Positions 1 through 34,904 of a DNA stretch of 34,904 bases are shown here, piece by piece. The position numbers and the translations under genes are program-made. The stretch's first letter is position 1. Every line of letters begins with the position of its first letter. Origin of the DNA: a virus; the IMG/VR virus record IMGVR_UViG_3300006117_000005, positions 1-34,904 of that record. One strand, written 5' to 3'. The notes below the pieces were generated by a model that did not search any database, was not told where the DNA came from, and saw nothing but the letters and a program-made list of their open reading frames with translations.

Positions 1-100
1 CATACTTAGTGCCCTTTAACTGGCCCTTACCTACCACGCCACCAGTCCAGTTACCCGGGTCACTTCGTAAATTGGTATAACCTGCTTCATGTCCAATCAG
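1..100. repeat. Left copy of the 100-bp terminal duplication (circularisation overlap)
   Basis: CATACTTAGTGCCCTTTAACTGG...CATGTCCAATCAG is identical to 34805-34904. Confidence 0.95.
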
Positions 101-379
101 CCGCTCGAATGCCTGTTCGAAGGTAATCGTGTTATCAGGAAGTGATGCAAAGCCTAAAACGGTTGGTTCTGGATTAAGCTCGGGCTGAGCCTTCTTGCGA
201 CCAATGATGGTGGCCAGTAAAACAAGGATGATAGATACAATGCTTTGATAGGTCGCTGGCAGCACATTTGCATTAGATACTTCCTGCAGAACCAATTGTA
301 AGCAGGATAAAAAAAGCGCCATATAGGCGCCATATTTTACTGAGTCAAATTTCCAGACACTTTCGTTTATTAATTTCAT
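1..379 (-). CDS. Endolysin, 5' part (N-terminal membrane segment plus start of the GH108-like domain). The ORF wraps the junction and continues at 34804..34416, 255 aa in total.
   Basis: ATG is the revcomp of 377-379 and the frame is open down to position 1. 379 nt plus 389 nt gives 768 nt, or 256 codons in one frame. The translation MKLINESVWKFDSVKYGAYMALFLSCLQLVLQ..SIVSIILVLLATIIGRKK..FEQAFERLIGHEAGYTNLRSDPGNWTGG joins the ORF-track peptide VVGKGQLKGTKYGIAANTYP. Confidence 0.8.
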   Translation of the reverse strand, partial: MKLINESVWKFDSVKYGAYMALFLSCLQLVLQEVSNANVLPATYQSIVSIILVLLATIIGRKKAQPELNPEPTVLGFASLPDNTITFEQAFERLIGHEAGYTNLRSDPGNWTGGVVGKGQLKGTKY

Positions 380-392
380 GGTTGATTCTCGT

Positions 393-791
393 TTAATAGG
401 TTAATTTTTTCTGTTGGTCAATTTGATTCCGCATTGCAGCCAGATCTGTATCCATGCGGATCTGTTTAGATTCAGCGATTGCCATTTTTTGATTCAATAG
501 CGCATTATCTTTTTCAAGCGATCTATTGCCTTGAAAGACATACCCACCAAAAGCAACAAGAGCAGCAAGAGCGGTACCTCCAAGCCCTTTTGCAAAGGTA
601 AGGCCGCCCTTGGCCTGGTTCATATCTGCCTGCAGCAAATCAATATCACGTCGGTTTGCTACTGCTTGTGACCGATAATATTCATCGCGTTCTGACAATC
701 GAATCACGTTGTTATTCAGCTCGCCCATTTCTTGCCGGAGTTGATCGAGCTTTTTCTCGACTCTTACTCCATAAGTCTCACTATCAGGCAT
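393..791 (-). CDS. Membrane protein with coiled-coil, single TM, coiled-coil architecture, directly upstream of the endolysin (candidate holin-like or lysis accessory protein)
   Basis: 132-aa ORF. AGGAGG (revcomp of 796-801) lies 4 nt before the ATG. The central hydrophobic segment GLGGTALAALVAFGGYVF is flanked by charged heptad-like segments. The stop is 13 nt before the endolysin ATG. Confidence 0.7.
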   Translation of the reverse strand: MPDSETYGVRVEKKLDQLRQEMGELNNNVIRLSERDEYYRSQAVANRRDIDLLQADMNQAKGGLTFAKGLGGTALAALVAFGGYVFQGNRSLEKDNALLNQKMAIAESKQIRMDTDLAAMRNQIDQQKKLTY

Positions 792-810
792 ATACCCTCC
801 TAATTTTTGG

Positions 811-835
811 CAATAAAAAACCCGCCGAGGCGGGT
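811..835 (-). terminator. Intrinsic terminator upstream of the lysis genes
   Basis: GC stem ACCCGC/GCGGGT (820-825/830-835). On the minus strand it is followed by TTTTTTATTG. On the plus strand a weaker T-run follows (TATGGTTTTT). Confidence 0.7.
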
Positions 836-916
836 TATGGTTTTTAAAACAATTTATAAATGGTATTTTTGTCTCAATACCGCGAATATTCGAATGCTTT
901 TACGCGAGAACATAAA

Positions 917-1294
917 ATGCTAAAGAAGATCTTATTTACAGCCCTCATTTTTAATTCACTTTCGGTTTATGCTGCAAATTATGTAGCTAACTCAGATATC
1001 ACCGACCAAGTAAATTCTGAAATTAAAAAAGCAAAGCCAGGTAAAACTATAAAAATACCCGCAGGGAACTTTAAAGTTAATGCTTTAAAGTCCATCAATC
1101 TTAAAAGCAATATCTCTCTCGAGCTCTCTCCAAAAACTACATTAAACGTGATACCAAATAAACTCGGTAACTATCAGGTATTTAATATAAATAATGTCCA
1201 GAATGTAAGAATTACTGGAGGAACGCTTATTGGTGATAAATATACCCGCCTCGGAAATTCTGGAGAATGGGGCATGGGAATTGCAATAGACTGA
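917..1294 (+). pseudogene. Secreted right-handed beta-helix (pectate-lyase-fold) protein, N-terminal fragment only
   Basis: Signal-peptide-like MLKKILFTALIFNSLSVYA. It is followed by G.TIKIPAGNF, NISLEL, NVQNVRITGGTLIG and GMGIAID, and then stops abruptly after about 125 aa. Beta-helix enzymes are normally several hundred aa. The region is AT-rich. Confidence 0.5.
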
Positions 1295-1602
1295 ACAATA
1301 ACCATCCACTCCTCACCCAAATAAAGATTTTGAATTAAAACATAAAAAATTAAAGCAAATATAAAATTCTGTGCGAAATTGACTCCTACTCTCTTGCTGC
1401 AAAGAATATAGGCTAGCGAAAAAAAGCCTATATGAGCAATTAATAATGGAACGCGAAGGAATGCGAAAGCAGGTATGCTTATGATTAAAATTATAAAAAT
1501 AGAGGTCAGTATAAATGCACTTATCCCAAATAGCCTTCTTAAGTCAATAGTCATTTTCTTAAAGTATAGATTAGGTGCGAAATATGGTACACAAAAAAAC
1601 AT
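1174..1602 (-). CDS. Multi-pass membrane protein ORF, probably truncated; its 3' part is antisense to the beta-helix fragment
   Basis: Three clear TM helices (FGISAFILTSIFIILIISIPAFAF, VPLLIAHIGFFSLAYILC, FAQNFIFALIFYVLIQNLYL). Candidate starts are at 1602 and 1554, and neither has a strong RBS. The last ~40 codons overlap 917..1294 on the other strand. Confidence 0.4.
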   Translation of the reverse strand: MFFCVPYFAPNLYFKKMTIDLRRLFGISAFILTSIFIILIISIPAFAFLRVPLLIAHIGFFSLAYILCSKRVGVNFAQNFIFALIFYVLIQNLYLGEEWMVIVQSIAIPMPHSPEFPRRVYLSPISVPPVILTFWTLFILNT

Positions 1603-1634
1603 CTTTGCTCTATGACTTGATATATTAATTAAAC

Positions 1635-1662
1635 AGGCTTTGCCCTGATAAGGGCAAAGCCT
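1635..1662 (-). terminator. 11-bp perfect hairpin after the tailspike gene
   Basis: AGGCTTTGCCC-TGATAA-GGGCAAAGCCT. The U-tract is weak (GTTTAATTAA) on the minus strand. Confidence 0.55.
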
Positions 1663-1678
1663 TTCTGCTGTAAACAAG

Positions 1679-3889
1679 TTACTTTGCGACTTTTTGCTTA
1701 ACAAAAATCGTGGCACTTATTAGTGCTTGCGGGCAGGTCAAAACAACTTGCAACTCCTGACCAACAGAAGGATTGATCTGTAATGATGCTGTAATTTGCA
1801 CAGCATCTGTAGTATCTGAAATCCCTTGCCCTGTGGATCGGCTAGCAAATATTTTATGAATTGAATATCGACTAGGTACGCGGGTTGATGCTTTATATAC
1901 ATTCGCTAATGCCTTAACGATATATGTTGATGTTTGACCAGACACATCGCAACGGCCCACGATATCTAGTTCAACTATACCGCTTGCGCTTGCATCAAAG
2001 TTGCCCCAGATTGTAAAGGCAGCTGGCGAACTCGCTGCAATTGCACCTGTTTCAATCTGAAACTCACGCTCAAATGATCCGCGCTCACTACTTTTTGGCT
2101 GGTGCCAAAAATCTCTGGAGACAACACGAACCCCATTAGGAGCCGGGTTATTCACTGAGAATCCAAGTCCTAGATACAAAGCGCCTGCAACCGGCATTTC
2201 AGGAAAGGCTGCAAGTACGTTATCAGCATAACCGATACCGCGGTCACGCATAACGTATCGACCACGCCACTCCTTGGGCGACTGCTTCATGATTACTTTA
2301 TCCTCAGTAAATCCATTACCAAAGAATCTGTTTTCATAACCATCATTGTAAACATGAAGCGTAACATCTTCTGCAAAGCTATGCGAAACTGTATTTAACT
2401 GGTTCGATCCGGAAAAAATAATCGCAGTGCTTACTGTTAAATCTGCTGGCACCCAACTAGGGAAAGGGAAAGGGTTTGTGCTGCTTGGCATTGATTCAGC
2501 ATGCCACGCTACAAGATTATTAGAGTCACCACAACTATCCCAAAAGCCAACATGAGAACGTGCGGACCGGATTCGAGTGAATACATTTCGATTATTATTG
2601 GAATCACCACGACCTTGAGTCACCTTCCACCAGTATGATGCACGCAAATCTGTATCAATCTGACACCGTGAAAAATGAATGTCACTGAAGTTACAGTAAT
2701 GATTTCCACCAGTAGCCAGCATTAAAATACCAGTACCACAACGGTCGATCGACAATCCCACAAAATTTGACTTATGCACTGCACTTAGATTGCTGGTTGC
2801 TGTAAATGCTCTGGCATAATCCTGCCCTAGGTATATGCCAACTGCACTATCTGCAATCGTCATATATTTAATATTGGTGTATGGAGAATGAACAGAAAAA
2901 CATGCTTCTGTTAAATTTGCTTCATCAGACTCTTGGGTTGTGGAGACTCCATCCGTAGTCATTATTCTTGTAGCTGGTCGAATATCATTACGCTTAAAAC
3001 ATGATTTAACCCCGTCACCATAAACCCGGACACCTGTACCGGCACTACCAACATTGTAGGGCGTTGTATTTTGTGGCAGCTTCACCAAGTCGCTAAGAAC
3101 ATACGTTCCTTTAGGTGTATAAATATTTTGTGCGTTAAGAACCGCATGCTGTGTAGCAAACCAGTCAATTGATTGGCTAAGTGACTTAACGAATGGGAAT
3201 TTAGTTTGTATTTCAGCTAAGTTTGCAAACTTTCCACTGTCCACCCACTCTTGCAGGGTGTGTAGCGTGCCATCGCCAATCGCGCCAAAATCTTTGATCG
3301 AAACCTGTTCTGTGATCTTGTCATACAAAACACGATTGATCGAGATTGATAAAGGATCAAAATGAAAAGCTAGATTTTCATTTAAAAATTTTTGACTGCC
3401 TTTTGATGTCTGGATAAGAGCGTCAGTCCACCCATTCGCACCGGCTCCAGCCGCGGCAGCTATGTCAATAGTTTGCTGGAATTCAGCCAGTTTTTCACTA
3501 CCTGTGTTCTCAAAGTCTTCTAATGCAGCCGCTTTTTCATTCTGAAAATCACTTATATTTTTCTGAAAGTCAGTATTGAACTGATCAAGCTTTTCGATAA
3601 TTGGCCCTAAATCAAGAATGTTGGATACATTGTTTTTGTCTTCAATTAGAACGCCATCTCGACTAAATACCTGAAAGCGATATGTGCCATCTAGAAAAAT
3701 ATCTGCTTTACCTGTTTCATCCAAAACTACTGGATTTGTATTAGGCGTGCTCATGAAAGCATCGGTATATGTGGTCTTTGGTGTAAGACTATTCCCCTCA
3801 TATGAGAAAACTTTACCCCCAATCAGCGGCTTTCCGCACTTGTCAGTAAAAGTTGCGCGCAGACCGTACAGCGGATTTGCTAATGCCAT
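1679..3889 (-). CDS. Tailspike with beta-helix polysaccharide depolymerase domain
   Basis: 736 aa. The N-terminal ~90 aa are paralogous to the 3957..4850 product. The VSIKDFGAIGDGTLHT motif is typical of pectate-lyase-3-like tailspikes. RBS GGAG precedes the ATG. Confidence 0.8.
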   Translation of the reverse strand: MALANPLYGLRATFTDKCGKPLIGGKVFSYEGNSLTPKTTYTDAFMSTPNTNPVVLDETGKADIFLDGTYRFQVFSRDGVLIEDKNNVSNILDLGPIIEKLDQFNTDFQKNISDFQNEKAAALEDFENTGSEKLAEFQQTIDIAAAAGAGANGWTDALIQTSKGSQKFLNENLAFHFDPLSISINRVLYDKITEQVSIKDFGAIGDGTLHTLQEWVDSGKFANLAEIQTKFPFVKSLSQSIDWFATQHAVLNAQNIYTPKGTYVLSDLVKLPQNTTPYNVGSAGTGVRVYGDGVKSCFKRNDIRPATRIMTTDGVSTTQESDEANLTEACFSVHSPYTNIKYMTIADSAVGIYLGQDYARAFTATSNLSAVHKSNFVGLSIDRCGTGILMLATGGNHYCNFSDIHFSRCQIDTDLRASYWWKVTQGRGDSNNNRNVFTRIRSARSHVGFWDSCGDSNNLVAWHAESMPSSTNPFPFPSWVPADLTVSTAIIFSGSNQLNTVSHSFAEDVTLHVYNDGYENRFFGNGFTEDKVIMKQSPKEWRGRYVMRDRGIGYADNVLAAFPEMPVAGALYLGLGFSVNNPAPNGVRVVSRDFWHQPKSSERGSFEREFQIETGAIAASSPAAFTIWGNFDASASGIVELDIVGRCDVSGQTSTYIVKALANVYKASTRVPSRYSIHKIFASRSTGQGISDTTDAVQITASLQINPSVGQELQVVLTCPQALISATIFVKQKVAK

Positions 3890-3901
3890 TTATTTTCTCC
3901 A

Positions 3902-3926
3902 ATAAAAAACCCGCACAAAGGCGGGC
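3902..3926 (-). terminator. Intrinsic terminator between the fibre and spike genes
   Basis: Minus strand reads GCCCGC-CTTTGT-GCGGGT followed by TTTTTTATTGGAG. Confidence 0.7.
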
Positions 3927-3956
3927 CAGTAGGTCATTAAGTTTTAAAATTTTTTT

Positions 3957-4850
3957 CTAGCGGAATACAACAACCCCGGCATATAGCGGATCGTAATTTC
4001 CTGTGGTGTTGTCGCCCCCATACGATGCAGAGAGTTCAAAACCTGTCTTTGTCTGAGCAACCATATTTAATGAAGCTGCATCACTACGTGCAGTGGTCGA
4101 TGGAGTTATAAGATAGTCTGCATCTGGCATTGCTTTTTCAAAAACAACTTCATATCGCCCTACCCCAATTCGAGTTACAGACTTGATGTTTCCAGAAGCT
4201 CGGATAGCACCGGTCAGGCCGTTGAAATTAACCCATGCTCGAGCAGCATAAATTGGAGCTTCACCACTTCCTAGATCGGATTTAGCCAGCTTTTCTGTTG
4301 CCAGCTTTTTCCCCATTTTTGCGGTTAATGCTTCTGCTTCGCTGTCACTGGTTAATGTATTGTTTAGTTTGACCGCTCCTTTGGTGGCTAAAGTAGCATC
4401 GGGGAGCTGTGTCGCATCTATTAGAGATTCTTCACTCAATCCCGGTAAACCACCCGGCTGATCTTTTTGACCATCAATTACACTGGTCGTTACAATCTCA
4501 AGAGTCTCTTTAACATTTTTCAGCTCATCTAAACCGTCTTTAATATCGTCTTCGAACTCATTAAGCTCGGTTAGCGTGACATAGCGTGAGATCTTGTTTG
4601 TATCAACGATAAGCACACCGTCTTTATTAAAGACTTGGACTCGATAAGCACCATCGTCAGCATAGATTTTTGCCCGGCCTGCCTGATCCAGAATAACCGG
4701 ATTTGTATTGGGTGCTTTGCCGTCGGGATCAGCATAGGTAATCTTTGGGGTAGTGGTATTTGCTTCATAAGTAAACACCTTGCCACCTGCCAATGGTTTG
4801 CCATTGCGATCTTCGAACTGGCATACTACGTTTGTAAGAAGTGGGTACAT
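3957..4850 (-). CDS. Tail fibre protein that shares its N-terminal anchor with the tailspike
   Basis: Start refined to MYPLLTNV (ATG revcomp of 4848-4850) with GAGG 6 nt upstream. It has the fibre-repeat-like segment ATKGAVKLNNTLTSDSEAEALTAKMGKKL and a C-terminal ARAWVNFNG..GRYEVVF domain seen in phage fibres (from memory). Confidence 0.75.
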   Translation of the reverse strand: MYPLLTNVVCQFEDRNGKPLAGGKVFTYEANTTTPKITYADPDGKAPNTNPVILDQAGRAKIYADDGAYRVQVFNKDGVLIVDTNKISRYVTLTELNEFEDDIKDGLDELKNVKETLEIVTTSVIDGQKDQPGGLPGLSEESLIDATQLPDATLATKGAVKLNNTLTSDSEAEALTAKMGKKLATEKLAKSDLGSGEAPIYAARAWVNFNGLTGAIRASGNIKSVTRIGVGRYEVVFEKAMPDADYLITPSTTARSDAASLNMVAQTKTGFELSASYGGDNTTGNYDPLYAGVVVFR

Positions 4851-4862
4851 TGTGACCTCACA

Positions 4863-4885
4863 ATAAAAAACCGCCATTGGCGGTT
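4863..4885 (-). terminator. Intrinsic terminator immediately upstream of the fibre gene
   Basis: Minus strand reads AACCGCC-AAT-GGCGGTT followed by TTTTTTATTG. Confidence 0.65.
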
Positions 4886-4928
4886 GTGCGATTTAGTGAA
4901 TTAAATAATAAGAAGTCAGGAGGATTCT

Positions 4929-5234
4929 ATGTATCAGATTTTTGGAAGCATCTTAGGTATTCTACTTTCAGCCCTTGCAATTGCAGTTTTTGCTTATATT
5001 GTTATTTTTATGTTTAACAATATTGGTGGCATCTTTGCTGTTATTGCTGGAATTGCATTCCTTTATCTGGCATGGAAGGGCCTTGCTTATCTAATGAGAT
5101 CCGGATTTAACGTATATGCTAATCGAGAACAGCATATAAGAGCATTTAGCCAGATGGATAAGGGCTCAAAGATATGCTTGATCTCAATTGCATTTTTCTT
5201 GCTTGCAGCGGCTATTGCTGGTCTTTTAAGTTAG
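4929..5234 (+). CDS. Three-TM membrane protein on the opposite strand to the surrounding late genes (moron; candidate superinfection-exclusion or conversion protein)
   Basis: 101 aa. AGGAGG lies 5 nt before the ATG. There are three hydrophobic helices. It overlaps the 3' end of 5212..7908 convergently by 23 nt. Confidence 0.75.
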   Translation: MYQIFGSILGILLSALAIAVFAYIVIFMFNNIGGIFAVIAGIAFLYLAWKGLAYLMRSGFNVYANREQHIRAFSQMDKGSKICLISIAFFLLAAAIAGLLS

Positions 5235-7908
5235 CACCACCAAGCAAGCCCGCCTTCATCAAACGATCAACTATTGACTGCTCAGCTTGAGTTACAGGTT
5301 GTTGAGCTGCATTACCCGCAAGACTTGGGCGCATTGCTTTGTTCACTGCAGTACTATCAATAATGTCCTTAACAGGTGCCAACACCATACGAACCCCCGG
5401 CTTGTTGATCACTCCACCCAAGAAATTCATCAATGCTGCAGATGTATTTGAGTTGTTCACATAAGAGTGTGGCGGTTGAGTCACTAGATAGTGGCCTGCT
5501 CTGCCAATATCTTTAATGTGTCGCAATTCATCAGGACTAAACATTGTCGATAATCTTCGATCACCTATCGAATCCAGTGCTCGCTTCATACCAGCAGGAC
5601 TAAATTGACCACTTTGATTTACGGCTTTATTGGAAATAAATTGCAGAACCTGTTGCTTAATATCAGCCACGGCTTGTGGGTTGATATTTCGCAGAGTTGA
5701 AACGGTCTGGTCCAACTCGTTTACATTACCATTCAAAATATGCTTGCTGAATAACTTGTCTGGCTCAACACCTTTCAAAGCATCCTGAATTAAAGGCATT
5801 TTTTCAATCTGCTGAGCATTGAATTGATGGGCTTGTCGAGCGAACTGATAGGCCTGTGCTGCGTCATTGCCAGAATTCAGTAATCCAGACATAGCTTCAC
5901 GCTGTCTGTCGACAATTGATTCGCGAACAATACCTAACGCTCTGGTTGCGCTTGTGGGTTGTCCCATTTGCAAAGATGACTTGTAATGATCATTCAGTAT
6001 CTTGATTAGCTCTTCACTTTTCTTGAGTGTGAAAAGTTCAGGGTTTTGACCAATTTGGGTTACTTTCTTTGCCACATCTGGCGGCAACGATGACATTAGG
6101 GCGGCATCATCAAGCTTGGTAAACACATCATTTGCAAGACCTGCACCATTAATCACAACATCATTACCCGGTGCATTTCGTGCCGCGTTATAAGCAGCAC
6201 CAATATATGCCTTATTTTGTGATTGTTGGTCTAGTAAAGCATCCGCTGCATTCTTCACCGCCCCATACTGATCTGTAGCTCGACCACCTGTTTTTAAAAT
6301 AGCTTCATCAAGAAGGTTAGCAATCTGCGAATTGTCACTTATAAACTTCTCGCGCAACTGATCGCCTGCACCACTAATTTTGGCAAGTTCAGCCTCTTTT
6401 TGCCAGAGTTTTGCATCGCCAGTAATTTGAGCTTGAGTGCCTTTAATACCTAATCGATCTAGCACGGCTTTACGCGCAACAGCTTCAGGATTTAAGTTTT
6501 TACCAGATCGTAATGCCTTTTGAGCATCTTGGCGCAGTCCGTTTGCAACCTCGTCAGATAAATCACCTAAACGCATGCCTTGGGATTTAAGCGCATCATC
6601 CAGCTTGTCATCGATACTTGCTAAAATTTGTGTCTGAATGCGCGGGTCAAATGATTTGGCTTTTTGTGCAAGCTTGGCAATTCCTTCACCGGCTTTTTGG
6701 CCTATTCCAGCGCCAATTGCACCGCCAGTCGCGCCAGCAACCATACTTTTTACACGCTCAGCATTATTCTCATGAATGCCTGTTGCACCTATCAAGCCAC
6801 CTAATGCTGCATTACGAGCCAAAAACTCCCGACCTGCAGCAGAGCTTAATGCAGTACCAGCCTTAAGTGTACCGCCTGTAGCTGCCAAAGGTGTTGTAAG
6901 AGCAATATTGGTTCCAAGTCGCACAACATCCATGCCCTGTTTATTGCCTTCACGAACTGTATTGTGAGCATCATTTGCTTCTTTAAGGCCCTTTGTTACG
7001 CGCTCATAAGAATTGGTATCAAGATTGGTGCCAGCTACTGCATTAACACCAGCACTGACCTTATCGCCAAGCCATGAGAAGCCCTGTACTACAGGCGCGC
7101 CGATGTCAGCCATCCCCAACAAGCCAGATTCCCAGAATTGTGTCGGACCCTGTTTTTTAAGTTGCTCTCGATAAACCTTTTGTTGAGCCTCTTTTGATAA
7201 ATCAGGTGGTGTGTAGTTTGCTTGCTTTTGCGCGCGAAAGAGCTGGTGCAGATCATTCACTGAGCCCATTTTCCCGCCAGATGCAGTTTTCCGAGCTTGT
7301 GGCATAGGTGCTGTATCCCTTAAATGTGGCGGTATATCAGATGCAAATCCGGGTCGAAGTTGTCGCCCTGTGAAGTTGGCTTGCATGGCTCTCGGTTGAT
7401 TGGAACTCATAAGCTGATGAAGGTCATTCATCGTAGCCTTGGTAGGCTGGGAGTTTCCTAAAAATCGATTAACGTCATTCCATGAGCGTTTATTTTGCGC
7501 ATATGGTGAGCTTGGTAGAGAGGCCCATTCTTTACCAAGCTTCTGTATAGCGGCTTGATAATTGCCATTTAACACATCATTTAAGGCCCCACGCTCCGCA
7601 ATAAGTGCAACAGCACCTAAGTCTTGATTCCGTGGTGAGAAATCGTTTAATTTGTATCGTTTCGCTAGACTATTCCATGTTCCATTTAGAAATTGATAGC
7701 GCCCCGCTGCGGTAGTCACATTTGTTTTGCCATCAGTCTGACGGAACTGTTTTTTAATATTTGGATGTTGGCTTAAGTTGTTAATTCGCTCATTGCCAAA
7801 AAGTGTGTTGTATCCATGTTTTACATCCTCGGTTGTGGCAATTAAGTCAAGCATCTTGCGCACATTTGGGACTTGTACTGCTTGTTCAATCTGTTGACGT
7901 GTTGCCAT
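5212..7908 (-). CDS. Internal virion/ejection protein with an N-terminal lambda-R-type lytic transglycosylase (GH104-like) domain
   Basis: 898 aa. Residues ~15-140 align by eye with lambda R: TTED vs SEGT, HGYNTLFG vs HGYDVIVG, AAGRYQFL vs GAGRYQLL, DFSPRNQD vs DFSPKSQD, ERGAL, WASLP. The rest is long and Ala/Gln-rich helical. Confidence 0.8.
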   Translation of the reverse strand: MATRQQIEQAVQVPNVRKMLDLIATTEDVKHGYNTLFGNERINNLSQHPNIKKQFRQTDGKTNVTTAAGRYQFLNGTWNSLAKRYKLNDFSPRNQDLGAVALIAERGALNDVLNGNYQAAIQKLGKEWASLPSSPYAQNKRSWNDVNRFLGNSQPTKATMNDLHQLMSSNQPRAMQANFTGRQLRPGFASDIPPHLRDTAPMPQARKTASGGKMGSVNDLHQLFRAQKQANYTPPDLSKEAQQKVYREQLKKQGPTQFWESGLLGMADIGAPVVQGFSWLGDKVSAGVNAVAGTNLDTNSYERVTKGLKEANDAHNTVREGNKQGMDVVRLGTNIALTTPLAATGGTLKAGTALSSAAGREFLARNAALGGLIGATGIHENNAERVKSMVAGATGGAIGAGIGQKAGEGIAKLAQKAKSFDPRIQTQILASIDDKLDDALKSQGMRLGDLSDEVANGLRQDAQKALRSGKNLNPEAVARKAVLDRLGIKGTQAQITGDAKLWQKEAELAKISGAGDQLREKFISDNSQIANLLDEAILKTGGRATDQYGAVKNAADALLDQQSQNKAYIGAAYNAARNAPGNDVVINGAGLANDVFTKLDDAALMSSLPPDVAKKVTQIGQNPELFTLKKSEELIKILNDHYKSSLQMGQPTSATRALGIVRESIVDRQREAMSGLLNSGNDAAQAYQFARQAHQFNAQQIEKMPLIQDALKGVEPDKLFSKHILNGNVNELDQTVSTLRNINPQAVADIKQQVLQFISNKAVNQSGQFSPAGMKRALDSIGDRRLSTMFSPDELRHIKDIGRAGHYLVTQPPHSYVNNSNTSAALMNFLGGVINKPGVRMVLAPVKDIIDSTAVNKAMRPSLAGNAAQQPVTQAEQSIVDRLMKAGLLGGANLKDQQ

Positions 7909-7916
7909 ATTTTCAC

Positions 7917-9299
7917 CTATCGAATTGTTCCACCCGAACTACGAACTGCTTCAGTAATCTCTTGTACCGTTCGGCCTGACTGCTGTGCGTATTCACGAAT
8001 CATTGCTTGTGTGTAAATTTTCCCGGTGACTGGTGCACCTTGAGATTGAGTATTTAAAGAAATGCTGCCGCCACGCGTTGCATAATTCATGGCCTGTTTT
8101 TTTGCATTTTGAGCTACAGTGTTCATTTGTTGCGAAAGACTGGCTAAGCGCCGAGCCATTTCTTGCTGACTAATACCTGGCTTGAGATTTTCCACCGCTG
8201 CTGCAATTTTCTCACCTTCGGCGTTGGATAACGCGCCCATGCCCTGCATAGCTTTAACTGTTGGCAAGAATACTTGCGCTTTAAGGTTTTCAAGCTGAGA
8301 TTGAAATTCATAAGCATCTGTACCCGGGACCATGCCAGATAAACTGGTTAGTCCTGTGCCCATGCCAATGCCCGGATGATTAATTAAATCAGCTGCGGTT
8401 TTAGAAGCTCGCGCAGCTTGTCGCGCCCCATCTGCCGCCGCAAGCGCATTATTAACCCGCTCAATTTTTTGCTCCGGTTTTTCGCCCTTTACTGCCTGAC
8501 TTTCAAGTTTTTGTTTCATTAATTGGAAGTCTTGGTCTGAGTAAAAGTGAGCATCCTTCTGCTGGAAATCGGCCCAGAACTGATCTTTATTTTGATCAAG
8601 CGCATCGTACTTATATTGAGTGTCTACACCCAGCTGATCATATTTATATTCACGATCCGCATCTGCAATTGACTGGTTAATGTCCTGCCCACGCATTGCG
8701 GTTTCATTATCCAGCCGATTGTCTGCTGAGGTGTACATCAAGCTTGCTGGGTCTTTGGCATTTGCAAATACAAGGCCGCTGGCGAATTGTTTTAATGCTG
8801 CTGGATCGGTACCTAAAATATCAATTTGTTTGCTGTATTGATCATAAAGCTCAGGGGTAACCCCACCTGCCTTATATGCATTATTTAAGGCAAGTTTTAC
8901 CGCCATTGGATCGCCGGTTTGAGCACCTATCATCAGCGCCCGGTCAGCATTGGCCATGAGTTTTCCAGAGTTATCCAGATTGTAGCCGCCAGCTTGGGCG
9001 TTATTTTTTGATGCTTCACTTGAGATTTTAGATATTTCAGCTTCTGTTTTTAGTTGATCGTAAAGCTGTTTTTGCTTGGCTTGTTCGTCAGCTCTGATCT
9101 GTGCGTTTAGTTCCCGGCTAAACATTGAGTTATTTGCATAAGCTTTACGTTCTTCCGGATTTTCGATTTGCATCATTTTTCCGGCTTGACGACCTGAAAG
9201 AAGTTGCCTTAAAGCCAGTCCAAACTCTAAACCCTTCTGCGCCCCACCCAAAAGATCTGGCTGTTGCTGGCCCATCAAAATAATTTCTGGATTAAGCAT
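7917..9299 (-). CDS. Internal virion/ejection protein (predicted from position and composition)
   Basis: 460 aa, Gln/Ala-rich and helical, lying between two other ejection-type genes. Confidence 0.6.
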   Translation of the reverse strand: MLNPEIILMGQQQPDLLGGAQKGLEFGLALRQLLSGRQAGKMMQIENPEERKAYANNSMFSRELNAQIRADEQAKQKQLYDQLKTEAEISKISSEASKNNAQAGGYNLDNSGKLMANADRALMIGAQTGDPMAVKLALNNAYKAGGVTPELYDQYSKQIDILGTDPAALKQFASGLVFANAKDPASLMYTSADNRLDNETAMRGQDINQSIADADREYKYDQLGVDTQYKYDALDQNKDQFWADFQQKDAHFYSDQDFQLMKQKLESQAVKGEKPEQKIERVNNALAAADGARQAARASKTAADLINHPGIGMGTGLTSLSGMVPGTDAYEFQSQLENLKAQVFLPTVKAMQGMGALSNAEGEKIAAAVENLKPGISQQEMARRLASLSQQMNTVAQNAKKQAMNYATRGGSISLNTQSQGAPVTGKIYTQAMIREYAQQSGRTVQEITEAVRSSGGTIR

Positions 9300-9309
9300 A
9301 GTTACCTCA

Positions 9310-9948
9310 CTAAATCATTACACCGCCAGCAACTCCGGCAAGTTGCATTAACGAGTTGAATGTATTGGCTTGACGATTTCCAGCAGCAACTACTCCAGCA
9401 GCCTGAGCATTAGCCCCCGCCATGGTGTTATTAGCAATTGCCTGACCGGTTTGCAAACCTGCATTACCTGTTTGTGCGGCTGCGTTCTGCCCCACCCCAA
9501 CAAGGTTGGCCAAGCGGTTATATTGATTGGTCTGGTCAGCATTGAAGCGGTTATAGGCATTTTGAAATTCTTGTGAAGCCGCCTCTTGACCGTAATTCAT
9601 TAATGCTTTTTGCGTGGCACCGCTCAACAATCCACCCTGAGCTGCTGCGCCGGACTGAATCGCATTTTGTCCCTGCTGTAGCCGGAACTGATAAGAAGGG
9701 TCATTGTAAATATCTTGCCCTGTGTACGACTGCATGAATTGACCATCTTGACCCATACCACCCATTAGCTGTTTAAGCGCATCTGCACCGGCTTGACTGT
9801 ACGGGCTTAAGTCTTGACGAGTCTGGTCGTACATATCCTTTTGTATTTGCGATGCTTCTTTTGTAGACTGGTATTGAATATTAGCGGCATTTTTTGCGGC
9901 TTTTGCCTGCTGATTTGATCCTGTGATTGCCCCGAGAACCTTAGTCAT
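9310..9948 (-). CDS. Low-complexity Q/N/A/G-rich virion protein (ejection or needle-like)
   Basis: 212 aa with a hydrophobic C-terminus AGVAGGVMI, in the position of P22 ejection/needle genes. Confidence 0.55.
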   Translation of the reverse strand: MTKVLGAITGSNQQAKAAKNAANIQYQSTKEASQIQKDMYDQTRQDLSPYSQAGADALKQLMGGMGQDGQFMQSYTGQDIYNDPSYQFRLQQGQNAIQSGAAAQGGLLSGATQKALMNYGQEAASQEFQNAYNRFNADQTNQYNRLANLVGVGQNAAAQTGNAGLQTGQAIANNTMAGANAQAAGVVAAGNRQANTFNSLMQLAGVAGGVMI

Positions 9949-9949
9949 A

Positions 9950-10399
9950 TCACATCCTCTTCATAAATATTGTTTCAGACCTTTTAAAGCCTTTTCTTTC
10001 CCATACAGCCCCTCGATAGCACACATCTAGTGTCACTAAGGCCCATGTATAGCAGCCAAGCTTTCTAATGTATTCTTCGCTGCACTGAATAAGAAAATTT
10101 GAGTGTTTTCGATGTTCAGGTGCCACATAGATTGCATCGGTACATGCTTGCCATTTGCCTTTGAAGCGCGCCAGCGGATTCATTGTGATCCAGTGAAAGC
10201 CAATCGGAATGCCATTCTCACGCATGACCAGACAATGAAACTGCCCTGATGCCTCAGACTGCTCATACAGCTCAAAATCAAAATCTAGATCAAGGCCTAA
10301 CGCATCTTTTTCATCAAGATTATGAACAGCAATACAAAGCGGCATGATCTGATCAATACAGTCAATCCAGTGTTCGCGCTCAACCGTTACTTTGCTCAT
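9950..10399 (-). CDS. GNAT-fold-like (acetyltransferase-like) protein inside the virion module
   Basis: Start refined to MSKVTVERE with GGAGAG 6 nt upstream. It has the beta-strand/helix pattern IYVAPEHRKHSNFLIQCSEEYIRKLG and a C-terminal ERKGFKR typical of GNAT. The Q/RxxGxG/A acetyl-CoA loop is not conserved. Confidence 0.5.
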   Translation of the reverse strand: MSKVTVEREHWIDCIDQIMPLCIAVHNLDEKDALGLDLDFDFELYEQSEASGQFHCLVMRENGIPIGFHWITMNPLARFKGKWQACTDAIYVAPEHRKHSNFLIQCSEEYIRKLGCYTWALVTLDVCYRGAVWERKGFKRSETIFMKRM

Positions 10400-10448
10400 T
10401 GGTACTCTCCAATTCATTTAAACGGTTTATTGCCTTAGCCACTTCATC

Positions 10449-10473
10449 AAAAAAAAGCCGCCACGTAGGCGAC
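10449..10473 (-). terminator. Hairpin plus U8 between the gp10-like and GNAT-like genes
   Basis: Minus strand reads GTCGCC-TACGT-GGCGGC followed by TTTTTTTT. Confidence 0.55.
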
Positions 10474-10531
10474 ATTTGATTATTAATAAACATGGGCTCA
10501 TTAAATGGGGGGATGAGTTGTTTTTCAGCCA

Positions 10532-11929
10532 TTATCTGACCCTCGCTTTAGCACCAAGAAGCACAAGCCGACCTGCATCTGTCATGCGCAATCGAAATAC
10601 GCGCTTAAAGGATTGTCCAAGCCGACGGAATAAAATTCGTTTGGTAAACTCTCCGACACCACCTAGATCAATCTGACGTGTGGATGACCATGTGCGACCC
10701 CCATCATCAGACCAGTCCAGCATAATTTGCGGCTTGGTGTTATCAATTTGACCCGCCTGGACACTTAACTCCAGCTCATCAAAGATAATTCGCTGTGTGT
10801 GCGGATTAATGACTGGGGTAATCCGCTCTCGCATAATGAGCGCACCATCGTCTGTATTGCTTTCTGTGCTCATTGCATAGATGCGTCCATCTACCCTGTC
10901 ACCTACGAGCTGCATGCCATTAAAAAAACAGTATGAGAGCGCACGATGGTGCTCATGCTTGTAAGTTTCGAGATTGAAGTAACTGCGCTCATGCCACATC
11001 TGAGTAGCCAAGTCGTAGCACAGTGTTTTGCGCTCAGATGGAAATGAAATTAAATAAAATGCATGTCCATTTTCCTGATATGCAAAACCGTATGCATTGG
11101 AAATCTGGTCATAGCTGGCAATTTCAGCTTCTATCGCATGATTGGAAATTCGCTGCACCTGATAGCCTTGTGTCATCACAATCTGACCCTGACCATGTTC
11201 TGACTGAGAGAGCCAAACCAGACTAGGCCCCATGGTGCTGATTGAGTTTTTTGCAATACAGCCGATAGGTAATAATGCGCCAGACATGCGCTGAAATGGC
11301 TGTTCGCTAGAGCCTGTAGGCGCCCAAATTTCTGTAGTCTTTTCGCCAATCAACCACAGGTTGCCATTATTCACAATCGAGCGAACCAGATTATCTGACT
11401 TGCTTTCAGCTGTAGCATAAGATAATGCTGTGGTGTCAGTATTAAGCAGCCCTGACCATTGGAACCGGCCAGTATTGGGTACCGTCCAAATAAATCGTGA
11501 GTCCAGAAAAGCGACATCAGATGCGCCAAAAAATTCTGGCCCACTCATTGTGCTTAAAGTGTTAGTCCTGAGATTAAAGCTATAAGCCTTATTGCTGACA
11601 ATCATGACTTGAATCGAGTTATCAGCAAAATAAACCGTATTTACTCCAGCGACTTCGCCAATTTCTTCAATCTGATCACTTTTGCTAATTGAATAAAGCT
11701 TTTGACCTGCAACCACAAGTAAGCGGTCTGTTAGAGCATACATGCCTCGTACACGGCCTGATAATTCGTATTTTTTCTTTAGTCCAGGAGTCGGTAAAAG
11801 CGCCGACACTTGCGGAGCATTTCCACTTTCAACCACTTGCGGATAAAGGTTTAATGTTCGCTGACAGTCAATTGACCAGTCTTTTAAGTGATAGGACTGC
11901 CCAACGATAGGAATATCAATTATGGCCAT
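10532..11929 (-). CDS. P22 gp10-like tail hub / packaged-DNA stabilisation protein
   Basis: 465 aa (P22 gp10 is about 470 aa). It follows the gp4-like gene. Beta-rich sequence. Confidence 0.6.
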   Translation of the reverse strand: MAIIDIPIVGQSYHLKDWSIDCQRTLNLYPQVVESGNAPQVSALLPTPGLKKKYELSGRVRGMYALTDRLLVVAGQKLYSISKSDQIEEIGEVAGVNTVYFADNSIQVMIVSNKAYSFNLRTNTLSTMSGPEFFGASDVAFLDSRFIWTVPNTGRFQWSGLLNTDTTALSYATAESKSDNLVRSIVNNGNLWLIGEKTTEIWAPTGSSEQPFQRMSGALLPIGCIAKNSISTMGPSLVWLSQSEHGQGQIVMTQGYQVQRISNHAIEAEIASYDQISNAYGFAYQENGHAFYLISFPSERKTLCYDLATQMWHERSYFNLETYKHEHHRALSYCFFNGMQLVGDRVDGRIYAMSTESNTDDGALIMRERITPVINPHTQRIIFDELELSVQAGQIDNTKPQIMLDWSDDGGRTWSSTRQIDLGGVGEFTKRILFRRLGQSFKRVFRLRMTDAGRLVLLGAKARVR

Positions 11930-12606
11930 GTCTGGGTCACTCCTACTGGCAAACTGTTTTTCACATAAAGTGGAGTGATATTACTGCGCTTTAAAAACTC
12001 AATCGCATTTGCCTGATTCTTCAAAAGCAGTCCAGACGGCTCAACACCAAACATCGGTGCTATCTCAAGAGCCAGCGTTAGCTTTAGAGCACGTTCATAA
12101 TGGGGAGGCAGGTGCAATTCATCATGTGGGCACAAGTCATAAGGAAGAGTGAAAACCTTAATCTTCAACTCTTTTGCATGATCTTTGACATGAAATCGCC
12201 AGCTTGGACTGTCCACTTCATACCAGACGCGGACATAGCATGGATTACTGCTGCTATTTGTATCTCGCACCAGTGTGATTTCTTCATCATCTAACCAGGC
12301 ACGCTCAGAGATATGTGAGATTTCTGCGGTCAAATCTGGCCGCTGTAAAACCTCGCCACAGCAAGTTAATTCGCACTGGCAACAATCCCCTTCTATTTTG
12401 CCAATGAGGTAGGTATTTGCGCCTTTACTCAACGGCAAGGTTAAAATAGTGGCTTTATGCACATATAAGCGGTCTGTCGCCCATTGATGCAAAAGATCCT
12501 GAAGTGAGCTAAGAGCGTCAGCAATCTCGTCGCCTTGAGCTGTTTCACCAGCTGCAAGCACACCAAGCTGCTTTAACGCTGCTTCTACAATTTTGCTGAC
12601 GTTCAT
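11920..12606 (-). CDS. P22 gp4-like head-to-tail adaptor
   Basis: 228 aa. The N-terminus IVEAALKQLGVLAAGETAQGDEIADALSSLQDLLHQW resembles the gp4 N-terminus (ALRKLGV...). Position is consistent. Confidence 0.55.
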   Translation of the reverse strand: MNVSKIVEAALKQLGVLAAGETAQGDEIADALSSLQDLLHQWATDRLYVHKATILTLPLSKGANTYLIGKIEGDCCQCELTCCGEVLQRPDLTAEISHISERAWLDDEEITLVRDTNSSSNPCYVRVWYEVDSPSWRFHVKDHAKELKIKVFTLPYDLCPHDELHLPPHYERALKLTLALEIAPMFGVEPSGLLLKNQANAIEFLKRSNITPLYVKNSLPVGVTQTWP

Positions 12607-12608
12607 AG

Positions 12609-12851
12609 TTATTCAACCTTTTCGTAAGTCGCTTCAAATATGTCTGGCTTGCATGGATAGACTTCACCCTGAACGCCTTTAATAATGTAGTCACCCGGCA
12701 TGGCTTTCATCACACCCTCTAATGTGTTGATAAGAATTACCCCGCCCGGCTCACGCCCAACATCTGCATTATCAACCCATATTGGGAACTCATTTTCATC
12801 ACTATTTTGCCATGCTTCAATCACAACAGGTTTTTTACGATACTGAGTCAT
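12609..12851 (-). CDS. Small conserved phage protein, unknown function
   Basis: Start refined to MTQYRKKPV with a GGGG-rich RBS. The C-terminal PGDYIIKGVQGEVYPCKPDIFEATYE motif recurs in phage hypotheticals (from memory). Confidence 0.65.
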   Translation of the reverse strand: MTQYRKKPVVIEAWQNSDENEFPIWVDNADVGREPGGVILINTLEGVMKAMPGDYIIKGVQGEVYPCKPDIFEATYEKVE

Positions 12852-13326
12852 TGCCCGCCCCTTCATTCAGCTTTTCTTCTGACTCAAGAACCATGCTCAC
12901 CAGCTCTGGTTTACCGGTACGTGCGCCATAAGTAATTTTTCGGTCATCAAGGATTTGCCGAAGATCATCAGCAGGCAGGTCCTCAATTTCCTTGTAGCGA
13001 ATAGTTTTGCGATAAGAAGCGTTATCACGTTTTTCATTGGCAAGCTGTTCTTCAAGTTCGGTAATTTTGGCTACCGCTGAATCGCGCTGACTTACCACTT
13101 CGTCATATTCGGCCTGAGACACACCATCGGTATACTGAAAGGATTCCTGATCAGTAAAGCCAATATCAAGACCATTAGAATCAACCGGATCAGGTTCTTT
13201 TAGTTCAGCATGTTCTTGCCAGCCCTGATCTTTAAGTTGACGCTCAAGTTCAGAATTTTCGGCAATGATGTGCTGGAAGTTGCTTTGATCGCCCTTGTAC
13301 AACATCTTTGGATAGTTCTTTTCCAT
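12835..13326 (-). CDS. Acidic protein with a C-terminal HeH/SAP-like motif, downstream of coat
   Basis: 163 aa. YPKMLYK N-terminus and a C-terminal LPADDLRQILDDRKITYGARTGKPELVSMV helix-extension-helix-like segment. Confidence 0.65.
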   Translation of the reverse strand: MEKNYPKMLYKGDQSNFQHIIAENSELERQLKDQGWQEHAELKEPDPVDSNGLDIGFTDQESFQYTDGVSQAEYDEVVSQRDSAVAKITELEEQLANEKRDNASYRKTIRYKEIEDLPADDLRQILDDRKITYGARTGKPELVSMVLESEEKLNEGAGNDSVS

Positions 13327-13375
13327 TTCCTTGTCCTTTTCAGGTTAAAAAGAAAGGAGCCGAAGCTCCCCAATC

Positions 13376-14611
13376 TTATGTACGTTTAATACCCACACGC
13401 GCAGCATGGTTGCCACGAACGGTAGTGAAGCCATACAGCACATCAAGACGCGTATCGGTGCTGAGTGTGCGAATATCACCTCCTGTTTGCACGGTCACAG
13501 CAAATGCGTCAGATTTGAACATGTAGCCTTCTGCATTTGGAATTACACCAATTGGTACGAATGCAGCAGCGAATGCGTGTGGATCGTATGCCAGAGCCTG
13601 TTCAATCAGATCACCTTGCGTACCCACAAAAGACAATGCAGCAGATGCAGCCGGAGCCACGTCAACAGTCGCATTTGCATTGCGCTTACCATTGCTGTCC
13701 AGATTTGGAATGATTTCAGGGTAAATTTTGAGAGTTGCCGTTGCGCCACCCGCAGTGACTTTTTCAAGCACTACAAATTGCATTAAATGACTGGTTTTCT
13801 GGCGAGTAATCGGATGAATCATATAAACGCCTGGAATAGAGAAAACCTGACCGGCTTCAATCACATCGCCATTGGTTAGGCCTGTAATCGCTAGAAGCTT
13901 TCCGGTCTGGCCTGCACCATTGACAGTCATACCAGCAACCTTACCAACCTGCATTGCCCAGATGTGTTCTGATTCAAAGAAGTCGTAACCACGAGCACGG
14001 CCAATATAGCCTTCGCGGTATTGTTTTGCGATTTCGGGTTGCGGATTAAACAAGGTGCCACTGGTATCAACGATTTCATTAGTGAAATCACTTGAAATAA
14101 TCACCTTACGATCTACATCTGGTGACAAGGCGCGGTTCATTGCTGAACGTGCACGGCCAAACGGTGCCAGCGGATGTTTTTCGGTTGCGCCATACAGCAC
14201 AAAGTTATTTACAGTGACAATCCCTTTACGAAGAATGTCAGCATCAACAGCCGTTGCCAGTGAGTTTACTGCAGGGCGTAAGAAACGCTCTTTATAATCA
14301 GCAAGTTCAAGCTCGCGCTCATAAACACCGAAATTCAAGCCAACATGCTTATGCGTGTCGATGGTTAGAGTAACTTCCTGCTCTCGAGCATTAATGTTCT
14401 GGTCATCACTGTTAAGAACGTTGCCATCTGTTACGACAGGCACCGGCGGGATGCGGATAGTGACCTTTCCACCTGTTTTGTAACCATCAATTTCTTTACG
14501 AACATCTTTTTCGCGCTCACGACTGATAGTTCGCACAAAAACAGACTGGTCTAGCAGCATTGCCGCTGCTTCTTTTGCAATGATTGAATGCGTTAATAGT
14601 TTATTAGCCAT
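13376..14611 (-). CDS. Major capsid protein, P22 coat type
   Basis: 411 aa. The C-terminus GGDIRTLSTDTRLDVLYGFTTVRGNHAARVGI parallels P22 gp5 [30 protein letters not shown] (from memory). It follows a scaffold gene. Confidence 0.8.
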   Translation of the reverse strand: MANKLLTHSIIAKEAAAMLLDQSVFVRTISREREKDVRKEIDGYKTGGKVTIRIPPVPVVTDGNVLNSDDQNINAREQEVTLTIDTHKHVGLNFGVYERELELADYKERFLRPAVNSLATAVDADILRKGIVTVNNFVLYGATEKHPLAPFGRARSAMNRALSPDVDRKVIISSDFTNEIVDTSGTLFNPQPEIAKQYREGYIGRARGYDFFESEHIWAMQVGKVAGMTVNGAGQTGKLLAITGLTNGDVIEAGQVFSIPGVYMIHPITRQKTSHLMQFVVLEKVTAGGATATLKIYPEIIPNLDSNGKRNANATVDVAPAASAALSFVGTQGDLIEQALAYDPHAFAAAFVPIGVIPNAEGYMFKSDAFAVTVQTGGDIRTLSTDTRLDVLYGFTTVRGNHAARVGIKRT

Positions 14612-14614
14612 AGG

Positions 14615-15406
14615 TTATAGACCCCGTGATTTTAAGAATTCTTGATCCGACATGCTCTCTGCACTACGTTTGACAGGAGCATTCGCTTGTACTGGATTGA
14701 TAGGTTTTGGAGCTTTTTGAACCGGTGGTGCAGCAGGTTTTGATTGTTTTGAGCCAATAATCTGACCAATTCGCATTGAAGCCTGATAGGGGTTCATGCT
14801 GGCCAGCTCATGGTAAAGCTCTTCGTTTTGAAGAAGGTCGGCAGCAAGTGTCAGTGCTTCTTTTGCGCTTAGACCAAATTGATCTAAAGTCACAGGCAAT
14901 GGCGGCAATGTTTCGGCTTTTTTCATCAAGCCTTCTACATCAACACCTTCGTCCTGCAATTCAGACACAGCCGATTCAAAAGCAGCTTGACGCTCAACCT
15001 CTGATTTTTGTGACTGCTCTTTTTGAAGTTTTTCCAAGATTTTCCGTTCAGCCTTCTCAATTTGATAAGCATCCAGGGCATCCTGATAATCTTCGTATGA
15101 CTCAAAATCTTCTACTTTCGGGCGTGCAACAGGCGCTGGTGCCTTCTGTTGAGCTTCATATTCAGCAAGTTTTGCAGCCATTTCGGCCTTTTCACGAGCT
15201 AATTGTTGGATGCGTTCCTGTGCACGATTCCTTGGTTTTGGTTTATCTTCTGGCGTTTCTTCATCCTTGCCTTCACCTTCTTTGGTTTCTGGTTCGTTTG
15301 ATTGTCCACCTTCCTGCTGTTCTTCATGCTCTTGACTGTCTACGCTGTTGTTTTCCGTAGTAGCGGTGTCTACGTTGTCTTGAGTTTCAGAATTGTTCTG
15401 ATCCAT
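14615..15406 (-). CDS. Scaffolding protein
   Basis: 263 aa with a strongly acidic N-terminus, helical and E/K/Q/A-rich, lying between portal and coat. Confidence 0.7.
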   Translation of the reverse strand: MDQNNSETQDNVDTATTENNSVDSQEHEEQQEGGQSNEPETKEGEGKDEETPEDKPKPRNRAQERIQQLAREKAEMAAKLAEYEAQQKAPAPVARPKVEDFESYEDYQDALDAYQIEKAERKILEKLQKEQSQKSEVERQAAFESAVSELQDEGVDVEGLMKKAETLPPLPVTLDQFGLSAKEALTLAADLLQNEELYHELASMNPYQASMRIGQIIGSKQSKPAAPPVQKAPKPINPVQANAPVKRSAESMSDQEFLKSRGL

Positions 15407-17645
15407 TGTCTAGCTCCATTGGTGGCAAGCCACCTTCGTTGATCATTGCGCGTTCCTCAGTCTGATCAGGGCTGAGAGCGAGGGTCTGAGCCATTTCTTC
15501 AGGCATTAAAAAACCCTGCTCGGTGGCAGGGCTTTCAAAGCTTGACGCAGTTTCTGGTGGCGGCTCATGCCAGTCAGTCTGCGAAGTTAAATCGTTTTGT
15601 GGTAGGGCGTAATTTTCTACACCCTCACCTTGTTGCAGCCATCCTTGTGGAATGTTTTGCATCATGTTTTGCATATTACTCAGGTTTTGCTTGATCAGCT
15701 CAGTTACTCCTTTGAGTTCCTGAACATCAGCACGACTTGAAGCGTTAATCTGTGCAACCTGAATGTCTTTTTCGGCCTGTAGCTGAACCTTGAACATCTC
15801 CAGCTGACGTTCCTGATTCTTGTCGTTCAGCTGCGCTTGCAGGGCTTCAAGATCGCCTGTCATTTTCTGCACAAGCTCATCAAGCTGCATGATTTGCGCT
15901 TTGGCTTGTTCAGGATCAAGTTTCTCACCTTCACCCAACAATTTAGGCGGCATGGTGGTGCGGATACGCTCTGCAATTTCTTTTGCATTCAATAGCGGAG
16001 AGTTCTGTAGAAGAATATCGCCGATTAAGCTGAACAACTGCGGATTCATGCTAAGCAACTGCATCATCAGTGCAAAGTTTTGCTCACGTTGCGTATTGAA
16101 TGACGGCCCGGTATCCATGCGAACGTCATAACGCCCAATGGTTGGGTCGGCCAATACACCATTTGCCAGCTCGTCAAACAACTGTACACTTTTTGCTTCA
16201 CCATCAACACCAATTACCCGGCGCATCATTGGGACCGTGTAAAGTGCCTGGATTAAATCGAGCTGAATACGAGCACACTGGCGCACTGATTTATTTAAGT
16301 TGTCCTGCAAGTGGAACTGTGCTGTTTCAGATTGTCGCTGACGCATCCCAATTGCCACACCAGACGTTTCATTACCCTGCCCACCCATAATCGGTGCATG
16401 CATGTTTAAAATGTCTGTAATCGCCATTTTGGAGCTTTCAGCAGCATTCAGAATACCAACAGGTGGTTGAGCTGCGCCAACACGCATAGGGCGTGGGATT
16501 GGCTTGCCTTCTTCATTGTAATCATTCACCTGCACAGCAGCATATTTACTCGGGTCTTGCCACTGTTCTTCAAAGCCTGAAATACTCTCAGCACTTGCAA
16601 CCAGAATGTCATCCTGATTTTTTTGCAAGATGTGTGCTTCGGTAGACTTCCAGTAGTTGTAAAGACGCTGTGGATCTTTTGCAAAGTGAACTAGTGAGAA
16701 GATGAACCGCTCATTCTCAATATCAGTAACTTCGCCATACACTGGAATAACTGGAATGAATCGCCCAGGGAAAGTAGTTTGTTCCAGAACTTGAGAGCCT
16801 GATACTTTATACCATTTGATCTCTGTGCGCGTAGTATCGCGCTCTTGAATAACAAGACCAGATTCTTCAAGCTCTTTATCTTTCACACCAAGCTCAGCAA
16901 GCAACTCAGACTTATAAAGTGTTGAGCCATCTTCAAGCATTACCAGTGTGTCTGCCACTTCTTCTTTTTTAAAGTATTCAGCAATACAAACGGTTTGTTC
17001 GGTTGCGTTGAACCACTTGCTGTCCATGTCAAAGTCTTTGAGCGCATCATCACCATGCTGGCTTTTGATTTGATCTTTTGCCACCCATTCCGCAACGATA
17101 GCCCAATTTGCATCGGAACCATCCAAAGCGCGTGAGAGCGGATCAAGTAAAACAGCCTGCGGATTGTGCACAGGCATGAATTTAGGCTCTTGATTAAAAG
17201 ACAACGGACTCACGTAATCGGTCACAATGCGGATAAATCCAAGACCACCATAAACTGCGTTCTCGGCTGCAATATCTGCTACAGATTCAAAGTCGCTTGC
17301 TTCTTCAATGTCTTTGATCAAGCCTTCAATCAGTTTTGCGATTTCTGGATCAGCACCGTTATCTACTGGCACAACTTTGGCTTGTGGCCGGTTTTGACGC
17401 TGAGTGTTGATCTGCTGACGACAGTAAGCACGCACCAGGTTAAACTCTAAACTTGGCTTGCCCGCAGCTTGACGTTCTGCAACTGCGCCTTTCTCCCACT
17501 GCGCACCTTTTTTAGTGACAAACTCTTTATCTTCAATGCCGCGCTCATAGTTATCCGACCAGAATGACTGAGCCTCGTCACGTCTTTTCTTGATCTCATC
17601 AAGAATATCAATTTTTGTATCTTTTTCTGACATTAGCTCATCCAT
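15387..17645 (-). CDS. Portal protein
   Basis: 752 aa immediately after TerL. The alternative start at 17633 (TAATG coupling with the TerL stop) is equally plausible. Size is typical of a P22-type portal. Confidence 0.85.
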   Translation of the reverse strand: MDELMSEKDTKIDILDEIKKRRDEAQSFWSDNYERGIEDKEFVTKKGAQWEKGAVAERQAAGKPSLEFNLVRAYCRQQINTQRQNRPQAKVVPVDNGADPEIAKLIEGLIKDIEEASDFESVADIAAENAVYGGLGFIRIVTDYVSPLSFNQEPKFMPVHNPQAVLLDPLSRALDGSDANWAIVAEWVAKDQIKSQHGDDALKDFDMDSKWFNATEQTVCIAEYFKKEEVADTLVMLEDGSTLYKSELLAELGVKDKELEESGLVIQERDTTRTEIKWYKVSGSQVLEQTTFPGRFIPVIPVYGEVTDIENERFIFSLVHFAKDPQRLYNYWKSTEAHILQKNQDDILVASAESISGFEEQWQDPSKYAAVQVNDYNEEGKPIPRPMRVGAAQPPVGILNAAESSKMAITDILNMHAPIMGGQGNETSGVAIGMRQRQSETAQFHLQDNLNKSVRQCARIQLDLIQALYTVPMMRRVIGVDGEAKSVQLFDELANGVLADPTIGRYDVRMDTGPSFNTQREQNFALMMQLLSMNPQLFSLIGDILLQNSPLLNAKEIAERIRTTMPPKLLGEGEKLDPEQAKAQIMQLDELVQKMTGDLEALQAQLNDKNQERQLEMFKVQLQAEKDIQVAQINASSRADVQELKGVTELIKQNLSNMQNMMQNIPQGWLQQGEGVENYALPQNDLTSQTDWHEPPPETASSFESPATEQGFLMPEEMAQTLALSPDQTEERAMINEGGLPPMELDNGSEQF

Positions 17646-18922
17646 CCACTGCGTCTACCAAGTGGTATCGGTTTTGGTTTTGATGCCTCATGCATCTTGT
17701 TAATATTAATTGCGCCTTCACCAAAAGCATCTGAACCATGCGAAGCCCAGTCATGCACAGGTACCGCCTTAAACTGATCTAGTTTGTCGTTAAAGGCGCG
17801 TCTGTAGTTCTGCAATGCTCGAACACCTGCTTTGCATCTTTCAGCATCAAATACACAATTCCTGAGCATCTGGCGAGTAGCCTCAATACGGTCTTCAACA
17901 CCCAGCCTTGCACCTTTGTTCATGCGATAACCTAGCGTGGCCATGGTCTGTTCACGACTCACACCACTTGATAAGTCGCGTGCTGCAATGTCATGCGGTG
18001 CAAAGTGTTTTTCATAACGATAGCCAAGCTGTGAAGCCTTCTCATCAAGAATACGGGTATAGTGTGACAGTGGCTCATTGTTCGCTTCGTAGTAATCAAT
18101 GACACGAACTTCCTTACCATAAATTTGAAAGAACCAGATTGCGGTCGGGTCAAGTATCCCCAAGTCCCATGATGTGTACACAGGAAGATTGGGTTCATGT
18201 GGCACTCGGCAAATGCGGTTTTCTTTTTTGATTAACTCGAATTCAGCCTTGTAAATTGCACCATCTGCAATAGTTTTTGGCACACCTAAATAGATGTGTT
18301 CATATTCGTCAAAGCTAGATTCCTTCAACATCTCAGCAATACGTGTGATTTCAGGCGGGCAATTCGGATTATCGTAGTAATTGACAGAAATCACCTCGGT
18401 ATCTTCACGCGGTGTGTCAATATAGTTTCGATAGACCGGATCACTTGGCAGCTTAGGGTTAAGACTGAAAATAATTAGTGGGCGTTCGGTACGGATTACA
18501 GTAGGAATGAGCAATTCAAGTGAGCGGTTTCCAACGGTTTGAGCTTCTTCAACCCAAGTGATAGTTGCCCCTTCAAATGATTTGACACGCTCTGCTGTAT
18601 GATCAAGCAACCCTTTAAACACAAACAACGTACCATTTGCGCCTCGAATTTCTTTATCCAGAACCTCATAAAACCAGCCTAGATTCAACCGACTAATCCA
18701 GTCCTTAAGCAAAGCATGAATAGAATCCTCAATGGACTCTAAAGTTTCACGACAGCATAAAATCCGGTGTGGTCTCTTTGTGCCTTCAATTAGTAGAAAT
18801 CTGGCTATTTCCCACGATTTACCACCAGCACGACCGCCATGAAACACATAAAACAGTTTTTGTGGGTTAGATTCGTATAAGTAAAGCGATTTGAATTTAG
18901 TCGGTACCTTGATTTGGCTCAT
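17633..18922 (-). CDS. terL: Terminase large subunit
   Basis: 429 aa. Walker A is FHGGRAGGKS, with PBSX/Terminase_3-like organisation. Confidence 0.85.
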   Translation of the reverse strand: MSQIKVPTKFKSLYLYESNPQKLFYVFHGGRAGGKSWEIARFLLIEGTKRPHRILCCRETLESIEDSIHALLKDWISRLNLGWFYEVLDKEIRGANGTLFVFKGLLDHTAERVKSFEGATITWVEEAQTVGNRSLELLIPTVIRTERPLIIFSLNPKLPSDPVYRNYIDTPREDTEVISVNYYDNPNCPPEITRIAEMLKESSFDEYEHIYLGVPKTIADGAIYKAEFELIKKENRICRVPHEPNLPVYTSWDLGILDPTAIWFFQIYGKEVRVIDYYEANNEPLSHYTRILDEKASQLGYRYEKHFAPHDIAARDLSSGVSREQTMATLGYRMNKGARLGVEDRIEATRQMLRNCVFDAERCKAGVRALQNYRRAFNDKLDQFKAVPVHDWASHGSDAFGEGAININKMHEASKPKPIPLGRRSGWMS

Positions 18923-19418
18923 TCGTAAATACCACCTCTAAACTCATGCTGATTGGCTTACCATCAGCGCCAGTATGCTCATGCTTTACTTTGTCATTGA
19001 ACATACCCACATGCTTACCAATAAGCTCAAGCGACTTGTTTGCACCTGCCTGATCAAACTTGTATTGAGGCACATAATCACCATCTGGTCCCTGAATAAA
19101 TACAGGATTGCCTTCACGATCTAAAACCTCTTCAGCCTGCATACAACGCTCAGCAACAGATTTTAGGTTCTTCAATACGTAAAATGTGTCTAATCCCAAT
19201 TCTGCCAGCATCTCACTTTTTAAATACTTGATGCGCTCCTGAACTTCTGGCCGCAAATAAATCTTATGCGAGTTTTGACGCTTGGCCCAACCCACAATCC
19301 GGCCAGCTTCAGCAACACTATTGGTTTTGATGTACTCAAGACAGAACTTCTCATAATCCGCGTTCTCCAACTCAAGTGCACCAGGTGGAAGTTCCACTTC
19401 ATTGATTTGTTCTGACAT
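18897..19418 (-). CDS. terS: Terminase small subunit (Terminase_2-like)
   Basis: 173 aa. The N-terminal FCLEYIKTNSVAEAGRIVGW..YLRPEVQERIKYL pattern is present, and it overlaps the TerL start. Confidence 0.7.
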   Translation of the reverse strand: MSEQINEVELPPGALELENADYEKFCLEYIKTNSVAEAGRIVGWAKRQNSHKIYLRPEVQERIKYLKSEMLAELGLDTFYVLKNLKSVAERCMQAEEVLDREGNPVFIQGPDGDYVPQYKFDQAGANKSLELIGKHVGMFNDKVKHEHTGADGKPISMSLEVVFTNEPNQGTD

Positions 19419-19427
19419 ATTTCACCT

Positions 19428-19679
19428 TTAGAGCTTTTCAATAAGCTCCTGCAATTTTGAATTTACAGAAGCTGCTAAATCATGGTCATTCAGATAAGCA
19501 GAACTATTAGACAAGCAAGTAAGTGCATGAATCTTTTGCACAGCTACATCGCTTTCTAGGCGACGCAGTGAAGCATTACTTTCGCCTGTTCTAAAATCTC
19601 TAACAAAATCGTCTTTAATTGCGCCACCATTGGCTGAATATTTTGCTTCATTTTGAGTATTCATTTCATTTTCCTGCAT
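19428..19679 (-). CDS. Hypothetical protein
   Basis: 83-aa ORF in the late operon, directly after a terminator. Confidence 0.55.
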   Translation of the reverse strand: MQENEMNTQNEAKYSANGGAIKDDFVRDFRTGESNASLRRLESDVAVQKIHALTCLSNSSAYLNDHDLAASVNSKLQELIEKL

Positions 19680-19683
19680 GCAA

Positions 19684-19710
19684 TAAAAAGAAACCCTCCG
19701 AAGAGGGCTT
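19684..19710 (-). terminator. Intrinsic terminator with UUCG loop
   Basis: Minus strand reads AAGCCCTC-TTCG-GAGGGTTT followed by CTTTTTATTG. Confidence 0.7.
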
Positions 19711-20026
19711 AAAATTCTTTATCTATCGAATCTTGGTAAAGCTTTTCTTTAAGTAAATAACCCTCAAGTTCCCATATCTTTTCACGGGCATTTTGGCGAG
19801 CAATCTTGTTGCCAATTTCTTGATTGAAATTCTCTTTGCTCACACATGCCGACTTACCATCAATGGTGAATCCGTTTTTCAGTGTTAATTGGCAAATAAC
19901 CGTTCGACCATCAGGAAGGTTGGTATAAGTTTCACCAGCAATAACACTATCAATATGATCAGGCGTTAAACGTGGAGCATTTAAGCCTTTATCTTGAATC
20001 TCTTTTTCAATCTCTTGTTCTGACAT
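19709..20026 (-). CDS. Gp49-like (PF13876-type) phage protein
   Basis: 105 aa. LTPDHIDSVI..TVICQLTLKNGFTIDGKSACVSKENFNQEIGNKIARQNAREKIWELEGYLLKEKL matches the family pattern from memory. Confidence 0.65.
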   Translation of the reverse strand: MSEQEIEKEIQDKGLNAPRLTPDHIDSVIAGETYTNLPDGRTVICQLTLKNGFTIDGKSACVSKENFNQEIGNKIARQNAREKIWELEGYLLKEKLYQDSIDKEF

Positions 20027-20048
20027 GGTTTTTTACCTTTTTAGACAA

Positions 20049-20072
20049 CAAAAAAGAGCGCTTACGCACTCT
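20049..20072 (-). terminator. Intrinsic terminator after the Zn-ribbon micro-ORF
   Basis: Minus strand reads AGAGTGC-GTAA-GCGCTCT plus TTTTTT. One pair is G-U on the minus strand and C-A on the plus strand. Confidence 0.6.
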
Positions 20073-20169
20073 CACATTTCCCACACTTCCTACACTCTTT
20101 CACCCTGAACACATCATTCTCTAACTCCCAACAGTGGAAGCAGAATATCTGGCGTATGTATCGGAGCAT
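20062..20169 (-). CDS. 35-aa zinc-ribbon-like micro-protein
   Basis: MLRYIRQIFCFHCWELENDVFRVKECRKCGKCESA has CxxC..CxxCxxC. AAGGAG lies 6 nt before the ATG. Terminators flank it on both sides. Confidence 0.5.
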   Translation of the reverse strand: MLRYIRQIFCFHCWELENDVFRVKECRKCGKCESA

Positions 20170-20191
20170 TCCTTTCTCCTTAATCAGGCAC

Positions 20192-20216
20192 AAAAAAAGC
20201 CCACATTTCTGTGAGC
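20192..20216 (-). terminator. Late-leader terminator, family member 1
   Basis: Minus strand reads GCTCACA-GAAA-TGTGGGC plus T7. It includes a G-U pair that is a C-A mismatch on the plus strand. Confidence 0.7.
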
Positions 20217-20394
20217 AGGCTATTGGTCTTTCTAATTATTAAAAAAGGGGGAGAGCCTAATTACTTAGGCCCTTGAGCATGCATCCCACTAATCTTGATT
20301 AATTTTAGTAGGTTTCACTGCTTACTTCCATAAACAGCACTGCCACATCATGCCCGTGGTGACTTTTAACACCTAAAACCTAAGGAGAAAGACG

Positions 20395-20457
20395 ATGAAG
20401 CTATTAGCTCTTTTCATCTTTATTATCTTAATGATGATTTCACAATCAGTTCATTAA
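20395..20457 (+). CDS. 20-aa hydrophobic peptide (type I toxin-like), on the opposite strand to all neighbours
   Basis: MKLLALFIFIILMMISQSVH. TAAGGAG lies 7 nt before the ATG. A hairpin plus T7 follows 80 nt downstream. Confidence 0.5.
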   Translation: MKLLALFIFIILMMISQSVH

Positions 20458-20534
20458 AATACTGGCAGCCTCACCTGAGGTTGTTTGAGCCTAGATTATA
20501 AGCAGAATATTCATAAAAAGAAATTTTTTCCGAT

Positions 20535-20568
20535 AAAAAAGCCCACCTTTCGATGAGCTTATTTTTTT
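20535..20568. terminator. Bidirectional terminator, late-leader family member 2
   Basis: Minus strand reads AAGCTCATC-GAAA-GGTGGGCTT plus TTTTAT. The plus strand forms the same hairpin with two C-A mismatches, followed by T7. Confidence 0.7.
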
Positions 20569-20577
20569 CAAAATCCC

Positions 20578-20673
20578 TTAGGTCTGCGCTACCGAACCGA
20601 CACTAGAGCTAAACAAATTAATCGTCACACCACTAACAAACATTAAAACAGGGACAAAGATTTGATTATTCAT
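20578..20673 (-). CDS. 31-aa hydrophobic micro-protein
   Basis: MNNQIFVPVLMFVSGVTINLFSSSVGSVAQT. AAGGAGG lies 5 nt before the ATG. The stop is 10 nt before the terminator. Confidence 0.5.
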   Translation of the reverse strand: MNNQIFVPVLMFVSGVTINLFSSSVGSVAQT

Positions 20674-20823
20674 AAGCACCTCCTTTTGACTCAGCATTTC
20701 AGTTGCAGGGTTTGTTAAACAAAACAACATGTAAGTTGAAAGAAAGGCGATTAATCCGAGCGCTAGCGATGGAGTTGAACCATCTTCGTAAGACGCAGCA
20801 GACCTAAATGATCTTTATAGTTT

Positions 20824-20846
20824 AAAAAGCCCACCATTTGGCGAGC
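20824..20846 (-). terminator. Late-leader terminator, family member 3 (tR'-like)
   Basis: Minus strand reads GCTCGCC-AAAT-GGTGGGC plus TTTTT, with two G-U pairs. Confidence 0.65.
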
Positions 20847-21065
20847 TTCTTCTTGAACGCCGACTGGGAATCCCCGGTCCAAAACGTAATTATTGATTGG
20901 CAAGCTGTGAACCCTTGCTTGTGCCACGTCCGTTTAGAGCCGCTTGCTAGTAAGGCACTATCTGCATCCACATCTAATAGATGGTGCGCCGGATGCAACT
21001 CAAATTATGGATACCGTATCACCTACGGATTCAATCAATATTAGTGACTAGGTTACAACTTCGCC

Positions 21066-21105
21066 ACTATAACAGAAATATGCCATATCTCGGTATACCA
21101 GTCAA
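21066..21105 (-). promoter_or_regulatory. Candidate Q-dependent late promoter (PR'-like) with a downstream -10-like repeat
   Basis: Minus strand reads TTGACT (21105-21100), a 17-nt spacer, CATATT (21082-21077), 5 nt, then TGTTATAGT (extended -10-like, 21071-21066). It starts 4 nt after the Q stop codon. Confidence 0.35.
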
Positions 21106-21108
21106 TAT

Positions 21109-21549
21109 CTAGCCAATTTTTAGTCTGTTATCGCGGGAATGGATGAAATAGCGAGCACAGTTAATCATCATGTGAGCTATCGGCTTGCTTTGATTGGTCA
21201 TATGAGCCACAGCATTTAAACTACGATTCTCCACCTTGTGCTTCACCAGACACATCACCGCATACTTGGCTGTGAAGTCCACTGACTCAGATTGAAAGAT
21301 ACCCCTCAACAACGCCTGCACCTGGTCCGCTTCATAGTCGCTAATCTCACAACGGATATAAGCCTTACCTTTTGGCATTTCCTTACCTGCTTCACGCATC
21401 AACCAGTAAATCTGATTAATATGCAAACCATCGGGATAGTCTCCTCCTCTCATGCGCTCAGTCTCACACCAAGCCCCGAACTGCTCCAGCCAGCCATCAA
21501 TTGTATATTTTGCCCAATCCATTACTTGTGTTTTCACCGCCGCATTCAT
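21109..21549 (-). CDS. Antitermination protein Q-like late-gene activator
   Basis: Start refined to MNAAVKTQV. LEQFGAWC, ISDYEADQVQALL and a C-terminal helix pattern resemble the lambdoid Q (QuuD-type) family from memory. It is the last gene before the terminator-rich late leader. Confidence 0.6.
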   Translation of the reverse strand: MNAAVKTQVMDWAKYTIDGWLEQFGAWCETERMRGGDYPDGLHINQIYWLMREAGKEMPKGKAYIRCEISDYEADQVQALLRGIFQSESVDFTAKYAVMCLVKHKVENRSLNAVAHMTNQSKPIAHMMINCARYFIHSRDNRLKIG

Positions 21550-21559
21550 CCCGTTCCCC

Positions 21560-21862
21560 TTATCTATCCAACTGCACTTCACGCATTTCTATTGTGTAGA
21601 GATCACCGCCATACATAGTGATGTCAAACTTCTTGCCTGTTCTCTGCTCAAATTCCTTATTAAGACCCTCGCACAATCTGACGACCTCCATGTACTCCTC
21701 ATCTGCTTGATTCAGCACGTACTCTGGTACTTTTGCGACAATCTCTCTCGCCACATTAAGAATCTCTACGGCTCGATCTTTGTCCAGGCAACGGAAGAAC
21801 GCATGGAATCCTTCCTCATACTTTTCAAAGGTGCCCACTTCGTAAATTACTGCGCTCTCCAT
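21560..21862 (-). CDS. Hypothetical protein
   Basis: Start refined to MESAVIYEV with AAGGGGA upstream. 100 aa. Confidence 0.6.
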   Translation of the reverse strand: MESAVIYEVGTFEKYEEGFHAFFRCLDKDRAVEILNVAREIVAKVPEYVLNQADEEYMEVVRLCEGLNKEFEQRTGKKFDITMYGGDLYTIEMREVQLDR

Positions 21863-21872
21863 TGCTTTCCCC

Positions 21873-21956
21873 TTATTTCCCAAATATTCCGAGCAACACC
21901 ATTGCAAGCATGAATATCGCTATGATTAATACTGTGGCCTTATCTTCACTGTTCAT
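21873..21956 (-). CDS. 27-aa single-TM micro-protein
   Basis: MNSEDKATVLIIAIFMLAMVLLGIFGK. Its ATG overlaps the upstream stop (TGATG). Confidence 0.4.
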   Translation of the reverse strand: MNSEDKATVLIIAIFMLAMVLLGIFGK

Positions 21957-22111
21957 CACCTGCCCTCCCATCTGCGACTCTTGCGACCTTTAAATTCCTT
22001 TTCACTGCTTTTACGAATCCTCCAAGCCACAACAGCTACCACAAGTGAAGAGACCAAGCTTATGATTAGAAAGCCACTTAAAACCCATGCTAAAAACTCA
22101 AAACCATCCAT
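21956..22111 (-). CDS. 51-aa single-TM protein with a basic C-terminus
   Basis: MDGFEFLAWVLSGFLIISLVSSLVVAVVAWRIRKSSEKEFKGRKSRRWEGR, with a G-rich RBS GGGGTGGGA. Confidence 0.5.
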   Translation of the reverse strand: MDGFEFLAWVLSGFLIISLVSSLVVAVVAWRIRKSSEKEFKGRKSRRWEGR

Positions 22112-22121
22112 TTCCCACCCC

Positions 22122-22517
22122 TTATACCTTCAACTTTTCAATTGCTGATCTAATCCACTCAATTACCAAGCCCTTCCTGACCTGCTCAGTTGTGCCCCGA
22201 ATGACAATCCAGCCCATGACCGCTGCCGTACTGTATTTCTCGCAGTCAGATGAATAGCCCTCACCGCGCGTATGACGACCATTGCTATACACACCACCTT
22301 CCACTTCAACCAAAATCGGATACCCATCAATCCTGAAATCTGCTCTCCATTTACGCTCAGGGTGAAACCTAAACTCCTTGGTGTACTCGATTTTGTATAT
22401 ATCCAGATGAGAGCTAAGTAGCTTCTCACCTGGACTTACCGACTTGCGTGGCTTCGGTCTTATTGCAGACCGAGCCACCGGTTTTGATTGCACTTGCCAG
22501 CCTCTAGGTGTCTTCAT
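22122..22517 (-). CDS. PD-(D/E)XK nuclease-fold protein (Vsr/DUF559-like core)
   Basis: WRADFRIDGYPILVEVEGGVYSNGRHTRGEGYSSDCEKYSTAAVMGWIVIR matches the D..EVEG..H..D.EK..A...GW.V.R core. The start is uncertain (22517 or upstream). Confidence 0.5.
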   Translation of the reverse strand: MKTPRGWQVQSKPVARSAIRPKPRKSVSPGEKLLSSHLDIYKIEYTKEFRFHPERKWRADFRIDGYPILVEVEGGVYSNGRHTRGEGYSSDCEKYSTAAVMGWIVIRGTTEQVRKGLVIEWIRSAIEKLKV

Positions 22518-22923
22518 TAGCACCTCGCAGGATCTCTTGAATCTCATACGCCATACTTGGACGCATTGTTGTGTAGTCATCATCAATGAGCTTTTGCAGT
22601 AAATGCCTTAAGCTCTGTGTGTGAGATTCATTACGCTTAATTAATTCGTACTGGTTATCGTTCCATTGATTTAACTCACTAACCCTTTTCTCACCCTCAC
22701 CCACCTTCCCCAACAACACTGCATTCTCTTTCCGGCAGCATTCGAGCTGGGCTTTTAGGACGTTGATGATGGCTTGTTGGTGGTTCCACACTTCAGCCTG
22801 ATCTTCAATTTCCTTAACCCCATAAAACAAATCCCCATCAATATCCTTAAATTTCTGAAACAATATTTTTGGTGATCTATTTGGGTATTTGGCCCCAATG
22901 TATTTCTCAAAATCTCTCATCAC
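22504..22923 (-). CDS. Hypothetical coiled-coil protein
   Basis: 139-aa ORF, operon-packed. Confidence 0.6.
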   Translation of the reverse strand: MMRDFEKYIGAKYPNRSPKILFQKFKDIDGDLFYGVKEIEDQAEVWNHQQAIINVLKAQLECCRKENAVLLGKVGEGEKRVSELNQWNDNQYELIKRNESHTQSLRHLLQKLIDDDYTTMRPSMAYEIQEILRGANEDT

Positions 22924-23195
22924 CCTTCCTCCCTACGCTGCCCGCAGATCATGCAGCTTTCAACTACACCACCTGTTACTTGGTTACCCCAAAAGTGCTC
23001 ACACTTCAGGCGCTCAGCTTCGAGAATGGCATCTGGTACGCCTCGATTGAGTTTGTTGAGTTCGGTTTGCATGGCTTGAGCATATTCCACAGCCCAAGCA
23101 ACAATTTCCCTATCATCCACATCGTGATAGCGCGGCATACTCATGTGCAGCAAGGCATACTCATGCGCCATATCCTCAACTGATCTCATTGGCAT
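22920..23195 (-). CDS. Hypothetical protein
   Basis: 91-aa ORF with ATGA-type overlaps with its neighbours. Confidence 0.55.
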   Translation of the reverse strand: MPMRSVEDMAHEYALLHMSMPRYHDVDDREIVAWAVEYAQAMQTELNKLNRGVPDAILEAERLKCEHFWGNQVTGGVVESCMICGQRREEG

Positions 23196-23506
23196 GCCTC
23201 CACGTCTGCGATGGCTTGCTTGATACGCTTGCCTAACTCAACAAGTCTTGGCCTATCTGTTTCTATGAGCTCATTAACTAACTCATCAATCAATGGACTT
23301 TCTAAATCAATAATTTTTAAAAGCTCATGACTCTCAATAATGCGTTTTAGGTCATCAGTGCTAAACTCATATTTCCCATATAGCTTTACACCGACACAAC
23401 CTCTAGCGTCATTTAAAACTCGCTTGGCTTCACCGATGCCGCAGTTCTTAACAAACTCAGTCGCTTTCATAATTCCCTCTTGGCTCACGTTGTCATGCTT
23501 AGTCAT
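23186..23506 (-). CDS. Hypothetical protein
   Basis: 106-aa ORF. Its start overlaps the upstream stop (ATGA). Confidence 0.55.
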   Translation of the reverse strand: MTKHDNVSQEGIMKATEFVKNCGIGEAKRVLNDARGCVGVKLYGKYEFSTDDLKRIIESHELLKIIDLESPLIDELVNELIETDRPRLVELGKRIKQAIADVEACQ

Positions 23507-23820
23507 GCGGTGGCTCCTAATCTTTCAACCCATTTATCCAGCTCAACCTGAGCAAACTGCTTTACTTCACGATCTTTGCTGTGACACATGTGTGCTGCCC
23601 TGATAATGATTTGCTCGACCTTCTTTTGTACGGCCTGTTCATCTAGTTCAATGATCGAAATGCCGTAACTAATCGCATTCCATTGACTCTGTGACATTCC
23701 CTTCTCCATCACTGAAACCTTGCTAATAAACTGCCTGGATACATTCAGAGTTTTAGCTAGTGCAGTAGCGCGACCAATACCCATTTCCAGCCATGCTCGA
23801 ACCTGCTTATTTCTATTCAT
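23503..23820 (-). CDS. HTH DNA-binding protein
   Basis: 105 aa with N-terminal IGRATALAKTLNVSRQFISKV helix-turn-helix. Confidence 0.55.
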   Translation of the reverse strand: MNRNKQVRAWLEMGIGRATALAKTLNVSRQFISKVSVMEKGMSQSQWNAISYGISIIELDEQAVQKKVEQIIIRAAHMCHSKDREVKQFAQVELDKWVERLGATA

Positions 23821-24053
23821 CCCTGTGCTCCAAATAATTGTTTGGTTTTATCTGTGGCCTTGTAGCCACGTGGAGTACTCCCATCACTTTGCAGGTAACC
23901 CAATTTTTGAAGCTCAACCAAATAACGCTGTGCTGATCTTTGTTGCAGTCCAGTAATTTCCATACAATCCCGCGTAGAGAGACGACTTGAACGAGAATAT
24001 GCAGTTCTAAGCAAGGCAATGCTGCGTTCAATAACATCCATTCTTGTTTTCAT
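23817..24053 (-). CDS. Winged-helix DNA-binding protein
   Basis: 78 aa with LSTRDCMEITGLQQRSAQRYLVELQKLGYL. Confidence 0.55.
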   Translation of the reverse strand: MKTRMDVIERSIALLRTAYSRSSRLSTRDCMEITGLQQRSAQRYLVELQKLGYLQSDGSTPRGYKATDKTKQLFGAQG

Positions 24054-24277
24054 GCTTCACCCACCCGTTCCACAATGGTCTTAATGGCCTTGAGCGTTAA
24101 TTCGTGGTCATCACTCGGTACAACAAATAGGCTTGCAATCATTTGGACTTTCTTAGCGTACTTGCGTGCATCATCACGATACTTGTTGCGCTCACGATCC
24201 AGATTTTCATTAAAGGCCAGCAGTTCCGCATGTTCTTTTTGAAGCTGCTCGAGATTCATTTCTAGGTAGTAATTCAC
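24050..24277 (-). CDS. Hypothetical protein
   Basis: 75-aa ORF coupled to the dnaB stop. Confidence 0.55.
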   Translation of the reverse strand: MNYYLEMNLEQLQKEHAELLAFNENLDRERNKYRDDARKYAKKVQMIASLFVVPSDDHELTLKAIKTIVERVGEA

Positions 24278-25635
24278 ACCCCACCTCCCATACTCTCGTA
24301 ATACTCGGGACTCAGGTCAGCAAAGCTAGAACGAGCCAAATCAGTTGCCAGTCTTACGGTTCCGGTTGATCCGTTACGAGCCTTTCCAATGATGATTTCT
24401 GCGGTTCCGGCTTCCTTAGAATCGCGGTTATAAACTTCATCGCGGTAGATAAACATGATGATGTCTGCATCCTGCTCAAGATCACCCGACTCCTTCAGAT
24501 CGGCATTAACCGGGCGTTTGTTTGGTCGGTTTTCAAGATTCCGGTTCAACTGCGCCAGAGCAAATACAGGGCAATCAAAATCACGCGCCATACGCTTAAG
24601 ATCTGCTGAAACCTCACCAATATCCTTGTCACTACGGCCAAAGTTATTTTTAGTCAGTGGTGTCACTTTCTGGATGTAATCAACAAAGATTGCACCTAGC
24701 TTTCCGTACTTCATTGACATCTTTCGAGCCGATCTACGGATAGTTGATGTGGTGGTCCGGGCATTGTCATCAATCTCAAGAGGCGCCTTTTCAAGAATGG
24801 CTGCGGCTGTATTGATTTTTCCGCAATCTTCCATTTCGGCATGACCACTTAAAACTTTGCGAAGTTCAACCTGTCCGATGCCACTAATGAGACGCTGAGC
24901 AATTTGCTTGCCTGACATTTCGATTGATACAAACAGAACAGGCAGGCTTTGGTTGATCATCATGTCTGCCGCCAGATTCTGTGCAAATGTGGTTTTACCC
25001 ATACTTGGACGAGCGCCGATAATAACCAGATCACCTTTTCCGATTTCACCAAGCTTGTTATCCAGTTCAATGAAACCTGTCTTGATTCCACCTTCAAATG
25101 CTCTGTTTTCATGAAGTGCAGCATGGCGATCCAAGAATTCACCAATGGCTTCTTTAGAAAACTCATGAGCATGTTTCAGCTTGTCATCGACCTGACCTAT
25201 GTCCAGACCTGTAACTAACGCCTGTGCGCGATTCAGTGCTGTTTCTGAGGTATGTGAAACCATGTCCAGTGCAAGTGCACTAATCTGCTTACTTGCATCC
25301 TGAATCTTGCGACGAGTTGAAAAATCCTTAAGTTTTTTAATGTGAGTACCCAGCAGACTGTACTGAGCAATACGGCTCATCAGGTTCACCAGAAACTGCT
25401 CATCAATCACAGTGTTCTCAAGCCCATTAGAGCGGATCAGTTCCCACAAAGTGACTTCATCGTAAGCTTCGCCTTTAGCGAATTGATTCTTGATGTGAGT
25501 ACAAATGACTTGATGCTGTACTGCATAAAAATCTTTCGGGTCCAGCTGCTCGATGTATTCATCAGTGCCCTGTTCTGCACCAATGATCGTTGCCAGGATG
25601 CTTTGCTCAACCGGGATAGAAAATAATTCAATCAT
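24274..25635 (-). CDS. dnaB: Replicative DNA helicase, DnaB family
   Basis: 453 aa. Walker A is GARPSMGKT. IFVDYIQ, LAQLNR and ESGDLEQDAD motifs are present. Confidence 0.9.
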   Translation of the reverse strand: MIELFSIPVEQSILATIIGAEQGTDEYIEQLDPKDFYAVQHQVICTHIKNQFAKGEAYDEVTLWELIRSNGLENTVIDEQFLVNLMSRIAQYSLLGTHIKKLKDFSTRRKIQDASKQISALALDMVSHTSETALNRAQALVTGLDIGQVDDKLKHAHEFSKEAIGEFLDRHAALHENRAFEGGIKTGFIELDNKLGEIGKGDLVIIGARPSMGKTTFAQNLAADMMINQSLPVLFVSIEMSGKQIAQRLISGIGQVELRKVLSGHAEMEDCGKINTAAAILEKAPLEIDDNARTTTSTIRRSARKMSMKYGKLGAIFVDYIQKVTPLTKNNFGRSDKDIGEVSADLKRMARDFDCPVFALAQLNRNLENRPNKRPVNADLKESGDLEQDADIIMFIYRDEVYNRDSKEAGTAEIIIGKARNGSTGTVRLATDLARSSFADLSPEYYESMGGGV

Positions 25636-26429
25636 TGGTTCATCCCCTTAAATTTTTTGGCTACCCCTTTGAAGGCGGTAACTGGTTGTTCAGGGACGGT
25701 TTGAGTAGGCTCTTGCTCCTGGTATTCAGCAAGATTGATATTCTGCAACCAAGATGCATTGAAGCCCTGCCATGAACGTTCGATGCAGATCTTCAGCACA
25801 GTGTTGATATTTAAATTTGCTTTGTTGAATTCACGTTCAAAACCTTTGAAAGCTGTTTCGGTATTAGCAGCTTTTTTGTTTTTGCGGACAGCTAACCAAT
25901 CTTTGATTAACTGCTCATCAGCACCTAGATTTTTTAGTGATTCAGAGAAAGAAAATTTAATATTATTTTCTTTTTTCTTTCTTTCTTTAATAGAGTACGG
26001 ATTTTCCGTACCAACTAAGTACGGATTATTAGTACCAACTTGGTACGGTTTTTCCGTACTAGCTGACTTAGTACTATTTTTCCGTACTAGTACGGTTTTT
26101 TCGTACTGATCAAAAGTAAGGGAAAAAGTATTAATGTGGGTACTACGATCAACAGAAATGATCTTTAATTGCTCAAGTTCACGAATTGCATCAATCACTG
26201 TTTCCTTGCGTTTAATGCCAGTGATTTCTAAAAATAAAGTTTGTGCAATTTGATAACTGTCACGTTGATAACCAAGTGTGCAGCGAATAATAACGCTCAG
26301 GCATTTATAAGCATTTGGGCTTATGTTCTGCATGATGCTATCAATCACAATATTCGGCATCTTTGTGTAATTCTCTTCCACAGTAACCGCCTGTTGTATG
26401 AATTTTTCAAAATCCACGCCAATATTCAT
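25632..26429 (-). CDS. Replication initiator, lambda O-like (N-terminal winged helix)
   Basis: 265 aa with NYTKMPNIVIDS..YKCLSVIIRCTLGYQRDSYQIAQTLFLEITGIKRKETVIDAIRELEQL. It contains the iteron array internally. Confidence 0.75.
   Translation of the reverse strand: MNIGVDFEKFIQQAVTVEENYTKMPNIVIDSIMQNISPNAYKCLSVIIRCTLGYQRDSYQIAQTLFLEITGIKRKETVIDAIRELEQLKIISVDRSTHINTFSLTFDQYEKTVLVRKNSTKSASTEKPYQVGTNNPYLVGTENPYSIKERKKKENNIKFSFSESLKNLGADEQLIKDWLAVRKNKKAANTETAFKGFEREFNKANLNINTVLKICIERSWQGFNASWLQNINLAEYQEQEPTQTVPEQPVTAFKGVAKKFKGMNQ
25995..26106. repeat. Origin iterons: five 17-bp palindromic repeats GTACGG-N5-CCGTAC
   Basis: Copies lie at 25995-26011, 26019-26035, 26043-26059, 26071-26087 and 26090-26106. 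An adjacent T/C-rich AT-rich tract spans 25950-25992. Confidence 0.8.
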
Positions 26430-26587
26430 TTGCCACCTCCAATAGTGAAAGCAAGCAACTGCGCTTTGGTTTGAGACACGGCCTGAGCATTAGGCAGGGT
26501 TTTTTCTACCGCATATCGCTCTACCGCTTTTTGAAACAGATAGATCTTTTGGTTTATTTCTATCTCTGCTAAAATGTTTTTGTTCAT
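26426..26587 (-). CDS. 53-aa hypothetical protein, coupled to the initiator gene
   Basis: MNKNILAEIEINQKIYLFQKAVERYAVEKTLPNAQAVSQTKAQLLAFTIGGGK, with AGGAAA RBS and an ATGA overlap with the rep start. Confidence 0.5.
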   Translation of the reverse strand: MNKNILAEIEINQKIYLFQKAVERYAVEKTLPNAQAVSQTKAQLLAFTIGGGK

Positions 26588-26620
26588 TTAGATTTCCTAA
26601 TGTTAGTGAACAACCGGAAA

Positions 26621-26650
26621 AGCCTGATCTCAGAAATCAGGCTTTTTCTT
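26621..26650. terminator. Bidirectional hairpin terminator at the 3' end of the 91-aa gene, stronger on the plus strand
   Basis: AGCCTGAT-CTCAGAA-ATCAGGCT. The plus strand is followed by TTTTTCTTTG and the minus strand by TTTTCCGG. Confidence 0.65.
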
Positions 26651-26912
26651 TGTCTAAATCCCGCTCAGTCCCATCAAATCCCTCTTGTTCCCACACCTCA
26701 GTACTCAAGTCCCTCACCAAAGCCGTTAATCCCAAGCGCTCAAATGATTTTGCTTGTAAATTAAGAACATGCCACTCACCAACGATTTCCTTCTCAAGAA
26801 GAAAAGCCAGGTACTGTGCAAGCTCTTTTCCTTTGATCAGAGCAAGAGTTTTAGCCCGTTCATGAATTTCAGGGGACAACCGGACATGTGTAGATTTCTT
26901 TTCCAGACTCAT
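26637..26912 (-). CDS. Ribbon-helix-helix-like protein in the cII position
   Basis: 91 aa. THVRLSPEIHERAKTLALIKGKELAQYLAFLLE is RHH-like. It is the second gene of the PR-like operon. Confidence 0.5.
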   Translation of the reverse strand: MSLEKKSTHVRLSPEIHERAKTLALIKGKELAQYLAFLLEKEIVGEWHVLNLQAKSFERLGLTALVRDLSTEVWEQEGFDGTERDLDKEKA

Positions 26913-26922
26913 ATTTTTTTCC

Positions 26923-27123
26923 TTATGCAGCAGTTGATTTACTGCGCTGAATATTTGGATTTAAGAATAAGTGCGGATATTCAAGCTTTACTCTTGAAGG
27001 TATTCCGCGAACCATCCAGTTCTGAACTCTCTGCCGACTGTTGTAGCCAAGAAGTTCTGCAACCTTTGCAGGTCCGCCTAAATTCAGGATGGTTTCTTTA
27101 TCGGCTTTAACTGACAGAGCCAT
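26923..27123 (-). CDS. cro: Cro-like HTH repressor
   Basis: 66 aa with GGPAKVAELLGYNSRQRVQNWMVRGIP, divergent from the cI-like gene. GAGGTG RBS. Confidence 0.7.
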   Translation of the reverse strand: MALSVKADKETILNLGGPAKVAELLGYNSRQRVQNWMVRGIPSRVKLEYPHLFLNPNIQRSKSTAA

Positions 27124-27151
27124 AAAAACACCTCAACACCACGTTAACTAA

Positions 27152-27180
27152 ATAGTAAACACTGCGTTAACTATTGTCAA
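27152..27180 (-). promoter_or_regulatory. PR-like early promoter
   Basis: Minus strand reads TTGACA (27180-27175), a 17-nt spacer, TACTAT (27157-27152). It overlaps the ATAGTAAACA operator-like motif. Confidence 0.65.
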
Positions 27181-27218
27181 TCAACTTGTTTAACACAAAG
27201 TGTTTACTTTTTTAGATA

Positions 27219-27932
27219 ATGAAATTGCAACTAAACAGAGCGAAAATAAAAATGCATCCTTCCCTAGAGCGCCTATTGAAAGTTAGTGGCCTTAATCAAG
27301 AAGAACTTGCTAAAAGAATTGACGAGTCTCCACAAACAGTGAGCAACTGGAAAAGACGTGGAGTGTCAAAATCGGGAGCTATTAAAGCTTCTGCTGAGTT
27401 TGGCGTCTCTGTTAGTTGGATTCTTGACGGGGATGAGTCTGGTGAGAATGTTGAAGTATCAAAAGTACAAGGATGGGACTCAAACACTCCATTAGATGAT
27501 GATGAAGTGGAGATCCCTTTTTATAAGGATTTTTTAGTGTCGTGTGGGTCAGGAAGTACACCAGAAATTATTGGTGAAGCAACAAGGAAATTGCGTTTAA
27601 GCAAAGCTACTCTTAATAAATACGGGGTTTACGAAGGAAATGCCTATGCGCTTACAGCATTCGGTAACTCTATGTCCCCTATTATTAATAATGGTGCAAC
27701 TGTTTATGTAGATACAGGTAGGACACAAATAGTTGACGGCAAGATTTATGCAATCAATCATGGTGGTCTGTTTAAATTTAAGTTTCTATACCGAATGCCA
27801 AAAGGTGGCGTTCGCATCGTTAGCGCCAACGCTGAAGAGTATCCAGAAGAAATATTAACAGCAGAAGATATTATGGATCAGGAATTTTGTGTCGTGGCTT
27901 ACGCCTTTAACGTTCAAAACTCGCTGCCATAA
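27219..27932 (+). CDS. cI-like repressor (N-terminal HTH plus C-terminal S24 LexA-type autopeptidase)
   Basis: 237 aa. LNQEELAKRIDESPQTVSNWKR HTH, the GNSMSP Ser motif and a downstream Lys (GKIYAI..FKFKFL). The start could instead be 27252. Confidence 0.85.
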   Translation: MKLQLNRAKIKMHPSLERLLKVSGLNQEELAKRIDESPQTVSNWKRRGVSKSGAIKASAEFGVSVSWILDGDESGENVEVSKVQGWDSNTPLDDDEVEIPFYKDFLVSCGSGSTPEIIGEATRKLRLSKATLNKYGVYEGNAYALTAFGNSMSPIINNGATVYVDTGRTQIVDGKIYAINHGGLFKFKFLYRMPKGGVRIVSANAEEYPEEILTAEDIMDQEFCVVAYAFNVQNSLP

Positions 27933-27951
27933 TCTAGTTAAAACAACAGAT

Positions 27952-27974
27952 ACCGCCCCAGTGGCGGTTTTTTA
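27952..27974 (+). terminator. Terminator after the repressor gene
   Basis: ACCGCC-CCAGT-GGCGGT followed by TTTTTTATTG. Confidence 0.75.
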
Positions 27975-28038
27975 TTGCCTCAACAAAAGTAAACAAAATA
28001 GGTAAACATATAAATCAACAAAAAGTTCACATAATGAC

Positions 28039-28067
28039 TTGACTATAGTACACACCATGTTTACTAT
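28039..28067 (+). promoter_or_regulatory. PL-like early-left promoter
   Basis: TTGACT, a 17-nt spacer, TACTAT. It shares TTGAC-ATAGT and TGTTTACTATT with the PR-like promoter. Confidence 0.65.
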
Positions 28068-28138
28068 TAATTCACAGACAACAAAAAAGCCCCTAGCTTT
28101 CGACGGACAGGGACTTTTACTCAGTGAGTGAATTAATT

Positions 28139-28564
28139 ATGAATGCAAAACTTACTTTATTCAATAGCCTCCTAATTGCTTCAGTGGTATCAGGCTGCAA
28201 CTACGCCGATGCAAGTGGGCCTGCACAAGAAGTTGAAGTCTCTATCAATCAGGCTAAACCATTCGTTGCCCTTCAAGAGCTATCAGTTCAGGGCAAGCTT
28301 TACCCACATGAACACGAAGGCACGGAATCTATCGGCAAGGCAATCGTATGGCTAGAAGGTCAGGAGGATTGCTCACTACAAGTTGAGGTTCTGCAAGTCA
28401 ATGAAGATGGTCAGCAATGGATTGAACTTGGGGAAATTCGATTTATTACACCAGATGACCGCGATTTAGGTGCACCTGATTTTGAAGAAGGTATGACCAG
28501 CAAAATCGTTGCAGAGCTTACTACTGTGTTTGAAGAACAGCTTGTTGTGATGAAGGAGGCTTAG
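28139..28564 (+). CDS. Lipoprotein, first gene of the early-left operon
   Basis: MNAKLTLFNSLLIASVVSGC has a lipobox-like VSGC, followed by an acidic soluble domain. Confidence 0.7.
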   Translation: MNAKLTLFNSLLIASVVSGCNYADASGPAQEVEVSINQAKPFVALQELSVQGKLYPHEHEGTESIGKAIVWLEGQEDCSLQVEVLQVNEDGQQWIELGEIRFITPDDRDLGAPDFEEGMTSKIVAELTTVFEEQLVVMKEA

Positions 28565-28566
28565 TG

Positions 28567-28788
28567 ATGGCTAAAAATCCAATAAAAGTCATGTCGTCAA
28601 TGCTGACTGGTCGAATTTATGCAGGTCGCGTTAATCCTAAAAACCAGATGTTTATTGGCGAAAAAGATGATGTGACTGATACCGCTGTTAGTGCTGTGGC
28701 GCAGCACCTTTTGAAAGAAGAAATTTGCTTGCAGTTTGAAGTAAAAGGCAAAACTTACAGATTAGAAGTTCGTGAGGTGCAGCAATGA
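28567..28788 (+). CDS. Hypothetical protein
   Basis: 73 aa from the ATG, abutting the upstream stop. Confidence 0.6.
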   Translation: MAKNPIKVMSSMLTGRIYAGRVNPKNQMFIGEKDDVTDTAVSAVAQHLLKEEICLQFEVKGKTYRLEVREVQQ

Positions 28789-29138
28789 AAATCAAAACCG
28801 CTTTTGCCGAGCAGTTCAACACTCACGACTATGACCCTGATTTTGCAGCTCACTATTTTGGCCGCATCGAAATTCACTTAGATACGCAGTACATGCTGCT
28901 TGATGACTTGCACACCCAGCGCGTCACGCTATCCATCTTAGTGCTGCAAGACGGTACGGTGGATACAGACCAGGTGTGCACAGTTAAGACTTATCGTGGT
29001 CTGCCAGATGACTGTGTGTTTAACGATGAGTTTATCGCAATTGATGAATTGACGACCCGGCAGTTTGATTACTTCACGAACTTAGAAGAAGTGAAGCGCG
29101 AAATTGGATTGTTTGGGATGGAATTGGAGACGGTGTGA
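28785..29138 (+). CDS. Hypothetical protein
   Basis: 117 aa with an ATGA overlap. Confidence 0.6.
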   Translation: MKIKTAFAEQFNTHDYDPDFAAHYFGRIEIHLDTQYMLLDDLHTQRVTLSILVLQDGTVDTDQVCTVKTYRGLPDDCVFNDEFIAIDELTTRQFDYFTNLEEVKREIGLFGMELETV

Positions 29139-29323
29139 TGGAAGTTCAACATAAAAGAAAGCTTCTTGAGGCGATCGATATTTTAGTGCGTCGCCCTGCT
29201 GCTGCAAATGAAACCACACTTGCCGAGGCATTAGCTTGTTTCAAGATGCTAGTTGAAGAAGTAACGCAAGAAGAAGTGATTGTTCACTACGTAAATGCAT
29301 CTGAAAGCGATTTGCCATTTTAG
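29135..29323 (+). CDS. Hypothetical protein
   Basis: 62 aa with a GTGATG-type overlap. Confidence 0.55.
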   Translation: MMEVQHKRKLLEAIDILVRRPAAANETTLAEALACFKMLVEEVTQEEVIVHYVNASESDLPF

Positions 29324-29332
29324 GAGAAGAAT

Positions 29333-30262
29333 ATGAATGCACCGGTAAAAGCAGAGAATCAAATTGCCGAACACGACCCAAAGTCCATCAAGGCTTATGT
29401 GTCAGATGCAAAAATCCGCCAAAAATTTGAAGAAGTTCTTGGTAAAAAAACTCAAGGCTTCCTGGCTTCGGTGATGCAGGTGGCGAACCAGCCACAACTT
29501 AAAGGCGCAGTACCAGCAACTGTAATTAATGCAGCCATGATGGCGGCTACGCTTGATCTGCCAATTAACAATAACCTTGGCTTTGCATACATCGTGCCTT
29601 ATAAGCGCAAGTTCAAAGATGCTCAAGGCAAGTGGTCTGAGTCTTTAGAAGCTCAATTCCAGATGGGATACAAAGGCTTTATTCAGTTGGCACAGCGTTC
29701 AGGTCAGTTTGCACGTATTGCAGCAACACCAGTATTTGAAGGTCAATTGATTTCAGCAAATCCCCTGCTTGGCTATGAGTTCGACTGGACTATTCCAAAT
29801 CAAGGTGAAGCTATTGGCTATGTGGCCTTCTTTAAGCTACTGAATGGCTTTACTGCTGAGCTTTACATGAGCACTGCTGATGTGAAAAAGCATGCGGGCA
29901 AATACAGCCAGTCATTCAAATATGGTTCTGGTGTCTGGAAAGATAATTTTGAATCCATGGCTCTTAAGACTGTGACTAAGCTCTTGCTATCAAAACAGGC
30001 CCCACTTTCAATTGAAATGCAGACAGCACAGCTGGCGGATCAGGCAATTGTTCGTGATGTGGAGACCAATGACTTTGATTACATTGATCATAACGAGTCG
30101 GTAGGATCAATTGAGGCACCAGAAACAACCCTTGATCAACAAGAGTTCCAGCAACTTATAACCTCTATTCAGTCTGGTGACCTGGATAAAGCGTTTGTTC
30201 TCTCAGGTGAGGCTGGCTACGTGTTAAGTGAAACACAAAAAGCAGAACTAGCAGGGGTTTGA
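29333..30262 (+). CDS. recT: RecT-family single-strand annealing protein
   Basis: 309 aa. LGFAYIVPYK...QFQMGYKGFIQLAQRSGQF..A..VFEGQ is the RecT core pattern. GGAG RBS. Confidence 0.8.
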   Translation: MNAPVKAENQIAEHDPKSIKAYVSDAKIRQKFEEVLGKKTQGFLASVMQVANQPQLKGAVPATVINAAMMAATLDLPINNNLGFAYIVPYKRKFKDAQGKWSESLEAQFQMGYKGFIQLAQRSGQFARIAATPVFEGQLISANPLLGYEFDWTIPNQGEAIGYVAFFKLLNGFTAELYMSTADVKKHAGKYSQSFKYGSGVWKDNFESMALKTVTKLLLSKQAPLSIEMQTAQLADQAIVRDVETNDFDYIDHNESVGSIEAPETTLDQQEFQQLITSIQSGDLDKAFVLSGEAGYVLSETQKAELAGV

Positions 30263-30263
30263 T

Positions 30264-31010
30264 ATGAAAGTACATCCTCATGCGCTGCATGAAATCATGG
30301 GTGAGCCAAAGCAGGTAGATCCTGCTCTGGTTACTCCAGAAATAGAAGCAATATTGCGTAAAACTAAGCGCACTGATGAAGAAAAGGCCTTAATTAAGCA
30401 TCTTAAAGAACACACATTATCTGAAGGTGCTAAGTCAGCTATAGAGCGCTGGGTAAAAAAAGATATTTATGGCTTTTGTGACTTTCAAGGCAACAAGTAC
30501 ACCGAAAAAGGGCTAACGCTTGAAGATAGCGCAATACGCGCTGTACAGATTCAAAACTTCATTGGCATGCAAAAGAACGAGAAAACGTTCAGCAATGAAT
30601 ATCTGGAAGGCACACCTGACATATTAGTTTGGAATAAGGGTTATGGCCGCGACACAAAGTGTTCATGGTCGGGTATACAACATCCCTTTTTTGAGCGTGA
30701 AGCAGTGAAGAAAGTCAGAGATAACGGTTATGACTATCAAATGCATGGCTATATGAATCTGACAAAGCTTAAGCGTTGGGCGGTGGATTTTGTACTACTT
30801 CCTACCCCTGACCACTTAATTTTTGGTGAGGATCAAAGAGAGCAACAAGTTACTTTGATCAATCAAATACCGCTTAAAGAAAGGATTACAACCATCTGGA
30901 TTGAATACGATGAAGAAGTCCAGCGGCTAATCAAAATCAAATGTTCACTCGCTCAAGTGTATGCACAGTCACTAAGAGCAGAGTTGGGTAAAGGCCTAAA
31001 AGTCGCATAA
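30264..31010 (+). CDS. PD-(D/E)XK nuclease, likely the exonuclease partner of RecT
   Basis: 248 aa with EGTPDILV..GRDTKCS (D..D-x-K) directly after recT. Confidence 0.55.
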   Translation: MKVHPHALHEIMGEPKQVDPALVTPEIEAILRKTKRTDEEKALIKHLKEHTLSEGAKSAIERWVKKDIYGFCDFQGNKYTEKGLTLEDSAIRAVQIQNFIGMQKNEKTFSNEYLEGTPDILVWNKGYGRDTKCSWSGIQHPFFEREAVKKVRDNGYDYQMHGYMNLTKLKRWAVDFVLLPTPDHLIFGEDQREQQVTLINQIPLKERITTIWIEYDEEVQRLIKIKCSLAQVYAQSLRAELGKGLKVA

Positions 31011-31086
31011 ACCTACTTTAATAAAAAAGTAGACCGGATTTTTAGCACAGTTATTTATTTTAATAAAAGATTATTGAGGCAGCAAA

Positions 31087-31383
31087 ATGAAAATGAACGC
31101 ACCAATTAAAATGGAAATGAAGGTTTATGCGGTTGAAGAGGAATCTGGCCAGCAAGCGATACTCACAATGTCACTTCCTCTTGGTCAGTACCCTACCCGA
31201 ACTACGCTAGAAACAATATTCAAGCAGGCTCAGGACGCTCTTCCAGATGGCTTTCGTGTGATGGATAAGTCAGAGTTTTTCAACGCTTATCTTCAAGAAG
31301 AGTATGGAGCAACTGAAAAATTCGCTACTCCAGGCCCTTGTGATTTTACTGACGAAGTAATTGAAATGCAGGAGGAAGCGTGA
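31087..31383 (+). CDS. Hypothetical acidic protein
   Basis: 98 aa with a GAGG RBS. Confidence 0.6.
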   Translation: MKMNAPIKMEMKVYAVEEESGQQAILTMSLPLGQYPTRTTLETIFKQAQDALPDGFRVMDKSEFFNAYLQEEYGATEKFATPGPCDFTDEVIEMQEEA

Positions 31384-31715
31384 TGGATATTCAGAGAGAA
31401 AGAGAAGTGTTTGAAAAGTTGCCTGAGATAGCTAGGCATATAAATAAGTTTTTCTTCCAAGATGATCTTAATTGCTACCGCAACAAGATTAAGTCTAGTG
31501 ATATTCATTTGGTCACTTGGGTAAATGGCGCTTGGTACTCATGGCAAGCCAAAGCCCTAGCGGTGCCGGAAGGATATGTTCTTATGCCGAAAGAGCCAAC
31601 GCAAAATATATACCGCACTTTTTATGGTGCCTTTAATTCGGCTGATGCAGGTAATACAGCGCAAAACTTCAAGGTTGCATATAAAGCCATGATCGAAGCA
31701 CAGGAGTCCACATGA
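31383..31715 (+). CDS. Hypothetical protein
   Basis: 110 aa from the ATG, overlapping the upstream TGA. Confidence 0.6.
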   Translation: MDIQREREVFEKLPEIARHINKFFFQDDLNCYRNKIKSSDIHLVTWVNGAWYSWQAKALAVPEGYVLMPKEPTQNIYRTFYGAFNSADAGNTAQNFKVAYKAMIEAQEST

Positions 31716-31807
31716 AAAAACATCACATGGAGCACCTCGAATATCTGTTTTTGGGTTGGCTGTTGTTAGGGCTGATTGGGTTTGGTCTGGCTGCGATGGG
31801 GTTTTGA
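31712..31807 (+). CDS. 31-aa single-TM micro-protein
   Basis: MKKHHMEHLEYLFLGWLLLGLIGFGLAAMGF. CAGGAG lies 5 nt upstream, with an ATGA overlap. Confidence 0.5.
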   Translation: MKKHHMEHLEYLFLGWLLLGLIGFGLAAMGF

Positions 31808-31808
31808 G

Positions 31809-31997
31809 ATGGGAAATAAAATGAGTAATCCGTATATCGAAGCAAACATTGAATTTGCCGAGCGTCTTGTAGAAAGTCTTGCCCCTCGCGTTACGAATGG
31901 CACAGGTTCGCAGCTAACTTTAACGGCTGGTGAAGTGGGCGCGCTATATCACATTGCGCAGAATTTTCTGTTTGAAATGCAGGAGGATGAAGCGTGA
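31809..31997 (+). CDS. Hypothetical protein
   Basis: 62 aa from MGNKMSNPY. The track's upstream start would overlap the TM micro-ORF. Confidence 0.55.
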   Translation: MGNKMSNPYIEANIEFAERLVESLAPRVTNGTGSQLTLTAGEVGALYHIAQNFLFEMQEDEA

Positions 31998-32052
31998 TAT
32001 TAAAAGACAGTGATTTGCCTGAAACCGTGGTCATCAGTTTGGGAGAGGTGGT

Positions 32053-32415
32053 ATGAATCTGATTGAACAGTTGGGCGGGTATGAACGGGCTAAGGATGCA
32101 CTAGAGCTACCACTGAATTATGGTTTTTCTGATGGCGACATTAAGGCTGCCCTTCTCGAATACCGCCGCCAGCACAATATTTTTGAGATAGATGATTTAA
32201 TAACTCATCCCTTATATGACCGGAAGATATTAAAAGTCCATGACCCAATAAGAGGTGAGAATTTACTGTTTGCCAAAACCAATGACCACGTAAAACACCA
32301 TTGGGGTCATGGATTGGTATTTGATGATAGGCATGTAGTTGCTGTTTCTTATTCTGAGTGCAGACACGCCACCGATGCAGAAATCGAAGCGGGTAAAAGA
32401 TTGGAGGTGGTTTGA
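32053..32415 (+). CDS. Hypothetical protein
   Basis: 120 aa with a GGAGAGG RBS. Confidence 0.6.
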   Translation: MNLIEQLGGYERAKDALELPLNYGFSDGDIKAALLEYRRQHNIFEIDDLITHPLYDRKILKVHDPIRGENLLFAKTNDHVKHHWGHGLVFDDRHVVAVSYSECRHATDAEIEAGKRLEVV

Positions 32416-32636
32416 TGGGTATTGCATTTGATCTGACATATACCGAGCGCCGAATCTCAACAAGCGAGTTTGCTCTCCGTATGAATATATCCGAGAAAGA
32501 ACTTTATGCTCGGATTAACGATGGGCGTATACAGCAACCTTATAAAGATGGCCGAAAAAACTACTGGCTAAACAGCTATGTTTTGGAGTGTATTCTAAAA
32601 ACAGAAGGTGGTAATATAGGTTCGCTAAATGCATAA
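32415..32636 (+). CDS. xis: Excisionase-like / AlpA-type HTH protein
   Basis: 73 aa with ISTSEFALRMNISEKELYARINDGRIQQPYKDGRKNYW. It is the last gene before the attP-like region and int. Confidence 0.5.
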   Translation: MGIAFDLTYTERRISTSEFALRMNISEKELYARINDGRIQQPYKDGRKNYWLNSYVLECILKTEGGNIGSLNA

Positions 32637-32654
32637 AATAAGAAAAAAGAAACT

Positions 32655-32678
32655 GGTCGCATTTAGCGGCCTTTTTTT
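32655..32678 (+). terminator. Terminator of the early-left operon
   Basis: GGTCGC-ATTTA-GCGGCC followed by T7. Confidence 0.75.
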
Positions 32679-32679
32679 C

Positions 32680-32957
32680 ACAACAAAATTAATTGTGAGT
32701 AAGATAGTGAGTAAGAAGGTAATCTCTACAATAATTATTATTTAAATACACCTACTTACATGCACGATGTTGAATTGCATCCATACACAACATTCATATT
32801 ACCTTGTATTACCTTATCTTTATTTTTGTTTTATCTTACTGATTTTTCAATACTATTATTCTTACTGTGCCTAACCTTTTCTTGAATGACATTACTTTTA
32901 TTTGTGAGTAATATTGTGAGTAAGGGCTTTTAATTCATTACGGACGTTACTCACACC
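32680..32957. other. attP-like region: AT-rich with clustered arm-type repeats
   Basis: GTGAGTAA(G/T) occurs at 32695-32703, 32707-32715, 32904-32912 and 32916-32924, and inverted at 32947-32954. ATTACCTT occurs twice (32798-32805, 32808-32815) and inverted as AAGGTAAT at 32716-32723. Confidence 0.55.
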
Positions 32958-34175
32958 ATGTTAAACGACTTAAAAATCAAGCAGTTAAAACCTAAAGAAA
33001 AAACCTATAGAGTTGCTGACCACTCTGGTTTATGTGTGGAAGTACGTCCAACAGGTAAAAAGTTCTGGCGCTTTCGTTATCGCTTCCTCAATAAACCGCA
33101 AATGCTGACCATTGGGCAGTATCCAGAAATCAGTCTGTCCTATGCCCGAACTAAAACTAATGAGTTCCGGGAGCAACTTGCTAAAAATATTGACCCTGCT
33201 GCAGTTAAGAAAAATGAAAGATTAGAAGCCTTGCAAGCCCAGGAAGAAACTTTTAGATCCATTGCAAAAGAATTCTGTGAACATAAGAAAAACTCGAAGT
33301 CGGAAAACTGGCTGTATATTCGACAGCTATCATACGAAGTAGATATTTTCCCAGTCATCGGAGATAAGCCTATTAAGGATGTTACCTCTGTTGATGTTAA
33401 AAACATTATGGACAATGCGGTCAAACGAGTATTGAAGTCTGGGAAAGGCACTGGTGAGAATAAAGCCATTCTGGTGCGACAAAATATTGCCGAAGTCATG
33501 CAATATGCAATTATTTCGGACAGGCTAACCAACGACCCTACTTATGCATTACGCGGCTACATTCATGCACCTGAAACCGAGAATGCTCAGCCCATCAGCT
33601 CTCATGACCGTAAAAAGATTATGCCAAGCATCAGCAAGTATGACGGTTCAATTAGTACCAGAAATGCACTTAAAGCACTTATCTATACAATGTTGAGAAC
33701 AATTGAAATTCGCAGAGGCTTAAAGTCATATATTGATTTTGATGCTCGCACCTGGACTATTCCGATTGCAACCAGATCAGAAATTTTGGCAGGCAAGCGC
33801 AACATGAAAAAGAACCGAATCCATATTGTGCCTTTATCTGATCAGGTAATAGAGATACTAAAAGTCCAATTTGCTGCCTACCCTGATAGTCCCTATATTT
33901 TCCCCGGGGTAAAAAATGAATCTATGATCGGACCTACAACACTAAATCAGGCATTTCGCAATATGGGATTAGGCCATATCACTATGCATGACTTTAGGGC
34001 CACAGCGTCTACCGATCTAAATGAAGCGAACTACAATTCAAACTGGATTGAGCTGCAGCTTGCTCATGTTAAAGGTGATAAGGTCAAGGCTACATATGAC
34101 CACGCTAAATGGCTGAGTGACCGCCGGAAAATGATGCAAGACTGGGCTGACATGGTCGATGGTTGGGCGAAATAA
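32958..34175 (+). CDS. int: Tyrosine integrase, P4-type (N-terminal DUF4102-like arm-binding domain)
   Basis: 405 aa. LKPKEKTYRVADHSGLCVEVRPTGKKFWRFRYRF N-terminus. The C-terminal MHDFRATAST..LAHV..Y catalytic pattern (R..HxxR..Y) is present. Confidence 0.9.
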   Translation: MLNDLKIKQLKPKEKTYRVADHSGLCVEVRPTGKKFWRFRYRFLNKPQMLTIGQYPEISLSYARTKTNEFREQLAKNIDPAAVKKNERLEALQAQEETFRSIAKEFCEHKKNSKSENWLYIRQLSYEVDIFPVIGDKPIKDVTSVDVKNIMDNAVKRVLKSGKGTGENKAILVRQNIAEVMQYAIISDRLTNDPTYALRGYIHAPETENAQPISSHDRKKIMPSISKYDGSISTRNALKALIYTMLRTIEIRRGLKSYIDFDARTWTIPIATRSEILAGKRNMKKNRIHIVPLSDQVIEILKVQFAAYPDSPYIFPGVKNESMIGPTTLNQAFRNMGLGHITMHDFRATASTDLNEANYNSNWIELQLAHVKGDKVKATYDHAKWLSDRRKMMQDWADMVDGWAK

Positions 34176-34321
34176 TGAAACCCTGGGAACAATTCTACAT
34201 CGAGCAAATGATCAAACGGGCCAAGCCATACAATAAAAGTCCGGGATGGGCGTTACGGTATAATCCGTGGTTTTCAGAACAAGAGCAGCTGGAGTTTTAT
34301 GAAGTTGGTGGGGTTTGTTGA
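34175..34321 (+). CDS. 48-aa ORF translationally coupled to int (TAATG)
   Basis: MKPWEQFYIEQMIKRAKPYNKSPGWALRYNPWFSEQEQLEFYEVGGVC. No independent RBS. Confidence 0.3.
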   Translation: MKPWEQFYIEQMIKRAKPYNKSPGWALRYNPWFSEQEQLEFYEVGGVC

Positions 34322-34336
34322 TCACTGCGCTAAACA

Positions 34337-34388
34337 CTGCACGCACACTGTCACGCTAACATGATTAGAGATTGAGTGTGCTGTGCAG
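34337..34388. repeat. 13-bp inverted repeat (one bulge) with a 25-nt loop, between the convergent int and lysis operons
   Basis: CTGCACGCACACT (34337-34349) pairs with AGTGTGCTGTGCAG (34375-34388). There is no U-tract on either strand. Confidence 0.6.
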
Positions 34389-34415
34389 GCGGAGAGAACC
34401 GCACAAAGCAGAATA

Positions 34416-34904
34416 CTAATTATCCTTAGCTGCATAAACCAGATTATCTGCCACACGCCGAACCCACCCCTTACCGAAAGTTTTAAATGTGGATAAATCT
34501 GTGTAGAACTTTAGACGTTCCGCAGTCAAAGTAAGTAGCACATCATTTAGATCCATAGCGTTTACTGCAGCAATTGTTTTGGGCCCAATGATGCCATCAG
34601 CCGGAACCCCTGCGACTTGTTGCAGTTCTTTAATAGCTCGGCTTTTCCCGGCATTTACCGCAAAATCCCACAGCTGGAAAACAATAGCTGAATGCAGTTG
34701 CTCGGCACCTAATTTTTCCCACCAGTCGCGTCGGTAAATTTCCTTCGCTTCAGCCAGAGTCAGATTCTTAATATCGATATGTGGATAAGTGTTAGCAGCG
34801 ATACCATACTTAGTGCCCTTTAACTGGCCCTTACCTACCACGCCACCAGTCCAGTTACCCGGGTCACTTCGTAAATTGGTATAACCTGCTTCATGTCCAA
34901 TCAG
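34416..34904 (-). CDS. Endolysin, 3' part (GH108-like catalytic domain end plus PG_binding_3-like domain); continues upstream through the junction to the ATG at 379
   Basis: The frame stays open to the window end. The track's M at 34841 is an internal GTG. WWEKLGAEQL, FDFAVNAG and LQQVAGVPADGIIGPKTIAAVNA are present. Confidence 0.8.
   Translation of the reverse strand: MIGHEAGYTNLRSDPGNWTGGVVGKGQLKGTKYGIAANTYPHIDIKNLTLAEAKEIYRRDWWEKLGAEQLHSAIVFQLWDFAVNAGKSRAIKELQQVAGVPADGIIGPKTIAAVNAMDLNDVLLTLTAERLKFYTDLSTFKTFGKGWVRRVADNLVYAAKDN
34805..34904. repeat. Right copy of the 100-bp terminal duplication
   Basis: Identical to 1-100 and lies inside the endolysin reading frame. Confidence 0.95.

Follow-up and report, generated by a model that had tools for sequence, protein, structure and literature searches.

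Introduction

In current models of Gram-negative lysis, soluble endolysins leave the cytoplasm through holin-made holes, and SAR endolysins already in the periplasm are freed by membrane depolarisation. The SAR endolysins, such as P1 Lyz, phage 21 R, N4 gp61 and Mu gp22 (with its releasin gp25), carry an N-terminal membrane segment and have no soluble form. Their SAR domain is single, Gly/Ala-rich, Sec-inserted and N-in/C-out, the enzyme waits in the periplasm, and its activity is gated by membrane state (PMC9239132).

The lysis cassette of phage N4 encodes the pinholin gp63, the DUF7940 protein gp62 and the GH108 SAR endolysin gp61 (bioRxiv 10.1101/2025.11.12.688109), with gp62 overlapping the gp61 start by 14 nt. 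In the same preprint, gp62 is described as a 'lysis regulator' with two TMDs, a topology predicted to be N-in/C-in, and late, triggerable holin activity; it is lethal after depolarisation with CCCP, allows late passage of soluble lambda R and of SAR R21 across the inner membrane, and is non-essential for lysis and weakly or late holin-like (bioRxiv 10.1101/2025.11.12.688109).

A natural holin-endolysin translational fusion, with the holin module at the N-terminus, occurs in the TpeE family of Clostridium sporogenes, and has been used in a review to argue that cargo travels attached to the holin C-terminus (Microb Cell 2022, PMC9527704). Membrane-anchored peptidoglycan hydrolases include the endolysin of Hafnia phage Enc34 (PMC8943055) and M4Lys of Salmonella phage BSPM4, which lyses E. 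coli without holin or Sec and requires its TMD for this (PMC7143992). Soluble endolysins combining GH108 and PG_binding_3 occur in Acinetobacter phages and prophages (PMC8878043).

The window analysed here, the complete 34,904-nt IMG/VR record IMGVR_UViG_3300006117_000005, carries a lysin that resembles each of these systems in part. The gene order is that of N4: first a membrane protein whose long helical N-terminus is cytoplasmic, then a two-TMD, predicted N-in/C-in protein, and lastly a GH108 plus PG_binding_3 muramidase. However, gp62 and gp61 are separate in N4 and form one polypeptide in the window, the SAR domain present on gp61 is absent from the window muramidase, and the 132-aa upstream protein has no detectable homology to gp63 (hhalign 11%). 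The likeness to TpeE is architectural, in that a holin-type module is fused to its own endolysin; TpeE has a Gram-positive host and one short TM with an amphipathic helix instead of a two-TM hairpin, and has been reported from six genomes, all with the one enzyme type, as against dozens of species and six enzyme types for the present family. Compared with SAR endolysins, the window lysin has two hydrophobic helices and a predicted C-in topology, in which the enzyme would wait in the cytoplasm. M4Lys and the Enc34 endolysin have a single, unrelated TMD at the C-terminus and different catalytic domains. The cultured temperate phage vB_AbaM_ABMM1 encodes a 256-aa 'putative lysin' (WEU68059.1) that is preceded by an annotated holin gene and carries the same N-terminal module in fused form (37% identical over 80 aa), but on a TIGR02594/CHAP-like domain, not GH108; the ABMM1 paper does not mention a membrane module on this lysin (PMC10345192).

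No published account of a DUF7940-endolysin or GH108-transmembrane fusion was found in the open-access literature. The fusion of a DUF7940-type hairpin with an endolysin appears to be new as a described architecture, and is common in Acinetobacter prophages.

Organisation of the lysin gene

The terminal repeat of the window is an exact copy, as found by sequence comparison; in IMG/VR, the record is listed under direct terminal repeats, with 100% completeness (Table 1). The window is the complete genome of a circularly joined temperate Acinetobacter phage. Searches by megablast with positions 1-8000 gave no match among phage records, and no tRNA-type att site was found near the integrase. Joining the minus-strand segments 379->1 and 34804->34416 yields an ORF of 255 aa plus stop. 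The identical ORF runs uninterrupted inside a 165-kb bacterial contig (L099), which together with the identity of the terminal repeats upholds the original prediction of a gene split by the ends of the record.

Table 1. Positions of lysis-region features in the window
Feature	Position	Strand	Description and basis
100-bp terminal repeat	34805..34904	.	Copy of window 1-100; circular join, no extra sequence
Lysin gene, 5' part (codons 1-126 and first base of codon 127)	1..379	-	ATG 377-379; hairpin, linker, GH108 start
Lysin gene, 3' part (rest of codon 127 to codon 255)	34416..34804	-	Stop 34416-34418; contiguous ORF in L099
Helix 1 hydrophobic core, residues 16-32	284..334	-	YGAYMALFLSCLQLVLQ; hydrophobicity, AlphaFold2
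Helix 2 hydrophobic core, residues 46-60	200..244	-	SIVSIILVLLATIIG; KD19 maximum 1.98, AlphaFold2
RKK-A-QPELN, residues 61-69	173..199	-	Conserved C-terminal motif of DUF7940-like module; universal fusion junction
Pro-rich linker, residues 70-85	125..172	-	PEPTVLGFASLPDNTI; predicted disordered
GH108, first part, residues 92-126	1..106	-	Pfam; HEAGY with conserved Glu98
GH108, second part, residues 127-179	34647..34804	-	Pfam, 2IS5 alignment
PG_binding_3, residues 183-244	34452..34637	-	Pfam
Partner gene, 132 aa	393..791	-	PHROG 16929; coiled coil, Gly/Ala-rich TM, second coiled coil
GC-rich hairpin and T-run, terminator-like	819..836	-	Immediately upstream of two-gene lysis cassette

The elements that had been picked out by eye are all present in the joined ORF: the two hydrophobic stretches GAYMALFLSCLQLVLQ and SIVSIILVLLATIIG, then RKK and QPELNPEP, and further on the GH108-like motif LIGHEAGY..DPGNWTGG..KYGI. 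In the AlphaFold2 model, helices span residues 12-36 and 42-64 and are followed by disorder at residues 65-86. As had also been noticed, in-frame start codons are missing past helix 2; neither ATG, GTG nor TTG occurs between codon 39 and codon 115, and therefore a soluble enzyme cannot start after helix 2 and no muramidase is made without a membrane segment.

Homology identifies residues 86-255 as a GH108 N-acetylmuramidase followed by a PG_binding_3 domain for wall binding. Pfam matches are to Glyco_hydro_108 (PF05838; residues 92-179, 1.3e-17, 64.6 bits against a cut-off of 21.2) and, C-terminal to it, to PG_binding_3 (PF09374; residues 183-244, 6.6e-9, 36.3 bits against a cut-off of 24.6), the latter confirming the C-terminal domain that had been proposed. 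The alignment of residues 86-255 with 2IS5 covers the full length (E 6e-39). The residues H97, E98, G100, Y101, D107, P108 and G109 do not vary among 12 homologues and align with the EGGY motif found in both 2IS5 and N4 gp61. Soluble prophage enzymes of 171-172 aa with the same two domains are 73-77% identical to this part of the lysin; in Acinetobacter, such enzymes start at the equivalent of residue 85/86 and have a separate holin-like gene upstream, whereas the window lysin has the fused hairpin. The solved NMB1012 structures (2IS5 and 2IKB) are the comparison structures for the GH108 plus PG_binding_3 arrangement.

Relationship of the hairpin to DUF7940 and N4 gp62

On profile evidence, residues 1-69 are a diverged two-helix membrane hairpin of the DUF7940 family, the family of N4 gp62. 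The N-terminus of the window lysin matches PHROG 1356 'holin' (7.6e-7). A sister subfamily of 264-aa proteins matches both PHROG 1356 (1.7e-20) and Pfam DUF7940 (PF25612; 4e-19), and gp62 itself matches DUF7940 (3.5e-13). When aligned by hhalign, the window-type profile and the DUF7940-type profile, which includes gp62, gave 97.2% (E 3.3e-11) over 75 columns. Separate profiles for the subtypes were needed here, an eight-row N-terminal profile aligning weakly with the single gp62 sequence (19.7%). The window N-terminus has no direct match to PF25612 at E<=0.1, and therefore membership of the hairpin rests on the profile-profile and PHROG evidence. No NCBIfam model matches the hairpin module, and neither Pfam nor NCBIfam gives a holin family match for it.

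Free-standing relatives of 72-98 aa have the layout of class II (S21-type) holins, with two predicted TMDs and a basic-then-acidic tail after helix 2, and end just past QPELH; their genes lie adjacent to (upstream of) or overlap endolysin genes. In the window lysin, this charged tail is replaced by the enzyme. A free 78-aa module gene, with 72% identity across the first 80 residues, lies just 5' of a GH19 endolysin gene. In L094, the DNA homology to the window ends at QPELH, where an out-of-frame GH19 gene begins. Together with the PHROG 1356 and DUF7940/gp62 profile matches, the free-standing 78-aa gene supports the earlier suggestion that the lysin carries an in-frame, holin-sized module.

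Distribution and exchange of the module

Fusion partners of the module are GH108, Amidase_3, CHAP/TIGR02594, GH24, GH19 and M15_4 domains, and the junction is always just after QPELH, the module ending in the consensus [RK]xKxQPEL[HN]. Beyond the junction, only the GH108 fusion family conserves the Pro-rich linker, and some fusions have a linker of about 8 residues before Amidase_3. The module thus recombines modularly with six hydrolase types, and the fusion is conserved.

Among 201 Acinetobacter species genomes, 52 contain the module, in 71 copies. Fifty of these copies are fused, that is, the module lies in a frame of about 230 aa or more, and 17% of the sampled species genomes have a fused copy. 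In the limited set of phage records inspected outside Acinetobacter, no fusion was seen; in Xanthomonas, Pseudomonas and Escherichia phages, the two genes remain separate.

In this family, which is large, conserved and recombining, the enzyme is permanently joined to a holin-type hairpin and should stay on the cytoplasmic side, which invites the question of its route to the wall. The short linkers before Amidase_3 tell against the mechanism proposed below, in that it is hard to see how so closely tethered an enzyme gains access to peptidoglycan. The fusion is also a 'Rosetta stone' for the poorly understood gp62/DUF7940 proteins, linking them functionally to the endolysin.

Predicted topology and proposed mechanism of lysis

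Averaged over 115 homologues, net charge is +1.3 in the N-terminal tail, -1.3 in the inter-helix loop, which is acidic or neutral, and +3.0 in the five residues after helix 2; the corresponding K/R counts in the window lysin are 3, 0 and 3. The basic RKK after helix 2 and the acidic or neutral loop predict a cytoplasmic, not periplasmic, catalytic domain. As judged only by the positive-inside rule and hydrophobicity, the hairpin is predicted to insert N-in/C-in with the enzyme on the cytoplasmic side.

The stop codon of the partner gene lies 13 nt before the lysin ATG. Its product falls in Pfam neither into DUF2730 (releasin) nor into a holin family, and its architecture makes it a candidate timing holin or pinholin analogue. 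A small membrane-protein gene likewise abuts the lysin start in 19 of the 20 fused loci examined, these proteins belonging to several families. As a holin-like gene precedes nearly every fusion, the hairpin need not form holes itself.

The fusion probably combines two lysis functions, a depolarisation-triggered, gp62-like hairpin carrying a muramidase to the peptidoglycan. With an N-in/C-in hairpin, the muramidase would build up without harm on the inner membrane, facing the cytoplasm. As infection draws to a close, the 132-aa membrane protein encoded upstream, which resembles the N4 pinholin gp63 in architecture, would depolarise the membrane, and depolarisation would trigger the hairpins to form or join lesions. 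At such a lesion, the covalently attached enzyme would reach the peptidoglycan, possibly with proteolytic release near the junction.

It is also conceivable, if rather unlikely, that the hairpin does no more than hold the enzyme at the cytoplasmic membrane face, which might concentrate it beside the real holin or prevent premature action, and that the upstream protein makes all the holes. The near-constant presence of another holin-like gene directly upstream is what such a passive role would lead one to expect, as are the order of genes in L095, where a recognised Phage_holin_3_2 gene comes first, followed by a free DUF7940 gene and then the muramidase, the annotation of the upstream gene of ABMM1 as its holin, and the dispensability of gp62 for N4 lysis. 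However, gp62 on its own is reported to kill after depolarisation and to release soluble endolysin, and several phage cassettes with an endolysin and spanins have no holin candidate other than a DUF7940 protein. That the QPELH end and residues of the loop are strictly conserved further suggests more than a greasy anchor.

An active role could extend beyond that in the proposed mechanism. A tentative possibility is that delivery needs nothing beyond the DUF7940 hairpin, which would take an attached, folded hydrolase across the de-energised inner membrane, either by lining a lesion or by a flip of its C-terminus. If so, it would provide a third route of endolysin export beside holin-released soluble and Sec-inserted SAR enzymes, and would serve as a modular N-terminal 'export cassette' that at least six hydrolase families could exchange. 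Free gp62-type 'lysis regulators' would then act on the endolysin and not on the pinholin.

The depolarisation-triggered hairpin differs in the position of the enzyme from a SAR-like signal anchor, which had been offered as the other interpretation of the N-terminus. A Sec-dependent N-terminus would tether the muramidase in the periplasm until depolarisation frees it, as for N4 gp61 and P1 Lyz. Such an arrangement appears improbable for the window lysin, even though the founding GH108 enzyme, gp61, is itself a SAR endolysin, the enzyme always carries a membrane segment for want of an internal start, and the hydrophobicity of helix 1 in the window protein is only moderate (KD19 1.38). There are two helices and not one, with G+A contents of 18% and 13% as against 50% in the gp61 SAR domain; helix 2 is strongly hydrophobic (KD15 2.76), as is helix 1 in most homologues. 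The charge pattern around helix 2 speaks against a periplasmic enzyme, and the module is homologous to free-standing proteins that are not enzymes.

Integrity of the fused frame

The lysin is a genuine single gene, a natural translational fusion, and its ORF is not an assembly artefact. Independent assemblies (L099, L100, L006-L011 and L014-L018) keep the 255-aa frame open, the lysin in the 91-kb contig L100 being 98% identical to that of the window, and more than 100 protein clusters contain full-length homologues of 253-270 aa with the same architecture. In close pairs, dN/dS over codons 1-64 is 0.03-0.12, indicating purifying selection, and remains below 0.15 across the hairpin-enzyme junction. 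Close homologues in independent contigs have open frames, free of the stop or frameshift near codon 75 that would mark two genes. Two-gene versions found in related prophages have different, separately encoded membrane proteins. A merger of adjacent small holin and lysin genes by sequencing or assembly error, or by wrong joining of the ends, is thus extremely unlikely: relatives do have two-gene layouts with overlapping stop and start codons, and entries P0004, P0058 and P0115 are truncated or frameshifted, but the same frame is open in independent assemblies, the architecture is widespread, selection acts across the junction, and the 171-aa entry reflects an annotation choice on an open frame.

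None of the shorter near-identical database proteins points to two genes. The 171-aa entry (P0058) results from an ATT start read as Met on the intact 255-aa frame, and P0004 and P0115 are frameshifted copies. In-frame N-terminal extensions indicated by tblastn in phages IME-Ap7 (H1) and IW-1 (H2) are spurious, because the translation contains stop codons.

Spanins are not recognisable next to the lysis cassette of the window. A lipoprotein-like ORF at 34322-34456 (MQLRIISILLCAVLSAC...), which overlaps the lysin stop, was considered as an o-spanin and is probably not a gene, because it occurs only in the near-identical L099 and is absent downstream of the 98%-identical L100 lysin. Acinetobacter phages are studied for therapy, and recognisable spanins are missing from their lysis cassettes.

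In public annotation, the gene is truncated to 171 aa from the ATT codon or called a plain lysin, and pipelines for enzyme mining would therefore either overlook the membrane module or attempt expression of an insoluble protein. Annotation of the linear window itself, as had been foreseen, truncates the lysin, giving a 141-aa (GTG) or 162-aa open-ended fragment and a 126-aa open-ended piece.

The 255-residue lysin frame

The first 100 bases of the window recur exactly as its last 100, and IMG/VR classes the record as having direct terminal repeats with 100% completeness. When minus-strand positions 379 to 1 and 34804 to 34416 are joined, a 768-nt ORF (255 codons plus stop) results, as in the original prediction. 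Read linearly, the window yields a 126-aa piece running off its left end and, at the right, either the truncated 141-aa fragment that had been anticipated (from a GTG) or a 162-aa open piece. The identical 255-aa frame is unbroken inside a 165-kb bacterial contig (L099), a frame 98% identical to the lysin is present in a 91-kb contig (L100), and in a collection of 5.8 billion proteins full-length relatives (253-270 aa, identity down to 59%) form more than 100 clusters; an assembly artefact at the join is thereby ruled out. In close pairs, codons 1-64 are under purifying selection, with dN/dS values of 0.03 against L100, 0.05 against the related locus L006, and 0.12 between the related loci L014 and L015.

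The predicted hydrophobic stretches, RKK, Pro-rich segment and GH108 motifs are all found in the translation. In-frame ATG, GTG or TTG occurs at codons 1, 20, 29 and 39 and next only at codon 115, which is past the catalytic HEAGY (97-101). As none lies between codons 39 and 115, a soluble enzyme cannot be made from a canonical start, in agreement with the proposed lack of a start codon between helix 2 and the catalytic motif. The public annotation of the near-identical L099 locus (2749-3516; NCBI GCA_023127715.1, contig JAATPH010000006.1) calls a 171-aa lysin starting 'MTFEQ', the Met of which is an ATT codon (Ile85); the 274 nt 5' of it carry no annotation, yet encode an intact in-frame hairpin. 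The short entry thus reflects a decision made in annotation and does not mark a second gene; at L099 the frame is open, and the stop or frameshift near codon 75 that had been considered for close homologues is absent. Such truncation looks systematic for the fused-lysin gene family; two more short database entries are frameshifted copies.

Both catalytic-half domains exceed curated Pfam cut-offs (Table). The nearest solved structures are those of NMB1012 (2IS5 and 2IKB; E ~6e-39), with the alignment limited to residues 86-255, and an alignment of 12 sequences shows no variation at the catalytic-motif residues H97, E98, G100, Y101, D107, P108 and G109. An AlphaFold2 model (mean pLDDT 68.6) has helices spanning residues 12-36 and 42-64, then disorder, modelled with low confidence, over 60-86, and then the enzyme. 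Kyte-Doolittle maxima (19-residue window) are 1.38 for helix 1 and 1.98 for helix 2; in most homologues both helices reach 2.0-2.5 over 15 residues.

Features of the window and of the lysin
Feature	Position	Strand	Description
Upstream gene	393-791	-	132 aa: Gly/Ala-rich TM flanked by two coiled coils; PHROG 16929 (unknown function)
Glyco_hydro_108	lysin residues 92-179		Pfam
PG_binding_3	lysin residues 183-244		Pfam
Terminator-like hairpins	1662-1635 and 836-819	-	bound 836-1662
144-aa ORF	860-1294	+	signal-peptide-like start; matches tail-spike beta-helix PHROGs
180-aa ORF	1174-1716		antisense to 144-aa ORF and overlapping it; four TMs; no family match
101-aa ORF	4929-5234	+	three strongly hydrophobic helices; strand opposite to neighbouring late genes
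51-aa ORF	21956-22111	-	single N-terminal TM; very basic C-terminal tail (RIRKSSEKEFKGRKSRRWEGR)
Non-coding stretch	32636-32958		322 bp, upstream of integrase gene
Integrase gene	32958-34175
Small ORF	34322-34456	-	over lysin stop; lipoprotein-like signal (MQLRIISILLCAVLSAC...)

A DUF7940-related membrane module

Residues 1-79 match PHROG 1356, annotated 'holin' (7.6e-7), and GH108 lysins of 264 aa, which form a sister subfamily, match both PHROG 1356 (1.7e-20) and Pfam DUF7940 (PF25612; 4e-19). The phage N4 lysis regulator gp62 matches DUF7940 above cut-off (3.5e-13), and the window-type module profile aligns over 75 columns with the DUF7940-type profile that includes gp62 (97.2% probability, E 3.3e-11). 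A profile of eight N-termini gave 44 matches among 1.84 billion representative proteins. Among them are free-standing proteins, 73-98 aa long, that end a few, mostly acidic, residues past a conserved [RK]xKxQPELH; P0128 (78 aa) is one of these, with 72% identity to lysin residues 1-80. The others are 230-280-aa proteins with the same module ahead of Amidase_3, Phage_lysozyme (GH24) or Glyco_hydro_19 (Pfam) or a TIGR02594/CHAP-like enzyme (NCBIfam). These homologies fit the reading, offered in the original prediction, of a holin-sized module fused to the lysin.

The P0128 gene has a 189-aa gene on one side and, on the other, a GH19 endolysin gene that overlaps it out of frame; its DNA homology to the window spans the module and ends at QPELH, the point at which the GH19 gene begins. 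A single frameshift at an overlap of this type would yield a fusion. Another free DUF7940 gene is flanked by Phage_holin_3_2 and PF11860 muramidase genes.

Frequency and modularity of the fusions

In a profile search, the module was found in 52 of 201 Acinetobacter species genomes (71 copies), and 50 copies, from 34 genomes, stand in open frames at least about 230 aa long. From these results, 49 long and 11 short frames were extracted. The long frames carry Amidase_3 (22 of 49), CHAP (12), Phage_lysozyme (8), GH108 (4) and Peptidase_M15_4 (2) by Pfam; an endolysin gene directly follows or overlaps 9 of the 11 free module genes (GH24 four times, PF11860 three times, GH108 and GH19 once each). 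The fusion junction lies invariably right behind QPELH, and window-type and canonical DUF7940-type modules each occur with every common enzyme type, indicating that recombination or fusion at this junction happened repeatedly. In the non-Acinetobacter phages inspected, module and endolysin are separate genes, the restriction to Acinetobacter resting on the samples examined.

Four genomes (G124, G063, G105 and G132) hold three to five module copies each, mostly fused to differing hydrolase types, implying several prophages per genome, each with a module-bearing lysin; two copies are present in A. johnsonii CIP 64.6. The cultured temperate phage vB_AbaM_ABMM1 encodes a 256-aa lysin consisting of the module and a TIGR02594 domain behind an annotated 95-aa holin; the publication on this phage is silent on the membrane module (PMC10345192).

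Related prophage loci and the upstream gene

Full-length matches to the lysin occur in species-representative genomes of A. johnsonii CIP 64.6 and several Acinetobacter sp.; one more (L015) is labelled as a Candidatus Gastranaerophilales MAG, in our reading a phage contig that was mis-binned. In other Acinetobacter prophages the GH108 enzyme is soluble, 171-172 aa long, and shares 73-77% identity from residue 85 on, with other small membrane genes ahead of it: in A. seifertii NIPH 973, a homologue of the 132-aa gene and an unrelated, separate 74-aa two-TM gene overlapping the lysin start; in A. bereziniae, a 123/137-aa four-TM gene. The N-terminus of the window lysin thus fills a slot for small membrane lysis proteins.

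The 132-aa protein is conserved ahead of several fused lysins and of the unfused GH108 gene of A. seifertii. Homology to the N4 pinholin gp63 was not detected, and the likeness between the two is architectural only. Across 20 fused loci, a holin-like gene lies directly upstream in 19.

Predicted topology and a proposed model for lysis

Averaged over 115 full-length GH108 homologues, net charge is +1.3 in the N-tail, -1.3 in the inter-helix loop and +3.0 in the five residues past helix 2; the window lysin has 3, 0 and 3 Lys/Arg, respectively, and automatic segmentation, a cruder approach, points the same way for 89 modules of all types. Under the positive-inside rule, this pattern predicts an N-in, loop-out, C-in hairpin, in agreement with the N4 authors' prediction for gp62.

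The model that we offer as most economical has three steps, and the frequent upstream holin-like genes fit a two-component lysis system. The enzyme would build up tethered and harmless; the upstream membrane protein would then collapse the membrane potential and so set the timing; finally, DUF7940 hairpins would form or join lesions, exposing the attached enzymes to the wall. The same upstream genes equally allow the hairpin to be a passive tether. In amidase fusions, where linkers are very short, proteolytic release may be needed as well. A SAR-like signal anchor, the alternative originally raised, is argued against by the presence of two helices, by their Gly+Ala contents of 18% and 13% (50% in the SAR domain of N4 gp61), and by the predicted C-in topology, which would leave the muramidase on the cytoplasmic side.

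Comparison with known lysis systems

The window cassette follows the order of that of N4: first the 132-aa protein, whose N-terminus is helical and whose TM is Gly/Ala-rich, then a gp62-like hairpin, then GH108. Unlike in N4, the final two units are fused, and the enzyme, unlike gp61, has no SAR domain. For N4, a preprint (2025-26, 10.1101/2025.11.12.688109) reports that the pinholin gp63 combines a long, helical N-terminal part in the cytoplasm with a TM at its C-terminus; that gp62, a protein of two TMDs whose termini both face the cytoplasm, is non-essential, is lethal following CCCP, and late post-induction allows both soluble lambda endolysin and a SAR endolysin to act; and that gp61, the founding GH108 enzyme, is a SAR endolysin. 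Fusions, Acinetobacter and the DUF are unmentioned there.

A survey that covered 139 phages of Acinetobacter lists proteins of the GH108+PG_binding_3 type as holin-dependent modular endolysins, reports TM domains for GH24 SAR enzymes only, and found no spanins. The endolysin of phage Enc34 is said to be one with a C-terminal TMD. M4Lys is another (PMC7143992); SAR endolysins and Mu releasin are well studied (PMC9239132), and a review describes one natural holin-endolysin fusion, that of a TpeE-type holin in six genomes of C. sporogenes, calling it 'so far not recognized' (PMC9527704). The components are already known, with one precedent for a holin-endolysin fusion; no description of a DUF7940-endolysin fusion was found in open-access text, where the family, widespread and modular as it is, and the puzzle of its topology are so far undescribed.

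Other features of the window

In relatives, the slot between tail fibre and lysis genes, where the window has the 144-aa and 180-aa ORFs, holds acyltransferase or lipase morons. The 101-aa ORF could encode a moron or superinfection-exclusion membrane protein. The small ORF over the lysin stop is probably no gene: outside the window it occurs only in the near-identical L099, and it is missing behind the lysin of L100, which is 98% identical. In several relatives (L006, 4773-5069; L008, 4773-5069; L012, 960-1265), but not in the window, the next gene 3' of the fused lysin encodes a DUF6527 (PF20137) protein of about 98-101 aa. No tRNA was found in the window. Lysin and integrase genes remain adjacent and convergent within chromosomal contigs of relatives, so the attachment site is probably in the non-coding stretch upstream of the integrase gene rather than between integrase and lysin.
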